Shown: positions 1 to 64,000 of the stretch, piece by piece
How positions within the stretch are numbered: position 1 is the first letter of the stretch
How the letters are laid out: each line of letters opens with the position of its first letter
NCBI GenBank assembly: GCA_963833985.1
Contig: CAWIAD010000001.1
Coordinates: forward strand, 416,001 to 480,000
Source of the DNA: an uncultured Planctomycetaceae bacterium
GTDB lineage: Bacteria > Planctomycetota > Planctomycetia > Isosphaerales > Isosphaeraceae
DNA length: 64,000 bases
Direction of reading: 5' to 3'
Notes under the pieces: generated by a model
The model's input: only the letters and a program-made list of their open reading frames with translations
Told to the model about the DNA's origin: nothing
Database searches by the model: none
Translations under genes and position numbers: made by a program

Positions 1-133
1 TCGCCGGCACCAGGGGAGCCACCTGCGCCGGGGCCTGCCCGCCAGCCGCCGCCAGGTCATCCACGAGCGGGCGCTGTCGCCCTGGATGGAAAGGTTCAAC
101 GGGGCCGGACTGTTCCAACGTCGTGGCTCCTGA
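1..133 (+). CDS. possible 3' end of a gene entering from the left edge
   Basis: Frame open from position 2 to TGA at 131-133 (RRHQGSHLRRG...FQRRGS*), converging on the next gene; no recognisable motif. Confidence 0.3.
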   Translation, partial: RRHQGSHLRRGLPASRRQVIHERALSPWMERFNGAGLFQRRGS

Positions 134-143
134 ACCCGCGAGA

Positions 144-2159
144 TCACCAGAGCTGAAGGGAACTGGGGCTGCTCCAGACCAGCCCGAGCGGCCGGTCCGC
201 CCGGCGATAACCCGCACGCGGCTCCAGGACCGTGTCGTAATAGCGGTCCTGGCCATCCTGCCGGCGGAACTCGAAAAGCGGCAGGGTACCCGGCAGCGCC
301 CGGCCGGCGCCCGGAGCGAGCACATAGAACAGGGGCGCAGCACCCGGTTCTATCCCCTGCACGCCGGTTTGACCAGCCGACTTTGCGGCCAGTACCGATC
401 GGCCCGATACCGGGTCCCGCTCTTCGAAAACCGCCAGCGCCGCCAGACCAGGACGTTCGGGAGCGAAGAACGCAAGTGTCCGCGGCGTACCCATCCCCAC
501 GCCGGCTGAAGAGGGCCTCAGCCGGGTCTCGCCCTGGCCCTCCTGGAGGCGGTACACGGGAACCGGTAAGGCCAGCCGTGGGTCGGACAGGTCCAGCTGG
601 TACATCAACTGGTTGTAATCGTAACGCGGGGTCGGATCCTTGTTGCCCGAGAAGGTCGCCGTGTAGGTCCCCTCGAAGTGGATGATCTTGCCCCCATCCT
701 GGTCGAACAGGACGTGATGCTTCGGGTTGTAGAAACTGTAGTCGTCGTGGGTGACGATCTTGCGCGCGTACACCCACGGTCCCAGCGGGGTATCCGCCTC
801 GGCGAACCAGACCTCGCCCAGGAACGAGCTGCCCATCGTCTCGACCGCGATCAGGACCCAGCGCCGGCGGTACTCATTCCAGGCCACGGTCCCGCCGTGG
901 GCCAGCACGGGCTTGCCGGACTGCACGTCGCGCAGGCTCAGCAGCAGCTCTCCGGGCTTGAGCCGTCCGGCCTTGATCAACGTCTCTTGCTGCTGCTGGG
1001 AAACTAGCTGGGTCCGCGCCTTCCAGCCATAACGCGGGCGGCCGTCGGCCAGACGATCCACCTGTTGCTGGTCGCGCCGGGTTCCCGGTGCCAGGCAGGT
1101 GAAGGCCTCCCAGGCGTCGGGGTTCGCCAGGGAATCGGGGTCCGCCGGAACACGCACGAGCGGGAAGGGACTGCAATAATAGATGTAGTCGCGGTTGCCG
1201 TCGCGATGGAGGAAGGTGTGCCCGCCGGGGTGCTCGCCAGGAAATGCGGCCGCATCGATGGGAAACTCGGCGCGCTTTTGAAATCGTCGCGAGCGCGGGT
1301 CGAATTCCACCAGCCCACGCTGGTAGAGATCGAGCGGGGGACGGATCTTGGCGTAGCACGCGAACATGCGTTCCTGGCCCTGGCGATCGCGCAGGACCGC
1401 CAGCCCCGTCACCCAGGTGGGGCCGGGACCAGGCATCTCGCAGGTGGGACGGGCGAATCCGTTCTGGTCCAGGAAGTAGCTCAGGTTCACGCCGAGGGCC
1501 GGGTCCAGCCCGCCCTTGCCGGGAAGCTCGGAGGTCGCGCCGGGCGTGTGGAAGTTGCCCAGCGGATAGCCGGGCCGGTTCGTATCGCCCCAGAACCAGA
1601 AGACCTTGCCCTGGTAGAGCGCGGTCAGCACGCTGTCCTGGCCCAGCACCTGGCCGTTCAGAAGCGGCTCGGCAATCGGGACCCGGGCGCCGGTGAGCAG
1701 GCTATCGCGATAGATGCCCGCCCCGGTGACGCGGTAGAGCCGCCGCGCGATGTTCAAGCGATCGATGGTGATCCGCGCAGTCCCTCCGGGGTGCGTCTCG
1801 AGCGCCAGCCCGCGATAGCCGAAGCCGTCCCTGGGGTACTCGTAGCCATGGCTCTTGACGTGGAAGAAGACCTTGCGGCCCAGCAGCCCTGGCTCGTCGA
1901 ATGCGACGATGCCGTTGCTGTCGGTCACGTAGCGAACCTGGTGCACCGTGCGCAGCTCGACCAGCGGCACGCCCCTGCCGGTTTCGCGATCGACGACCTC
2001 GATGCGGAACGGCCGCAGCTCCGCGGCCGGCGGTTTCGGATCCTCGGCCCCGGCGGCGGGCCGCGGGGCCGCCATGGCAGTCAGTATGAGCAACAACCCA
2101 GGGATGGCTCTGACCGGGGGTGTCACGCGACCTCCTTGCCCTGCAACGCGGCCGCTCAC
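144..2159 (-). CDS. secreted hypothetical protein with a beta-propeller-like core (DUF4185/GH-like)
   Basis: 671-aa ORF with a hydrophobic signal peptide (LLLILTAMAAPRPAAG), an N-terminal IEVVDRETGRGVPLVEL segment and motifs FWFWGDTN and YSFYNPKHH. It overlaps the helicase stop; the true start may be a few codons downstream. Confidence 0.8.
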   Translation of the reverse strand: MSGRVAGQGGRVTPPVRAIPGLLLILTAMAAPRPAAGAEDPKPPAAELRPFRIEVVDRETGRGVPLVELRTVHQVRYVTDSNGIVAFDEPGLLGRKVFFHVKSHGYEYPRDGFGYRGLALETHPGGTARITIDRLNIARRLYRVTGAGIYRDSLLTGARVPIAEPLLNGQVLGQDSVLTALYQGKVFWFWGDTNRPGYPLGNFHTPGATSELPGKGGLDPALGVNLSYFLDQNGFARPTCEMPGPGPTWVTGLAVLRDRQGQERMFACYAKIRPPLDLYQRGLVEFDPRSRRFQKRAEFPIDAAAFPGEHPGGHTFLHRDGNRDYIYYCSPFPLVRVPADPDSLANPDAWEAFTCLAPGTRRDQQQVDRLADGRPRYGWKARTQLVSQQQQETLIKAGRLKPGELLLSLRDVQSGKPVLAHGGTVAWNEYRRRWVLIAVETMGSSFLGEVWFAEADTPLGPWVYARKIVTHDDYSFYNPKHHVLFDQDGGKIIHFEGTYTATFSGNKDPTPRYDYNQLMYQLDLSDPRLALPVPVYRLQEGQGETRLRPSSAGVGMGTPRTLAFFAPERPGLAALAVFEERDPVSGRSVLAAKSAGQTGVQGIEPGAAPLFYVLAPGAGRALPGTLPLFEFRRQDGQDRYYDTVLEPRAGYRRADRPLGLVWSSPSSLQLW

Positions 2160-4228
2160 GGACTGGAATCCCGGGAGCGCGAGCGGGGCGGATCAAAGGG
2201 CAGGCCACCAGGCTCGTCGTCGTTCTCGTCGAAAGGGTCGATCTCGTGCAGCAGCTCGGCATGCTCGTAGAGCGCCGGATCGATCTCGCTGAGGAACCGG
2301 CTCCTGGTGGCGAAGACCATGGGGCCATTGGCCCCCCGAGTGATGGTGGAAGGATAGCTGAGAGTCAGCTCGTTCCTGGACCGGCTCACGGCCACATAGA
2401 AGATGCGCCGTTCTTCCTCATCGCCGCCCGGCTCCTCGAGTGCCCGGCGGTGCGGGAAGCTCTCCTCGACGAGCCGGATGACGAAGACGTGCGACCATTC
2501 CAGCCCCTTGGCCTGATGCACGGTGCTCAGCACCAGCAGCTCGCCGGGCTCGGCAGCCTCCACGCTGTCCATGCCGTAGACGTCGCCGGCCAGCAAGAGC
2601 TCGGCCAGCAGCCGCTCCAGGCTCTCGTAGCGCGCGGCCAGGACGGCAAACTGCTCGAGATCGGCCAGCCGGTTCTCCGGGTGGTCGTACTTTTGCCGCA
2701 GCATCGCCGGGTAGCCGCCCCGGAACACCGCCTGGATCGCCGCCGCCGGGTTCCGCTGGGGATCGGCGGCCCGAAGCTGCCGCAGATCGCTCACGAACCC
2801 GGCGAAAAAGCCCTTGCTGCGCGCTGGAACGACGGCCATGGTGGCGGACGACGCAACGGCCTCGAGCGGGTCGGCCGCCCGGCCCACCTGCTGGTAAACG
2901 GCCGCGGCCGTGGCCGCACCGATGCCGGGCAAGAGCAGCAGGACCCGCCGCCATGAGGCCTCGTCACGCGCGTTCTGCACGATCCGCAGATACGCGAGCA
3001 CGTCCTTGATGTGCGCCTGTTCAAAGAACCGCAACCCGCTGCGCACCGTGTAGGGGATGCCCCGCCTCAGGAGCTCGCCCTGCAACAGCACGCTGTCGTA
3101 GTGGTTGCGATAGAGCACAGCCATCTCGTTCAAGGGAACGTCCCGCTCGCGGGCGTCGAGGATCTGCTGGCAGACCAGCTCGGCCTCCTCGTAGCCGTCC
3201 GCCGCGGCTGCGACCAGCGGGCGCAGGCCGTCGCCGCGAGCCGAGACAAGGTCCTTGGGAAAGCCGGTGCGGTTGTGCCGGATGGACGCGGCCGTGAAGG
3301 CCACGATCTGCGGCGTCGACCGGTAATTCACGTCCAGCCGGAAGGTGCGTGTGCCGGGATGGCGGTCAGGGAACCGCAGGATGTTGTCGTAGTTCGCTCC
3401 CCGGAAGCGGTAGATCGACTGGGCGTCGTCACCCACGGCGGTGAGGTTGTCCGCTCCGGCCCCGACGATGGTCTCGACAATCTCGACCTGGAGCGCGTTG
3501 GTGTCTTGCATCTCGTCGATCAGGACGTGCCGGAATTGACTGGCCTGGAAATCGAGCTGATCGGGGAACTCGCGCAAGAGGCGCAGCCACTGGATCAACA
3601 GGTCGTCGTAGTCCAGCGAGTTGGCCGCCTGCTTCCTCTGCTGGTAAGCCAGGGCGACCGCCTCGATCCGCGGCAGCCATGGCACGCGCTCGGGCGACTG
3701 CATCGCGACGACCTCGCCCAGCGGCGTGCGGGTATTCAGGCTGAAGCTGATCAGGTGCTCGATCTCGGCAGGCCTGGGCGCCAGTCGCTCCCGGGACGCA
3801 AACCCTGCGTCATCCATCGCCAGGCGCATCAGGTCAAGCTGGTCCTCGCTGTCCAGAATCGTGAAGTTCGGCTCGTAGCCGAGCAGCCTGGCCGGCCGGC
3901 GCAGCAAGCGGTTGCCGGCGTGATGAAAGGTGCCGGCCCAGATCTTTTTGGCGTCGCCCCCGATCAGACTTTCCAGCCTGTGCGTCATCTCGCGTGCCGC
4001 GCGGCGGGTGAAGGTGACCAGCAAGATCGATTCAGCCGGCACTCCGCGGGCGATCAGGTACGCCACCCGGTACGTGATCACGCGCGTCTTGCCCGATCCC
4101 GGCCCGGCCAGGACCAGGTTGTACCCGTCAGGCGCTGTGACCGCGGCGCGCTGCGAGTCGTTCAGATCCTCGTGCATGTGCTGCTGGAGCCGTGCCGGCA
4201 ATGAGTGCCTGAGGACGATCTTGCGCAT
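2156..4228 (-). CDS. uvrD: ATP-dependent DNA helicase, UvrD/Rep/PcrA family
   Basis: LNDSQRAAV, Walker A AGPGSGKT, TFTRRAA, Walker B LIDEMQD, VGDDAQSIYRFRGA, NYRSTPQI, STVHQAKGLEW, EERRIFYVAVSR. Start could be 4228 or 4177. Confidence 0.95.
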   Translation of the reverse strand: MRKIVLRHSLPARLQQHMHEDLNDSQRAAVTAPDGYNLVLAGPGSGKTRVITYRVAYLIARGVPAESILLVTFTRRAAREMTHRLESLIGGDAKKIWAGTFHHAGNRLLRRPARLLGYEPNFTILDSEDQLDLMRLAMDDAGFASRERLAPRPAEIEHLISFSLNTRTPLGEVVAMQSPERVPWLPRIEAVALAYQQRKQAANSLDYDDLLIQWLRLLREFPDQLDFQASQFRHVLIDEMQDTNALQVEIVETIVGAGADNLTAVGDDAQSIYRFRGANYDNILRFPDRHPGTRTFRLDVNYRSTPQIVAFTAASIRHNRTGFPKDLVSARGDGLRPLVAAAADGYEEAELVCQQILDARERDVPLNEMAVLYRNHYDSVLLQGELLRRGIPYTVRSGLRFFEQAHIKDVLAYLRIVQNARDEASWRRVLLLLPGIGAATAAAVYQQVGRAADPLEAVASSATMAVVPARSKGFFAGFVSDLRQLRAADPQRNPAAAIQAVFRGGYPAMLRQKYDHPENRLADLEQFAVLAARYESLERLLAELLLAGDVYGMDSVEAAEPGELLVLSTVHQAKGLEWSHVFVIRLVEESFPHRRALEEPGGDEEERRIFYVAVSRSRNELTLSYPSTITRGANGPMVFATRSRFLSEIDPALYEHAELLHEIDPFDENDDEPGGLPFDPPRSRSRDSSP

Positions 4229-4414
4229 GCATTTTCCCGGGGGTAATGCCGGTTGCTCTCTGCCACGTGACCACGCGATTGTACCAGTTCGATCCGGGTT
4301 TCTCACTCGGAGCAGGCCAAGAACCAGGGCCGTTTCTTATGCTGCCGTCCATTCCTTCTCAGTTTCCGTTGCGACGGTCCGGCACCGTTTCATAACGGCC
4401 CTGGCGAGCCGATT

Positions 4415-4446
4415 GTGAGGTGCGTCCGGCGCAGCGACGACGCACC
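4415..4446 (+). repeat. single REP-like palindrome (same family as 14757..14874)
   Basis: GTGAGGTGCGTCCGGCGCAGCGACGACGCACC closely matches the arms at 14757 and 14843. Confidence 0.7.
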
Positions 4447-4480
4447 GGTACCAGGCCTTGCCAGCGCCGCCACAACTGCG

Positions 4481-4567
4481 GGTAAGAAGCCGCTCAGCCG
4501 GCAGGCGATACGCAAGTTCGCTGACTATTTCCGAGTGGACGTGAGCGTTCTTGCCGCATACTTTTGA
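4481..4567 (+). pseudogene. C-terminal remnant of an XRE/HigA-like HTH antitoxin
   Basis: Translates GKKPLSRQAIRKFADYFRVDVSVLAAYF*, resembling the end of a HigA-type HTH; no matching N-terminus upstream. Confidence 0.55.
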
Positions 4568-4728
4568 TGCCGACTCGAAGGCGTAGCGAGAACCTGAAGG
4601 GAACAGAGCGAGGAAAACGTCGACCGGCGGCCAGGCCAGCTCTCCCGGTCCAGCAACCGCAGGCAGAGGGTCACGACGCAATTCGTGAACAATTCTACGG
4701 TAAGCAGGTCGCGCCGATACCGAGACCC

Positions 4729-5821
4729 TCATGGACTCGCTGGTCGCGGCGTCGCCATATCGCGATCGAAGGCCACCCCATCGAACGGGACGACGATGAT
4801 CTTGCTGCCATGCGCGTCGTTCCCCCGCTCTTGATCCTTCGGGACGTCGAGGACCGCGAAGGTGAAATGAGTCGCGTGTCCATTCTTCAAGGAGCACTCC
4901 GGGACGCTCCATCTTCTCCCAGTGGTTCACCGTCCCGTCCGAATAGCGCACAAAATCGGTCGTCGGATCATAGGCCAGTCCCCGGAACGTCCAGCCGCTC
5001 TTGCCGTCGGTGGACGTCAGGTGGTACGCCTTCCGGGCACTCCAGCTATTGACCACGATGTGATAGAGCCCCCCACTGAACCAGATCACCGGGTCTTCCA
5101 GGTTGCGCTGGGGCAGGTTGCGAATTCCCGGGTAGATGCTCGGACCCTGGACCGTGTAGGGCCCGAGGATGCCATCCTTGCTGATAAGGATGGCGCCGGA
5201 GCGAGGTACGATCATGAAGTCACCATCCGGGCGCACCATGATGCTCACGTTGGACATGGCTCCGCCCCGGCGGAAGGCGTTGGCTGCGACCTTGATCGAG
5301 CCGAGAGCCTGCCACGGTCCGTCCGGGGACGTCGAGACGAACACATCGCCGGGCCGCGTCTCGCTCACGACGACGGCGTAGCGTCCGTCGGGCAGCAGAA
5401 GCGCCGTCACGTTGTGGCCCTTGCCACCCTGGTTGTCCGGCCAGCAGAGCCCCTTGTCGGCGTAGGGCCCGATCACCTGATCGCTGACCGCGTGCACCGC
5501 CAGCGAGCCGAACCAGCCGTTATGGCCTTTCGCCTGGTCCCATCGGCTGGCGAAGAGGTGGTACCGGCCTTCGGGTCCCTTGAGGATCTGTCCGTCCCAG
5601 TAACACCACCGCTTCATCGAGGTGTCTTCCAGGCCGTTCTGCGGATCGCGCGGCAAAACGCCCGGCGCACCCCAGACGTCCGAACTGAGACGCCCGCGGA
5701 TCGGCATCGGCAGGAAATAATCGATCAAGGTCTTTTCGACGGCAGGCTTCGGACGGTCCTGAGCCGTGGCGGGCAGGCCGCCCAGGCAGGCGATTGTGCA
5801 CATCAGAAGGAAAGGCCACAC
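4729..5821 (-). CDS. secreted glycoside hydrolase, GH43-like five-bladed propeller (frameshift near 4886)
   Basis: Signal peptide; YWDGQILKG, YHLFASRW, GHNVT, LEDPVIW, MERPGV. After one extra base the frame continues NGHATHFTFAVLDVPKDQERGNDAHGSKIIVVPFDG to a stop at 4729. Confidence 0.85.
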
Positions 5822-6159
5822 AGTGAACTCCTGTTACGAGGGACCCGGTCCGGCTGGCACGACGCCCGTGCGTGTCAGGACCGGCCGCAGGGGCGGACCC
5901 CCGCTTCGTTGAACATGATGACATCTCTCACGAATCTGGCATCTGCACTGACAGTTCAGGGCCAACCTCGAGTCACGCTCCAGGGCGGCGCTGACTGTGG
6001 ACTTGATGGTGATCGGCCCGGTCTCGCTCTTGATCGCGCCCGTACAGTCTTGGCGTCGAAACTTTGAGGGTCAAGCGGGTCTCAATCCTCGATCCAACTC
6101 TCCCGAACGGAGCGCGATGTCCAGGCGCTCGGAGCAGATCGGGAGCAACTCGGCGGCAA

Positions 6160-6265
6160 CTAAATAGATCCTCGCCTCTTGGAATGTGGGCCAGCCGCCC
6201 TCGGCTGGCTCAGGACGGCCGAGGGCGGCCGTTCCACACTTTCCCTCTTACGGGGAGCTATTTAG
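6160..6265. repeat. ~106-bp MITE-like element enclosing a REP-like doublet
   Basis: Outer inverted repeat CTAAATAGATCCTCG / CGGGGAGCTATTTAG and inner palindrome GCCGCCCTCGGC...GCCGAGGGCGGC; a related copy lies at 36040..36144. Confidence 0.75.
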
Positions 6266-6447
6266 GGGCCAGCCACACCCGAGCTTTGGGCGGCCCCTTC
6301 GTACTCCATCGTACTCTAGCTTATGGTGGCGGGAGGCACACGCGAGCGGGCTGAACTGGCCAGAGAAGATTCGCCTGGTTTTGGCAGGACGTGGTTACCT
6401 GCGGTAAGCTGTTCAAGAGGCGAGACACACTGGAGCCGAGGCCGACC

Positions 6448-6732
6448 ATGACCGTCAACATCGAACTGAGACCCGAAGAGGAACGAGCCCTTCTTGAACG
6501 GGCTCGGAAGAGCGGCCGCGACGTGACTCAGTACGTTCACCAGGTATTGGCAGAGCATCTCCGCTCCGGCCAGGGCTTTGAGGCCCACTCCCGGACGTTC
6601 GACGAGATCCTGACCCAGGTCCGCGATGGGTGGCAACAGGCCGGGATGAGCCCAGAGGAAATCACCGAGTTGTTCGAGGAGACCGGGGACGAGGTTCGCA
6701 AAGAGCGACGGGCGCGCGAGGAGACCCCGTGA
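6448..6732 (+). CDS. small putative antitoxin-like / ribbon-helix-helix protein (orphan)
   Basis: MTVNIELRPEEERALLERARKSGRDVTQYVHQVL has a beta-helix-helix pattern and an acidic C-terminus; no toxin ORF follows the GTGA overlap. Confidence 0.7.
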   Translation: MTVNIELRPEEERALLERARKSGRDVTQYVHQVLAEHLRSGQGFEAHSRTFDEILTQVRDGWQQAGMSPEEITELFEETGDEVRKERRAREETP

Positions 6733-6937
6733 GCCAGGGAGGCCTTCCCGGCGGATCCGACCGTGCCAACCCCCCTCTCTGGCATCCCAGAACGCGGGTG
6801 GCGTTCCGTGACCCGTTGAAGGTCACAGCGACCCGCCGAAAATCAGGCCGGGCATACCGGCACACCTGCTTGACGGCTCGCACTTTGCGCCGCAAAGTAA
6901 ATGGCTCACAAAACGGTTCCTCGGTGAGGGCGATGTG

Positions 6938-7766
6938 ATGGAGAGTGGGCCAGTCGGCGGGGCTTCACGCGAGCCGGGCATCAAGAGGGCTTTCTCCGAG
7001 CTTGATCGGCTGTTACGCGGCGAAGCGACACGGGCGGCAGAGTTGCAGCGCGGGGCCATCGGCGTCGATCCCCTGCGGCTGTCGCTCGATTCGATCGCAC
7101 TGAGTATGGTTTACGGGGCCTGCATGGGAAGTTTTGCCCTGTTCTCGACCCGTAACGTCAGAGTTCTTCAGGTCGCGGCAAGCTTGGTCAAGGTCCCGGC
7201 GTTATTCTTCCGGACCTTGCTGGTGACGTTGCCGTCCTTGTACGTCTTCAACGCGCTCGTGGGATCGCGACTCAGCTTCGCCGCGGTGGTGCGGCTGCTG
7301 GTGGCCACGACGGCCGTGATCACGGCGGTGCTGGCCTCGCTGGGACCGATCGTCGTGTTCTTCTCGGTGAGTACAACGAGCTATCCTTTCATCCTCCTGT
7401 TCAACGTGGCCACCTTCGCGGTCTCGGGCGTTCTGGGAATGCTCCTCCTGCTTCAGACCCTGCACCGGCTGACGTCTTCCGCAGCGGCCCCTGCTGCCAG
7501 TGCAGGATCCGAGCCCCGCGCTGAGCGAGCGTGAGCCCGCAGGCCCACTCGACCCGATCGACGATCGCGCCCTGAGCCGGCACGTGAGGACGATCTTCCG
7601 TATCTGGATCTTCGTGATCGGGGTGGTGGGGGCTCAGATGGGCTGGGTGCTCCGGCCGTTCGTGGGCAACCCCATGGCGCCGGTCCAGTTCTTCCGCGAG
7701 GAGAGCTGGAGCAACGCCTACGTCGTTGTCATCGAGATGCTCTGGAACGCGGCCACGGGTCGATAG
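6938..7766 (+). CDS. multi-pass membrane protein (frameshift near 7510)
   Basis: Hydrophobic segments KVPALFF..LLVTLPSLYVFN and SLGPIVVFF; the second frame supplies the C-terminus VVGAQMGWVLRPFVG. Confidence 0.8.
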
Positions 7767-7926
7767 CTGGCCGCTCGACTCCAGCTCCGTTGCAGCCACC
7801 AGGTCCTTCAGAACCAAGGGCCGATGCCGCCAGGAGTCCGGGGCGATGCGCCGGGCATGCCGCGACCACGAAGCACTTGCCGCAGGCCACGCGAGGTGAG
7901 AGATTATCCACTACGGAGGTGAACCC

Positions 7927-8724
7927 ATGGCGAATCGACGAGAAATCTTGGCGGCGGCCGCAGGCGGGCTGGGGCTGCACTCACTGGGCGGACGGGTCGA
8001 GGCCGCGCCGCAAACACCGATGGGCCACAACCGGCGCGACCTCATCGAGCTGCGCCGTTATGCGGTCAAGGACGAGGCTCAGAAGCAGGGCCTGGTGGCA
8101 TTTTTTCGAGACGCCGCCATCCCCGCGCTGAATCGGATCGGGATCACGCCCGTCGGCGTCTTTCATCCCGAGAAGGACCTCAGCCCGGTCTACGTCCTGC
8201 TGCGGCACGCCACCATGGAGTCACTGGTGGCTTGCAACCACAAGCTCCTGGGCAACGAGGAATTACTCAGCAAGGGGTCCGAGTTTTTGAACGCGACCGC
8301 CGACAAGCCAGCCTACCAGCGCATGGAAAGCGCGCTGCTCCTGGCGTTCAAGGGAATGCCCACGCTGGACACGCCGGTGAAGAGCCCCGGACGGGTGCTC
8401 CAGTTGAGAATCTACGAGAGTCCCAGCGAGCGGACGGGCCAGAAGAAGATCGAGATGTTCAACGACGCCGGCGAGATCGCCATCTTCCGCCGCGCGGGAC
8501 TGCGCCCGGTCTTTTTCGGTGAATCGCTGGTCGGCTCGAAGATGCCAAACCTCACGTACATGCTGGCGTTCGAGAGCCCCGAGGAGCTGAAGGCGAACTG
8601 GGCCAAGTTCGTGGCCGATCCGGAATGGAAGAAGATCAGCCAGATGCCCGAGTACTCCGACAAGGCGATCATCAGCGGCATCACGAACCTGATCCTCAAG
8701 CCGGCAGAGTGCTCGCAGGTCTGA
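7927..8724 (+). CDS. NIPSNAP-family protein with twin-arginine signal
   Basis: GGAGG RBS; NRREILAA Tat-like leader; two units IELRRYAV and LQLRIYES; WAKFVADPEW. Confidence 0.9.
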   Translation: MANRREILAAAAGGLGLHSLGGRVEAAPQTPMGHNRRDLIELRRYAVKDEAQKQGLVAFFRDAAIPALNRIGITPVGVFHPEKDLSPVYVLLRHATMESLVACNHKLLGNEELLSKGSEFLNATADKPAYQRMESALLLAFKGMPTLDTPVKSPGRVLQLRIYESPSERTGQKKIEMFNDAGEIAIFRRAGLRPVFFGESLVGSKMPNLTYMLAFESPEELKANWAKFVADPEWKKISQMPEYSDKAIISGITNLILKPAECSQV

Positions 8725-8977
8725 CCCGAGCCCCGAGCCGGGAACCCGTCATGGGCGCGCGCTCCGGTGCCCCAGTGAGGTCCCCGGCCGCCCCTCCTGA
8801 ATCCGTCCACGCCGGCCGCGGGGAACTTTGTACCCTCGGCTATGCTCAGCTCCCCGCCCGTGCCGCGCGGTTCGCGGTTTCCCCGCGCCCGCGAGCCGCC
8901 GCCAGCCACCCGTGCGCACCAATGCGTGTTCATGCGCACAGAATGCCAACCCGCACACGAATCCGACGGAAAAAAGC

Positions 8978-9029
8978 TTGATCCGCTGTGCGCGGAGTTC
9001 TATAATTGCTATTGAGATTCAATCTCAAT
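8978..9029 (+). promoter_or_regulatory. sigma70 promoter of the feo operon with Fur-box-like operator
   Basis: TTGATC (8978-83), 17-bp spacer, TATAAT (9001-06), then the perfect 9-1-9 palindrome ATTGAGATT-C-AATCTCAAT (9011-29), upstream of iron-uptake genes. Confidence 0.85.
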
Positions 9030-9112
9030 TGAAACGCCTTCGCGGCGGTCTCCGCGATGAAGAAGTGGTGTTCAAGAACCGGCTCCGCACTTTGGAAGAG
9101 CGAGTCACAGGC

Positions 9113-9388
9113 ATGAACGCATGGGGCAAGGCGGTCAGGAAGGATGCCGACAACGAACTGATTCCGCTTTGCCGGCTGCGAGCGGGCCAGGGTGGTTGCA
9201 TTGGCCACATTGTGGGTGGTTGTGATATTGTCCACCGTCTGCGTGAAATGGGGCTTTACGACGGTGCCCAGGTTCACATGGTCCGTCCCGGAAGCCCCTG
9301 CATCATTCGTCTCAGGGGGCAACGGCTCGGCTTTCGCATGGATGACTGTGCATGCGTGATGGTACGCGTGGGTGCGATGGCTTCCTGA
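9113..9388 (+). CDS. feoA: ferrous iron transport protein A
   Basis: HRLREMGLYDGAQVHMVRPGSPCIIRLRGQRLGFR; directly upstream of feoB. Confidence 0.9.
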   Translation: MNAWGKAVRKDADNELIPLCRLRAGQGGCIGHIVGGCDIVHRLREMGLYDGAQVHMVRPGSPCIIRLRGQRLGFRMDDCACVMVRVGAMAS

Positions 9389-9415
9389 CGGACTGGAACA
9401 GCAGGCCGGGCAAGT

Positions 9416-11698
9416 TTGGCAAGCTCCTTTTCTCTTCATCCCCTCCAATTGATGCTTCCCGCCGATCGCAGCACCTGGATCATCGCCCTGATCGGCAACC
9501 CGAACACGGGGAAGTCCACGCTCTTCGGCGCCCTTTCCGGTATCCCCCAGCGCGTGGGAAACTATCCCGGCGTGACCGTGGAGAAAACGGTTGGTGCGGT
9601 AGCGCACGCCGGCAGCCGCTGGACGCTGGTGGACCTACCGGGAACCTACAGCCTGGCTCCCCGATCTCCCGATGAGATGGTCGCGGTCGACGTCTTGCTG
9701 GGCAGGTCGGCCGATCTTCCTGCACCTGACGTCCTGGTGTGCGTGGTGGCGGCGAACAACCTAGAGCGCAACCTTTACCTCGTCAGCCAGGTGCTCGAGC
9801 TCGGTCTGCCCGTGGTCATCGCTCTGTCCATGCTCGACGTGGCGCACGATGATGGGCTGGAGGTTGATCCCGCCCGCCTGAGCCGTCAGCTCGGCCTTCC
9901 TGTCGTGCCGGTCCAGGCGCATCGCCGCCTGGGATTGGACGAGCTCAAGGACGCAATTGCAGAGGCCGCGAAGCAACCCGGCGCGAGTCCCGCGAGTCCG
10001 TTCCCGGCTGCATTTCGTGCCGAGGTGCAAGAGCTCGAAGCGCTGCTCGCCACAGCCAACGGGCATGCCGGGGAGCACCACTTGCCCCGCTACCTCGTCG
10101 AGCGGTTGTTGCTGGATACCGGCGGCTACATCGAGAGCCACCTTCCCGCTCTGACGAGCCGACCGACCGTGCGCGACATGCTTGCGCAGGCGCGCGAAAG
10201 GTTGAGCCAGGCCGGTTTCCCGGTTCCGGCCGTCGAGACCATGGCCCGCTACGCCTGGGTGTCGCGCGTGCTCGAAGGTGTGGTCGTTCATCCCGCCGAG
10301 CCGGCAAGCACCTGGGGAGACCGCCTCGATGCGATCCTGACGCACCGCGCCTGGGGCCTGCTGGCGCTCGCGGTGGTCTTGCTTCTGGTCTTCAGCGCTG
10401 TCTTCTCCTGGGCACGATGGCCCATGGAAGGGATCGAGGCGGCGATCGGCTGGCTCTCGGTACAGGCCGAGACCCGGCTGCCGGACGGCCCGTTGCGCAG
10501 CTTGCTGGTGGACGGCGTGATTGGGGGCATCGGCGCGGTGGTGATCTTCTTGCCCCAGATCTTCATCCTCTTCCTGATGCTCACGAGCCTGGAAGAATGC
10601 GGATACCTTGCGCGTGCCGCGTACCTGATGGATCGGGTGATGGTCCGGTTCGGGCTCAGCGGCAGGTCGTTCATCCCCTTGCTCTCCTCGTTCGCCTGTG
10701 CGATTCCGGCCGTGATGGCCGCGCGGGTCATCGAGAACCGGCGCGACCGGTTGACCACCATCCTCATCGCCCCGCTCATGAGCTGCTCCGCCCGCTTGCC
10801 GGTGTACACGCTGATGATCGCCGCGTTCATTCCCGACCGCAGGTTCGCGGGGGGACTGATCGGTCTCCAGGGCCTCGTCCTGCTGGCGATGTACGTGCTG
10901 GGCGTGGTGGTGGCCGCCGTTGTGGCACTGGTCCTGAAGCGAACCCTGCTCCGAGGTGCCGCTCCGCCGTTCCTCATGGAGTTGCCCGCCTACAAGTGGC
11001 CCGCGCCGGGGGTCGTGCTGCACCGGATGTTCGACCGGGGCTGGGACTTTCTGCGCAACGCGGGCACGATCATCTTCGCCATCTCCATCGTGATGTGGGG
11101 TGCGCTCTATTACCCGCGCATCTCCCCGCGTGACCTGGCGCCGCTGGCCGCGGAGCAGGCGCGCCTGGAGCACGAGCGCGACGACGCCCGGACCGCCGGC
11201 CACGTGGAGGCAGCGCAGCGCGCGAGCGCCTCTCTGACGGCCATCGCCAACCGCGTCGAGGGCGCCGAGAAGCGCCAGAGCCTGCTTGGCCGCGTGGGCC
11301 GGCTCATCGAGCCCGCCGTGCGGCCGCTCGGTTGGGACTGGCGCATCGGCAGCGCGGTCATCGCCTCGTTCCCCGCACGCGAGGTCGTGGTCGCCACCCT
11401 CGGGGTGATCTTCGACGTCGGCCGCGACATGGATACGCCCGAAGGAACGCAGAAGCTGGGCGACGCTCTTCGCTCGGCCTGCTGGGCCGACACCGGCCGG
11501 CCGCTGTTCGACGTTCCCGTCGCGCTCTCGATCATGGTCTTCTTCGCCCTTTGCGCCGAGTGTGTCTCCACGCTTGCCGTCATCGGCCGCGAGACGGGTG
11601 GCTGGGGCTGGCCCGCGTTCACCTTCTGTTACATGACGGTGCTGGCCTACGCGGGAGCGTTTCTCATCTACCAGGCCACGCACTGGCTGGGAGCGTGA
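9416..11698 (+). CDS. feoB: ferrous iron transport protein B
   Basis: GNPNTGKS, VGNYPGVTVE, DLPGTYSL, LEECGYLARAA, MSCSARLPVY, FLMELPAY, AREVVV. Start could be 9416 or 9452. Confidence 0.97.
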   Translation: MASSFSLHPLQLMLPADRSTWIIALIGNPNTGKSTLFGALSGIPQRVGNYPGVTVEKTVGAVAHAGSRWTLVDLPGTYSLAPRSPDEMVAVDVLLGRSADLPAPDVLVCVVAANNLERNLYLVSQVLELGLPVVIALSMLDVAHDDGLEVDPARLSRQLGLPVVPVQAHRRLGLDELKDAIAEAAKQPGASPASPFPAAFRAEVQELEALLATANGHAGEHHLPRYLVERLLLDTGGYIESHLPALTSRPTVRDMLAQARERLSQAGFPVPAVETMARYAWVSRVLEGVVVHPAEPASTWGDRLDAILTHRAWGLLALAVVLLLVFSAVFSWARWPMEGIEAAIGWLSVQAETRLPDGPLRSLLVDGVIGGIGAVVIFLPQIFILFLMLTSLEECGYLARAAYLMDRVMVRFGLSGRSFIPLLSSFACAIPAVMAARVIENRRDRLTTILIAPLMSCSARLPVYTLMIAAFIPDRRFAGGLIGLQGLVLLAMYVLGVVVAAVVALVLKRTLLRGAAPPFLMELPAYKWPAPGVVLHRMFDRGWDFLRNAGTIIFAISIVMWGALYYPRISPRDLAPLAAEQARLEHERDDARTAGHVEAAQRASASLTAIANRVEGAEKRQSLLGRVGRLIEPAVRPLGWDWRIGSAVIASFPAREVVVATLGVIFDVGRDMDTPEGTQKLGDALRSACWADTGRPLFDVPVALSIMVFFALCAECVSTLAVIGRETGGWGWPAFTFCYMTVLAYAGAFLIYQATHWLGA

Positions 11699-11701
11699 TC
11701 C

Positions 11702-11920
11702 GTGATCGAGAGCTGGCAAGACGTCGCGGCCCTGGGAGTCGTTGGCAGCGCGGTCCTGTACCTTGCCCGGCTGGCCTGGCGGGCCGCGCTGAGCCGTGGG
11801 ACGGGCGGCTGCGGCACGGGCTGCACGAAGTGCACGAGCCGCGCAGAAGTTGCCGGCGCAGCGCCCGGCGAGCCCGCACAGGTGGTCTCGATCGGCCCGC
11901 TCCATCAAGGACGAGCGTGA
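11702..11920 (+). CDS. FeoB-associated Cys-rich membrane protein
   Basis: 72 aa with an N-terminal TM helix, then GGCGTGCTKC; 3 bp after feoB. Confidence 0.85.
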   Translation: MIESWQDVAALGVVGSAVLYLARLAWRAALSRGTGGCGTGCTKCTSRAEVAGAAPGEPAQVVSIGPLHQGRA

Positions 11921-12094
11921 ACCCTCACCGGGACGTGAGCGCTGGGCCGGGCCGGAGCCAGCGTTTCCTGAAGCGCATCGGGAGATCCTTCCCGCATGGA
12001 CTAGCCCCTTGACACTGGTGGATGGTGCTTGTTTGATGCATCCAGCGTGCAAGCCTGGAAACAACGCCTCTCCCGAAAGCATCCGCCCACAACC

Positions 12095-13486
12095 ATGAGC
12101 ACTGAAACCAAGACATCTCCCGGCCAGCTTCCCGGATACATCGCCAGCGCAACGCCGAATCCTCCCGCGAACCGAGCGCCGTGGTACAAGAACACCGCGC
12201 CCACCTACGCTGGGATCTTCCTCTGGTTCGTGTTCTGGGACTCGATCGCGGGGAATGCTCTGGCGGCAGGCGGGCTGGGCGCAACGCTTCTGGGGATCTT
12301 GCTGGGTGCGCTCATTTGCCACTTCCTTTTCTACCTGGTGCCCGGCCTGCTGGGCATGAAGACGGGGTTGCCGCTCTACGTCGTGGGCACGTCCACCTTC
12401 GGGGCCATCGGCGGGCTGATCATGCCGGGGCTGCTCATGGGCGTGCTCCAGTTCGGCTGGCTGGGAGTCAATACGTTCGGGTCCTCCGACGCGCTCTCGA
12501 GAGGTCTGGGCGTGCCGGGGCTGTACATTCCGCTCTGCATCGTCTGGGCGCTCGGGGCGGCATTCGTGGGGCTCAAGGGAATTCAGTACGTCGCCAGGAT
12601 CGCCACCTTCCTGCCGCTGATTCCGCTGGCCGTCCTGATCATCGGGCTGGTGCTCTTCGCCGGCTCCGCGGCCAGCTACACGCCTCCGGCTCCCGCGGAG
12701 GGGCAGCCGGGCGGCGGCTTGCAGGCGATCCTGCTCATGGTCTCGGGCATCGTGGGGTTCTTCGCCACGGCCGGCGCGGCGGGCGTTGATTTCGGCATGA
12801 ACAGCCGTGATGGCGACGATGTGCAAAAGGGTGGTTACGTCGGCATCATCGCGGCGATCCTGCTCACGGCCGGCATCGCGGCGATTGCCCTGGCAGGCGC
12901 CCGGGCAGCGGCGGGTGCCGAGGGCGGGGTGGCCCAGGTGACCGATGCGCTCGCGACCAGGCTACCTTCCAGCTTCTACGCCCTGGTGATGATCGGGCTG
13001 ACGCTCGCGGCATTCCCCGGCGCCTGCTTCTCGTCGTTCATCGCGGCGAACAGCTTCAAGACCGTGATGCCGAAGATCAATCCGTTCCTGTCCGTCGGCA
13101 TGGGTGCGATCGTCAGCATCCTGCTGGCCACGATCAGGCTGCCAGGATCGGACAAGCCGATCGCCGCCAACCTGCCCGGCGTCTTCGGCATCATCGGCGC
13201 GTCGTTCGGGCCGATCTGCGGTGCCATGGTGGCCGATTACCTGCTGGCAGGCAGACGCTGGTCCGGTCCGCGCGCCGGATTCAACCCGGCCGGCTGGATC
13301 GCCTGGGCGCTCGGGTTCGTGGTCGGGATCTTGCCCAACCTCCACGGCATGAACGCCGCGATACCCGATGTACCCGCCGCCCCGGTGGCCGCCTTCATCG
13401 TTGGCTTTGCGGTCTACTTCGCCTGTGCCAGGATCGGCCTGATCTCCTCGGTCGTGCCGATGCCGAACCGTGCGGATGCCGCGTGA
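12095..13486 (+). CDS. cytosine permease-like transporter (NCS1 family)
   Basis: About 12 hydrophobic segments; GMKTGLPLYVVGTSTFG, QFGWLGVN, FGPICGAMVADY, GFNPAGWIAW. Confidence 0.88.
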   Translation: MSTETKTSPGQLPGYIASATPNPPANRAPWYKNTAPTYAGIFLWFVFWDSIAGNALAAGGLGATLLGILLGALICHFLFYLVPGLLGMKTGLPLYVVGTSTFGAIGGLIMPGLLMGVLQFGWLGVNTFGSSDALSRGLGVPGLYIPLCIVWALGAAFVGLKGIQYVARIATFLPLIPLAVLIIGLVLFAGSAASYTPPAPAEGQPGGGLQAILLMVSGIVGFFATAGAAGVDFGMNSRDGDDVQKGGYVGIIAAILLTAGIAAIALAGARAAAGAEGGVAQVTDALATRLPSSFYALVMIGLTLAAFPGACFSSFIAANSFKTVMPKINPFLSVGMGAIVSILLATIRLPGSDKPIAANLPGVFGIIGASFGPICGAMVADYLLAGRRWSGPRAGFNPAGWIAWALGFVVGILPNLHGMNAAIPDVPAAPVAAFIVGFAVYFACARIGLISSVVPMPNRADAA

Positions 13487-13501
13487 GCGGTGCGGGGGCT
13501 G

Positions 13502-14236
13502 CTACTGCGCGATGAGCGTGGCGATCAACCCGGGCGGCTTCGTTCCTGGAACCACCACGCGGTCGCCGGGGAAGAGCTGGTAGTTCGTGAGCGTGTCGCC
13601 GCGTTCCCGGATCCCGCACCAGTCGATCTTGAGCACCTGGTCGGGAGTGCCCGGCGGGTGCGGACGCACCAGGTAAGCCTTCTCCGGCAGGCTGTTCGAC
13701 CGCAGCCCGGCCTGGAGGATCGCGTCCAGCACGGTCTCGTTCCCCTTGATCGGGAACCGTCCCTGGGTGGTCACCGCGCCCATCACGTAATAGTACTTGC
13801 TCTGCACGTTCGCCAGGCGGACCGAGACCCGATATGGCTGGTCGATCTTCTGTCCCTGTTGCATGGCAACCGCACGGAGCTGCTGCGCGATCTTCTGCTC
13901 GACTTGCTCCAGCGTGAGCCCGACGACATACACATCACCGGCGAAGCCCAGGTCGATCACGCCGTCCTGCTGGACCGTGAAGGAACCTGGATTCCAGTCT
14001 GGTGGCATGGGCCGGACCGCGATGTCCAGCTCATCGGGCGGCTCGACGACGTACGTTGGCATCGTCACCTTGTCGAGCTCGCGGGCCTGCTGAGGGTCGA
14101 TGTAGCCGTGATCGGGGATACGTCTGGCTTCGTGCTTACGTCCGGTCCCCGCACAGCCGGGAACCAGCACGAGCCAGACCGCCGCGACAAGCGCGCAGAT
14201 GCGCCGGGGTTGGGCGGAATGCATCCCTGCGATCAT
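13502..14236 (-). CDS. polysaccharide export family lipoprotein (Wza-like)
   Basis: Lipobox-like LVPGC; YVVEPPDELDI, VQQDGVIDL, GLTLEQVEQKI, GAVTTQG, TVLDAILQAG, LFPGDRVVV. Confidence 0.9.
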   Translation of the reverse strand: MIAGMHSAQPRRICALVAAVWLVLVPGCAGTGRKHEARRIPDHGYIDPQQARELDKVTMPTYVVEPPDELDIAVRPMPPDWNPGSFTVQQDGVIDLGFAGDVYVVGLTLEQVEQKIAQQLRAVAMQQGQKIDQPYRVSVRLANVQSKYYYVMGAVTTQGRFPIKGNETVLDAILQAGLRSNSLPEKAYLVRPHPPGTPDQVLKIDWCGIRERGDTLTNYQLFPGDRVVVPGTKPPGLIATLIAQ

Positions 14237-14469
14237 GGAACTGGAACCTCGTGGATCGTTTGTGGTCCTGTCGCGGCTTCCCCCGTCCAGTGCGGTCGCA
14301 CTCCGATCAAGACCGTTCGGCCAGCGCTACTCTACGTATTCGGCAAACTCTCACAACGGCATCAGCGAAAGTTCGAGATTGACCAAAGTTTCTTGCCCGG
14401 ATACCGTACCCGCGCTCGGTGGCCCGGGCAGGTGGACGATTTACGAACGCAGACAATGCAGAGGCCGTC

Positions 14470-14727
14470 ATGGAAGACATTGAAAAGGTCGTGCATGGCT
14501 ACATCTTGAACGAGTTCTTGCCCGGGGAGGACCCCGCGGAACTGACCTCGCGCACCCCGCTGATCACAGGCGGGATCCTGGACTCGATCACGACGCTCAA
14601 GCTGGTGGTCTTCCTTGAAGAACACTTCGGCATCACGGTCGAGGCCTACGAGGCCGGCGTCGAGCACCTGGACTCGATCGGCCAGATCGCCCGGCTGGTC
14701 GCCGAGAAGGCGAAGGCGGCCGCCTGA
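14470..14727 (+). CDS. acyl carrier protein
   Basis: 85-aa acidic protein with GILDSIT phosphopantetheine site and LVVFLEEHFGI. Confidence 0.92.
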   Translation: MEDIEKVVHGYILNEFLPGEDPAELTSRTPLITGGILDSITTLKLVVFLEEHFGITVEAYEAGVEHLDSIGQIARLVAEKAKAAA

Positions 14728-14756
14728 TACGTGGAAACCTTGGCATGAATTCGCGT

Positions 14757-14874
14757 GTAGGGTGTGCCCAGCGCAGCGACGACGCACCATGCCGTTCCCA
14801 CGAACAGCGTGCCAGGTGTGGATCCGGCTCAATGAGCAATTCGGTGCGTCGTCGCAGCGCTGGACGCACCCTCC
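14757..14874. repeat. GTAG-type REP doublet (REPIN-like)
   Basis: GTAGGGTGTGCCCAGCGCAGCGACGACGCACC (14757-88) and an inverted copy (14843-74) with 4 mismatches, between convergent genes. Confidence 0.85.
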
Positions 14875-14989
14875 CAGCCAGCACCGTGGGACCCACCAAT
14901 CCGGTCGAATCGCCAATGCGGCCAGGGACAATTCCGGTCCATTCGAGGGCGTTCAATCGGCCGGGGCGGCGAGTGAGCGGCCGGGCGGG

Positions 14990-16613
14990 TCAAATCTCTT
15001 GCAGCACCAGGCTGCTCTGGCGCAGGTACTGAACCAGCTCACGGGTGAGCGTGCCGGAATTGTCCATGCGCGGCACCTTGTTCTGGCCGCCCAGCTTGCC
15101 GCGGGACTGCATCCAGGAGTTGAACGATCCCGGCCGGGCGACGATGAGCGACGGCAAGGGGAGGCCCACTCCCGCGCGCGATGGGCCAGGTAGTCGGCGT
15201 TGCGGCGCGCGAGGTCCGCGTCGAGCCGCCGGAGGAAGTCCTCGGGGCCGGCGGGCCTGTCGAGGAACTCGATGACGTACTGGTGATATCCCAGCGCTCC
15301 CTCGAAGACCGGGCCGACATGCCACTCGCGGACGGCCGCGCCGGTACCGGCGGAGGCAGCCGCGATGGCCGCCTCGATCTCCTCGCTGATGAGATGCTCG
15401 CCGAATGCGGAAAGCGTGTATCGCGTCCGCCCCGTGAAGGTGAAAAGCGGCGGGTCGAGCGACTCGAACCGCACCGTGTCGCCGATGATGTGCGCCCACA
15501 TCCCCGCGCACGTGGAGACCACGATCGCGTAATTCACTCCCTGCTGCGCCGACCCCAGCCAGTGCCGTGTCGGGCTCGGCGCATCGAGCTCTGCCACGGG
15601 CACGAACTCGTAGAAGAGCCCGTGGTCAACGATCAGCCGCAAGAGCTCGGTCTTCGGGTCGCCAAACGCGATGAACCCCTCGGAGCAGGGATAGGTTTCC
15701 TGGAGGCGGATCTGCGGACTTCCCAGGATTTTCTCGAAGGCCGAGCGGTACGGGTCGAATTTGACCCCGCCGTGAACGACCAGCTCCAGGTCGGGCCAGA
15801 CCGCGGCGATGCTCGAGGCCCCGGTACGCTCGAGCACGCGTTCGAAGAGCGTCAGCAGCCAGCTCGGAACACCGCTGATCAGGGTGATTCGTTCACGAAT
15901 GCTCAACTCAGCGAAACGCGCCAGCTTCGTCTCCCAGTTGGATTCGAGCGCCAGTGCCACCGGAGGAAATGTGTAGGGCGCAGCAGCGGAGAGAGTTCCA
16001 GGGCCGCGATGCCGCTCAGGTCGCCCTGGCGCACGCCGGGCGCGGGCTCTTCCAGGAGGGCCGTTCCACCCAGGAAGAAGAGGCGGCCGTGAAAGAGCCG
16101 GGAATCCGGCCGGGCAGCCAGGTGCGCGGCCACCATGGTCTGGGCCGCCTTGCGGTTCGAGACGACCATCTCGCGGGAGACCGGGATGTACTTGGTGGCG
16201 CCCTGGGTGGTTCCGCTGGTCAGTGCCAGGAACGGGATGCGGCCCGGCCATGTGAGGTTCTCGAAGACCGGATAGCTGAGGCGGAGATAATCGTCCCAGA
16301 GCGCCTCGTAGGTTCGCAGGGGAACGGCTTTCTGGAACCCGTCGATGCCGTCGATGCGATCGAACCCGTGGTCGCGGCCGAACCGCGTGCCGCGGGCGGT
16401 ACGCACCAGCCTGAGCAGGGTCCGCTCCTGGGCGCTGCGGGCATCGAGCGTCTCCAGGGTAGACCGGCGCAGCCGCGCATGCAGGTGGAACCCGGCATTG
16501 ACCAGGTGCCGGACCGGGCGAGACCCGGCGAGACGTACGACCGTCGCACTGGTGTTCGCAAGCTCCCGGTGCGGCGGTCGATCGACGGACTCAGGCGCTA
16601 CGGTGCTGTTCAT
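14990..16613 (-). CDS. GH3-family acyl-adenylating amide synthetase-like protein (frameshifts near 15975 and 15175)
   Basis: Three consecutive ORF pieces: QERTLLRLV, TRFGRDHGF, ALTSGTT, KYIPVS; SGVPSW, YPCSEGF, FYEFVP, IGDTVRF, FTGRT; GKLGGQNKVPR. Confidence 0.9.
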
Positions 16614-16619
16614 CGCCGG

Positions 16620-17198
16620 TTAGATCTGCGGTTTGACCCTCCGGCAGAAATACGCGCCGGCCGGGGGCAGGTTGCGAGGCTCGAAAGCGAACCGGACCTC
16701 TTCGAAGAACCGGCGGTAGAACCGGAGATAGACCCAGGGAAGCTCGGTGATCTGGTTGAACGTCCCCTCCGGCTTGAGGACCTGGCGAACCACCCGGAAA
16801 AGGTCGAACTGGAGCGCGCGCGGGAAGGAGGGCACGGGTAAGCCGGAGACGATGTAGTCGGCCTGGCCAATGCCCCGGTCGGCCAGAATCGCGGCCAGGT
16901 CGCGCACATCGCCCTCGACGATCTCCAGGCCGCCGGTGCCCGGGAAGCGCTGGCGGAGCAGCGTGCAGAAGTCGGGGTCGCGCTCCAGCACCAGCACTCG
17001 GCAGCCGGGCACGGCACGGGCGGCGAGCACCCGGGTGATCGGTCCGGTACCAGCGCCCAGCTCGACGATCACCCGCGCGCTGGCCCAGTCGATGTTGCGG
17101 ACCGTGGTGCGCGACAGCCAGGGGCTGCTCGGTGCCAGGCTGGCAATGGCGGTTCCCTGCTTGAGGAACTTGCCCAGGAACAGTGTGAAATCGCTCAT
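16620..17198 (-). CDS. PmtA-like lipid N-methyltransferase (candidate OlsG-type ornithine lipid methyltransferase)
   Basis: IASLAPSS, SAM motif VELGAGTGPIT, IVSGLP, RNLPPA; 192 aa. Confidence 0.88.
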   Translation of the reverse strand: MSDFTLFLGKFLKQGTAIASLAPSSPWLSRTTVRNIDWASARVIVELGAGTGPITRVLAARAVPGCRVLVLERDPDFCTLLRQRFPGTGGLEIVEGDVRDLAAILADRGIGQADYIVSGLPVPSFPRALQFDLFRVVRQVLKPEGTFNQITELPWVYLRFYRRFFEEVRFAFEPRNLPPAGAYFCRRVKPQI

Positions 17199-17246
17199 CG
17201 TGACTTTGTGAACCCCGGCTCCGCGGACGCAAGGCCGGCCTCTGGA

Positions 17247-18149
17247 TCACAGGCTCCCGTGTACCGGCCGCGACAGACTGGTGGCGATTCGAGACTTCGG
17301 CTTGGGCCGGCGGGCACGCTCCAGGAAGCGCTGGGGATCCAGCGTCGGGGGAACGACCTTGAGCTTGTCCTTGAGGTAGCGGACCACCAGTTGATTCACC
17401 AGGCGGGCCTTCTCGATCTGTGGCGCGTGGCCGCATTTGGGGATGACGACCTGACGGACCTTGAGGATCGCGTCGGCCGCGCGGATCGACCCGGGCACGT
17501 CGGAGATTACCAGGTCTCCCGCGCCCCAGATCACCAGTGTCGGGTGCGGCACGAGAGGGAGCAGGTCAGCCACCGAGTGGCCCACGGTACCCCGCAGGGT
17601 CCGCAGCACGCCCTTCTTCCACTTGCGGTCCTGAAACTTACGCTCGAACGCCTTGACAAGGTCTTCAGTGGCGAACCGTCCCTTGTGGAAGACCGACTTG
17701 ACCAGCGTGTCATACTGGCTGCGCTTCACGCCTTCCATGGCTGGCAAGTTCTCGTCTCCGTGAAATCCCGACGGGCAGATCAGCACCAGGCGGGAAACGC
17801 GCTCCGGGTGTTTCACGGCGTACTTGAGAATGACCTGGCACCCCAGGCTCGATCCCACCAGGTGGTAGGGAGGACGCTGCACGAACTGGTCCAGGTACAC
17901 CGCGAGCTGGTCGGCCAGGTAGTCGATACTGACCTCGCCTCCCGCATCAATGTGGGCATGCAGCGTATCACCGTCGTACACGAGGATCTCGGGGACCTTC
18001 ACGTCGAAATGGCGCGACAGGTGGCTCCTGTTGGCGAACCAGCTCTCGGGCTGCTCGGCCAGTCCGTTAACCAGGACAAGCGGTGCCCTGCGTTTGTATG
18101 TATGCAGCAGGCGGGGTAGGTCGAACCACTTGCGAACGTTGGGAGGCAT
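17247..18149 (-). CDS. alpha/beta hydrolase
   Basis: LVLVNGL, nucleophile GSSLG, PTLVIWG, CGHAPQIE. Confidence 0.9.
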   Translation of the reverse strand: MPPNVRKWFDLPRLLHTYKRRAPLVLVNGLAEQPESWFANRSHLSRHFDVKVPEILVYDGDTLHAHIDAGGEVSIDYLADQLAVYLDQFVQRPPYHLVGSSLGCQVILKYAVKHPERVSRLVLICPSGFHGDENLPAMEGVKRSQYDTLVKSVFHKGRFATEDLVKAFERKFQDRKWKKGVLRTLRGTVGHSVADLLPLVPHPTLVIWGAGDLVISDVPGSIRAADAILKVRQVVIPKCGHAPQIEKARLVNQLVVRYLKDKLKVVPPTLDPQRFLERARRPKPKSRIATSLSRPVHGSL

Positions 18150-18503
18150 GATCTGCCGGGGCTCCTGGTGGACGCGACAAGGCCGGTGACAGGCCGAGCG
18201 TCTCTGCTCGCGAGAATTCAGCAACTCATGGTTCATACCGCATATCAACTGTAAAGAAGCTACCACGAGCATCACGCGAGTCCAACAGCCTGGCGAGCGG
18301 GTTCATCGTAAATTCATGTGCGTGCACTGCACTTTGTGCAGGTGCCGCAAGGTTGCTCGAATTCCATGGGCTGCTTGACGTTCGCCCGGACCGCACTAAA
18401 AGATAGGTGGCGGAAGTCTGGCCGGTCCATGCCGTGACCGGCTGATCATCGTCCGCTTGCTGTCCTGTGCGCCCGCGCGAGCGGCGGAACTGGGAGTCCG
18501 ATC

Positions 18504-19523
18504 ATGAGAGTCTTCATCACCGGCGGTTCGGGTCTCATCGGCCGCCACCTGGCCAGCGCCCTGGTCGGGTCGGGACATCAGCCCGTGATCCTCTCGCGGC
18601 ATGCCGACGCCGTGCGGCGAAAGCCGGAATTCCGCAGCTACCAGGTCGTCCAGGGGGACCCGACCACCGAAGGCCGCTGGCAGGAGGAGGTTGACGGCTG
18701 TGACGCGGTCGTGAACCTCGCGGGCCACAACCTTTTCGGGGATCGCTGGAACAGCGAAGTGAAGCGGAAGATCCGTGACAGCCGGGTCCAGGCTACCGAT
18801 CAGGTGGTCGCGGCAATCCGCAAGGCGCGGACGAAGCCCGGGGTCCTGGTGCAGGCCTCCGCCATCGGCTATTACGGTCCGCATGGTGATGAGGAGCTGG
18901 ATGAAACCAGCCCGTCGGGATCGGATTTCCTGGCCGTGGTCTGTCGCGAGTGGGAGCAGGCCGCCGAGCCGGTCCGGGACATGGGGGTGCGCCAGGCCAC
19001 CGTGCGGGTCGGCATCGTCCTGGCACCCGGAGAAGGGGCCCTGGCCTTCATGACCCCGATTTTCAAGCTCGGGCCGGGAGCGCCCATCGGCAGTGGCGGA
19101 GGCCTGCTGGGCACGGGGCAGCAATGGATGAGCTGGGTGCACGTCGACGACATCGCCGGGCTCTTCCAGATGGCCGTCGAGAACCCGCAGGCCGCGGGTC
19201 CCATCAACGGTACGGCGCCGGCTCCGGTGCGCAACGCCGAGTTTTCCAGGACACTCTCGGCAGTGCTCCGCAAGCCCTACACGCCCTGGCGGTTCTTCGT
19301 GCCGGTGGGACCGCCGGACTTCGTCCTGAAGCTCATGCTCGGTGAGGTCGCCGGGGTGGTCACCGCCGGCCAGAAGGTTCTGCCGGCCAGGGCCGCGGCG
19401 CTCGGCTACCACTTCCGCTTTGCGGATCTTGAAGCGGCGCTGCGAGACGTCTTCCGGCCCAGGACCGCCCCCGCGTCGCGACGTCATGAAACCGCGGCTG
19501 CCGGGGCCGGGTCGCATCACTGA
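18504..19523 (+). CDS. TIGR01777-family NAD(P)-dependent epimerase/oxidoreductase
   Basis: ITGGSGLIG, AVVNLAG, SAIGYYG, CREWE, QQWMSWVHVDD, PVRNAEF. Confidence 0.93.
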   Translation: MRVFITGGSGLIGRHLASALVGSGHQPVILSRHADAVRRKPEFRSYQVVQGDPTTEGRWQEEVDGCDAVVNLAGHNLFGDRWNSEVKRKIRDSRVQATDQVVAAIRKARTKPGVLVQASAIGYYGPHGDEELDETSPSGSDFLAVVCREWEQAAEPVRDMGVRQATVRVGIVLAPGEGALAFMTPIFKLGPGAPIGSGGGLLGTGQQWMSWVHVDDIAGLFQMAVENPQAAGPINGTAPAPVRNAEFSRTLSAVLRKPYTPWRFFVPVGPPDFVLKLMLGEVAGVVTAGQKVLPARAAALGYHFRFADLEAALRDVFRPRTAPASRRHETAAAGAGSHH

Positions 19524-19554
19524 GCCGGCACGAACGCCTTGACCATGCAGCCGT

Positions 19555-20880
<1,326 letters not shown>

Positions 20881-21278
20881 CAAACCACCCCGCGGCCGGC
20901 TGATCGCACGCCCGGAAATGCCGTGCTGCACTCGCGCCTGTCACTGCTGGCCATCATGCCACCACAACAGCGGCGCATGCCTGAGAGTGATGGTCACAAT
21001 AACAGATTGCCCAGAACCTCTCAATTCTGGGCTATGGCAACACCGAACGCCACACAAAGACATGGAAACCGCGGCACGATCCTTTCCCTGTTGCTCACAA
21101 TCGGCCTCACACCGATCTCCAATGGTCGTTCCGCATGCCGGAGGGGCGGGCCGCGGCGACGAGAATGTTAAGACACGCGCCGCGGACTCGACTCCCTCTT
21201 GCGGCCACCCGCCCTTTGACGGGACCATGGAGTTCTGCCCGGGTGGGGCAGGCCACGGCGAATCGGAAAGGAAAAAAC

Positions 21279-22181
21279 ATGGCGGGGCCGGTCGATCCTC
21301 AGCGTCTCTTGCGTGATTTCCCCAGGTGCAATGATTTCTTCGTCGGCATCGATAGCGACGGCTGCGCCTTTGACACGATGGAAGTGAAGCACAAGGAATG
21401 CTTCATCCCCAATATCATCCGGTCCTACCACCTGGCCGCTGTCTCCAAGTATGCCCGTGAGGCGGCCGAGTTCGTCAATCTCTACTCCAGGTGGCGGGGA
21501 ATCAACCGCTTCCCGGCCCTTGTCCTGACCTTCGACCTGCTGATGAAGCGGCCGGAAGTCCTCCGCCGGCACCACGCGATCCCCGCCCTCACCGGCGTGC
21601 GGCGCTGGATCGAGCGCGAGACCAAGCTCTCCAACCCGACGCTCAAGACTGAATCGACCGCCACCGGCGATGCCGACCTGGCCCTGGCGCTGGAATGGAG
21701 CGAGGCCGTGAACCAGACCATTGCCCAGGTGGTTCATGACGTGCCGCCGTTCCCGTTCGTCCGCGAATCGCTCGACAGCATGCAGGGCCGCGCCGATGTG
21801 ATGGTCGTCTCCGCGACCCCCGGAGAGGCGCTCGAGCGCGAATGGGCCGAGCACGGACTCAAGCCACTGGTCAGCCTGATCGCGGGACAGGAACTCGGCA
21901 GCAAGCGCGAGCACCTCGCGCTGGCGGCGGTCGGGCACTATGAGCCGCACCGCATTCTCATGGTCGGGGACGCACCCGGAGATCTCCAGGCCGCCGAGGC
22001 CAACGGGGTCCTCTTCTATCCCATCGACCCCGGCTTCGAGGATGATTCCTGGCAGCGCTTCTTCGAGGAGGGACTGCCGCGCTTCCTTGCCGAGAATTAC
22101 CAGGGCGACTACATGTCGGCCCAGATCGCGCGGTTCCAGCGGCTGCTCCCCGAAACCCCGCCCTGGCAGCAAGCAGGCTGA
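21279..22181 (+). CDS. HAD-superfamily hydrolase
   Basis: Motif I GIDSDGCAFDT, VVSAT, K, MVGDAPGD; AAGGA RBS. Confidence 0.88.
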   Translation: MAGPVDPQRLLRDFPRCNDFFVGIDSDGCAFDTMEVKHKECFIPNIIRSYHLAAVSKYAREAAEFVNLYSRWRGINRFPALVLTFDLLMKRPEVLRRHHAIPALTGVRRWIERETKLSNPTLKTESTATGDADLALALEWSEAVNQTIAQVVHDVPPFPFVRESLDSMQGRADVMVVSATPGEALEREWAEHGLKPLVSLIAGQELGSKREHLALAAVGHYEPHRILMVGDAPGDLQAAEANGVLFYPIDPGFEDDSWQRFFEEGLPRFLAENYQGDYMSAQIARFQRLLPETPPWQQAG

Positions 22182-22302
22182 GCACCCGGCTCAGCGGCGA
22201 CCGCCCAGGTAACGAAACCCGCCGGCATGTGCCGAATCTGAGCTACAGTTGATCAGACCTGGTGCGATCACGCGCCGCACATCGCCTTCCCGGGGACCTG
22301 GG

Positions 22303-23031
22303 ATGCCGCAAAAAGATCGCCGCAATGCGCACCGCTACGCCCCGGCGCGGGCGGGAATCCGCATTGGCTGGTGGGAAGGCAACACGTTCCGGTCGAGTGC
22401 GGCCCGCTTCCGTAACGTCAGCCTCTCCGGCGCCCTGCTGCAACTGGACCCGATGAGCCCCATTCCGGCCGGCGCACGGGCCTGGATCTGCGTGGCCGAC
22501 CAGTCCGCCCCGCACTGGGTTGAGTCGGAGTTCGTCGAGCACTTCTCCGAGCCAGTCGATGCTTCGATGGATGCATTGATTCTGGTTCGACTGCGTTTTG
22601 TCGAGCCCTTTCCCTACGAGTCCTTCAAGACGGCCGTCTGGGACGACATCCAGCAGCGAATCGCACCGACCTGCGGCGACCCTGTCGTTGAGTCCCTGGC
22701 GCCGCAGCCCGCTCCGTCCGGCTCCCTCCAGGACACCCGGCGCCTGAGCGATGCGGATCGTCTCCGCTTCTTCCTGCAAATCGACACGCAGCCGCGTGCG
22801 GGCGGCCAGGGTGGTTCTCCTGCACCGGACGGGGCGGCCGAGCCCGACCAGCCGCCCACGCTCGTAGAAGCCTACCGGAACCGCCTGGCCGCTCCTGAAA
22901 AGCTGGCGTCGTTGCCGTGGGTCTTCATCCTGGCTTCGTGTGCCACGCTTGCGTGCTTGCTGGGCCTGGTTGTCACCGGCAATATCATCAGCCTGCGCCG
23001 CCTTGCCATCGTTCTCGGCCTGGCACAGTGA
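22303..23031 (+). CDS. PilZ-domain membrane protein
   Basis: DRRNAHRY (RxxxR) and NVSLSGA (D/NxSxxG) c-di-GMP motifs; C-terminal TM helix. Confidence 0.8.
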   Translation: MPQKDRRNAHRYAPARAGIRIGWWEGNTFRSSAARFRNVSLSGALLQLDPMSPIPAGARAWICVADQSAPHWVESEFVEHFSEPVDASMDALILVRLRFVEPFPYESFKTAVWDDIQQRIAPTCGDPVVESLAPQPAPSGSLQDTRRLSDADRLRFFLQIDTQPRAGGQGGSPAPDGAAEPDQPPTLVEAYRNRLAAPEKLASLPWVFILASCATLACLLGLVVTGNIISLRRLAIVLGLAQ

Positions 23032-23058
23032 TGCATGTGTAGTGCCATGCAAGGTGGC

Positions 23059-24441
23059 TTACTGGAATCGCTCCGGGTCGGCGGCGAGGTAGTGAGCGCG
23101 GATCTCGTTCCGGGTGAAGTGGCTCTCGGAGCCCGGGTGGTTGCGCGCCGGCAGCATGGCGTTCAGGCACATTGCGCGGATCGGTCTTTCGAGCCGGAGA
23201 ATCCGCTCACGGCCGTCCGCGATCCAGGCCGCGGGCTCCAGCAGCGGTCTCATATCGGCGCTGATCCAGTCAAAATCGTGCGGCAGGGCGAGCCGGCCGT
23301 GGCGCAGGGCCAGGCCCGTGGCGAGCGTCTCACCGCCAAGCCACAGCAGAACCAGGGCGGAGACAAACGCGATCGAGGTGCTCCGGAATCGCCGCGACTG
23401 GACGGCATGGTCCAGGAGCGAGCCCATCAAGAGCGAGGCGACCAGGACCAGCGGGATCGCGCGTCGGACGCCCGTCGGGGTTGCAATGCTGTACAGGGCG
23501 GCGGAGCCCAGGGCAAGACACCAGAACGGCCACCAGGCGTTCGCCCTGCGTGTCGATGCGTATGCCGCCACGGCCAGCAACGGGATGAGCACAAACCCGC
23601 CGAGCGAAGGGCTCGTCGAGAAGAAGTAATAGCTGTGGGGCCTGTAGAACGACTCGTACATGAGCCGCAGGAACAGGATGGGCGAGCGCCCGAGCTCGAG
23701 CGTACCCCCTCCCCGGTAGGCATTCGCCGTGTTCACCCACCAGAGACCCGGCAACGACAGGACGGCGGCGAAGATGGCACCCGCCGAGATCGCCACGAGC
23801 AGCGATCGAGTGCTCCGCTCACGCCAGGCCCTCCAGCCCATCACGCCGAAGACCGGCGGCACGAACGCCGCACCGCCGCCGTAGACCAGCACCCCGAACG
23901 CCAGCAAGGCCGCGGCCAGGGGCCAGGTCCGGATCCGCGCGTTCCGGCCGATCACGAGGTAGAGCGCCAGCCCGCCGAAGAGCACTTCCAGCCCGGCCTC
24001 CATGCCCAGCCACGAGAACGACGAGAACCCCGGAAACACAAGGAGGCAAAAGCCGGAAAAGGCGCTGGCCGTACGGCTCAGGCCGAGCCGGCGCGCCAGG
24101 AGATAGGTGAGCGGTCCGGCCAGGGCCATGAGCACGGCCTTCATCTCGCGGCCGTACCAGAGGCCCGGATCCGGATGGACCGCATGCGCCAGCGCGAAGA
24201 GCAGGTGTCCGCCCAGGTTCGTGTCATAGCGGCAATGCTGGAGCCGGAGCGAGAGGAACACGACGTCCTTGAACGCGACCGAAGCCTCCTCGCCCGTGAG
24301 CCAGTTCTGGCGGTTGGCGCAATGCACGAGCGCCAGGTTGATGGCCAGGCCCGCGGCGCAGAGGGCCAGGCAGAGGCAGGCGTCGAGCCGCGGCAATTTT
24401 GCCGGCAGTTGCGGCGCGGTGTGCTCCATCACGTCCGCCAT
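23059..24441 (-). CDS. GT-C fold (ArnT/PMT-like) membrane glycosyltransferase
   Basis: Multi-TM; first loop WLTGEE; PLTYLLARRLG. Start uncertain (24441-24525). Confidence 0.7.
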   Translation of the reverse strand: MADVMEHTAPQLPAKLPRLDACLCLALCAAGLAINLALVHCANRQNWLTGEEASVAFKDVVFLSLRLQHCRYDTNLGGHLLFALAHAVHPDPGLWYGREMKAVLMALAGPLTYLLARRLGLSRTASAFSGFCLLVFPGFSSFSWLGMEAGLEVLFGGLALYLVIGRNARIRTWPLAAALLAFGVLVYGGGAAFVPPVFGVMGWRAWRERSTRSLLVAISAGAIFAAVLSLPGLWWVNTANAYRGGGTLELGRSPILFLRLMYESFYRPHSYYFFSTSPSLGGFVLIPLLAVAAYASTRRANAWWPFWCLALGSAALYSIATPTGVRRAIPLVLVASLLMGSLLDHAVQSRRFRSTSIAFVSALVLLWLGGETLATGLALRHGRLALPHDFDWISADMRPLLEPAAWIADGRERILRLERPIRAMCLNAMLPARNHPGSESHFTRNEIRAHYLAADPERFQ

Positions 24442-24678
24442 TGGTGGCATCTCCCGGAGAGCGGCGAGCCGGGCGAAGAACCTTGCCAGCGGCCAATCCG
24501 TGGACGCGAGGCCCGCACGCGGCACTCATCTTGGAGCGATCTTCGCGGCCTGTCAACGCGACTGGGGCCGCGTGATCCCCCGGTCCAGAAGATGACCCGC
24601 AACCAGACGCGTGGCGATGCTTTCCCCGCGCGCTTCCCGAGCATGCTCCGAAAGGTTCCAGGCGCGCGGCGCATCGGA

Positions 24679-25060
24679 TCAGACCGGTGCGTACCTGGTC
24701 AGCCCTGGCACCCGATCAAAGTCGGCATCGTGGCTGGCAAGGTTTGTCAGCCCGTTGGCCTTCATGACTGCCACGACGATTGCGTCGTTAGTCAAGAGCC
24801 CGTCGATTGACTGACCACCGCCGCCGATACCACAAGTGGTGGGGCAATCGTGAGGACCTGAACGCCCATCTGCGGAATCCCCTGCAACGCAGACAGGTAG
24901 TGATGAAGTTGTTGTACATGCCCGGGATTCTGCTTGAGCCGGGCCACGATCTTGCTGGGCCAGCCGAACCGGATTGCAGCTTCAAGAGTGATCAACCTGT
25001 GGGCGACCTTGCCGAGAACCAGCGTCGAGGTGTCTCCCGAGATGTCCCCCAGTTCCAGTC
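24679..25060 (-). pseudogene. VapC/PIN toxin lacking its N-terminus, with an additional frameshift near 24799
   Basis: LELGDISGDTSTLVLGKVAHRL... then, in the shifted frame, LLTNDAIVVAVMKANGLTNLASHDADFDRVPGLTRYAPV*; no start codon or first catalytic Asp motif. Confidence 0.8.
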
Positions 25061-25266
25061 GGGATGGGATCGTCAAGCTCGGGCGACATTGCAAAATCGT
25101 CGGCCGCTTCTGAAGAGCCTGTCCAGCCCATCATGCCTGCGGTCCGCTCGGCCAGGGTGGGGCCGATGTGCACGGTGACCTGGACCCTCTGGTGTTCCCT
25201 GAGCGGCAGGGGCTGAGAGAGTTTCAGCGCGCCGTTCTCGTAAATGGCTTCAACGGTCACGGGCAT
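24982..25266 (-). CDS. AF2212/DUF104-like antitoxin, 3' end probably damaged
   Basis: MPVTVEAIYENGALKLSQPLPLREHQRVQVTV; AGGAG RBS; reads out of frame into the toxin remnant. Confidence 0.85.
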   Translation of the reverse strand: MPVTVEAIYENGALKLSQPLPLREHQRVQVTVHIGPTLAERTAGMMGWTGSSEAADDFAMSPELDDPIPTGTGGHLGRHLDAGSRQGRPQVDHS

Positions 25267-25377
25267 GGCCAGCGCTCCTGGAGTTCAACGGTTTCCGGTT
25301 GTGTGTTCTCGTCAGCAGGGTCCGAACCCCAATACCGTTGAAATAGCGAAAAGGTGAGTGCAGGCATAAGTTTGTCC

Positions 25378-25497
25378 CTCGTTCCCACGCTCCGCGTGGG
25401 AATGCCGTCTGCGACGCTCCGCGTCGATTGGGGCCGTGCCGAGGCTGGGAAATCCATGGGACGCCGAGCGTCCCGACCGGTGTTCCCACGCAGAGCG
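25378..25497. repeat. REP-like doublet inside the MITE; right arm split by the IS
   Basis: CTCGTTCCCACGCTCCGCGTGGGAATG and an inverted arm TGTTCCCACGCAGAGCG that resumes as TGGGAACAAG at 27088-97. Confidence 0.85.
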
Positions 25498-27078
25498 CTT
25501 GTCATTCCCGGAAAACTGCATGCATGCGTATTCAATTAGTGGTGTACATGTGCATTGATTCTCGCGCGCTCAAGCTTTGCTCCCCTTACGAGGAGCCGGA
25601 GCACCTTCATGCCGCGCCAGAGCGTGATCCAGCCGGGCATCCCGTCTCGTCGCCGGTTCATATGCCCACCGAGCCGCCCCAGGGCAAGCAACACGTCTGC
25701 CACGGTCTTGAGTCCACGCTCGACCGCCAGACCGAGCACCTCCAGCTCGGGCTCCTCCAGGCCAGTGCTTGCCGCGGGAGCTCCCGGGAAGCCCTTGCCG
25801 AGCTCGCGCAGATCCAGCAGCCGAAGCGCCACCACGCTCATCACGGCGATCGCAGCGAACAATCGGTTGCCCCGCTCCAGCTGCAAATCCTCAGCCTTCA
25901 TGCCCGTCTTGAGGCCCTTGTGAAACTCCTCGATCAGAAAGCGTGTGCCGTAGTCCATCACCACCATGATCGCAGCGCTGAAGCTCTCCGTCGGGCTGTC
26001 CGTGTAGAGCACCCATTCCAGCGGCGCGACGCCTTCAGGCGGGTCTTGCTCCCAGACCCGCACGAACCAGCCGTCGATCGGCTCGCCCGTGCCGGCCGCG
26101 CGGCCCGCACGCTCGGGTGCCCGCACGCGCACCGGACCACAACTGATCAGGAGCTTCGCGCGCGCGCGGCCTTACCATCGCGGCCACGCAGGTCCAGATA
26201 CATTCCCCCCACGGACGCCACGCCCACGATGTGCTCGAAGACCAGCCCGAGCCGCTTACCATCGGCCGGATTGAGCAGAATGCGATTTTGACTGACCCGG
26301 ATCACGAAACCGTGGCCTGCTGCGCGACAGGACTCCATGTACTCATGAATATCTGCTTCTCGATCGGCGACGCGCACCCAGCGGACCTCCGGGTTCTCTG
26401 GTGCCGGGCCAATCCGCTTGCCCGACTCGAGCCAGCGATCCGACTCCCGATCCCGGATCTGCCGTTGCCGCGATCCGGCCTGTTTCGGCGTGTCGGGATC
26501 CCGCGGGATGCGGATGAGGTATTGCTGGTCGGCGAGCCCCAGGATCGTGACCGGGGGCCGACGACCGCTCGCATCAGGTACGGGCGACGAGTCGGCACGC
26601 ATCGCAAGGATGGAGTGGAGGAGAAAGCCCTGCTGTCCCGGCTCCGAGTCACCAATCGGCCCAAGCCCGGGTATTGGCTGCTTGCGATGAGAGAACGAGG
26701 GAAACGTGGTGTCTTCGATGAGGAGATATCGCCCCGGTTTGCGGAGTTCGGCCATCACCAGTCGGCGGTGAGTCGCCTGGATCGCATCGGGGACCACCTC
26801 GCGTTCGTCGAGGAGGTCATAGGTCGCGTTGATGTCGTACTTGCGGGTGAACAACTCGGGGATCATCTTCCCGGGTTGCTCAGCGAGGGCCTCCGCAAAC
26901 GCCATGAGGCGATTCCTCCTGGTGCAATGGCCGAGCCTGATCCCGTCGAACTGCATCCGAGCCCATTGGGCGGGCGGGGACTGGTGGACTGACATCCCTG
27001 TGAACATAGTTGGCTCCATCCATGACCATGCTGGTAGAATCCAGCCAACCATGTTAACAAATTCTCGGGAATGACAAG
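25498..27078 (-). mobile_element. IS4-family insertion sequence, IS50/Tn5-like, 1581 bp
   Basis: TIR CTTGTCATTCCCG at both ends; 9-bp target duplication CGCAGAGCG (25489-97 / 27079-87). Confidence 0.93.
25536..27007 (-). CDS. IS4/Tn5-like DDE transposase (frameshift in a GC dinucleotide run near 26160)
   Basis: WARMQF...LG..RRNRL, IEDTT, GFLLHS, VADREADI, FVIR, PLEWVLYT, YGTRFLIEEFHKGLKTG, LGRLGGH, PGWITLWRG. Confidence 0.93.
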
Positions 27079-27403
27079 CGCAGAGCGTGGGAACAAGTCT
27101 CTTGCAAGCCTCTTCCCCCCTTTTTGGTAACGCTATTTCAACGGTATTGGTCCGAACCCGGAAGGTAAAACCGGGGACCCTTTTGCAAAAGCAGATCAGG
27201 AATTCTCCGCATTCGCTTCGCGTCTGGCGGGGCTGTCATTCATAGCGATGGCATTCTCATTATATCGGGAATCACAAGGACCGGATGCAAGATGGAAATG
27301 GAAGCGGTTCCCCTTGTCGACGTAAAACGGGCTCATCCCTCGCGGCTCGTGCCGCGTCAGGCTGAAGCCAACAGGATTCTCGCATCCGCTCGGTTCATGG
27401 GAC

Positions 27404-31375
<3,972 letters not shown>

Positions 31376-31540
31376 GATGCGACCTCCAAACAACGGAAAG
31401 GCGTTTCTTCCGGTTTCTGCTCGGGCCACAACAGAGAATAAGGAGCCGGTGGCGAAACGTTACAGCAGCCTGAAAAAAATCCACGACCCGACAGATGGCC
31501 GGGAAACCTTCCGATCGGGCCGGACGGGGCTGTCGTCGCT

Positions 31541-31941
31541 CTCGAAGGCAGGAAGACCATGGAACCACAGAGATCACAGAGAGCACGGAGAGATGACCAT
31601 GGACGAGAGGAGGAATGATCGACGACGAAAGTTCAACACTCTAAAAGTCTGGAGAAGACCATGGAACCACAGAGATCGCAGAGAGCATGGAGAGAAGACC
31701 ATGGTCGAGAGGAGAAATGATCGACGGCGAAAACTCAACACTCTTGAAGGCAGGAGAAAACCATGGAACCACAGAGATCGCAGAGAGCACGGAGAGAAGA
31801 CCATGGTCGAGAGGAGAAATGATCGACGGCGAAAACTCAACACTCTTGAAGGCAGGAAGACCATGGAACCACAGAGATCGCAGAGAGCACGGAGAGAGGA
31901 CCATGGACGAGAGAAGAGATGATCGACGGCGTAAATTCAAC
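31541..31941 (+). repeat. tandem array of four ~101-bp purine-rich units
   Basis: CCATGGAACCACAGAGA starts at 31557, 31659, 31761 and 31861. Confidence 0.93.
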
Positions 31942-32042
31942 GGGATCATGGATTGGCCGAGGACCCGGGAGTTCGGGCAAGGCCAGGTCGGAATGAACGC
32001 TGGTCTCGATCCGATGCCCAGCGGCGTTCTCTCAGCCTTTGC

Positions 32043-32224
32043 GGTGGGTTGCGCTGCGCTGAGCGACCCGACGAGTTCGCACTCTGTGGTCAGTTGTGTG
32101 CTTGACCGTTCGCGCCCGCGCCCTCTCTCCACGCAAACTCCGGTAGGGTGGGTCAGCGCAGCGCAACCCACCAGTTCGCAAACCTTTACGGTGGGTTACG
32201 CTGCGCTGCGCTGACCCACCCTAC
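32043..32224. repeat. GTAG-type REP cluster (one doublet plus a degenerate arm)
   Basis: GTAGGGTGGGTCAGCGCAGCGCAACCCACC (32143-72), inverted arm ending CCCACCCTAC (32190-224), third arm at 32043-72. Confidence 0.88.
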
Positions 32225-32268
32225 GAATTCGCACGGTTTCTTGGCGCTGTGTCGTGTCATTGAATAAA

Positions 32269-32792
32269 TCAGTGCCCCAGGACCTCGAACAGCGCTCGGA
32301 GCTCGTCCTCGACGGCTTCCTGGCTGGGGTCGCGGAGCGTGGCGGCCACTTCGGTCCGGAGCGCGGTGGCAAACCGCTTGCGCATCCGGTGCAACGTGAC
32401 GCGGAGGTTGCTCTCGGTCATGCGCAGCTCCGCGGCGATGGCGGCGCGGGCGGGTGCATCGGGGTCAGCGGGCAAGAGCGGGCGGAGGCGGCGCAGGAAG
32501 TGCTGGCAGTCGGCGAGCAGGAACGACCGGAAGCGGCCCCGCGCCGGGTCGGATCAGCCGCGGCGACCGTGCCCCGTTCCAGCAACCGGGCGAAGTACTC
32601 CTGCGTCAGGTCCAGCGCCTGCTCGGGGCCGTTGCCGTTGCGGTGTACGTAGGCGTAGAGCGGCAACCAGTAGGCCGCACAGAGCTCGGCCAGGGCCGCG
32701 CCGGCATCCGCATCCACCGCGCCGCCGGCCGCGATCACGCGGCTCCAGTGCGTCGTCCGAAAGTGGGCCGACCGGCCGGGCTCGTTGCTCAT
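32269..32792 (-). pseudogene. kinase-associated ECF sigma factor, frameshifted and apparently internally deleted
   Basis: FRTTHWSRV, LCAAYWLPLYAYV, DLTQEYFARLL; a 5-bp insertion near 32552, then DPARGRFRSFLLADCQHFL joined directly to RRLRPLL...IAAELRMTESNLRVTLHRMRKRF...EDELRALF. Confidence 0.8.
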
Positions 32793-33067
32793 GGATCACT
32801 CAAGCCGACTGAACAACCGACGACCTGAGACATGATTTATGAACGGCAGCCGCATTCGAGCGCCCGGGCGAGACGCGTTCAAGCTGTTGGCACAGGAAGG
32901 GCAGGGGCGGTCGCTCGGGGGTTGCCATCCCCGCCGCCCCCTGCTGGAATCGAGTCAAAGCCCGGGCGGACCGAGTGTGAAGCCAGGCGGCTCGGGCGCC
33001 GGCTCGCTTGCAGGCAGCGTGCGCAAACCGGGCCGCCGTCCTCGACCGTGAAAGGATCGTTCGAACC

Positions 33068-34362
33068 ATGGCCGCTCGCAACGTCGTCGTCGCCCAGTCG
33101 GGTGGACCCACCTGCGTGATCAATAACTCGCTGCGCGGGATCGTCGAGACCTGCCGCCGGCATCCGGACACCTTTGGCACCGTCTACGCCGGGCGGTTCG
33201 GCATCGAGGGCGTGCTCAAGGAAGAGCTGCTCGACCTCTCGGCCACGCCCGCCGAGGAGATCGCGCTGTTGCGGACCTCGCCGGCGGCCGGCAGCATCGG
33301 TACCTGCCGGTACAAGCTCAAGAAGGGACAGGACCTGGACTTCGAGCGGGTGATCGACGTCCTGAAAGCCCACGACGTCGGCTATTTCTTCTACATCGGC
33401 GGCAATGATTCGCAGGACACGGCGCACAAGGTCAGCCTGCTGGCGCACGAGCGCGGACTGAGCCTGGTGGCCACCGGAGTGCCCAAGACGATTGACAATG
33501 ACCTGGGCGATACCGAATTCCGCCTCCTCGATCACTCGCCCGGCTACGGCTCCGTCGCTCGCTATTACGCCCATTACATCCGCCAGGCCAACGAGGAAAA
33601 CGCAGGCTCCGCGCCCGCGGACCCGGTGCTGGTCATCCAGGCCATGGGACGGAAGATCGGGTTCATCCCCGCGGCCGCACGCCTGGCGGACCCCGAGCGC
33701 GCCATGCCGCTCCAGATCTACCTCGCCGAGTCAAAGCTGACGCTCGCTCAGCTTGGCGAGAACGTGATCCGTCAGCTCGAATCGCACGGCCGGTGCATCG
33801 TTGTCGTGAGCGAGGGCTTTGACGTCGGCGACCTGGGGACGATCCGCGACAACTTCGGCCACGTCATGTTCGGGTCGAGCCAGCAGACGGTCGCGCAGAT
33901 GGTCGTCAACTATCTGAACACGCTGCGGTTCCCCGTGCCCGGCAAGGCGCGCGGCCAGGTTCCCGGCACGGACCAGCGCAACGCCATCGCCTATGCCAGC
34001 ACCATCGACCTGGACGAGGCGTACGGCGTCGGCTGTCATGCGGCCGACCTCGGCGCCAGCACGGGAACGGCTGGATGGCCACCATCCTTCGCGACCGCAC
34101 CCGATCCAGCTACAGCGTGCATTACGACAAGGTGCCGCTGGAACAGGTGGCCAACTCGGAGCGGACGTTCCCGGAGCGCTGGATCAGCCCCAGCCGGATC
34201 GACGTCAGCGACGAGTTCCTGGACTATGCCCGGCCGCTCATCGGCGAAAACTGGGTGAGCGTTCCCATGGACCGGGGCCTCCCCCGGTTCGCCCGCATCA
34301 CACACCGGTATGCATCCAGGAAGCTGCCGGACTACGTCCCACAGACGTATCAGGAGGCCTGA
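33068..34362 (+). CDS. pfp: 6-phosphofructokinase, probably PPi-dependent (frameshift near 34052)
   Basis: AQSGGPTCVIN, GTCR, GGNDS, PKTIDND, MGRKIG, VSEG; C-terminus VPLEQVANSER...FLDYARPLIG in a second frame. Confidence 0.9.
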
Positions 34363-34395
34363 TGCAACAGGCAATGGAAGCCGTTGCGGCCGCTC

Positions 34396-35754
34396 TTACC
34401 CCGAACTCCCCGCCGGCTGGTTGGGTCCCGTCCCGGCTGCTTCCAGCCACCAGAGCCCGAAGAGTGCGGCCAGCAGCACCCAGGTGCCGTACGGCAGGAC
34501 GACGACCTGCACGGCTCTCCCCGCAAGGCCGCTGTGCTGCGACCAGTCCGCCAGGCGGATCAGCACACCGCCGCGCGGGAAGTTCATGACCAGGATGATC
34601 CCGGTCGCGATCCAGCGGTAAGCCGCCGCCCGCCTCCCCGTTTCCTGCCCGGCTTTTCGAACACAGTGGAAGAGGGGCAGCGCCAGGACGACCGTGTCGT
34701 ACATGCGGTGATAAAGAAAGAGGCATGAGTAAACGCAGAGCAGCACTGCCAGCCGGAACTCGTCGTCGTCGGTCCGCGCCCGCACGCGCAGCCGCAGCAA
34801 GCCGAAGCCGATGACGCCGAGGATGGCCAGTTGCCAGGCCGAGATCGCGCCTCGATCACGCAGCCCCAGGCAGAAGAGCCAGTGCTCCAGACCGAGGATG
34901 TCGTCGTGGAAAGGTCCGGAGAACGTGTAATCGTTGATCTCCCCGGTCTGGCGGGCCTGCTGGATGTTCGCCACCTGCCGGGCCACCATCGCTCGCGAGC
35001 TGGCGGGCGAATAGAGGCAGCAGCAAAGCCCGGCCAGGACGGCCGCGAAGGCAAGCCACGCCTTCCAGTACCGGCGGTTGAGCAGGAGCAGCAGAAAGGG
35101 AAAGCCGGTCGTGATCTTGATGGTGGCAAGCCCGAGCGCCGTACCTGCCGGCACTGTCCGGCGAAGCAGCAGTGCGGCGATCCCGGCGTAGATCCAGAAC
35201 GTGGCCCAGAGCACGAGCTGACCGGCGTCCAGCCCCCACGTTGTGGCTCCGGCGAGCACCAGGGCCAGCACCGCCGCCGAATCCGCGGGCCCGGACGCTG
35301 GCGCTTCGCCCGGTGCGCTGCGAGCGACGATCCAGCGAGAGAGGCGGACGATCCCGAACAGGAAAAGAAGGTTCAGGCCGTACCAGAGAGCCGCGGAAGC
35401 ACGCAATGGAAGCAGCGCGAAGAGCGCAAAGAGCGGCAGATTGGTGATGGGATACTGGTTCAGCATGCTGGCGTAGGGATCGGTTCCCCCGACGACCGCC
35501 GCGCCGACCTGGTGGTAGACCTCGAAGTCCCAGGAATCCTGCGTCGCGAGGAAGCACAGGCCCCGGACCAGGACGTAAAGTCCGGCGGCCGGGCCAAGCC
35601 ATCGCCGGACCCTGAAGGAATAGCCATGCTTCCAGAGCAGCACGACAGCCAGTGCGCCGGAGCTGATGCCAACGACCTTGTTGTTGGTAAGCAGCCAGAA
35701 GACGGCGCCGGCCAGGTCGGCCGGGCGCATGCCGGCGAAGACCAGGGGCGGCAT
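34396..35754 (-). CDS. glycosyltransferase family 87 (DUF2029) membrane protein
   Basis: DFEVY, DPY, YPITNLPLF, GQ, LATIKIT, YHRMYD; multi-TM. Confidence 0.85.
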   Translation of the reverse strand: MPPLVFAGMRPADLAGAVFWLLTNNKVVGISSGALAVVLLWKHGYSFRVRRWLGPAAGLYVLVRGLCFLATQDSWDFEVYHQVGAAVVGGTDPYASMLNQYPITNLPLFALFALLPLRASAALWYGLNLLFLFGIVRLSRWIVARSAPGEAPASGPADSAAVLALVLAGATTWGLDAGQLVLWATFWIYAGIAALLLRRTVPAGTALGLATIKITTGFPFLLLLLNRRYWKAWLAFAAVLAGLCCCLYSPASSRAMVARQVANIQQARQTGEINDYTFSGPFHDDILGLEHWLFCLGLRDRGAISAWQLAILGVIGFGLLRLRVRARTDDDEFRLAVLLCVYSCLFLYHRMYDTVVLALPLFHCVRKAGQETGRRAAAYRWIATGIILVMNFPRGGVLIRLADWSQHSGLAGRAVQVVVLPYGTWVLLAALFGLWWLEAAGTGPNQPAGSSG

Positions 35755-36039
35755 GATCGAGGGAAGCCTCCGTGAAGTCGGCCCGGGCAAGCAATCCGTT
35801 GGACGACGCCCTGTCCGAAGGGCCGTGGGCGCCCGGGCGTGCAGGGTTGGGCAAGTCGTGGACTTATCTTGCAGCCGGCATCGTTGCCTGTCAACGTGTC
35901 CCCCCCCCGGGACGTCGGCCTGCCGGCTCAAGCGCGGGGTGGATGCACTGAGGACACCGGTGGTCGACGGGGTCAGCAACGATGGCGGTGACTCAACATG
36001 ACTCTCCAGCCGCACGAAGCCGGCGATGACCGCCTCGCA

Positions 36040-36144
36040 CTAAACAGGTCCACACCACCTGGAAAGTGGGACAGCCGCCCTCGGCTGTCGTTCCCAGCCG
36101 AGGGCGGCTGGGCCACACTTTCCCGTTTCAAAGCTTCTATTTAC
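36040..36144. repeat. second, more decayed copy of the 6160..6265 element
   Basis: CTAAACAGGTCC...GTGGGACAGCCGCCCTCGGCTG...CAGCCGAGGGCGGCTG.GCCACACTTTCCC...CTATTTAC. Confidence 0.75.
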
Positions 36145-36151
36145 GATGGGT

Positions 36152-36545
36152 GCACGTGGCCATGAGCCGCGAAGGTCAGGACAAGCGGACCAGCGCCGTG
36201 CGGAATCGCGTGTATCGGCGAGGTGCTGGTCGGGCTCACGCCCGAGGTTGGGGGCTGCGCCCGTGAAAACCACGTACTGACGCACGTGGCCATGCGCCAT
36301 GCGCACCCGAGCGCCGGGACGTCGCTCTGGCGATACGTGTGATGCGCGGCTGGATACTGGTCGGGCTCACGCCCGAGGTTGGGGGCTGCGCCCGTGAAAA
36401 CCACGTACTGACGCACGTGGCCATGCGCCGCGGACCCGGGGGTGCCGGCGCACGTGGCCATGTGCCGCGGAACCGGGGGTGCCGGCGCAGGTGGTCATGC
36501 GCCGCGGACCCTGCGGTGCCGGCGCACGTGGCCATCGCCATGCGC
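36152..36545 (+). repeat. compound direct-repeat array built on CACGTGGCCAT
   Basis: Exact 73-bp repeat at 36226-98 and 36357-429; the core motif occurs at 36153, 36283, 36414, 36451, 36488 (degenerate) and 36525. Confidence 0.9.
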
Positions 36546-36823
36546 TCCCGAGTGGCGGGCCGGCGGACCGCCGTGATTTGCTGCTGGGTGGCGGATCTCC
36601 TGCTCGGCACGCTTCCGTGCATTGCCGGCGTCGCGCTTGACGGTCGAGCGGCTTCGCGGCTGTTTCGAGCGGATTCTCTGGGGTGGAGCGGCCGGGGAAG
36701 CTGGCTTGCGGCCCGTCTGAACAACACAAGCGATTGACGGCCGGCCGTGGTAGAATGGTCGATCCCGAGAACCGAGACGACTCGGCCAGATTCACCGCTA
36801 ATCCTTGCTAAGGACCTGAGCAG

Positions 36824-38291
36824 ATGACCCGACCGGCCGCCACCGCCGACATCGGATTGATTGGTCTTGCCGTGATGGGCGAGAACCTCGTACTCAACAT
36901 GGCGAGCCACGGGTTCACCGTTGCGGTCTTCAATCGCACCACCTCCAAGGTGGACGCCTTCCTCGCCGGGCGGGCGAAGGAGCAGCCGATCATCGGCACG
37001 CACACGGTGCAGGAGCTCGTCTCCAGCCTCAAGCGTCCCCGCAAGATCATGATCATGGTGAAGGCCGGCGCGGCGGTGGACGAGGTGATCGGTGAGCTGG
37101 TTCCGCTGCTGCAACCCGGAGATATCCTCATCGACGGCGGCAATTCCCACTTCCCGGACTCCACCCGGCGCACCCGGGAGCTGAAGCAGAAGGGGATCCT
37201 CTACATCGGCACCGGTGTCTCCGGCGGCGAAGAGGGAGGCGCTGCGCGGACCGTCGATCATGCCGGGCGGGAATCCCGAGGCCTGGCCCCATGTGAAGCC
37301 GATCTTCCAGGCCATCGCGGCCAAGGTGGCCGACGGGACGCCCTGCTGCGACTGGGTCGGCCCCGAAGGCTCGGGCCACTTCGTCAAGATGGTCCATAAC
37401 GGCATCGAATATGGCGACATGCAGCTCATCTGCGAGGCCTATCACGTGATGCGGACGATGCTGGGCATGGAGCCCACCGCCATGCATGACGTGTTCGCAC
37501 GCTGGAACCGCGGTCCGCTCGATAGCTACCTGATCGAGATCACCCGCGACATCTTCGGCTTCATCGATCCGGAGACGGGCAAGCCGATGCTGGACCTCAT
37601 CCTCGATACCGCCGGCCAGAAAGGCACCGGCAAGTGGACCGTGATCGCCGCCTGCGACCTGGGCGTCCCCTTGACCCTCATCTCCGAGGCCGTCTTCGCC
37701 CGCGCCCTTTCGGCCCAGAAGGATGAACGCGTCAAGGCCTCGGGCGTCATCAAGAGCCACACGCCGCCGTTCCTCGGCAACCATCAAACGATGGTGGACG
37801 ACCTGGAACAGGCCCTTTACGCCTCCAAGGTCATCTCCTACGCCCAGGGTTTCAGCCTGATGAAGGCGATGGCCGACGAGTCCAAATGGGAGATCAACAA
37901 CGGCGCCGTGGCACTCATGTGGCGGGGCGGGTGCATCATCCGCAGCGCTTTCCTCGGCCACATCAAGGAGGCCTTCGACCGCAACCCGAAGCTCGAGAAC
38001 CTGCTGCTGGATTCCTACTTCAGCGCGGAGGTCACACGCGCCCAGGAAGGCTGGCGGCGGGTCTGCGCCGCCGCGATCAGCCACGGCATTCCCCTCCCCG
38101 CAATGACCTCCGCCCTGGCGTACTTCGACGGCTACCGCTGCGCAAACCTCCCTGCCAACCTGCTGCAAGCGCAACGCGACTACTTCGGGGCCCATACCTA
38201 CGAACGAGTCGACCGTCCGCGCGGCCAGTTCTTCCACACCAACTGGACCGGCCGCGGAGGTACGACGGCGTCCTCGACCTACAACGTCTGA
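36824..38291 (+). CDS. gnd: 6-phosphogluconate dehydrogenase, NADP-dependent, decarboxylating (frameshift near 37235)
   Basis: GLAVMG, NRT, MVKAG, DGGNS, VSGGEEG, HFVKMVHNGIEYGDMQ, QKGTGKW, WRGGCIIRS, QAQRDYFGAHTY. Confidence 0.97.
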
Positions 38292-38679
38292 GCCAGCCGA
38301 GATGATCTCCAGCCGGTTCCCAGTCCGAGCCGCCCGTCCCGCGCTGCGCAGCTCAGAGGTCGGGGACCATGCGCCCGCTGGCGGCGAACCGAACTCTCCT
38401 CGTCGACGTATTGATGAATGCATCCCCGCGCTGGATGGCGCATTCAGCAAGGCCCAGGCTCGTCTTTATCGGTTGGCCGGGGGGCTCGTCCACATGTGGA
38501 CAAGAATCTCAAAATTCCGTGACAGCAGACGGCAAGCCATTCACGACTATAATTGAAACGTGGCGTCCGGGACGGAATGGATCCTCCCCGAAGTTCCTCC
38601 CGATGGCCCCGACGCGCCGGTTCGCTTCCCTGGCATGCTGCGTAAGTCCTTATGAAGTTCCAAGTTCGGTAAATTCGGC

Positions 38680-40086
38680 ATGAAGAACGTCGTCGTTTCC
38701 GATTCCTCCTATGTTTCCTCACTGACCGTCCCCGTGGAGGCCGGGCAGGCCCTGACCGCGCCGTTGCCCGGCGCGTCGGCCATGGAGCAGACCGCCGACG
38801 GAGACCTATCCGCGGCGGGCGATCCCCGAGGAACCGGCGTCGAGGCGGCCTCGGGATACTGGGAAGCGGTGGTCGGCTCGCGGATCGCCGACTATCACGT
38901 GGAGCGGTTCCTGGGCCGGGGCTCGATGGCACGCGTGTACCGGGCCCGGCACCTCGGGCTGCGTCGACTGTGCGCCTTGAAGATCATGGATCCGCGGCTG
39001 GTCAATGGCCAGCCCGCGTTTCGCGAGCGGTTCTGGGCGGAAGCGCGGGCCGCGGCCAATCTGAATCATCCGCACGTGGTGACGATTTTCAACCTGGGCG
39101 TGGATCGGGGCTACCACTTCATCGAGATGGAATATGTGCCCGGCGCCGTGAGCCTGAGGGACTGGCTGATCCGCCGGGGCCCCTTCCGTCCCTTGCAGGC
39201 GGCGAACCTGGCCAGGCAGGTGGCCCAGGCGCTGGAGGCGGCCCATCGTTCCGGGCTGGTGCACCGCGACGTGAAGCCGGCCAACGTGCTGCTCACCCCG
39301 CAGGGCAATGCCAAGCTCGCCGACTTCGGCCTGGCCGATCAGATCGTCGGCCTGGCGGCCGAGCGGATTGCGGGAACGCCCACCTTCATGGCACCCGAGC
39401 TCTTCCGGGGCGAGCCGGCCAGCCCGCGGTCAGACATCTACGCCGTGGGTGTGATGCTCTATTACCTGCTTTCCGGCCGGCTCCCCTTCGCGGCCAACAC
39501 CATCCGCGCCCTGATTCGCCTGCACCAGCAGCATCCGGTTCCCGAGATCCGCACGATCGTCGAGTCCATTCCCGATCGCCTGGCCGCCATCATCACGCGC
39601 TGCCTGGCGAAGGCGTCCGCGGACCGCTTCGCCTCCGGCATTGAGCTCGCCGACGAGCTGCGGCAGGTGATCCAGCAGCTTCGAGATACCGAAAGCCTGG
39701 TGCGGCAAAGCATGCAGGGCGTCGAGGGCCTGATCCAGGGGAGCCGCGACACCTTCCGGATCATCCTTCCCCAGAAGCGCGGGGAACGTCTCCAGGAGGT
39801 GATCGTCGAGGTGAATGAGGGGAAGGACAACGAGCGTTTCCTCTCCGTGTTCTCGGTCTGCGGGCCGGCCGACCCCATCCATTACGCCAGTGCGCTGGAG
39901 CTGAACGCCCGCCTGACCTACGGCAGCATTTCCATCCGCCATGTCCTGGGCAGCCCCATGTTCGTCATGTCGCGCACCTTCCCGCGCGACCGCGTTCGCG
40001 CCAGCGAGATCCGCGACGCCATCCTCGAGATCGCCCGCAGGTCCGACCAGATCGAGCAGCAATTGACGCAGCTCGACCAGTACTGA
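38680..40086 (+). CDS. cytoplasmic Ser/Thr kinase with C-terminal YbjN/T3SS-chaperone-like domain
   Basis: LGRGSMARVY, ALK, HRDVKPAN, DFGLA, GTPTFMAPE; tail SVFSVCGPA...ALELNARLTYG...IARRSDQIEQQLTQLDQY. Confidence 0.92.
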   Translation: MKNVVVSDSSYVSSLTVPVEAGQALTAPLPGASAMEQTADGDLSAAGDPRGTGVEAASGYWEAVVGSRIADYHVERFLGRGSMARVYRARHLGLRRLCALKIMDPRLVNGQPAFRERFWAEARAAANLNHPHVVTIFNLGVDRGYHFIEMEYVPGAVSLRDWLIRRGPFRPLQAANLARQVAQALEAAHRSGLVHRDVKPANVLLTPQGNAKLADFGLADQIVGLAAERIAGTPTFMAPELFRGEPASPRSDIYAVGVMLYYLLSGRLPFAANTIRALIRLHQQHPVPEIRTIVESIPDRLAAIITRCLAKASADRFASGIELADELRQVIQQLRDTESLVRQSMQGVEGLIQGSRDTFRIILPQKRGERLQEVIVEVNEGKDNERFLSVFSVCGPADPIHYASALELNARLTYGSISIRHVLGSPMFVMSRTFPRDRVRASEIRDAILEIARRSDQIEQQLTQLDQY

Positions 40087-40261
40087 GGCGGACTGTGTGG
40101 CGGAGTCTGACTCCGGGCCGCTGGCAAGGCCCGTCGGCCTGAGCCTGCTCGACGACGCTGGGTCTTGCCCGGCACCCCCGTTTCAGCGACAACGATCCTG
40201 GTCGCGGCCACGAGACCGCATCAAGATCGGCCATCCTCTGCTTGTTCCCGGAAACACGACC

Positions 40262-40718
40262 ATGCCCGCTGACGACCTCGGATCCGCTTCCGCCGGACTG
40301 GCGGCCGGGCTCACGTTGATCGCGCTCTTTCTGGGTTTGCGGCAATGGTACGAACGGCGCGCCAGGGAATCGGATCTCTCGCCCGCCGATTCCGTCCACT
40401 TCGCCCGTCAGGACATGCGTCGCCGCGCCGGCGTGGCGGTCCTGGTCGCCATCGCGGTCCTGGCGCTGGCCGGTTCGCAGGTCGCGCCGCGCCGGCGGCC
40501 GGGGCCACGCCCTGTTCGCAATCCTCTGGCTGACCGTGCTGGCACTGATCGTCGTGCTGCTCGTCCTGGCCCTGGTGGACCTGCTGGCCACCCGATCGTA
40601 CGCCCGCCGGCACCGCCGCGAGATGCTTCGCCAATCGATCGAAGCGATTCGCCACGACGCCCGTCAGGCATCTTCCCAAGCTGGGGACCAAGAGGATGGC
40701 AAGCCCGAGAGCCGCTAA
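40262..40718 (+). CDS. small three-TM membrane protein (frameshift near 40500)
   Basis: Hydrophobic helices continue across two frames (...RQDMRRRAGVAVL / LWLTVLALIVVLLVLALVDLLATRSY...). Confidence 0.75.
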
Positions 40719-40719
40719 A

Positions 40720-40989
40720 CCAAGCAGTTCCGTAGAAGTCTTTGGACAGGATTGCCGTTCGCTTGCCCGGGACTGAGGGCCAAGCCTGGCCGCTCTCCTC
40801 GTGGGGTACGATTCCAATCGTGCCATTCCATTCTCGTGGGGTACGATTCCTGTCGTGCCATTCCTGGTCCATCAGATCGAAGAAGCGACACGATTGGGAA
40901 TCGTGACCCACAAAGAGGGGCTTCCCGGCCATCCAGGATCGCATCAAACTGCTGAATGCCTGTCAAAGAACTATTGCGAACCTGCTTGG
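40720..40989. repeat. MITE-like element with decayed ~30-bp outer IR enclosing three GTGG-type REP arms
   Basis: CCAAGCAGTTCCGTAGAAGTCTTTGGACAGG versus CCTGTCAAAGAACTATTGCGAACCTGCTTGG; inner GTGGGGTACGATTCC..TCGTGCCAT at 40801 and 40836 and an inverted arm at 40887-911. Confidence 0.7.
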
Positions 40990-41142
40990 CCAGATGAGCC
41001 GGTTCCGTTGTGCACGCGTGGCTTGTAGCGGCCCTCAAGCCGGAACGGCGCTGGACCGGATCAGGCTGGGGGAGGCTGGCCATGGTGCTCCACGAGGTTT
41101 TCACGCAGGATTGACGGGAGCGGCCGATGACGGACGTTGGTA

Positions 41143-42372
41143 TCAGTGGTTTCCGCCCGCGTCGCTCCCCTCCGCGGGGCCCCGCGCCAGACCGCCTGGC
41201 GACCCCGGCCGGGCCGGGTCGTGGTCCTCGGCAGCCCGCTCGTCCTTCGGACCGATGACCCGAATCGGGAGGCCGCAGAGCGCGGCCAGAGCCTCCGCTG
41301 TGGCGAGGCAACGCTCTCCCCGGTCCTGCCCGGCCACCCGCCCGGAAAACGTCCGCGGCACCCCTCGATCATCGTACAACGTGATCTCGAACCGACCCCC
41401 CGAGAGGCCAACCGATCGGTAGGTCGAACCTCGGGGCCGGATCTTCAGCTCGCGCACGAAGACCGCCTCGAACTGATCGAAGTCGTAGCTCTCGTCCCAC
41501 CGCGACCCAAGGAACGAGCCCTGGCGCCGGACGAGCCGGCTGGGGAAGTCGATCACGACACGCGACCGGTACGATAGGGCCAGGGCGCCGGCGAGTGGCA
41601 GGACCGCCATGGCCACCAGATCGACCGTGGCCCTGGCGGCGGGGAGACCCTTGCCGACGGGCATGGCCTGGACGCCCAGGAAGATGGCGGCCGTCCCGGC
41701 GCACACGAGGGCCAGAGCCGCGACCCGTGCCCCTCGGGGGACACGCTGAATTTCCAGCACCGGGTCGACCGAACTCAGCCACTCCACCGCGTACGGCGGG
41801 CGGTCGGCGGAGGTGGGCCGGTCGGCCCAGCCCGTACAGTCCCGGAGCTTCAGGCCGGTGAACTCGACCAGGGCGCTGGCAAGCGCCGCGCGCCCGGGGC
41901 TGTCGTAACAGGCCGCGAGTCGTGCCAACAGCCAGAAGAGGGCGGCGGACGGGACCGGCCCGGGGTCATCAATGTCGAGGGTCGCGTCCGGCCCGACCAA
42001 GACGATGGCGAAGGGGCTGGGCAAATCGGGCTGCGTTCCCTTGAAACGACGCAACTCGATGGCCTGAAAGTCGGAGAACCCATGGCTCTTCTCGGCGATG
42101 GTCGCGATCAGCCGGGACCTGCGGGTGACGGTGCGTGAGCGCCGATCGAGGACGGTCTCCCAGCGGAGCAGGACCAATAGGGCGGCGAGCCGGAGACTGA
42201 ATGCCGAGCCAACGATGCCGCACCAGCCGGCGATCGCCAGGACGGGGCCGCTGTCGAGCACGAGGATCAGGCAGTGGGCGAGGACGATCAGGCTTGCGAG
42301 CAGCAGGCCCACGCCGACGAGCCGGACAGCCGGGGCGGGGCGTCGCACACAGAGTCGATCGAGATCCCGCAT
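41143..42372 (-). CDS. membrane protein with two repeated TM-TM-soluble (PH-like) modules
   Basis: Internal duplication: TVLDRRSRTVTRR...FSDFQAIELR...ALASALVEFTGL versus VVIDFPSRLVRRQ...FDQFEAVFVR...AEALAALCGL. Confidence 0.75.
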   Translation of the reverse strand: MRDLDRLCVRRPAPAVRLVGVGLLLASLIVLAHCLILVLDSGPVLAIAGWCGIVGSAFSLRLAALLVLLRWETVLDRRSRTVTRRSRLIATIAEKSHGFSDFQAIELRRFKGTQPDLPSPFAIVLVGPDATLDIDDPGPVPSAALFWLLARLAACYDSPGRAALASALVEFTGLKLRDCTGWADRPTSADRPPYAVEWLSSVDPVLEIQRVPRGARVAALALVCAGTAAIFLGVQAMPVGKGLPAARATVDLVAMAVLPLAGALALSYRSRVVIDFPSRLVRRQGSFLGSRWDESYDFDQFEAVFVRELKIRPRGSTYRSVGLSGGRFEITLYDDRGVPRTFSGRVAGQDRGERCLATAEALAALCGLPIRVIGPKDERAAEDHDPARPGSPGGLARGPAEGSDAGGNH

Positions 42373-42555
42373 TGCCCCGGACCTTCACACGGCGCCGGCC
42401 AACGATCGGCGAGCCCCTCAGAGTCGGAGCCCGTTCGGAGACCCTCGGGGGCGATGCCGGTGGTCTCCCTTGGCCTCTCCGAATGATCTCTACCGGCCTT
42501 ACCGCGATCGTAGCAACGCGGGCGCGACGGTGTCCATCGCACGCAAGCGTTTCCA

Positions 42556-42712
42556 GGGGGCACGAAGGGGCCACCCAGAGTTCAGGGTGGTGTGCGAGCC
42601 TTCCGCGTGGGATTCGGAGTCGTAAGGTGGCCTGGCAGCCTCGCTTGCTCTGACCGAGCCGCTTAGTGCCGTGTGCGGCTTGGAGGGGAATGCGGATGGC
42701 CCACACTGTGGC
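42556..42712 (+). repeat. dispersed repeat, copy A (core only)
   Basis: GCACGAAGGGGCCACCCAGAGTTCAGGGT...GGAGGGGAATGCGGATGGCCCAC aligns with the copies at 43736 and 44967. Confidence 0.9.
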
Positions 42713-43043
42713 CATCGTTTCTTTACTGTTAATATGTTGCGAAGTGGCAGGATGTTCATCACTGTAGATCCGGTTTCCCGCAAATGCGGGCGGTGGATTG
42801 TGGAGCCCGAGCGCGCGGGCCGGGGGGGGTTCCTGCCCGCGCATGGGCGAGCCCAGTAAGAGCCCGAGCACTCGTCAAGAGACGGGGGAATGAGAAGGGT
42901 CGCGTTCTCCGACGACTCGATCGGCCGCCGCCCGTCCGGGCTGAAGGCCAGGCCGCTAACGACGGCGGCGGGCCCGTCGCACACGCGACCCCGGCCACCG
43001 GCCTCGGGTATCATCTGGAAAGGTAATCCTGGGAGGTGTTTCG

Positions 43044-43562
43044 ATGATCTCTCTTCGGCGCACCACGAGGAACAAGCCCGAGCCATCGATCTGGGCCCTG
43101 ATCTTGAGCCTCATCAAGCGAATCCCGGGGGGATTGGAAGAACGTTACCACTTGCCGCCCGTGTCCCGGGCGAGCCTCCGCTGGACAGCGGCCGGGGTTT
43201 CGGTCTGCGTCTGGCTCATCGGGATGGTGATGGGCTTGAGAGGGGGGCAGACGCTCGGCCGCGCCTCCACCATGGCTGTCATCTCGGCCGTCAGCGGGTT
43301 CGGTGCTTGGGCGTTGTACCACATCATTAGCCGACGAAACGATTTGCTGGCCATTCTTCTCCTCGCGATCGGACCGGCCATGATTCAGCGCGAAGACATC
43401 TCTCCGGGAGGCGAACTTGCATGCCGGCTCGGCATGATGGTTATCTTCTCGCTCGTGTCGTGCTTCTACGGGCTGCTGTTTCGCTTGTCCCCACGACAGA
43501 AGGGACAGAAGCCGGTTAGCTCGTCACCCGGGAATGACGATATCGATGGGCCGTTTGGATGA
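43044..43562 (+). CDS. hypothetical membrane protein
   Basis: 172 aa with about four hydrophobic helices; GGAGG RBS; less GC-biased codons than its neighbours. Confidence 0.65.
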   Translation: MISLRRTTRNKPEPSIWALILSLIKRIPGGLEERYHLPPVSRASLRWTAAGVSVCVWLIGMVMGLRGGQTLGRASTMAVISAVSGFGAWALYHIISRRNDLLAILLLAIGPAMIQREDISPGGELACRLGMMVIFSLVSCFYGLLFRLSPRQKGQKPVSSSPGNDDIDGPFG

Positions 43563-43735
43563 ACTCCGGGGGGGTAGCCGGGGGCGAAGCGTGGCGTGCC
43601 CCGGCGACGGCGAGGGACGCAACGGTCGGTGCGGCGGGTCGGAAGCCGAACATCGGCGGACCCCTTCCCTCGAGGTCGCCCGATTTGATGGCCGTGGGGC
43701 TACGACCCCAAGGGAGGGAAAAGTGGTCGTCACTG

Positions 43736-44085
43736 GGGGGCACGAAGGGGCCACCCAGAGTTCAGGGTAGTGTGCGAGCCTTCCGCGTGGGATTCGGACT
43801 CGTCAGGTGCCTTGGCGGCCTCGCTTGCTGTGGCCGAACCGCTAAGTTCGGTGTGCGGCCTGGAGGGGATGTGGATGGCGCCACGGTGGCGCTGACAATG
43901 CGTTGAACCACAGAGAGCACAGTGAACACAGAGCAAGAAAACCACGGAGGGAGAGGACAATTCAAACATTCTTGATGTTTCTTTTCTTTTCTTTCTTCTC
44001 CCCCTCTGTGGTCCCTGTGTTCTCTGTGGTTGAACGCATTCGTATTCTCTGTAGTGGGTTGCCTAACTTTGTGGTTGCACGAAGG
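43736..44085 (+). repeat. dispersed repeat, copy B (core plus ACCACAGAG hairpin module)
   Basis: Core as in copy A, then the IR AATGCGTTGAACCACAGAG (43897) / CTCTGTGGTTGAACGCATT (44022-40); ends in GCACGAAGG. Confidence 0.9.
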
Positions 44086-44143
44086 TGCGCTGCACGGAGG
44101 GACTACCCAGGCTTCAGGGCGGCGTCCCGTTTTCCTGTCTCGC

Positions 44144-44186
44144 TTGGCAAAATGGGCAATTGCTCCTAGACTGGTTAATACTGGTT
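44144..44186 (+). promoter_or_regulatory. putative TA operon promoter with operator repeats
   Basis: TTGGCA, 17 bp, TAGACT; ACTGGTT repeated at 44170 and 44180. Confidence 0.55.
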
Positions 44187-44208
44187 GAAATCGAATGGGA
44201 GAATGCTC

Positions 44209-44460
44209 ATGGAATCTGTCGGCTCGTTCGAGGCCAAAACGCACCTGGCCCAGCTCCTTGAGCGTGTGGCCCAGGGCGAGGAATTCACCATCACCAAGCA
44301 CGGCAAACCCGTGGCCCGGCTGGTGCCTGTCATCATCACCGCCGCGCCCAAGCCCGATGTACGGCAGGTCATCGAGGAATTGAAAGCCTTCAGCAAGGGC
44401 AACACGCTTGGCGAAGGCATCAGCGTCCGCGATCTGATCGAGGAAGGCCGCCGCTTCTGA
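44209..44460 (+). CDS. Phd/YefM-family antitoxin
   Basis: VGSFEAKTHLAQLLERVAQGEEFTITKHGKPVARLVP; IEEGRR. Confidence 0.95.
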   Translation: MESVGSFEAKTHLAQLLERVAQGEEFTITKHGKPVARLVPVIITAAPKPDVRQVIEELKAFSKGNTLGEGISVRDLIEEGRRF

Positions 44461-44485
44461 CATGCAATGACGAAAGGATTCGCCG

Positions 44486-44914
44486 ATGGAAACCAGGGAC
44501 GGTTTCGTGCTCGACTGCTCTGTGACGATGGCTTGGTGTTTCGATGACGAAGCCACCCCCTTTACCGATGGCGTACGCGACAGCCTGGCCGATATGCGGG
44601 CCGTGGTGCCGTTTATCTGGCCGCTCGAAGCCGCAAACGCCACCATCATGGGCGAACGCCGCAAACGGCTGGACGAGGCCCGCAGCAGGCGTTTCTTCAT
44701 GCTCCTCGAAGCCTTGCCCATCGACGTCGATGGGGAAACCGGAAGCCGGGCATTCGACGACATCGTCTACCTGGCCAGAACCTACAAGCTCTCCGCCTAC
44801 GACGCCGCTTATCTGGAACTGGCCATCCGCCGTGGCCTGCCGCTGGCGTGCAACGATGGCAAGTTGAAAACCGCCGCCCTTACCGCTGGCGTCGTGCTCT
44901 TCAGCCCACCCTGA
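44486..44914 (+). CDS. vapC: VapC-family PIN toxin
   Basis: FVLDCSVTMAWCFDDE, WPLEAANA, LSAYDAAYLELA, LACNDGKL. Confidence 0.95.
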   Translation: METRDGFVLDCSVTMAWCFDDEATPFTDGVRDSLADMRAVVPFIWPLEAANATIMGERRKRLDEARSRRFFMLLEALPIDVDGETGSRAFDDIVYLARTYKLSAYDAAYLELAIRRGLPLACNDGKLKTAALTAGVVLFSPP

Positions 44915-44966
44915 AAAGCCCACGGCTGCATGCAAACCGGCTGATGGAATCGATCAAAGAAGAAAC

Positions 44967-45414
44967 GCACGATGGGGCCACTCACGGTTCAGGGTGGGGT
45001 AAGAGCCGTCTGCGCGGGATTCGGTGTCGGGAAAGTTGCCTCGCAGCTTGGTCCGCGGTGATCGTGCCCCTTGGAGCTGGACCCGAGCTGGAGGGGAATG
45101 TAAATGGCCCCACGGTGGCGCACGGTGGAGCACGGTGGCGCTGACAATGCGTTGAACCACAGAGAGCACAGTGAACACAGAGAAAGAAAACTACAGAGAT
45201 AGAGAAGACAATTCAAGTATGCTTGAGGTTTCTTTTCTTTCTTCTCCCCCTCTGTGGTCTCTGTGATCTCTGTGGTTGAACGCATTCGTATTCTCTGTGG
45301 TTGAACGCATTCGTATTCTCTGCGGTTGAACGCATTCGTATTCTCTGCGGTTGAACGCATTCATATTCTCTGTGGTTGGTTGCCTTTCTTTGTGGTTGCA
45401 CGAAGGGGCCACCC
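44967..45414 (+). repeat. dispersed repeat, copy C, with internal VNTRs
   Basis: Diverged core, 10-bp triplication CACGGTGG(C/A)G (45111-40), hairpin module, 25-bp unit x4.4 (45268-377); ends GCACGAAGGGGCCACCC. Confidence 0.9.
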
Positions 45415-45453
45415 GTACTCACGATTGGCCACGGCTCCGCACTGCCACAGGGT

Positions 45454-47097
45454 TTACAGCTCCGCAAGCACGCGGTGGGCGCAGGTGACGGCGAGGGCGC
45501 CGTCGCCCACGGCAAACGCGACCCGCTTCGTGGTGTTGCTGCGGACATCGCCGGCGGCGAACACCCCGGGAGAGCTGGTTTCCACCACGCACGGCTCACG
45601 GTGCTCCAGCGGCCATTTGCCGGAGTGGAAGGCGTCGGGACCGGTGAGGACGAAACCCTTGGCGTCCAGCACAATCGCCGGCGGCAGCCAGTCGGTGCGG
45701 GGCTGTGCTCCAATGAAGACGAACAGCGCGGAACACTCGAGCCGGCGCGTGGCGTCCGCGCCGGCCTGGCAAATCCGCACCCCGGAGAAGCTGCCGTTGC
45801 CCTCGACGGCCTGGACCTCGGCGCGGCGGAGCACCTCGATCTTCGGGTGCTGCTCGATGCGCCGCGCCAGGTAATCGGACATGTTCTTGCGCAGATCCTC
45901 GCCCCTGAGCAGCAGCACCACGCCCGAGGTGTGCTCGGCCAGGAACATCGCCGCCTGGCCGGCCGAGTTGCCACCCCCGATCACGACGGCCCGGCCGCTC
46001 TTGCAGGATCGCGCGTGCACCGATGTGCACGAATAATAGATCCCCGCGCCATCCCAGCGCTCGCAGCCGGAGACGGGGAGCCTGCGATAGGAGGCTCCGG
46101 TCGCGATCAGAATGGTCTTGCCCCGGACGATTTGCCCATCGTCCAGTTCCAGGCGATGCAGCTTCCCCTCGATGGCCATGGAACGGACCTCGACCGGGGC
46201 GACCAGCTCGGCACCGAACTTCAGCGCCTGAAGATAGCCGCGGTTGGCCAGGTCCGCGCCGCTGAGCCCCGCGGGAAAGCCCATGTAGTTCTCGATCCGC
46301 GAGCTGGTGCCGGCCTGGCCGCCCGGTCCGAAGCGGTCCAGGACCAGGGTGGAAAGCCCCTCGGAGGCGCCGTAGACCGCGGCCGCCAGGCCGGCCGGAC
46401 CTGCGCCCACGATCACCAGGTCGAACGGCTCGGTGCGAATGGGCCGCTTCAAGCCCAGGCATTCGGCCAGCCGCGTGACCGTCGGCCGCGCCGAGTGCAC
46501 GCCACGGTTGCAGACGACGAACGGCAGTTGATCGGGACCGGCCCCGAGCACCTGGTACGCCGCCTCCCCTTCCGGCTCGTCCAGGTCCACCCAGGTGTGC
46601 GGCACCTTGTTCTTGTCGAAGAACTCGCGGATCTCGGTCAGCTCGGGGTCGCCCATGTGGCCGAAGACGCGGACGCCCACGAACCCGGACTGCTCCAGCA
46701 GGGTGCGCCGGGTCTGGAACGCCTCGAGCAGCTTGTCGCTCAGGTCCGGGATCTCCTGGATCACCCGGCGCAGCTCGTGCTGGGCCACGCAATAGGTCTC
46801 CGTGTCACCCCGGGCGTAAGCGGAAATCACGGCAGGCCGATCGGTCAAGAGCGACACGTCGCCCGTGAACTCACGCGGTCCGTGCACCACGATGGTCTTC
46901 GACTCGTCGCCCGATTCATCGACGATGGCCACCTCGCCCGAAATGACCACATAAAAGGGCACCCCGCGCGCACCGGCCTGGAACAACGGCTTGCCGTCCT
47001 GGAACGAACAGGTCGTCGCTAACTTCGACAGGGCTTGCACTTCGGAATCGGTCAGTCGTGGGAACGCGAGCTGATGGGCGTAATCTACCGTCGCCAT
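45454..47097 (-). CDS. cyclic-nucleotide-binding domain fused to a thioredoxin-reductase-like flavoprotein
   Basis: cNMP domain FYVVISGEV..GPREFTGDVSLL; IVGAGPAG, GGQAGTSSRIENYMGFP, ATG, GGGNSAGQAA, FIGA, PGVFAAGDVR, AVGDG. Confidence 0.92.
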   Translation of the reverse strand: MATVDYAHQLAFPRLTDSEVQALSKLATTCSFQDGKPLFQAGARGVPFYVVISGEVAIVDESGDESKTIVVHGPREFTGDVSLLTDRPAVISAYARGDTETYCVAQHELRRVIQEIPDLSDKLLEAFQTRRTLLEQSGFVGVRVFGHMGDPELTEIREFFDKNKVPHTWVDLDEPEGEAAYQVLGAGPDQLPFVVCNRGVHSARPTVTRLAECLGLKRPIRTEPFDLVIVGAGPAGLAAAVYGASEGLSTLVLDRFGPGGQAGTSSRIENYMGFPAGLSGADLANRGYLQALKFGAELVAPVEVRSMAIEGKLHRLELDDGQIVRGKTILIATGASYRRLPVSGCERWDGAGIYYSCTSVHARSCKSGRAVVIGGGNSAGQAAMFLAEHTSGVVLLLRGEDLRKNMSDYLARRIEQHPKIEVLRRAEVQAVEGNGSFSGVRICQAGADATRRLECSALFVFIGAQPRTDWLPPAIVLDAKGFVLTGPDAFHSGKWPLEHREPCVVETSSPGVFAAGDVRSNTTKRVAFAVGDGALAVTCAHRVLAEL

Positions 47098-47314
47098 GGC
47101 CGAGCCTCCAGAGCGCGCAACAAGGTTCCGTGCGGTATGGGCCGTCTTCCCTATCGTGAATACCATGTCAAGCCCGTCCCCAGCACGCGAACGCATTCAT
47201 GACACCATACAAGGGGTCCGTCCAGGACGGCTGCACCCCGAAATGTCCGCCCGCAACATCGGCGCGATTGCCCCAGACGTGCCCGCATCTTGAAAAAGTT
47301 GCAAGAACTATTCG

Positions 47315-47343
47315 TTGACTCGATTCTGATGCTACGATAGTAT
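47315..47343 (+). promoter_or_regulatory. putative sigma70 promoter for the S55 peptidase operon
   Basis: TTGACT, 17 bp, TAGTAT in an AT-rich patch between divergent genes. Confidence 0.55.
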
Positions 47344-47566
47344 AAGAATAGATGATCCAGGATGGAGCAAATCGTCGGACGCGCCTTCGTCGATGAGGAC
47401 GGCTCATCCGCTTGACGACACAGCGATCAGACCCGATCTCATCCGCGTGACTGGTTCCTGAGTGCTTGGGATACTGTCTGCACACACGGAATCGCGCCGC
47501 CTCTCTCTTGCTCAGCCATCTCTGGTCTTCCTACCTGTCACACCTTGTATCAGGGAGACCCATCCC

Positions 47567-49477
47567 ATGTATTCCGCGCTGCGCTCTTGGGGTACCACTT
47601 CCGCCCCTCTGCGGATGCTCCTGACCCTGGTCGCCCTGGCGGCCTGGCTGCCTGCACGGGCCGGCGAGCCGGACCCGAAGATGTACTGGGACGTGAAGGA
47701 TGTTCGCCCGGGCATGAGGGGTGTGGGCAAGACGGTGATGGTCGGCACCAAGCTCGAGGAGTTTGGAGCCGAGGTGCTGGGCGTGATGCGCGATGTGAAC
47801 CCGGGCCGGGACATGGTGCTGTGCCGGCTGACCGGCTGCAACCTGGAGCACGCGGGCATCATCCAGGGGATGAGCGGCAGCCCGATTTACATTGACGGCA
47901 AGCTGCTGGGCGCCGTGGCCTTCGCCTGGGAGTTCGCCAAGGACCCGATCGCGGGTGTGACGCCCTTTCAGCAAATGGTGCAGTACGTACGAGCGAGCGA
48001 CCGGCGGATCGCGGCGGAGTCGCGTGACCTGCTGCCCGCCAAGAGCTTTCAGGCTTCGCGGATGTCGCTTTTTCCGGACCTGGAGGGGCCGACCGGCGAG
48101 CCGTTCCCGCTGGACGGCCGGACGGCGCCCGTGCGGGTTTCCGGCGGCGGGATGGCCGGCATGACCCCGATCGCCACGCCGCTGGCGGCCTCCGGGTTCA
48201 GCCCCCGCGCCCTGTCGGTCCTGGAGACGCAGTTGCGGCCGCTGGGGATGGCCCCCATGGCCGGCGGGATGGCCCCCGAGCACGTCCTGCGGCAAGAGGC
48301 GTCCACTCCGCTGGTTCCCGGAGCGCCGCTGTCGATCGCCATGGTGATGGGTGATTTCGACCTTTCGGGCATTGGCACGGTCACCCACGTGGAAGGCAAC
48401 CGGGTGTACGGCTTTGGTCATCCGATGTTCAGCCTGGGCAGTTGCGATATGCCGATGATGACGGGCTTCATTCACACGGTTTATCCCCGCGCCAGCGTGA
48501 GCATGAAGATGGGCTCGCCGCTTCGGGTGGTGGGGATCCTGGACACCGACGTCAGCACCTGCGTGGCCGGCCGGATCGGGCCCAAGCCGGACATGCTACC
48601 CGTGCACGTGCAGGTGAAGACCGGCCGGTATGCCGATTCACGGCAATACCACGTGCAGATGATCCGCGAGCCAACGCTCTTGCCGGCCCTGCTGATGTCC
48701 GTCCTCACCAGTGCCATTGATACCGAGGGCAACCTGCCGGAGGAGTTGACGGCCCGTCTGAGCGCCACGTTCCAGGTGCGTGGGTACCCGCCGATCACGT
48801 TCACCGATACGTTCAGCGGCCCGCGCTACACCGGGCAGTCCGGTGCGGCCGCTCTGTTCTCGCCGCTGGCGTCGATCGCCAACCTGCTCGTGCGGAACTC
48901 GCTGGCCCCGGTGCGGATCGAGAGCATCGACTGTGCGGTGGAGATTGAACCGGGTCGCAAGGTGGCGGCCATCGAGTCGGTCCGCCTGCTCTCCGACACG
49001 GTCGAGCCCGGTCAGGACCTGAAGGCCTTTGTCACGCTCAAACCCTACAAGGGCGAGCGCGAGACCGTGGAGATGAAGATCGCCATCCCCGGCGACTTCC
49101 CGGAAGGCGGGTACGAAGCCGTCTTCAGCGACGCCTCCACCAGCTTGCGCCGGCGGTTCCGCAACGAGCCCCCGCTGGCCGAGCCGCGCGACCTGGCCGG
49201 CTTCATGTCCACCATCCGCATGCAGACCGAGCCCAAGCGGACCGCGGTGTACGCCCACGTCCCCACGCCCGAGCGCGGGCTGGCCGTGCAGGGGCAGGAG
49301 CTGCCGAACCTTCCTGGCAGTGTGCGGGCCGCGTTCGCGTCCAGGAAGGAGTCGCCGGCGCAGCCGATCCGTTCGGACCTGATCGCCGTTGGCTCCACGC
49401 TGTGGGTGGTGGAAGGCTCGCAGACGCTGCACTTCACCGTGGCCAAGGACGCGGGCATCTCGCTATCGTTGAAGTGA
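47567..49477 (+). CDS. SpoIVB-like peptidase S55 domain protein, secreted
   Basis: Signal peptide; GIIQGMSGSPIYIDGKLLGAV, AGVTP, IGTVTHV, FGHPM. Confidence 0.9.
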   Translation: MYSALRSWGTTSAPLRMLLTLVALAAWLPARAGEPDPKMYWDVKDVRPGMRGVGKTVMVGTKLEEFGAEVLGVMRDVNPGRDMVLCRLTGCNLEHAGIIQGMSGSPIYIDGKLLGAVAFAWEFAKDPIAGVTPFQQMVQYVRASDRRIAAESRDLLPAKSFQASRMSLFPDLEGPTGEPFPLDGRTAPVRVSGGGMAGMTPIATPLAASGFSPRALSVLETQLRPLGMAPMAGGMAPEHVLRQEASTPLVPGAPLSIAMVMGDFDLSGIGTVTHVEGNRVYGFGHPMFSLGSCDMPMMTGFIHTVYPRASVSMKMGSPLRVVGILDTDVSTCVAGRIGPKPDMLPVHVQVKTGRYADSRQYHVQMIREPTLLPALLMSVLTSAIDTEGNLPEELTARLSATFQVRGYPPITFTDTFSGPRYTGQSGAAALFSPLASIANLLVRNSLAPVRIESIDCAVEIEPGRKVAAIESVRLLSDTVEPGQDLKAFVTLKPYKGERETVEMKIAIPGDFPEGGYEAVFSDASTSLRRRFRNEPPLAEPRDLAGFMSTIRMQTEPKRTAVYAHVPTPERGLAVQGQELPNLPGSVRAAFASRKESPAQPIRSDLIAVGSTLWVVEGSQTLHFTVAKDAGISLSLK

Positions 49478-49517
49478 CGGGCGAGTCTTGCCCGGATTCA
49501 CGAGACGCGAGGGCGAC

Positions 49518-51728
49518 ATGAGGCAAAGGCTGGGGGCGGAGCAGGGGCCCGGCTGGCATACGGCCGGGCAGCCGGGCCTGCGTGTACTGGCGGCAGGAAC
49601 GGCATTGACCCTGCTGGTCTCACTGTCCGCCTGGGCCAAGCTGGACACCTGGCGCCAGGAAGGCGCCTCGGCGTTCTCGAAGCACCACCGTGAGAGCGTG
49701 GTGATCTCGGACAAGGGACGAGCGCGGCTGGGCCATGCCCTGCTGCCAACGGGAAGCCTGGCCGCCGAGCGGGTCTGGGACCTGGCGCGGCGCCGACGGC
49801 ACGGTGTACGCGGCCACCGGCGATGCGGGCAAGGTGTTCCGCCAGCCTGCCCGGGACGGTGGTTCGTGGACGGTGGTGTTCGATGCGGCAGACACCCAGG
49901 CGCTATCGCTGGCGGCGACGCCCGAGGGGAAGGTCTTTGCCGGCACCGGCCCCGGGGGCCAGGTGGTGGAGGTCACCGACCCGCAGCATCCCGCCTCGCG
50001 GCCCGACCCGAAGGTCCAGTACATCTGGGACCTTGCCGCCGACGCCCAGGGAAACCTGTACGCGGCCACGGGGCCTTTCGGCCAGCTCTGGAAGCGGTCG
50101 CGCGATGGCAAGTGGTCGCTGCTCTTCGATAGCAAGGCTGCGCACCTGCTCTGTCTGGCGGTGGCGCCCGACGGATCGGTGTACGCCGGCAGCGACGGTG
50201 AGGGCCTCATCTACCGCGTCAGCCGCGAGGGGAAAGTCGCGGTCCTCTACGACGCCCCGCAGGCCGAGGTCCGCAGCTTGCTGCTGGCCCCCGACGGAGC
50301 GCTGTACGCGGGGACCGCGGCCGAGGCGAGCGGCAACAGCGGGTCAAGCCGCAGCGCGCTGTTCTCGCTGCGCGAGGACGGCCGCGGCCCGGACGAGCGT
50401 GGAGTCGCGGTGCAAGCGGTTCCGGTGGGCCGGTCCGCCAGTGCGCTGGCGTCGTTTCAGGCCCGCGGCACGGCCACGTCCCCGGCTCAGCCGGGCGCGC
50501 AGGCCCCCCGCGGCGGGCTCGGCGGCTCCCCGCCCCGTGACGGCCGGTGATAACGCCGTCTACCGCATCGACGGCGACGGCGTGGCCCGCGAGGTCTTCC
50601 GCATCAAGGCGCTGATCTTCGCGCTTTGCTGGTCCGGCGACCGCCTGCTCGTCGGCACCGGTCCGGACGGCCAGCTCTTCGAGGTGCGAGACCAGGGCGC
50701 CGAGAGCACGCCTCTGGCGCGCCTGGACAACGGACAGATCCTCGCGCTGCTGGCGCGGCCGGACGGCGAGGTCCTGCTCGGGACGGGCGACCCCGGCACG
50801 GTCGCCCGGCTTTCCCCCGCCTATGTCAACCAGGGAGAGCTGGTCTCGGAAGTGCACGACACCCGGCTGCTCAGCCGCTTCGGCGCGCTGTCGTGGCGGG
50901 CTGACGTGCCGGCCGGGACGTCGGTTGCGCTCCAGGCCCGCAGTGGGAACGTGGGCGAGCCCGACGAGACCTGGTCGGCCTGGTCGGCCGAGCAGACCGA
51001 TCCGGCGGCGGCGCGGGCCGAGTCGCCCCCGGGCCGGTTCGTGCAGTACCGGGCGAAGCTGGCCACGCGTGATCCGGCACGTACGCCGGAGCTCACCAGT
51101 GTGTCGCTGTCGTTCCGCTCCGGCAACCTGCCGCCGGAGATCAACCGGCTGGACATCCCGGACCTGAGCACCGCCGACGGCACCACCCGGCAGACCCGGC
51201 TGAACGTGCGCGTGGGACGTGACCGACCCGAATGATGACGAGCTGAACTTCCTTGTCCAGGTGCGCAAGGAAGGCTGGCCGGCCTGGATCACATTGACCG
51301 AGACACCCATCACCGAGAAGAGCTACAACTGGGATACCACGGCGTTTCCTTCGGGAGATTACCGGATGCGGCTGGTGGTCAGCGACCGGCCGTCGAACAG
51401 CCCGGACGACGCCCTCACGCGGGACCGCGAGAGCCCCTCGTTCGTGGTGGATCACGAACCGCCGCAGGTCAAGGTGACGCCCAGGGAGAAGAAGGCGGTG
51501 ATCGTGCTGTCCGACAACCTGACCCGTGTCGTGAAGGCGGAATACGCGCTCGACGGCGGGGCCTGGACGCCGCTCTTCCCCGATGACGGCCTGTTCGACA
51601 CCACTCGCGAGCAAGTCACGCTGGCGCTGCCCGAGCTGAAGCCTGGCGCGCACCTGTTGATGGTTCGCGCCACCGACGCGGCCGGCAACATCGGCTCGGG
51701 CGATGCGCTGGTTGTGGTGAGGGACTGA
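49518..51728 (+). CDS. secreted beta-propeller protein with C-terminal beta-sandwich domains (frameshifts near 49790, 50505, 51215)
   Basis: Repeated blades VYAATG, VFAGTG, LYAATG, VYAGSD, LYAGTA; RSGNVGEPDETWSAWS, RFVQYRA, WDTTAFPSGDY, VRATDAAGN across four ORF pieces. Confidence 0.85.
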
Positions 51729-51731
51729 GCC

Positions 51732-52760
51732 ATGGTTCCCGGGCATCGATCGGGACGATGCGCTCACGGCGGGCTGCCGTCCCTGGTCCTGGGGCCGGGA
51801 CAGTGGCCGCGAGTGGCGAGGCGGCCGCGGCCGGGTGCCTGGAGACGCGGGCTCACGCTCATGGACGTGATCGTGGTACTGTTCCTCGCCGGCGTTTTCT
51901 TGCTGCTGTTGCTCATGGCCGTTCCCCGGAGCCGTGAACACGCGCGGCTGGCGGGGTGCCAGCGGAACCTCGCCCAGATTGGCCTGGCGCTGGCACTCTA
52001 CGACCAGACCCAGCACCAGCTTCCGGGGACTGGCGGGCTCGAGGCGCCGGCGTCGCCCGGGCCCGCTGCCGGGCCGGGACCGCTGAGGACCCTGCTCCAG
52101 ACGCTGCGGCAAGCGGATTTCCTGGACCTGAGCCCGACCGTGAGCCCCACACACCCTTCCGGCCCTGTCCCGGGGGAAGTGCCGGTTCCCGGCTTCGTGT
52201 GCGCGAGCGATCAGAACGCCACGGCCGGGCTGTTCCGGGCGCCAGTGAGCTACCGGGCCTGTACCGGCAGCGGCCTCTCCGGCGGTGACGGCATCTTTGC
52301 TGCCGGGCAGAGGACCAGCCTCGCCGATGTCGAAGAGCGCGACGGTGCCGGCTACACCGCCGCCTTCGCGGAGCGACTGGTCGGTGACGGCAACGACGGC
52401 CACCTTTCGAATTCCAATTATGCCGTCGCGGCCGGCCCTCTTCCCAGCCAGGGGTGCTCGCTGCTCTGGCTCAAGGACCACGCGGCGAACTGGCGCGGGG
52501 ACGCCGGCGCGACCTGGTTTCCCGCCGGCTACCGCGGCACGCTGTACAATCACGCGCTGCCGCCGGGTGCGCCGCTCTCTTGCGTGGCACTCGATGGACA
52601 GACGGCGGCCATGGGAGCCTCCAGCGGACACACCCGCGGCATCAACCTGCTCTTGCTCGACGGATCGGTGAAGATCGTCTCGCCGGCGATTGATTTGGAT
52701 GTGTGGCGACGCTTTGCCGCGGTGGCGGACTCGCGCCCGGACCGCCGGTTCCATGAACGA
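51732..52760 (+). CDS. DUF1559-family prepilin-like protein with H-X9-DG motif; 3' end uncertain
   Basis: GLTLMDVIVV, REHARLAGCQRNLAQIGLAL, FVCASD, DGAGYTAAFAE, SSGHTRGINLLLLDGSVK. Confidence 0.85.
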
Positions 52761-52802
52761 GGCTGCCACGAACGAGGCCGCCCTACCTGGGAGACAACTG
52801 CG

Positions 52803-53437
52803 ATGCGCATCCCTGTCCTGATGTTCGATTTCGGGAACGTGGTCGGTTTCTTCGACTACACGGCCATGTTCCACCGTTTCGGCACACGCCTGGGGCTGTC
52901 GGCCGGCGAGTTCGAGACGATGATGTTCGACCGCGGCGCGGCGGAACTGGGGCGGGAGTTCGAGAGCGGCAAGCTGAGCGCCGAGGAGTTTGCCAGGCAG
53001 ATCATCACGCTGGCGGGCCTGGACATGACGTTCGAGGAGTTCGAGACTCACTGGCCGGACATCTTCACGCTCAACGAACCAGTGGCGCGGCTGGTCGCCG
53101 GGCTCAAGCAGCGCGGCTACACGCTGGTGCTCGGCTCGAACACCAACGTGCTGCACGCCAGGTTCTACCGCCACCGCTTCGAGGAGGCGCTGGCGCCCTT
53201 CGATCGCTTCGTCTTCTCGTACGAGATCGGCGAGATGAAGCCCTCGCTGTCTTTCTACCGTGCGTGCGTCTCGAGCGTGGGGGTGCCGCCCGGCTCGTGC
53301 CTCTTCATCGACGACGCCCTGGCCAACGTGGAGGGGCGCGGGCCGCGGGCCTCCAGGCCGTCCACTACCGCGACACGCCCGGCCTGATCGCGGATTTACG
53401 CGGGCTCGGGGTCGAGGTCCCGGACGTCGAGTGCTGA
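52803..53437 (+). CDS. HAD-family phosphatase, YihX-like (frameshift near 53340)
   Basis: FDFGNVV, GSNTN, SYEIGEMKP, FIDDALANVEG; the shifted frame continues AAGLQAVHYRDTPGLIADLRGLG. Confidence 0.88.
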
Positions 53438-54701
53438 ACGGGCGCCCTGCTCGGCCAGCTCCAGAAAACGGATCGGACCGCCCGGCTGGGCCGGCTCCAG
53501 GCAGGCGGCCAGATGCGCGGCCCAGACGAGGAAGCCCTCCTCGGGGTCGAAGTAAAGCCGGTGCAAGGCTCGTTCGATACGCGATCCCCTGCGCATCGCG
53601 AAGACCTCGCCAGGTAGCTGGAACAATGTGTGAATCTGGAAGCTGGTGCAGCCGCGCAGCGCGTACTCAAGGGCGATCCGGCCCGAGCTGATATCACCCG
53701 TGGCACTGATTTCCAGCGGCCTTCGGCCGATCTGGCCGGAGTCCTGGGCCTGCCGGAGCCGGGTGAGGAGACGCAGGTTGCGGTCGCTCAGGTCGGGCCC
53801 GCCGTAGGCGACCCCGGTGGCACCCTCGAAGACGCGGAGGGAATCGAAGAGCCGGTTCGCGTAGATCAGGTAATCCGGCCCGCCGTGTCCGAACGCCTCG
53901 GCCAGCATGGCAAGCTGGAAGTCGTCCTCGTCGAGGCTGTTGAACAGCTTCAGGCCGATTGTCACGGCTTGCGGCGCGGAATTCCGGATCAGCTCCGGCA
54001 CCGTCCGCAGCCAGCCCAGGACCGTGGGCCGGGCGGCGGCCAGGTCTGAACCGGCCAGCGTCGGGGAGAAGTCCTTCTCCAGGGGCATGGGTAGACTGCC
54101 CCCGCCCTGCCGCCACGCGTCCAGCAGCGCCGCGGTGGTCGCGGCGTACTCGGCGCGTCTCCAGTCTGTCTCACCGGGCCCGGGAAGGTGATACTTGACC
54201 GAGGGGATGACCGGCATCCCGGCGGATCGCCCGAGTGCGGCTCCTTCCCGGACCAGCGAGAGGTAGTCCTCGAACGATTGCCACCAGCCCCGGCCTTTCC
54301 AGGTGACGGTCCAGCCCCGCGCACCGGTGGCCGGGCTGGTGATCGGCTCGGCGACCATCCGTGATTCCTTGACGGCCCACGCTCCCATCGACTGCCGGCC
54401 GCGGGCGTCCTGGGCGATCACGGTCTTGAGGATCGCGAACCCCAGCCCGGCGTCGGCTGCTTCCTCGAGCTGGCCGAGATTGAGCGTGAGCTGGCCGGAC
54501 GCCTTTCCCCAGGGGTTGCGCAGGGGCAAACCCGCATAGCTGGCGGTCATGTCCAGGCGGTAGTGCTCCAGCAGGTAGGCGTCCAGGTTGGCGGGCAGGC
54601 CGCCGGCGGCAAACCGGTCGTGGTCCGCGCGGATCTTTCTCAGGGAGCTCCGCGTGCACACGCGGACGGACAGGCAAGAGGTGCGGCCGCGCCGCCGTCA
54701 T
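53396..54701 (-). CDS. divergent dihydroorotate/dihydropyrimidine dehydrogenase-like FMN TIM-barrel protein
   Basis: YAGLPLRNPWGKASG, ILKT, GLKL, YGGPDLSDRN, ISATGDISSG, GCTSFQIHT. An ATGA overlap at 54698-701 suggests the true start, with an indel near 54636-54660. Confidence 0.7.
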
Positions 54702-55690
54702 GGTGCCAGCTCCACAAGGTCCGGTACCTCTTCGTGGATCGCCCGCAGGCACGCCCCGAGCGAGTCGAAATCGGCAGGGTCGAGCGCGGGTCCAAAGGGG
54801 TCGTGAGCCGCTGCCGCCGGCAGGACTCCCTGGTGCACCAGGCACCAGAGCATGCGCTGGATGTACCCTTCCATCGGCGCGCGGAAGGTTGCCTGACCCA
54901 GCATGTCCACCAGGCGGCTGTACCTCAGAAAGTCTTCGGCCCGATTGCGAAAGTGGCTGTCCAGCAGGACCGCCTGGAGCTTGGTGCACGCAGCACCCAT
55001 GCCCACCAGCGCGGCCCGTGCGCCCGACATCAGGCTGTAGCCGAGGAACCGGTCCTCGCCGGTGATGAGCAGTTTGCCGGGAGCGGCCATTTCCAGCAGC
55101 CGCGCCAGATCCTGAAATGTGATGATGCGTTCAAGCGTGGCGACCTTGATGCCCAGGACGTCCGGCCGGGAGAGCAGCGTGCGGAGCACCTGCCGGCTGT
55201 AAGCGATGCCGCCGGCCTCGGGGTAAAGGTAGAAGAGGACGAGCGGCAGGCCGACCTCGGCGATCGCGGCGTGGTATGCGACCACCAGTTCATCCCGCTC
55301 GGCGCGGTCGCGGAAGGCCGTGGGCGGATGAACCAGGAGCGCATCGGCACCCAGGTCACAGGCTTGACGCGCCATGGTCCGGGCGGCGAGGATCACCTGG
55401 CCGAAATCGACCAGCTCAGGAGTTGCCCCGGCGGCCGCGATCAGCCGGCGAGGCGCTGGCACCGCCTTGCGCCAGCACTGGAGCACCAGGCGGCGGCCGT
55501 CGGCAGCGAGGCGCAGGCCCCGGCCGGTATGTGCCCAGACGGCGACCCCGCCGATCGGCTGTGCGGCCATCCAGGCGGCATAGCGCTCCTGGGCCGGTAC
55601 ATCGATCCTCCCGGCGGAGTCGAACGTCACGGGGACCGCCGGGATCAGTAGGGTATCCAGCGAGTCATGAAGATGATCAGATTCCAGCAT
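54698..55690 (-). CDS. DHDPS/NAL-superfamily aldolase-like protein
   Basis: PAVPVTFD...ID, VWAHTGRG, IAAAG, GADALLVHPP, LVLFY, GIKVA, ITGED. Confidence 0.85.
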   Translation of the reverse strand: MLESDHLHDSLDTLLIPAVPVTFDSAGRIDVPAQERYAAWMAAQPIGGVAVWAHTGRGLRLAADGRRLVLQCWRKAVPAPRRLIAAAGATPELVDFGQVILAARTMARQACDLGADALLVHPPTAFRDRAERDELVVAYHAAIAEVGLPLVLFYLYPEAGGIAYSRQVLRTLLSRPDVLGIKVATLERIITFQDLARLLEMAAPGKLLITGEDRFLGYSLMSGARAALVGMGAACTKLQAVLLDSHFRNRAEDFLRYSRLVDMLGQATFRAPMEGYIQRMLWCLVHQGVLPAAAAHDPFGPALDPADFDSLGACLRAIHEEVPDLVELAP

Positions 55691-55801
55691 GCATGGGGTC
55701 TCGAGGAGTGGTGCGTCACGCCGGCTGCCAGCGCGGGCTTTCGTGGGCAGCCAGCGCTGCGGGGCGTGATGCAACCGCGGGGCGCGTGTCGCCCTACTGT
55801 A

Positions 55802-55950
55802 TTAGGGCGGTTTTCTCACGAGTTGCAAGCAGTTTCTGAGATCTTGGGAAGGGGGGCAGACATTCCTGTCTGCCAGGGCAGGCCTGCTCCGGCAGGCAGG
55901 AATGCCTGCCCCCCGGTCTCAGTCTGCGATCCGAGTGAAAACCGCTCCAG
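55802..55950. repeat. MITE-like element enclosing a REP doublet
   Basis: Outer IR TTAGGGCGGTTTTCTCACG / CGAGTGAAAACCGCTCCAG; inner GGGGGGCAGACATTCCTGTCTGCC (55851-74) and inverted arm (55891-914). Confidence 0.8.
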
Positions 55951-56622
55951 CTCACGCCCGGGTAGGACGGGCAAGCCCCAGCCCCAGGCCGCGAAAAGAC
56001 AGAGAAGCATGACCAGAGGTTTGACTTCTTCGATCCAGAGGACAGACTCATACGGACAGGTTTCCCGCATCTTGCGGGCCCCGGAATTCGTCTGTCACCC
56101 ACCTCGCACGGCATCCCCCTCGAATTCTCCAAAAAGGACCTTGACGAACGGAATCCCACAGGTAATCATTGTCTGTGTGCATGGAGTGATTCAACCACAC
56201 AAGCCAGCATTCTGAACTCTGGAGGGGCCGCTTCCGGGCTGCCGGATCCAGGGTGGCACGTACGGGGCAGGGTCGCCGGGCGTGATCTCGGCCGGCCGAC
56301 GCGCCTGTGAGAGGCGCCGGAGCCGGAATGGTAGCGGGCTCGCGCGAACCGAGATGTGAAGAGATGACGGGGCATCGCTGAAAGTGTTCAGCCAGGACGA
56401 ACGAGACGGAGTGCGATCTGGCCTTGGAGTGAGGCCTCTTTGGAGATGCAGGTAAGGTCGATCGCCGGCTAGGGAGGGGCGGATTCGCCCCGACGGTGGT
56501 CCCCGCAGCATATTCTGGTGAGTCACCTTGATCGAGGTGGTTTCAGACGGGCGATCCGTGTCGCGCCATTGCGCGGTACGATCGCACCGTGCGAAACCCC
56601 TAGCGAACCGGGGAGTCTGTCG

Positions 56623-59600
56623 ATGGGAAGCTTCAAGGCAAACGGTGGGGAACAGGGGCCAAGAGGGCGTCGGGCTACCAAGCTTGCCAGACGGCGGAAT
56701 CCGCTGAAGCTGGAGTGCCTCGAAGAGCGCCTGTTGCTGACTGGCGCACCGCGGTGGCACCCGACCTCGACGAACATCGCGGACGTCCAGAACGGCCCGA
56801 TGGCCAACATGGGCGGCCAGCTCATCAATCTCTACGAGTCGTTCCAGGGTGGGACCACCAATCCCGCCAATCTGGCCAAGCAGTTCCCGCTCGACCAGTT
56901 CCAGGGCGACTCGGTGCTCATCGGCATCAACGCCTACACCGATTTCTCCGGGTTCAAGACGTCGCTCCAGAACCTGGGCATGCAGATCGTCGACACCAAC
57001 CCGACCACCGGCCTGATTGACGGTTACCTGCCCATCAACCAGTTGCCCACCGCCGCCGAGCTTCCGCAGACGATGAGCGGCCAGCCGGACCTGAAGCCGC
57101 AGAGCGCCGGTGCGGCCATCAACGAGGCCGCCTACTCCACCGCCGCCAACGTCGCGACCCAGCAGACCGGACTCACGGGCGCGGGTGTGAACGTCGGCGT
57201 GATCAGCAACAGCTTCAACAACCTGGGCGGTTACGCCACCGACGTCTCCACGGGCGACCTGCCCCCCAACGTGAACATCCTGGCGGAAGGGACCGGCGGT
57301 GATGACGAGGGCCGCGCGATGGCCCAGAACATCTACCACATCGCGCCCGGCGCCGGCCTCGCGTTCGCCACCGCGGGCGCAACGGACCAGCAGTTCGGCC
57401 AGAACATCCTGGCGCTGGCCAACACGGCCAAGTCGAACATCATCGTCGACGACATCCGCACCAGTAGCGACCCCTTCTTCCAGCCAGGCTACATCACCCA
57501 GGCGATCAACACCGTCACCGCGCAGGGCATCCCGTACTTCTCCTCCGCCAGCAACGAGTCCAACCACGGCTACCTGTCGAACTTTCGCGCGGCCACCGGC
57601 ACCGTCACCGGCGTGGGCACCGGCACGTTCATGAATTTCAACCCGAGCGGCACCTCGCTGCTCTTGCCCGTCACGGTGAACGTGGCGAACACCCTGATCG
57701 ACTTCCAGTTCGATCAGCCCTGGGCGACGCAGGAGCCGACCGGCTCGCCGGGACCGACGTCGCAGCTCAACTTCTACGTGCTCGACAGCGCGGGCAACAT
57801 CATCGCCTCCGGAACCAACAACAACGTGGCCACCCAGGAGCCCCAGCAGCTCGTCAACGTGACGTCCACGGGCAGCTATTTCGTGGCCATCCAGCTGGTT
57901 TCCGGGCCCAACCCCGGACACGTCGAGTTCCTCCAGTTCACACAGCAATCCACCAACGACCTGATCGTCTCGCAGCAGTACGGTTCCACCGGAGGAACGT
58001 ATTATCCGACCTCCTACGGCCACAACTCGGCCGCGTCGACGATCGGCGTGGGCGCGGTGCCGTGGTGGTCGCCCCCTCCGTTCCTGGGCCAGAACCCGCT
58101 GGCCAGCGAGCCATACAGCTCGGCTGGGCCGCAGATCCAGGTCTTTGACGCCAACGGCACGGCCCTGAGCTCGCCGCTCACGGTCCAGAATCCGTCGGTG
58201 ACCGCGCCCGATGGCGGCAACACCACCTTCTTCGGCACCGTCGCCGCCACGAACAATCCGCCCATCCCGGGCCAGCCCGCCACCACCACCAACCTGTACG
58301 CCAGCTTCACCCCCGACCAGTCGAACCTGCCGAGCTTCTTCGGCACGTCGTCCGCCGCACCGAACACGGCCGCGATCGCCGCGCTCGATGATGCAGCGCG
58401 TGCCGACAGCCACCCCGGCCCAGATCAAGGCCGCCCTGATCGCGTCGGCCTCCACCTCGCCCATGAACGGCGCCACGCCGGGCACCTGGGACCAGACCGG
58501 CGGCTACGGTTTGATCAACGCCGTGAAGGCCATCAATGCCATCGACGTGCTGCGCGTGCTTTCGACAGACCCGGCCAACGGCTCGACCGTGACGGTCACC
58601 CCCAGCGCGATCACGGTCACCTTCAGCAAGCCGGTGAACTTCTCCACGGTCTCCAGCGCCGATATCCAGTTCACCGCGGAGCCCGCGGGCGTGACGGTGA
58701 ACCTGGGTACGCCGGTGGCCGTGGACAACCCCACCTTCCCGACGATCATCTCCTTCCCGTTCAGCTTCAGCTACACGAACCCGCCGACCGTCACGGCCAA
58801 TGGCACTTACTCGTTCATCGTCACCAACGCCAACCCCGCCGCGCCGGTGACTTCCGAGGACGGCAAGGCGCTGGTGCCCTCCGGCACCATCACCTTCACG
58901 CTCAACGATACAACCGCGCCGGAAGTGGCCAGCACGTCGGTCCTCTCACGCATCGTCACGATCCAGTTCACCAAGGCGATGAACCCCGCCACCATCACCC
59001 TGGCCAACCTCTTCGTCGAGCGGCAGGGCGGCACGGGCAACTGGAACTCGCCGATCGACCTGAACAATGACCCGCGCGTCAAGATCAGCTACAACCCGCT
59101 CACCGACACGGCCACGCTCGACTACAGCGGCCTGCCCCAGAGCGAGATGCCGACCGACGACTACCGCATCGTCGTCAGGAGCGGCGCGTCGGGCGTGACC
59201 GACCTGGTGGGCAACGAGCTCGACGGCGAGTTCAGCGGCTCGTTCCCCTCGGGCAACGGCACCGCGGGGGGCGACTTCATCGAGGACCTGGGCTTGCAGG
59301 TGCTCCAGGCGCCCACAATCACCCTGTTCCAGATGACCGCCGCGACTGATTCGGGCATTGCCGGCGACCAGAACACCAACAACTCCCAGCCCCAGTTCAT
59401 CGGCCAGGTGTACAGCACCTTCCCGGGAACCGTGTCCAACGTGCAGGTCTACGTCGAGTTCAACGGGCTGCACCCCTCGCTGGGCGGCGGGTTCGACCTG
59501 GGCGTTGGCGGTGGCGGACGCGGTTACGTGGGCAATTACGACGTCCTCACGTCCACGAACACCGCGGGCACGTTCACGATCTCGCCGCCCCCGCTTCCGG

Positions 59601-62600
59601 AGGGCTTCCAGTACGCGCAGATCGTGGTTGTCGGCCAACCCGACGCGCCCCCCTTGCCGGGTCTCTCGTCCTCTCAGGAGCACGCTTTCCGCATCGACAA
59701 GACCGCGCCGGTGGTTCAGTCGGTCAGCCAGATCAACGGGACCGCGCCGCCCTCGCCGGCGAACCTCTCCACGCTCCAGTCGCTCCAGTTCACCGTGCAG
59801 GACCCGGTGAGCCAGGCCTACAGCTACATGGCGACCCCGTCGCAGGTGCTTTTCCCGGCCATCTGGCCCACGACGGCGTCCAATATCAGCAATTATTCGC
59901 TCATCCTGACGGGTCCGAACGGCGCCCAGACCGACGAGTCGCAGTACATCACCACGGCGACGTTCACGGCCACGGCGCCCACGTTCTCGGGCAGCAACAT
60001 CGCCGACTACAACGGCGTGATCAACCTCACCTTCTCCACCGGCATTCCCGCCGGCGCCTACCAGTTGATCGCGCACACCAAGGAGCAGCAATTCCCCGGC
60101 CTGCTCGATGCGGCCGGCAACCCGCTCACCCAGAGCTTCACGTACAACTTCAGTCTTCAGAACCAGCCGGCCTTCATCACCAACATCGCGATGGAGAGCA
60201 CTTACACCAGTAATGGCTCCACGGCGCTCGGCGGCCCGCGGTCGTACTACGAGCTGCCGAGTACGCTGCCGGGATACACGGCCCGCGCCCAGGCGCCGCC
60301 AACGGCCTGGGTGATGGATCTTTCCAACCCGCTTCCCTACGCCGACCCCAACGGCACCAGCTACTCCAGCGACGTCCAGCTCATCCGCTCCGCCGACAAC
60401 GCCTCCGCGCCGGCCGACGGCAACTTCGGCAACCTGGGCCAGGGCGGCATGGGCAGTTCCGGCTCCGGCTTCACGATCGTGCCGGGCACCTCGGTGACGC
60501 TCTACACCTACAATGCCACATCCGGCCTGTGGGCCTCGACGCCCGCGGGCGGCAGCGGTACGCGTCTGGTGCTCACGCTGGCCCCGAACACCACGCTGCC
60601 GGCAGACTACTACCGGCTGTACGTGCCCAACCAGGTGGATACCACCGGCACGGATTCCCGCATCTACGACATCTACGGCAACCAGCTTGACGGTGAGTTC
60701 CTGGGCAACGCCACCTCGACGCTGGCCACATCCGAATTCCCCGGCCAGCCGCCGGTGAGCAGCCAGTTCTCGGGCATCTTCACGTACGAGGACCAGCTTT
60801 CCTCGGGCGTTTACCGCCAGGGCATGTCGGGCGATGGCGTGGTCGGCGGCGCGTTCGAGACCGCATTCGTGGTTGTGCCTCCGGCGACCACGATGACCAC
60901 ATCCACCGGCGCCACCGAGACCATCAGCAACATTGTGTACGCCCGTCCCGACTATGTCGAGGATCCGCTGCTCGCGTCCACGGCGCCCGACGGCAGCCTG
61001 GCGAAGCCGTACTCCACCCTGGCTCCGGAGGGAGATCCCTCAACCGCGCCGGCGAATCCGAACCACGACCCCAACGGCGGACTGAACTCGAGCCAGTTCT
61101 TCCTCTCCGGCTTCAACCCGCAATACGACCGCAACGGCAACGGCGTGTTCGACCGCTCGGCCCTGTACGCGGCTTCCCAGCTCGCTTTTCGCGGCCCGGT
61201 GGTGGTCATCGCCCTGCCGGGCACGCCGCAGTACAACCCGATCACCGGCCAGGTCACCCAGAAGACGTTCACCCTCCAGGCGCCGGCCGGATCGAGCGCC
61301 ACGATCAACAACGCCAGCGCCTCGGTCCCGTTCGACACGACGCTCGTGTTCGCCCCGGGCTCGACCCTGAAGTCGCAGAACGCGTCGCTCTTCGTCCAGA
61401 ACCAGGGGAGTGCCCTGGAGGTGCTGGGCGGCTCGCTACCGGGCCAGCAGGTGAACTTCACCAGCTACAACGACGCCAGCATCGGCGGCGCCTCCAACGG
61501 CAATCCGGACACCACCCCCCGCAAGGGAGACTGGGGCGGCATCGTCCTGCGCAGCTACGACGAGGCGATCGCGGCCAACCAGGTGTCGTTCCCGGTCGAC
61601 GGCGTGACCCAGGGCATCAACGGGCCGGCCGTCTCCGGAGCTGATGACGGCATGTCCATCATCAACGGCGCGAGCATCCAGTATGCCGGCGGGCCCGTTC
61701 CCCAGAGCAGCAGCAACTTCTACAGCGGCATCACGCTCTACAATGCTCGTCCGGCGATCACCAACGATACCATCACCAGCACCGGGCTGACCGGCGGCCT
61801 CGAAGCCGCCATTGCCGCCGATATGGACTCGTTCCGCCAGGACGACCTCGCCTGGGGTCCGCTCATCCGCCGCGTCACGGTGTCCAACAACAGCCTCAAC
61901 GGCATCTGGCTGATCGCCAATACCTACGACGGCTTCATCCAGCCGTCGAACGCGGTGCCTTACCCGAGCAATCCCACGAGCCTGGGTGGCACGCAGAACT
62001 ACGTCTTCTTCGAGTCCCTGCCGTTCATCGTCACCAACCAGCTCGTGGTCGGCCAGTTTGCGCTGGTGAATACGGGCGGCAGCACAGCCTACCGTGACGA
62101 TCGGCTGTACATCCAGCCGGGCGTGATGATGAAGTTCGACAAGGGGGCCGGCCTCGACCTCCTGAACCCGGGCGCCAGCCTGAACGTGGGCTCGCGGTCC
62201 TATATCAGCGGCTATGACCAGAACCACTCCTACGGACCGGGCAGCACCGGTTTCACGGCCGAGGTGGCCAGCGATCCGAACGTGCTGTTCACTACGCTCT
62301 TCGACGACAACGCCACAACGACCCTGGTGCCCAATCCGATCAACGCGACCGGCGAGACCACGCCGACCACGCTGGGACCGGCATTGTGGGGCAGCATTGG
62401 CATCCAGAGCGGTGCGGTCGCGGTGATCAACGCGGCCACCTTCCAGTATGGCGGTGGAGGCATGAACACGCCCACCCAGACGCTCCCCTCGCAGTCGGTC
62501 CTGGCGTTCACCACCGCGCCGTTCCTGTTCCCGCTGCCTCCCACCGCCTCGTCCGACCTGGGCACCCACGTCTACGTCACCAACAATAACTTCTATAACA

Positions 62601-64000
62601 ACTTCGACGCGGCGATGCAGATCGAGCCCAATGGCCTGCTGGCCGGCGATCCACTGCATCCGCTCGTCTCCGGCCATCCGTTCATTCACGGCAACGTGCT
62701 TCAGAACAACGGCATCGACGGAATGGCCGTGGTGACCTCGCGCTCTTACCTGTTCGACCCGACGCAAAGCTGGAAGTACATCGGGCCGGAGGAAGCCAAT
62801 CTGAGCGCGTTCTCCGCCAACCAGACCGTGAACGCCGTCTGGGACCTGACGGACATCACCTATGTCTTGCGGGGAACCGTGGTCCTGGCGGGCTCTTACT
62901 GGTTTGGCGTAAGAACGCCGGCACCGGTGCCGAGCGCCACCTATACCTCGCCGCCCAGCCCATCGGTCTCGCTGACCATCCAGGCCGCTCTCCCGGGGAC
63001 GGTCCTGGCCGACGGCAGCGTGATTCCGAACCCGGGCAACACCGTGATCGTCAAGTTGCTGAGCGAGAACACGACGAATGGCTCGGGCGCGCTGGGGACC
63101 TACGGCTCGACCGGGACCGGCGCCTCGCAGCAGGGCGGGGCCGGGATCATCGCGGGCGTTGACGACAGCACCGACCCGACCGCCAGCCCGCTGGTCGATC
63201 CGGGTGCGTACTCTCAGCTCCGTATTCTGGGCATTCCCGGCAATCAAACCACCGGCCAGCAGCGTGTGCCGGTGATCATGACCTCGCTCCGCGACGACAC
63301 CGTCGGCTTCACGGTTCGAGGAGTGAGCAACTACAACATCTTCAACAGCTATCCGGTCGGACCGTACACGAAGTTCGCCGGACAGAGCCTGACCACGCCA
63401 GCGCCGGGAGACGGCGGCTACATCTACATCGGCGGCAACTCGCTGACCACCTACGACCTCACGGACCCACGCCAGGGGAGCCTGATCGACAACGCCAACC
63501 TCTCGTACATGACCCGGATCGAGATCCAGGGCGGAGGGATCGTGGATCAGCCGGCCACCGGCGGAGGCGGCTGGCTGCAAACGAAGTCGGGTTACGGCTC
63601 ACCGCTGGAGCAGCTGAACGCGGCCATGGCCGTGCGCATCTCCGACTCGAACATCAATTCCTTCTCCGATGCCGGCGTCTTCGTGCATCCCATGAGCGCC
63701 AACGCGCTCGTTCGCACGGTCGCCGCCGATGGATCGGTGTCACCGCCTGCCCGCGGCACGCTCAAGGGCGAACCCGTGACGCTGTACATGTACAACGACA
63801 CGATCGCCAACACCCCGCAAGGCGTGCACGTCAACTCCGAGACCGGGGCCGACACCACCGGACAGAGCCCGATGCAGCTCATCCTGCTGAACAACACCTT
63901 CTACAACGACGCCAACGCCGTCCAGACCATCTCTCCGCAGTACTCCGGCACTAACCTGCTGGCTCACACCTCCAGCCTGATCATGGACAACATCTTCGAC
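56623..64000 (+). CDS. giant secreted protein: planctomycete extracellular leader, S8-like domain, Ig-like and beta-helix regions (frameshift near 58387; runs off the window)
   Basis: RRRNPLKLECLEERLLLT leader; VGVISNS, DEGRAM, FFGTSSAAP. After one extra base the frame starting 58388 reads as consistent protein at the points checked (GGYGLINA, TDLVGNELDGEF, FTSYND, GDWGGI, last codons MDNIFD), and the ORF track shows no stop-terminated ORF in it. Confidence 0.92.

Follow-up and report, generated by a model that had tools for sequence, protein, structure and literature searches.

The locus

The window, by which we mean the whole 64,000-nucleotide stretch of DNA that was analysed, contains four genes of interest here, three of which are co-oriented on the minus strand. 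Namely, an alpha/beta hydrolase gene, olsI (17247..18149, 300 aa), is followed by a methyltransferase gene, olsG (16620..17198, 192 aa), and by a GH3 gene, olsH (14990..16613), which is spread over three frames. The fourth gene encodes an acyl carrier protein (ACP; 14470..14727, 85 aa) on the plus strand. The gaps measure 48 bp between the hydrolase and methyltransferase genes (17199-17246) and 6 bp between the methyltransferase and GH3 genes (16614-16619), and the ACP and GH3 genes converge with 262 bp between them. These coordinates bear out an earlier description of the locus made from the letters only (hereafter, the sequence-only reading), in which three co-oriented genes with 48- and 6-bp gaps face an ACP. 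Upstream of the operon lies a divergent yfcH-like gene. A scan of positions 14200-18550 returned no promoter-like and three terminator-like sites, which is not above the means for shuffled sequences (0.5 and 2.1, respectively).

Identity of the operon

NCBIfam models name all four genes, as OlsI, OlsG, OlsH and 'ACP for OlsHI'. Moreover, with OlsI, OlsG and OlsH of Singulisphaera acidiphila as queries, the window genes are the best matches genome-wide (72%, 76% and, for the three pieces of the GH3 gene, 66/73/56% identity), and the locus of S. acidiphila DSM 18658 has the identical gene order. We are therefore highly confident that the three co-oriented genes are an olsI-olsG-olsH operon, which, by orthology, would likely make an N-methylated ornithine lipid.

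The product of 17247..18149 reaches 467 bits on NF052614 (cut-off 385) and is predicted to be an O-acyltransferase of the alpha/beta-hydrolase fold, turning lyso-ornithine lipid into ornithine lipid. Its gene is single-copy in this genome. Residues Ser101, Asp212 and His241 do not vary in any of the 13 homologues aligned, and, from general knowledge of the fold, we take them to be the catalytic triad.

The methyltransferase gene, 16620..17198, encodes an orthologue of the ornithine-lipid N-methyltransferase OlsG, an enzyme reportedly described by Escobedo-Hinojosa et al. in 2015. Its protein scores 357.4 bits on NF041658, a margin of only 7 bits over the cut-off of 350, and it is the only match in this genome to S. 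acidiphila OlsG. The sequence-only reading had called it PmtA-like; the OlsG identity stands, and membership in PmtA itself was rejected, the score on NF045881, 60.9 bits, falling far short of its cut-off of 250. Since OlsG is reported, in the pathway passages of a 2026 review, to methylate phosphatidylethanolamine as well (PMC12971839), the products here could include phosphatidylcholine.

The GH3 gene, 14990..16613, is a putative lyso-ornithine-lipid synthetase, OlsH, and carries the GH3 N-terminal, middle and C-terminal Pfam domains. Its three pieces cover positions 3-196, 190-464 and 461-520 of the 524 in NF052613, with 321, 514 and 89 bits; because frameshifts split the gene, no single piece attains the whole-protein cut-off of 620 bits. 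S. acidiphila OlsH, 526 aa long, carries the three motifs printed in PMC12493201. In the window protein nucleotide-binding motifs 1 and 2 are identical to those of S. acidiphila, motif 3 has two substitutions, and the essential Ser115, which belongs to motif 1, is conserved.

The published pathway and its transfer to this organism

What has been established for these enzymes? The relevant passages of Rivera-Najera et al. (2025) describe the olsI-olsG-olsH operon of S. acidiphila, Sinac_1599-1601, as the source of phosphorus-free methylated ornithine membrane lipids, on the evidence of cell-free assays, LC-MS and a knockout (PMC12493201). In particular, OlsH was found to convert free fatty acid and ornithine, with ATP and Mg, into N-acyl-ornithine, preferring ornithine, with minor activity on lysine and arginine, and requiring Ser115, and to be independent of both ACP and CoA in vitro. 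OlsI converted the lyso-lipid into ornithine lipid in E. coli extract, its acyl donor being left as 'X', 'acyl-CoA or acyl-ACP', and deletion of olsH abolished the trimethyl-ornithine lipid. The 2026 review restates this pathway in the passages that bear on it (PMC12971839), and olsG homologues across Isosphaeraceae and Gemmataceae had been reported in 2017, according to the part of that paper concerned with them (PMC5352709).

The finding is thus already known. The sequence-only reading had proposed a candidate amino-lipid pathway, and its chemistry was right, whereas its novelty is lost to the published OlsH/OlsI/OlsG pathway. Three parts of its proposal, namely that GH3 forms an N-acyl-amino-acid amide without OlsB or OlsF, that acyl transfer falls to the alpha/beta protein and that the methyltransferase finishes the head group, hold for the S. 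acidiphila orthologues in the pathway passages of PMC12493201. It had also suggested looking for olsB and olsF. This was done through PF13444, the domain described in the relevant part of PMC11631085 as common to aminolipid N-acyltransferases; there were no matches in this genome, which is 96% complete, and the positive control was found in 2 of 14 genomes.

Carried over from S. acidiphila, the proposed mechanism would run as follows. OlsH would adenylate a fatty acid and then join it to ornithine as an amide. OlsI would add a second, ester-linked fatty acid, presumably via a Ser-His-Asp acyl-enzyme intermediate and from a donor that the published work leaves open. Finally, OlsG would methylate the delta-amino group to yield trimethyl-ornithine lipid. 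Gene identity, order and motifs were observed here, and the three activities are likely, by orthology, to be the same; production of ornithine lipid by this organism is likely on the same ground.

It is highly improbable that the operon makes some other amino lipid, e.g. a lysine lipid, or that the methyltransferase is a PmtA acting on phosphatidylethanolamine only: the minor activity of S. acidiphila OlsH with lysine and arginine and the acceptance of phosphatidylethanolamine by OlsG speak for such readings, and the 56-76% identity to the tested enzymes, the identical gene order and the PmtA score far under its cut-off speak against them.

Conservation across genomes

Around the best olsG matches (of 41 genomes searched, 35 had at least one), the order olsI-olsG-olsH is kept in 20 of 20 loci, one of them cut by a contig end. 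Because the order is kept in all of these loci and in S. acidiphila, the arrangement is not due to chance, and the synteny across relatives for which the sequence-only reading had asked is present. On a wider scale, olsH scores over its cut-off in 61 of 151 genomes of the class that are at least 90% complete, including 32 of 36 from the same family (f1) and 25 of 31 from a second family (f5), which, going by similar identities, is probably Gemmataceae. Three genomes from other families have olsI-olsH without olsG within the stretch fetched.

Is olsH broken in the organism or in the assembly?

By speaking of a 'repaired operon', the sequence-only reading implied that the GH3 gene is broken, and so it is in this assembly. 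Alignment to four relatives shows one base deleted near 15976 and another near 15177, both in short repeats (one of C, the other of CG), and it is because of these deletions that olsH occupies three frames. A programmed frameshift was considered and rejected: in the same-family genomes of 90% completeness or more, each of the 32 copies is full-length and in one frame, and lower-quality assemblies, e.g. G024, break olsH elsewhere.

There are two ways to account for the deletions. Either they are assembly errors, or olsH, within the same operon, has genuinely and very recently turned into a pseudogene, its lineage having just lost ornithine lipids and olsG now methylating other lipids. One way to weigh the two is to ask whether the gene still bears the marks of selection. 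It has no in-frame stop over 493 codons, and its dN/dS against the four relatives is 0.13-0.19, where the intact copies of those relatives give 0.09-0.15 among themselves; purifying selection is strong in all three segments. What is more, olsI and olsG are unbroken and constrained.

The other way is to ask how often this assembly breaks genes in general. In twenty 20-kb stretches of the near-complete relative G004, 147 open reading frames were called, of which 132 had matches here and 68 were retained as orthologue-like after filtering at 55% identity and 70% coverage. A frame change occurs in 12 of these 68 genes in this assembly, although some of the 12 could be true pseudogenes, giving 14 changes in 91 kb, or 0.15 per kb. 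Among five essential genes checked, valS is split over two frames and rpoB, rpoC and dnaE are whole; the match to alaS stops at position 723 of the 847 in the model.

That said, two breaks in one 1.6-kb gene are more than the genome average would give (Poisson P = 0.026 at the measured error rate), and the dN of the window's olsH is slightly raised, being 0.12 against G011 compared with 0.08 between G002 and G011. For olsI, the same comparison gives 0.079 and 0.069. Since dN is raised in olsH while olsI shows little excess, selection on the window's olsH may have relaxed recently. Loss of the gene does occur, as 4 of the 36 same-family genomes have no olsH match. Taken together, we judge it quite probable that the deletions are assembly errors, and improbable that olsH is a pseudogene.

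The facing ACP

The ACP reaches 152 bits on NF052616 (cut-off 130), a model labelled 'ornithine lipid biosynthesis acyl carrier protein'. The protein is conserved, with its attachment-site Ser39 invariant in the alignment. Is it, then, a fourth, dedicated member of the pathway, namely the acyl donor 'X' for OlsI? Apart from the label, what favors this is the donor being left as 'acyl-CoA or acyl-ACP' in the pathway passages of PMC12493201, as well as proximity: of the 31 same-family genomes that encode both, 17 have the ACP no more than 500 bp from olsH and 4 have it at 0.5-5 kb, so that 21 of 31 fall within 5 kb; in 2 it is far off on the same contig and in 8 on another contig.

The distribution across genomes, however, argues against a dedicated role. 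Of the 36 same-family genomes with a completeness of 90% or more, 35 have this type of ACP; it is kept in all 4 of the genomes without an olsH match, in 3 of which a yfcH-like gene adjoins it at the place normally taken by the ols genes, as though these had been excised. Conversely, none of the 31 genomes of the second family, 25 of which have full-length olsH, has an ACP over the cut-off, the one weak match scoring 45 bits. The presence of the ACP thus does not track olsH across genomes, and the link is not supported by its distribution.

The gene's position points the same way. It stands on the strand opposite to the operon, and in 25 of 35 loci it is preceded by a co-oriented gene of the PF01663 phosphodiesterase family, as in S. 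acidiphila, where it sits behind such a gene, 2.8 kb from olsH. A divergent wza-like gene lies within 3 kb of the ACP in 32 of 35 loci, one of the three misses being at a contig end. The genomes counted for the ACP are kin, so that none of these counts, those of presence included, are independent events. In the remaining 10 of 35 loci, and in the window, the PF01663 gene is absent beside the ACP, which is still conserved; the best match in this genome to the S. acidiphila phosphodiesterase is 38-51% identical, in two frames, and not beside the ACP. Moreover, a housekeeping AcpP is encoded elsewhere in this genome, and ornithine lipid formation by OlsH and OlsI in E. coli extract took place in the absence of this ACP, according to the assay passages of PMC12493201. 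The ACP is absent from the passages on the pathway in both PMC12493201 and PMC12971839, and the literature search returned no title on it.

For these reasons, a dedicated role for the ACP is rather unlikely, and the functional link between operon and ACP implied in the sequence-only reading is not supported by the distribution, and OlsH needs no ACP in vitro. The facing ACP is probably a convergent neighbour rather than a dedicated ornithine-lipid part. The simplest reading of the gene order would be an old family-level arrangement that assigns the ACP to the next unit, and OlsI may still use this ACP where it is present. On this comparative evidence the NCBIfam label overstates the link to OlsHI, which matters to the search for the OlsI acyl donor.

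What might the next unit be? A tentative suggestion, which we consider possible but doubtful, is that the ACP is mislabelled and forms the core of an undescribed family-wide unit, independent of olsIGH, in which the ACP and a soluble PF01663 enzyme, divergent from the wza-like polysaccharide-export gene, would bear an acyl or aminoacyl group used in envelope modification. The PF01663 protein has no NCBIfam match at 1e-30 and no solved-structure match. An adenylation enzyme beside the ACP was also sought and rejected, the co-oriented gene being the PF01663 one instead; AMP-binding neighbours occur solely beside distant ACP paralogues of 33-34% identity.

A second GH3 cluster

The same genome contains, outside the window, a second GH3 gene (G000:C1:1662827-1664515), with 25% identity to S. 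acidiphila OlsH and 109 bits, far under the OlsH cut-off. Its cluster comprises an ACP, two ketosynthase-domain genes, a membrane-anchored alpha/beta hydrolase, the GH3 gene and a DUF1571 gene. This GH3 has matches in 112 of 151 genomes of the class, and a hydrolase lies within 1.5 kb of it in 20 of 25 loci examined, its own genome included. That the ACP of the window might serve this cluster was considered and rejected, the cluster having an ACP-like gene of its own. The second cluster is the more widespread of the two and is uncharacterised, and may be taken as a pointer from this genome.

Comparison with known systems

Stieleriacines, also N-acyl amino acids, are N-acyl tyrosines assigned to NasY in the relevant passages of PMC12479983, in which no mention of GH3 was found. 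The plant GH3 acyl-acid amido synthetases (JAR1/AtGH3.11) share with OlsH the three GH3 Pfam domains and, according to the passages on OlsH in PMC12493201, the chemistry of adenylation followed by amide formation, at approximately 21% identity; however, they make a hormone conjugate, whereas OlsH joins a fatty acid and ornithine for a membrane lipid.

The OlsBA and OlsF pathways likewise end in ornithine lipid, reached through two acylations, as set out in the pathway passages of PMC12493201 and PMC12971839, by enzymes that the former describes as unrelated to OlsH and OlsI. OlsB and OlsA draw their acyl groups from acyl-AcpP, according to the latter. The phospholipid N-methyltransferase PmtA has a related SAM-dependent fold, and its substrate, phosphatidylethanolamine, is also methylated by OlsG; the window methyltransferase is nonetheless not a member of that family.

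The closest comparison is with the S. acidiphila operon itself. The window differs in that its olsH is split in the assembly, its ACP lies much nearer to olsH and no phosphodiesterase gene precedes that ACP. The two are alike in having no OlsB/OlsF-type domain found, in the three genes, their order and strand, in the nucleotide-binding motifs and in the divergent yfcH-like gene upstream. In other words, the window holds a further instance of a pathway whose characterisation dates from 2025 and for which curated models already exist, and it adds little that is new to what is known from S. acidiphila.

Neighbouring genes

The acyl carrier protein (ACP) gene that faces olsH is preceded, in 25 of the 35 same-family loci, by a co-oriented gene of the PF01663 phosphodiesterase family (L109:9570-11156, L112:9377-11008 and, in the Singulisphaera acidiphila locus, L172:12314 onward), whose product is 520-570 amino acids long, lacks a strong hydrophobic segment and has no match in NCBIfam or the PDB. 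In the window, this gene is absent from the position before the ACP gene. Divergent from the latter lies a Wza-like polysaccharide export gene (13502-14236, minus strand), and the two are at most 3 kb apart in 32 of 35 same-family loci. Upstream of olsI, a YfcH/TIGR01777-family oxidoreductase gene (18504-19523, plus strand) is divergently oriented, an arrangement found again in most of the fetched same-family loci, and a Ser/Thr kinase gene (19555-20931, minus strand) comes next. The genes for a FeoB iron transporter (9416-11698), an NCS1-like permease (12029-13486) and a HAD-like hydrolase (21135-22181), all on the plus strand, as well as for a PMT-like membrane glycosyltransferase (23059-24525, minus strand), are ordinary neighbours.

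GH3 genes elsewhere

Outside the window, the same genome carries a second GH3 cluster (G000:C1:1657640-1666200; loci L262 and L091), namely an ACP, two ketosynthase-domain genes, a membrane-anchored alpha/beta hydrolase, a GH3 paralogue with 25% identity to OlsH, and a DUF1571 gene. This paralogue is matched in 112 of the 151 class genomes and is commoner than olsH. Broken genes of G000 call for caution, since valS (G000:C1:1385901-1388656) is frameshifted in its assembly and frame changes occur in 12 of 68 test genes.

One genome has a second, full-length olsH (L113, G114:C2:768196-769746) that is accompanied by neither olsI nor olsG. After it come genes for an SDR and a homoserine dehydrogenase, then one resembling phosphoglycerate mutase and one resembling aspartokinase. 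Three genomes from other families (G102, G124 and G148; loci L154, L155 and L156) have olsH directly after olsI, with no olsG within the retrieved stretch, and for these an unmethylated ornithine lipid is predicted.

Follow-up and report, generated by a model that had tools for sequence, protein, structure and literature searches.

The window studied herein is a stretch of 64,000 nucleotides from an uncultured Planctomycetaceae bacterium, whose genome assembly (10.16 Mb in 2 contigs, GC content 65%, completeness 96%) is referred to below as the host genome. Its segment from 25320 to 27159 contains an IS that lies inside a REP doublet, which in turn lies inside a MITE. Outermost is a 10-bp target site duplication (TSD), GTCCGAACCC, present at 25320-25329 and again at 27150-27159; the duplicated target site of the family is symmetric, with a consensus of approximately GSCYTARGSC. 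Next come the outer TIRs of an IS4-subgroup MITE (25330-25348 on the plus strand and 27131-27149 on the minus strand), followed inward by the left subterminal arm (25349-25377, plus) and the right subterminal arm (27098-27130, minus). The left REP (25379-25425, plus) consists of an outer hairpin with the loop CGCTCCGCG and an inner GACGC hairpin, the latter being the target of an IS1182-family element in other copies. A spacer at 25426-25459 separates it from the right REP (minus), which runs from 25460 to the insertion point at 25497 and resumes at 27079-27097. The final 9 bases before the insertion point (25489-25497) and the first 9 bases after it (27079-27087) are the two copies of the inner duplication, CGCAGAGCG. 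Between them lies an IS50/Tn5-type IS of 1581 bp (25498-27078, minus), bounded by a perfect 13-bp inverted repeat, CTTGTCATTCCCG, at 25498-25510 and 27066-27078. Its transposase gene (25536-27052, minus) is broken into two reading frames by the loss of one base near 26164. All of the structural features in the original prediction, that is, perfect 19-bp outer TIRs with a 10-bp TSD, and in the right REP arm a 1581-bp IS with its own TIRs and a 9-bp TSD, were found base for base. Removal of the IS and one inner duplication leaves a MITE of the predicted size (1820 - 1581 - 9 = 230 bp), and IS-free copies elsewhere in the genome measure 227-238 bp. A repeat search reports an outer TIR of 20 nt because the near-palindromic TSD adds one C:G pair; the true TIR is 19 bp.

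The outer TIR has 80 matches in the host genome at up to 3 mismatches. Behind 79 of these ends lies a REP, and 66 of the 79 form 33 pairs. The paired copies carry an exact 10-bp direct repeat in 7 cases, a repeat of 10-12 bp with 1 mismatch in 5 more, a two-mismatch duplication in 10, and no recognizable duplication in the remaining 11, of which 2 are explained by an inversion. Accordingly, a TSD within 1 mismatch flanks 12/33 paired copies as opposed to 0/1056 mispaired-flank controls, and one within 2 mismatches flanks 22/33; the duplicated sequence varies from copy to copy. Full IS-free copies (n = 18, leaving out three wrongly oriented or non-member rows) are pairwise 80-96% alike, with a mean of 87%, so the family is old. 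The fold of an IS-free copy has a z score of -8.4, and none of 200 shuffles folded equally well. At 17 of 18 MITE sites, the shorter side has fewer than 100 open codons, a crude open-frame proxy for intergenic location. The outer element is thus short (230 bp), non-coding, bounded by a 19-bp TIR, and present in 33 paired copies, as befits a MITE, and with the empty copies and a parent-type IS (see below) its predicted assignment to the IS4 subgroup stands. The outer TIR is also present in 6 of 13 genomes of the same genus and in 10 of 40 relatives. No empty allele of the window site was found; a search of the genus with the left flank gave partial homologues of 71-88% identity with different DNA beyond. 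Nor was there any junction across the element in contigs from sequencing runs (best share 0.08), where only REP and IS pieces were covered.

Relatives contain autonomous elements (L012 and L023) of about 1485 bp that agree with the MITE in the first 17 bases of the left end. The L012 protein (461 aa) scores 61 bits against PF13006 (cut-off 25), 46.5 against PF01609 (cut-off 23), and 192.6 against NF033592 (cut-off 115). Such parent-type ISs were found in 8 of 251 genomes of the class, the host genome not being among them; they measure 1478-1490 bp, and 10-bp duplications of the same kind flank several of them. In the host genome, PF13006 gave 0 matches, the best tblastn match reached 24-34%, and a genome-wide scan for TIR pairs yielded other IS4-like elements alone, whose ends are GAATG and whose repeats measure 11 bp. 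A stretch of 82 bp there, with 94% identity, is a remnant of the parent's right end. As the host assembly contains scattered indels in repeats, the absence of the parent, and likewise of a RAYT, means "not found" at 96% completeness. The element at C2 1893821 was rejected as a parent, since it is another IS4-family element, located in another REP that is nested within a MITE copy. Of the two things for which the original prediction proposed a search, the empty copies of about 230 bp exist in the host genome and the autonomous parent type exists in relatives, but no parent was found in the host genome itself. The parent and a MITE family of the window type were not seen together in any one genome; one genome (G002) has the parent and a MITE with another cargo. 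According to the available part of a survey of the IS4 family, the IS4 subgroup has -AATR ends, direct repeats of 10-13 bp, and a length of 1400-1650 bp (PMC2266710, Table 1), with which the CAATA ends, the 10-bp repeats, and the parent length agree; the outer ends match only part of the WTW given there for positions 14-16. All 62 ends inspected, of MITEs and parents alike, have the TIR followed by AA at positions 22-23 and TT at positions 43-44, with a variable stretch in between. This pattern may mark a second, subterminal protein-binding site, in which case the functional end would comprise about 46 bp.

The REP, for its part, is a short extragenic palindrome which forms inverted doublets and stands free in many genomes. 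Its exact 27-base motif occurs in at least 131 metagenome stretches, and among the 80 that were fetched the outer TIR lay upstream in none. Two of these 80 loci (L241 and L278) have the REP on both sides of a RAYT gene scoring above the NF047646 cut-off. Homologues of this RAYT occur in 15 of 120 genomes of the family, where the REP lies within 1.5 kb in 18 of 19 loci, mostly on both sides, and the MITE TIR in 0/19. In the host genome, this RAYT was not found at E 1e-30, and generic Y1_Tnp genes adjoined the REP at 0/7 loci there and at 0/30 of those fetched from 107 matches in five relatives. Of the terminal tags that mark Di Nocera's super-families, GTAG and CGTC, the REP has no GTAG foot, and it was assigned to no named family. 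An Rfam search gave one weak CRISPR-repeat match, far below the gathering score, which was rejected. Three plasmid records gave partial matches. Within the host genome, 66 of 89 REP palindromes lie within 200 bp of a TIR with up to 3 mismatches versus 2/300 in the background, and 78/89 versus 7/300 do so when up to 6 mismatches are allowed. Most copies there therefore owe their place to an IS4-type event.

The same ends also enclose other REPs. One genome per species was scanned for CAATACCGTT-N185-215-AACGGTATTG, which corresponds to elements of 205-235 bp, a size favoring doublets. The scan gave 105 stretches; of the 80 returned, 40 came from 19 planctomycete genomes and 40 from others, and a duplication within 2 mismatches was present in 28/40 of the former versus 6/40 of the latter. 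The planctomycete interiors fall into unrelated groups, namely the window REP (15), a CCCTCTCCC type (11), a CCCCCCTT type (5), and several singletons. The CCCTCTCCC repeat amounts to 74 palindromes with 0 TIR matches in one genome (G004) and is TIR-enclosed in G002, where the parent IS is found. In the host genome, a second palindrome family is joined into two shells. That one outer element should be found with several unrelated hairpin families across the planctomycetes suggests a second way of REP spread. Capture intermediates, such as a parent IS bearing a REP immediately within one of its ends or a RAYT locus flanked by TIRs, were seen in 0/11 parent loci and 0/19 RAYT loci. Outside the phylum, a few records from Anaerolineae, Desulfococcaceae, and Chloroflexota have the same ends with perfect duplications.

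Seven full copies of the inner IS are present in the host genome, 98.8-99.5% alike to the window copy. Their reading frames are intact in 2, interrupted by a nonsense codon in 1 and by an extra base in 1, and frameshifted by a shared one-base deletion near 26164 in 3, including the window copy. The frameshift in the latter reflects either a broken member copy or a sequencing error; a contig of a relative is in frame near 26161, which fits either reading. The transposase of an intact sister copy scores 254 bits against NF033590 (cut-off 160), matches the Tn5 transposase structure 1mus_A with an E value of 3.5e-36, and aligns with Tn5 through the motifs IEDTT, VADRE, and YGTRFLIEEFHKGLK (DDE and YREK). 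PF14706 scores above its cut-off and PF02281 just below. The CT ends and the 9-bp repeat agree with the CW ends and 8-9-bp repeats of the IS50 subgroup, and the single unbroken ORF of that subgroup is lacking in the window copy owing to the frameshift. Profile, structure match, and ends thus bear out the predicted IS50-like nature of the inner element. A phylum-wide protein search found the inner transposase in 1 other genome of 300 at E 1e-60, and no relatives of it were found among viral contigs.

This IS is strict in its choice of target. When the flanks of all copies were inspected, as had been proposed, the position within the REP proved identical in 7/7, the IS abutting the central 9-mer of the REP hairpin in six TIR-bounded shells and one damaged shell. 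The 9-bp repeat is perfect in 2/7 of these copies and at 4/8 sites in relatives, the others keeping a 9-bp geometry. Close relatives of the IS (67-91% DNA identity) occupy 8 sites in four other genomes, and 7 of the 8 are at the same position of the same REP, just one of the 7 (L058) being inside a MITE. The eighth (L056) is another palindrome, in which equally spaced TTCCC/GGGAA arms surround an unrelated, perfectly duplicated 9-mer. In the host genome, there are 85 TTCCC-N11-GGGAA sites, of which 69 carry the REP loop. Since the relatives reach the same REP mostly without a MITE, the target is the REP and not the MITE. The original prediction that MITE-borne REPs serve as landing sites therefore holds as regards the REP, which is targeted in 7/7, but the MITE is not itself the target. 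More distant IS50-like relatives (65-73% identity; L038, L040, L059, and L060) end outside this REP, and one further end in G062 (L395) is at a non-REP site; the targeting rule therefore belongs to a clade. A symmetric readout of the REP arms by a transposase dimer is the simplest reading.

Other ISs use the same repeat. An IS1182-family element of 1648 bp (NF033551, 324.6 bits; cut-off 270) has 5 full copies in the host genome, all of which (5/5) are at the tip of the inner GACGC hairpin, with a perfect 3-bp duplication in 3/5; one solo end lies in a free REP. Its relatives are found at the outer hairpin tip in G058, and others at short palindromes or unrelated sites. A single copy of an element which, from a reading of its protein, we take to be IS66-like lies in a REP with an 8-bp duplication. 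In the MITE copy at C2 721573-725043, the IS50 and IS1182 elements both lie within an intact outer duplication.

The filled copies of the MITE are not alike. The inner IS is located in the right REP (the window), in the left REP (C2 723396), or between the REPs, and in both orientations. Almost all IS-free copies have CGCTCCGCG as the left loop and CGCAGAGCG as the right. Four filled copies are without the 100-bp middle, and in two of these the left loop is on one side of the IS and the right loop on the other; of the other two, one has the same core flipped and one has loops that are exact inverses. A 17.5-kb inversion between IS copies is evident from exchanged outer duplications, and two of the four short shells were read after it had been undone. 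Such short shells make up 4/6 of the filled copies versus 5/27 of the IS-free ones (Fisher p = 0.034, from counts made by hand). One copy in G063 has the middle on both sides of the IS. The odd inner duplications likely arose from a second local event, either a hop into the neighboring REP together with recombination or an adjacent deletion. The available text on ISRm22 ascribes its imperfect repeats to recombination or adjacent deletion (PMC1525189). The mismatched loops might also stem from insertion into a break while REPs recombine with each other, to go by the accessible part of a recent preprint (bioRxiv 10.1101/2024.06.02.596822).

Two other explanations of the filled copies have to be weighed. 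It was originally suggested that the whole 1.8-kb unit could move as one, and an IS-filled MITE might indeed have been transposed as a composite of 1.7-1.8 kb via its outer TIRs: its size resembles that of the parent IS, the window copy has perfect outer TIRs and a perfect outer duplication, and the short-shell architecture is common to four copies. Nonetheless, we regard this as very improbable. Among the six filled copies bounded by TIRs, shell identity is 80-92%, in the arms the same spread as in IS-free copies; the shells thus differ by 8-20%, as against about 1% for the ISs that they hold; three IS1182-filled shells that were compared are likewise 83-87% alike, and their IS1182 copies 99.9%. 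Besides, no identical filled unit was found at two or more sites with separate outer duplications, nor did the search of the host genome yield a cognate outer transposase. As the shells have diverged, the ISs are about 1% apart, and the insertion points and orientations differ among copies, each insertion was therefore a separate event into an old shell. Past joint moves are largely refuted; joint movement is still mechanically possible if a parent returns. The mismatched inner duplications (5/7 copies) might, on the other hand, be assembly errors or plain flank swaps and not local second events. The sequence is known from the assembly alone, one reciprocal exchange is evident at C2 1665905 and 1686738, two G063 copies read as exchanged, and this is how Tobes and Pareja explained the imperfect repeats of ISRm22, as far as the available text goes (PMC1525189). 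However, the copy at C2 5958632-5960351 has an intact outer duplication (12 bp, 1 mismatch), yet its middle is absent and its loops are unlike; once the inversion is undone, the outer duplications of both partners match but the loops are still unlike; and short shells are in excess among filled copies. Swaps or misassembly may account for part of the pattern, not all of it, and as a full explanation they appear unlikely.

A stronger contender concerns the cargo. The differing REPs may represent separate insertions into pre-existing empty mini-MITEs, retained by chance, in which case shell and cargo would be functionally unrelated. In keeping with this, there is a 105-bp CAATACCGTT element (L137) that lacks a REP doublet, the interiors are not REPs in 3/19 genomes, and the scanned size range of 205-235 bp suits REP doublets in the first place. 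Against it, the interior folds strongly (z <= -3) in 35/40 planctomycete elements, from 17/19 genomes, versus 4/40 others, a count in which the 35 include L137, where two empty 105-bp units lie in tandem, and in which two CCCCCCTT copies do not reach the threshold. Moreover, the cargo starts at a nearly constant distance from each end, and two genomes have two cargo types each. We give chance capture somewhat less than an even chance. Less probable is the possibility that the inner transposase recognizes an extruded hairpin or cruciform and not the sequence of the duplex arms. Every target of the close relatives is a foldable palindrome, IS1182 and IS66 elements also sit at hairpin centers of the same repeat, and the element folds strongly. 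But the arms of the target are conserved in sequence and spacing, and the central 9-mer may be unrelated and non-complementary, as in L056; other abundant hairpin families of the host genome (109 and 146 motif matches) hold 0/7 copies; and in IS4-family elements the left and right arms of the target are reported to be conserved, according to the available text of PMC2266710. Structure readout is thus doubtful, and arm readout by a dimer is preferred.

Taken together, a scheme of three events, namely REP capture, MITE spread, and later independent IS insertions, appears to be the best explanation of the locus, with a probability of roughly 80%. At the outset, a RAYT-type, REPIN-like REP doublet would have been placed between two IS4-subgroup ends of about 46 bp to give the 230-bp MITE, by whatever route of capture. 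The DDE transposase of a parent would then have spread the MITE in trans, generating 10-bp duplications at sites resembling GSCYTARGSC, so long ago that the copies have since drifted to about 87% identity; the parent would later have been lost from the host assembly. Much later, the IS50/Tn5-type element would have inserted independently into several MITE copies, its transposase dimer presumably reading the TTCCC-N11-GGGAA arms and cutting 9 bp apart across the central 9 bases. It would target the REP wherever present, most REPs of that family in the host genome happening to be MITE-borne, so that the window locus would be a passive end product and not a composite transposon. The same capture step would likewise have taken place with several unrelated REP families in Planctomycetota.

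More tentatively, and with odds that we would place clearly below even, these observations may be joined into a broader reading. IS4-subgroup ends of about 46 bp, each made up of the TIR and an AA-N19-TT subterminal site, might be a general vehicle for REP doublets, through which unrelated REPIN families repeatedly exchanged RAYT-driven spread for cut-and-paste movement of the DDE type. A folded interior might aid movement or tolerance, the shared landing pad might be divided among IS50, IS1182, and IS66 elements, and the IS50-type enzyme might be a Tn5 homologue with natural specificity for a symmetric site of 21 bp. The multiplication of REPs and REPINs is not settled and is usually attributed to RAYTs. 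REP doublets with DDE footprints where the cognate RAYT is not found would represent a second, directly testable route of spread. Tn5 serves as a standard tool and as the model for transposases with weak selectivity; a homologue found at one 21-bp symmetric site in 14/15 natural insertions, with intact copies present, lends itself to the study of target capture.

Some parts of this arrangement resemble systems already described. Mobile insertion cassettes of the IS231 subgroup (MIC231) have IS4-family ends with foreign DNA that replaces the transposase or lies beside it. The window element shares such ends, whereas the cargo consists of genes in MIC231 and of a non-coding mobile repeat here. 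IS1111, the invader in the system closest in architecture, is a member of the IS110 family. In Coxiella burnetii, QMITE2 is a MITE of about 190 bp with TIRs and variable direct repeats, inside which a REP is a hot spot for IS1111 (20/21 copies), and the same three-layer nesting of an IS in a REP in a MITE is thus found there (PMC5896051, available text); the QMITE2/IS1111 nesting also appears in the accessible part of PMC10969869. The REP of QMITE2 is of the GTAG type and no parent transposase is named for it in the available text (PMC5896051), whereas a parent of the IS4 subgroup was matched here. The invader also differs, being of the IS50/Tn5 type with a 9-bp duplication, and there are three IS families on the repeat and unrelated REP cargos.

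As to the inner IS, ISRm22 is an IS4-family element with all copies at one position on the symmetry axis of a REP, some with imperfect repeats (PMC1525189, available text). It is assigned to subgroup IS4Sa (PMC2266710) and has 6-bp repeats (PMC1525189), whereas the present IS is a Tn5 homologue with 9-bp repeats. Neither the IS50 subgroup nor IS1182 is among the REP-targeting families listed in the accessible part of Tobes and Pareja 2006 (PMC1525189). With its CT ends, 9-bp repeat, and YREK motif, the inner IS resembles the IS50 subgroup of De Palmenaer 2008 as given in the available text (PMC2266710); at 1581 bp, it is slightly longer than the 1350-1550 bp stated there, and its targeting is strict. 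REP-carrying non-autonomous forms are not mentioned in the accessible text of that account of the IS4 family. The doublet itself is similar to REPINs, in that an inverted REP pair with a variable spacer is found and the REP flanks an NF047646 RAYT on both sides. In the available portions of the reports (PMC3733652, PMC6006769, and PMC3184786), the movement of REPINs is attributed to HUH tyrosine transposases. By contrast, the doublet here is bounded by DDE-type TIRs and 10-bp duplications, and a RAYT was not found in the host genome. A literature search, largely of open-access main text, found no description of IS4-ended MITEs with interchangeable REP cargo or, in the same scope, of a REP-specific IS50-subgroup element, and no published account was found of IS4 ends enclosing at least three unrelated REP doublets across Planctomycetota. 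Given QMITE2 and ISRm22, the nesting itself is ordinary; the recurring REP-carrying IS4 shell and the strict targeting by a Tn5-type element are what set this locus apart.

The REP families of the host genome (G000, contigs C1 and C2) are partitioned among its insertion sequences. An IS4-family element that is unlike those of the nested locus, and that carries CATAGCGTCCAACTT ends, is present in about nine copies (C2:1893821-1895400 and eight further sites), none of them in the window. The majority of these copies lie, with long duplications, within a GTAG-type REP that is distinct from the REP of the MITE, and one occupies a GTAG doublet that is itself located inside a decayed copy of the REP-carrying MITE. 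Two more IS4-like families of the same genome, approximately 1480 and 1842 bp in length, have GAATG ends and 11-bp duplications; the former is found at C1:1891575-1893053 and seven other sites, and the latter as a pair (C2:496594-498435 and C2:4493344-4495185), whose targets are near-palindromic.

A second small repeat element with a GGCAGACAGGAATGCCTGCC-type doublet (C1:256529-256994, C2:3041827-3042153, and about seven related sites) occurs free in several places of the host genome and is incorporated into two MITE shells. In a related genome (locus L013, G007:C62), the CCCTCTCCC repeat of a MITE is interrupted by an element that, on reading of its sequence, is putatively IS66-like, and the outer end of that MITE is the same as that of the MITE in the window.

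At C2:1665905-1686738 of the host genome, approximately 17.5 kb is inverted between two copies of the IS50-like element in opposite orientations. Right MITE ends flank one of these elements on both sides, left MITE ends flank the other, and swapping the outer duplications between the two restores matching pairs. Because the five IS1182-like copies of this genome, which are 99.9% alike, bear different single-base frameshifts in three cases, its repeats appear to retain long-read indel errors.

The nested element is situated immediately upstream of a decayed toxin-antitoxin pair (window 24657-25266, minus strand), which is composed of an AF2212-like antitoxin gene (PF01954) followed by a truncated and frameshifted PIN-domain gene, an intact homologue of which, at locus L404, matches PF01850. 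On its other side, the nested element is downstream (3' of the stop codon) of a gene for a 1341-residue, putatively Ser/Thr-kinase-like protein (27404-31429, minus strand), which contains numerous near-identical, possibly TPR-like repeats of 34 residues. Tandem repeats of ~90-100 bp, with repetitive open reading frames on both strands, occupy positions 31330-31870.

Mini-elements of ~100 bp with the CAATACCGTT sequence occur as tandem pairs, with a 10-bp repeat between the units, in locus L137, from its 61-bp region onward, and in locus L100. Those of a Gemmatales record are empty, and those of a Desulfococcaceae record each contain a single GTAG-type palindrome.
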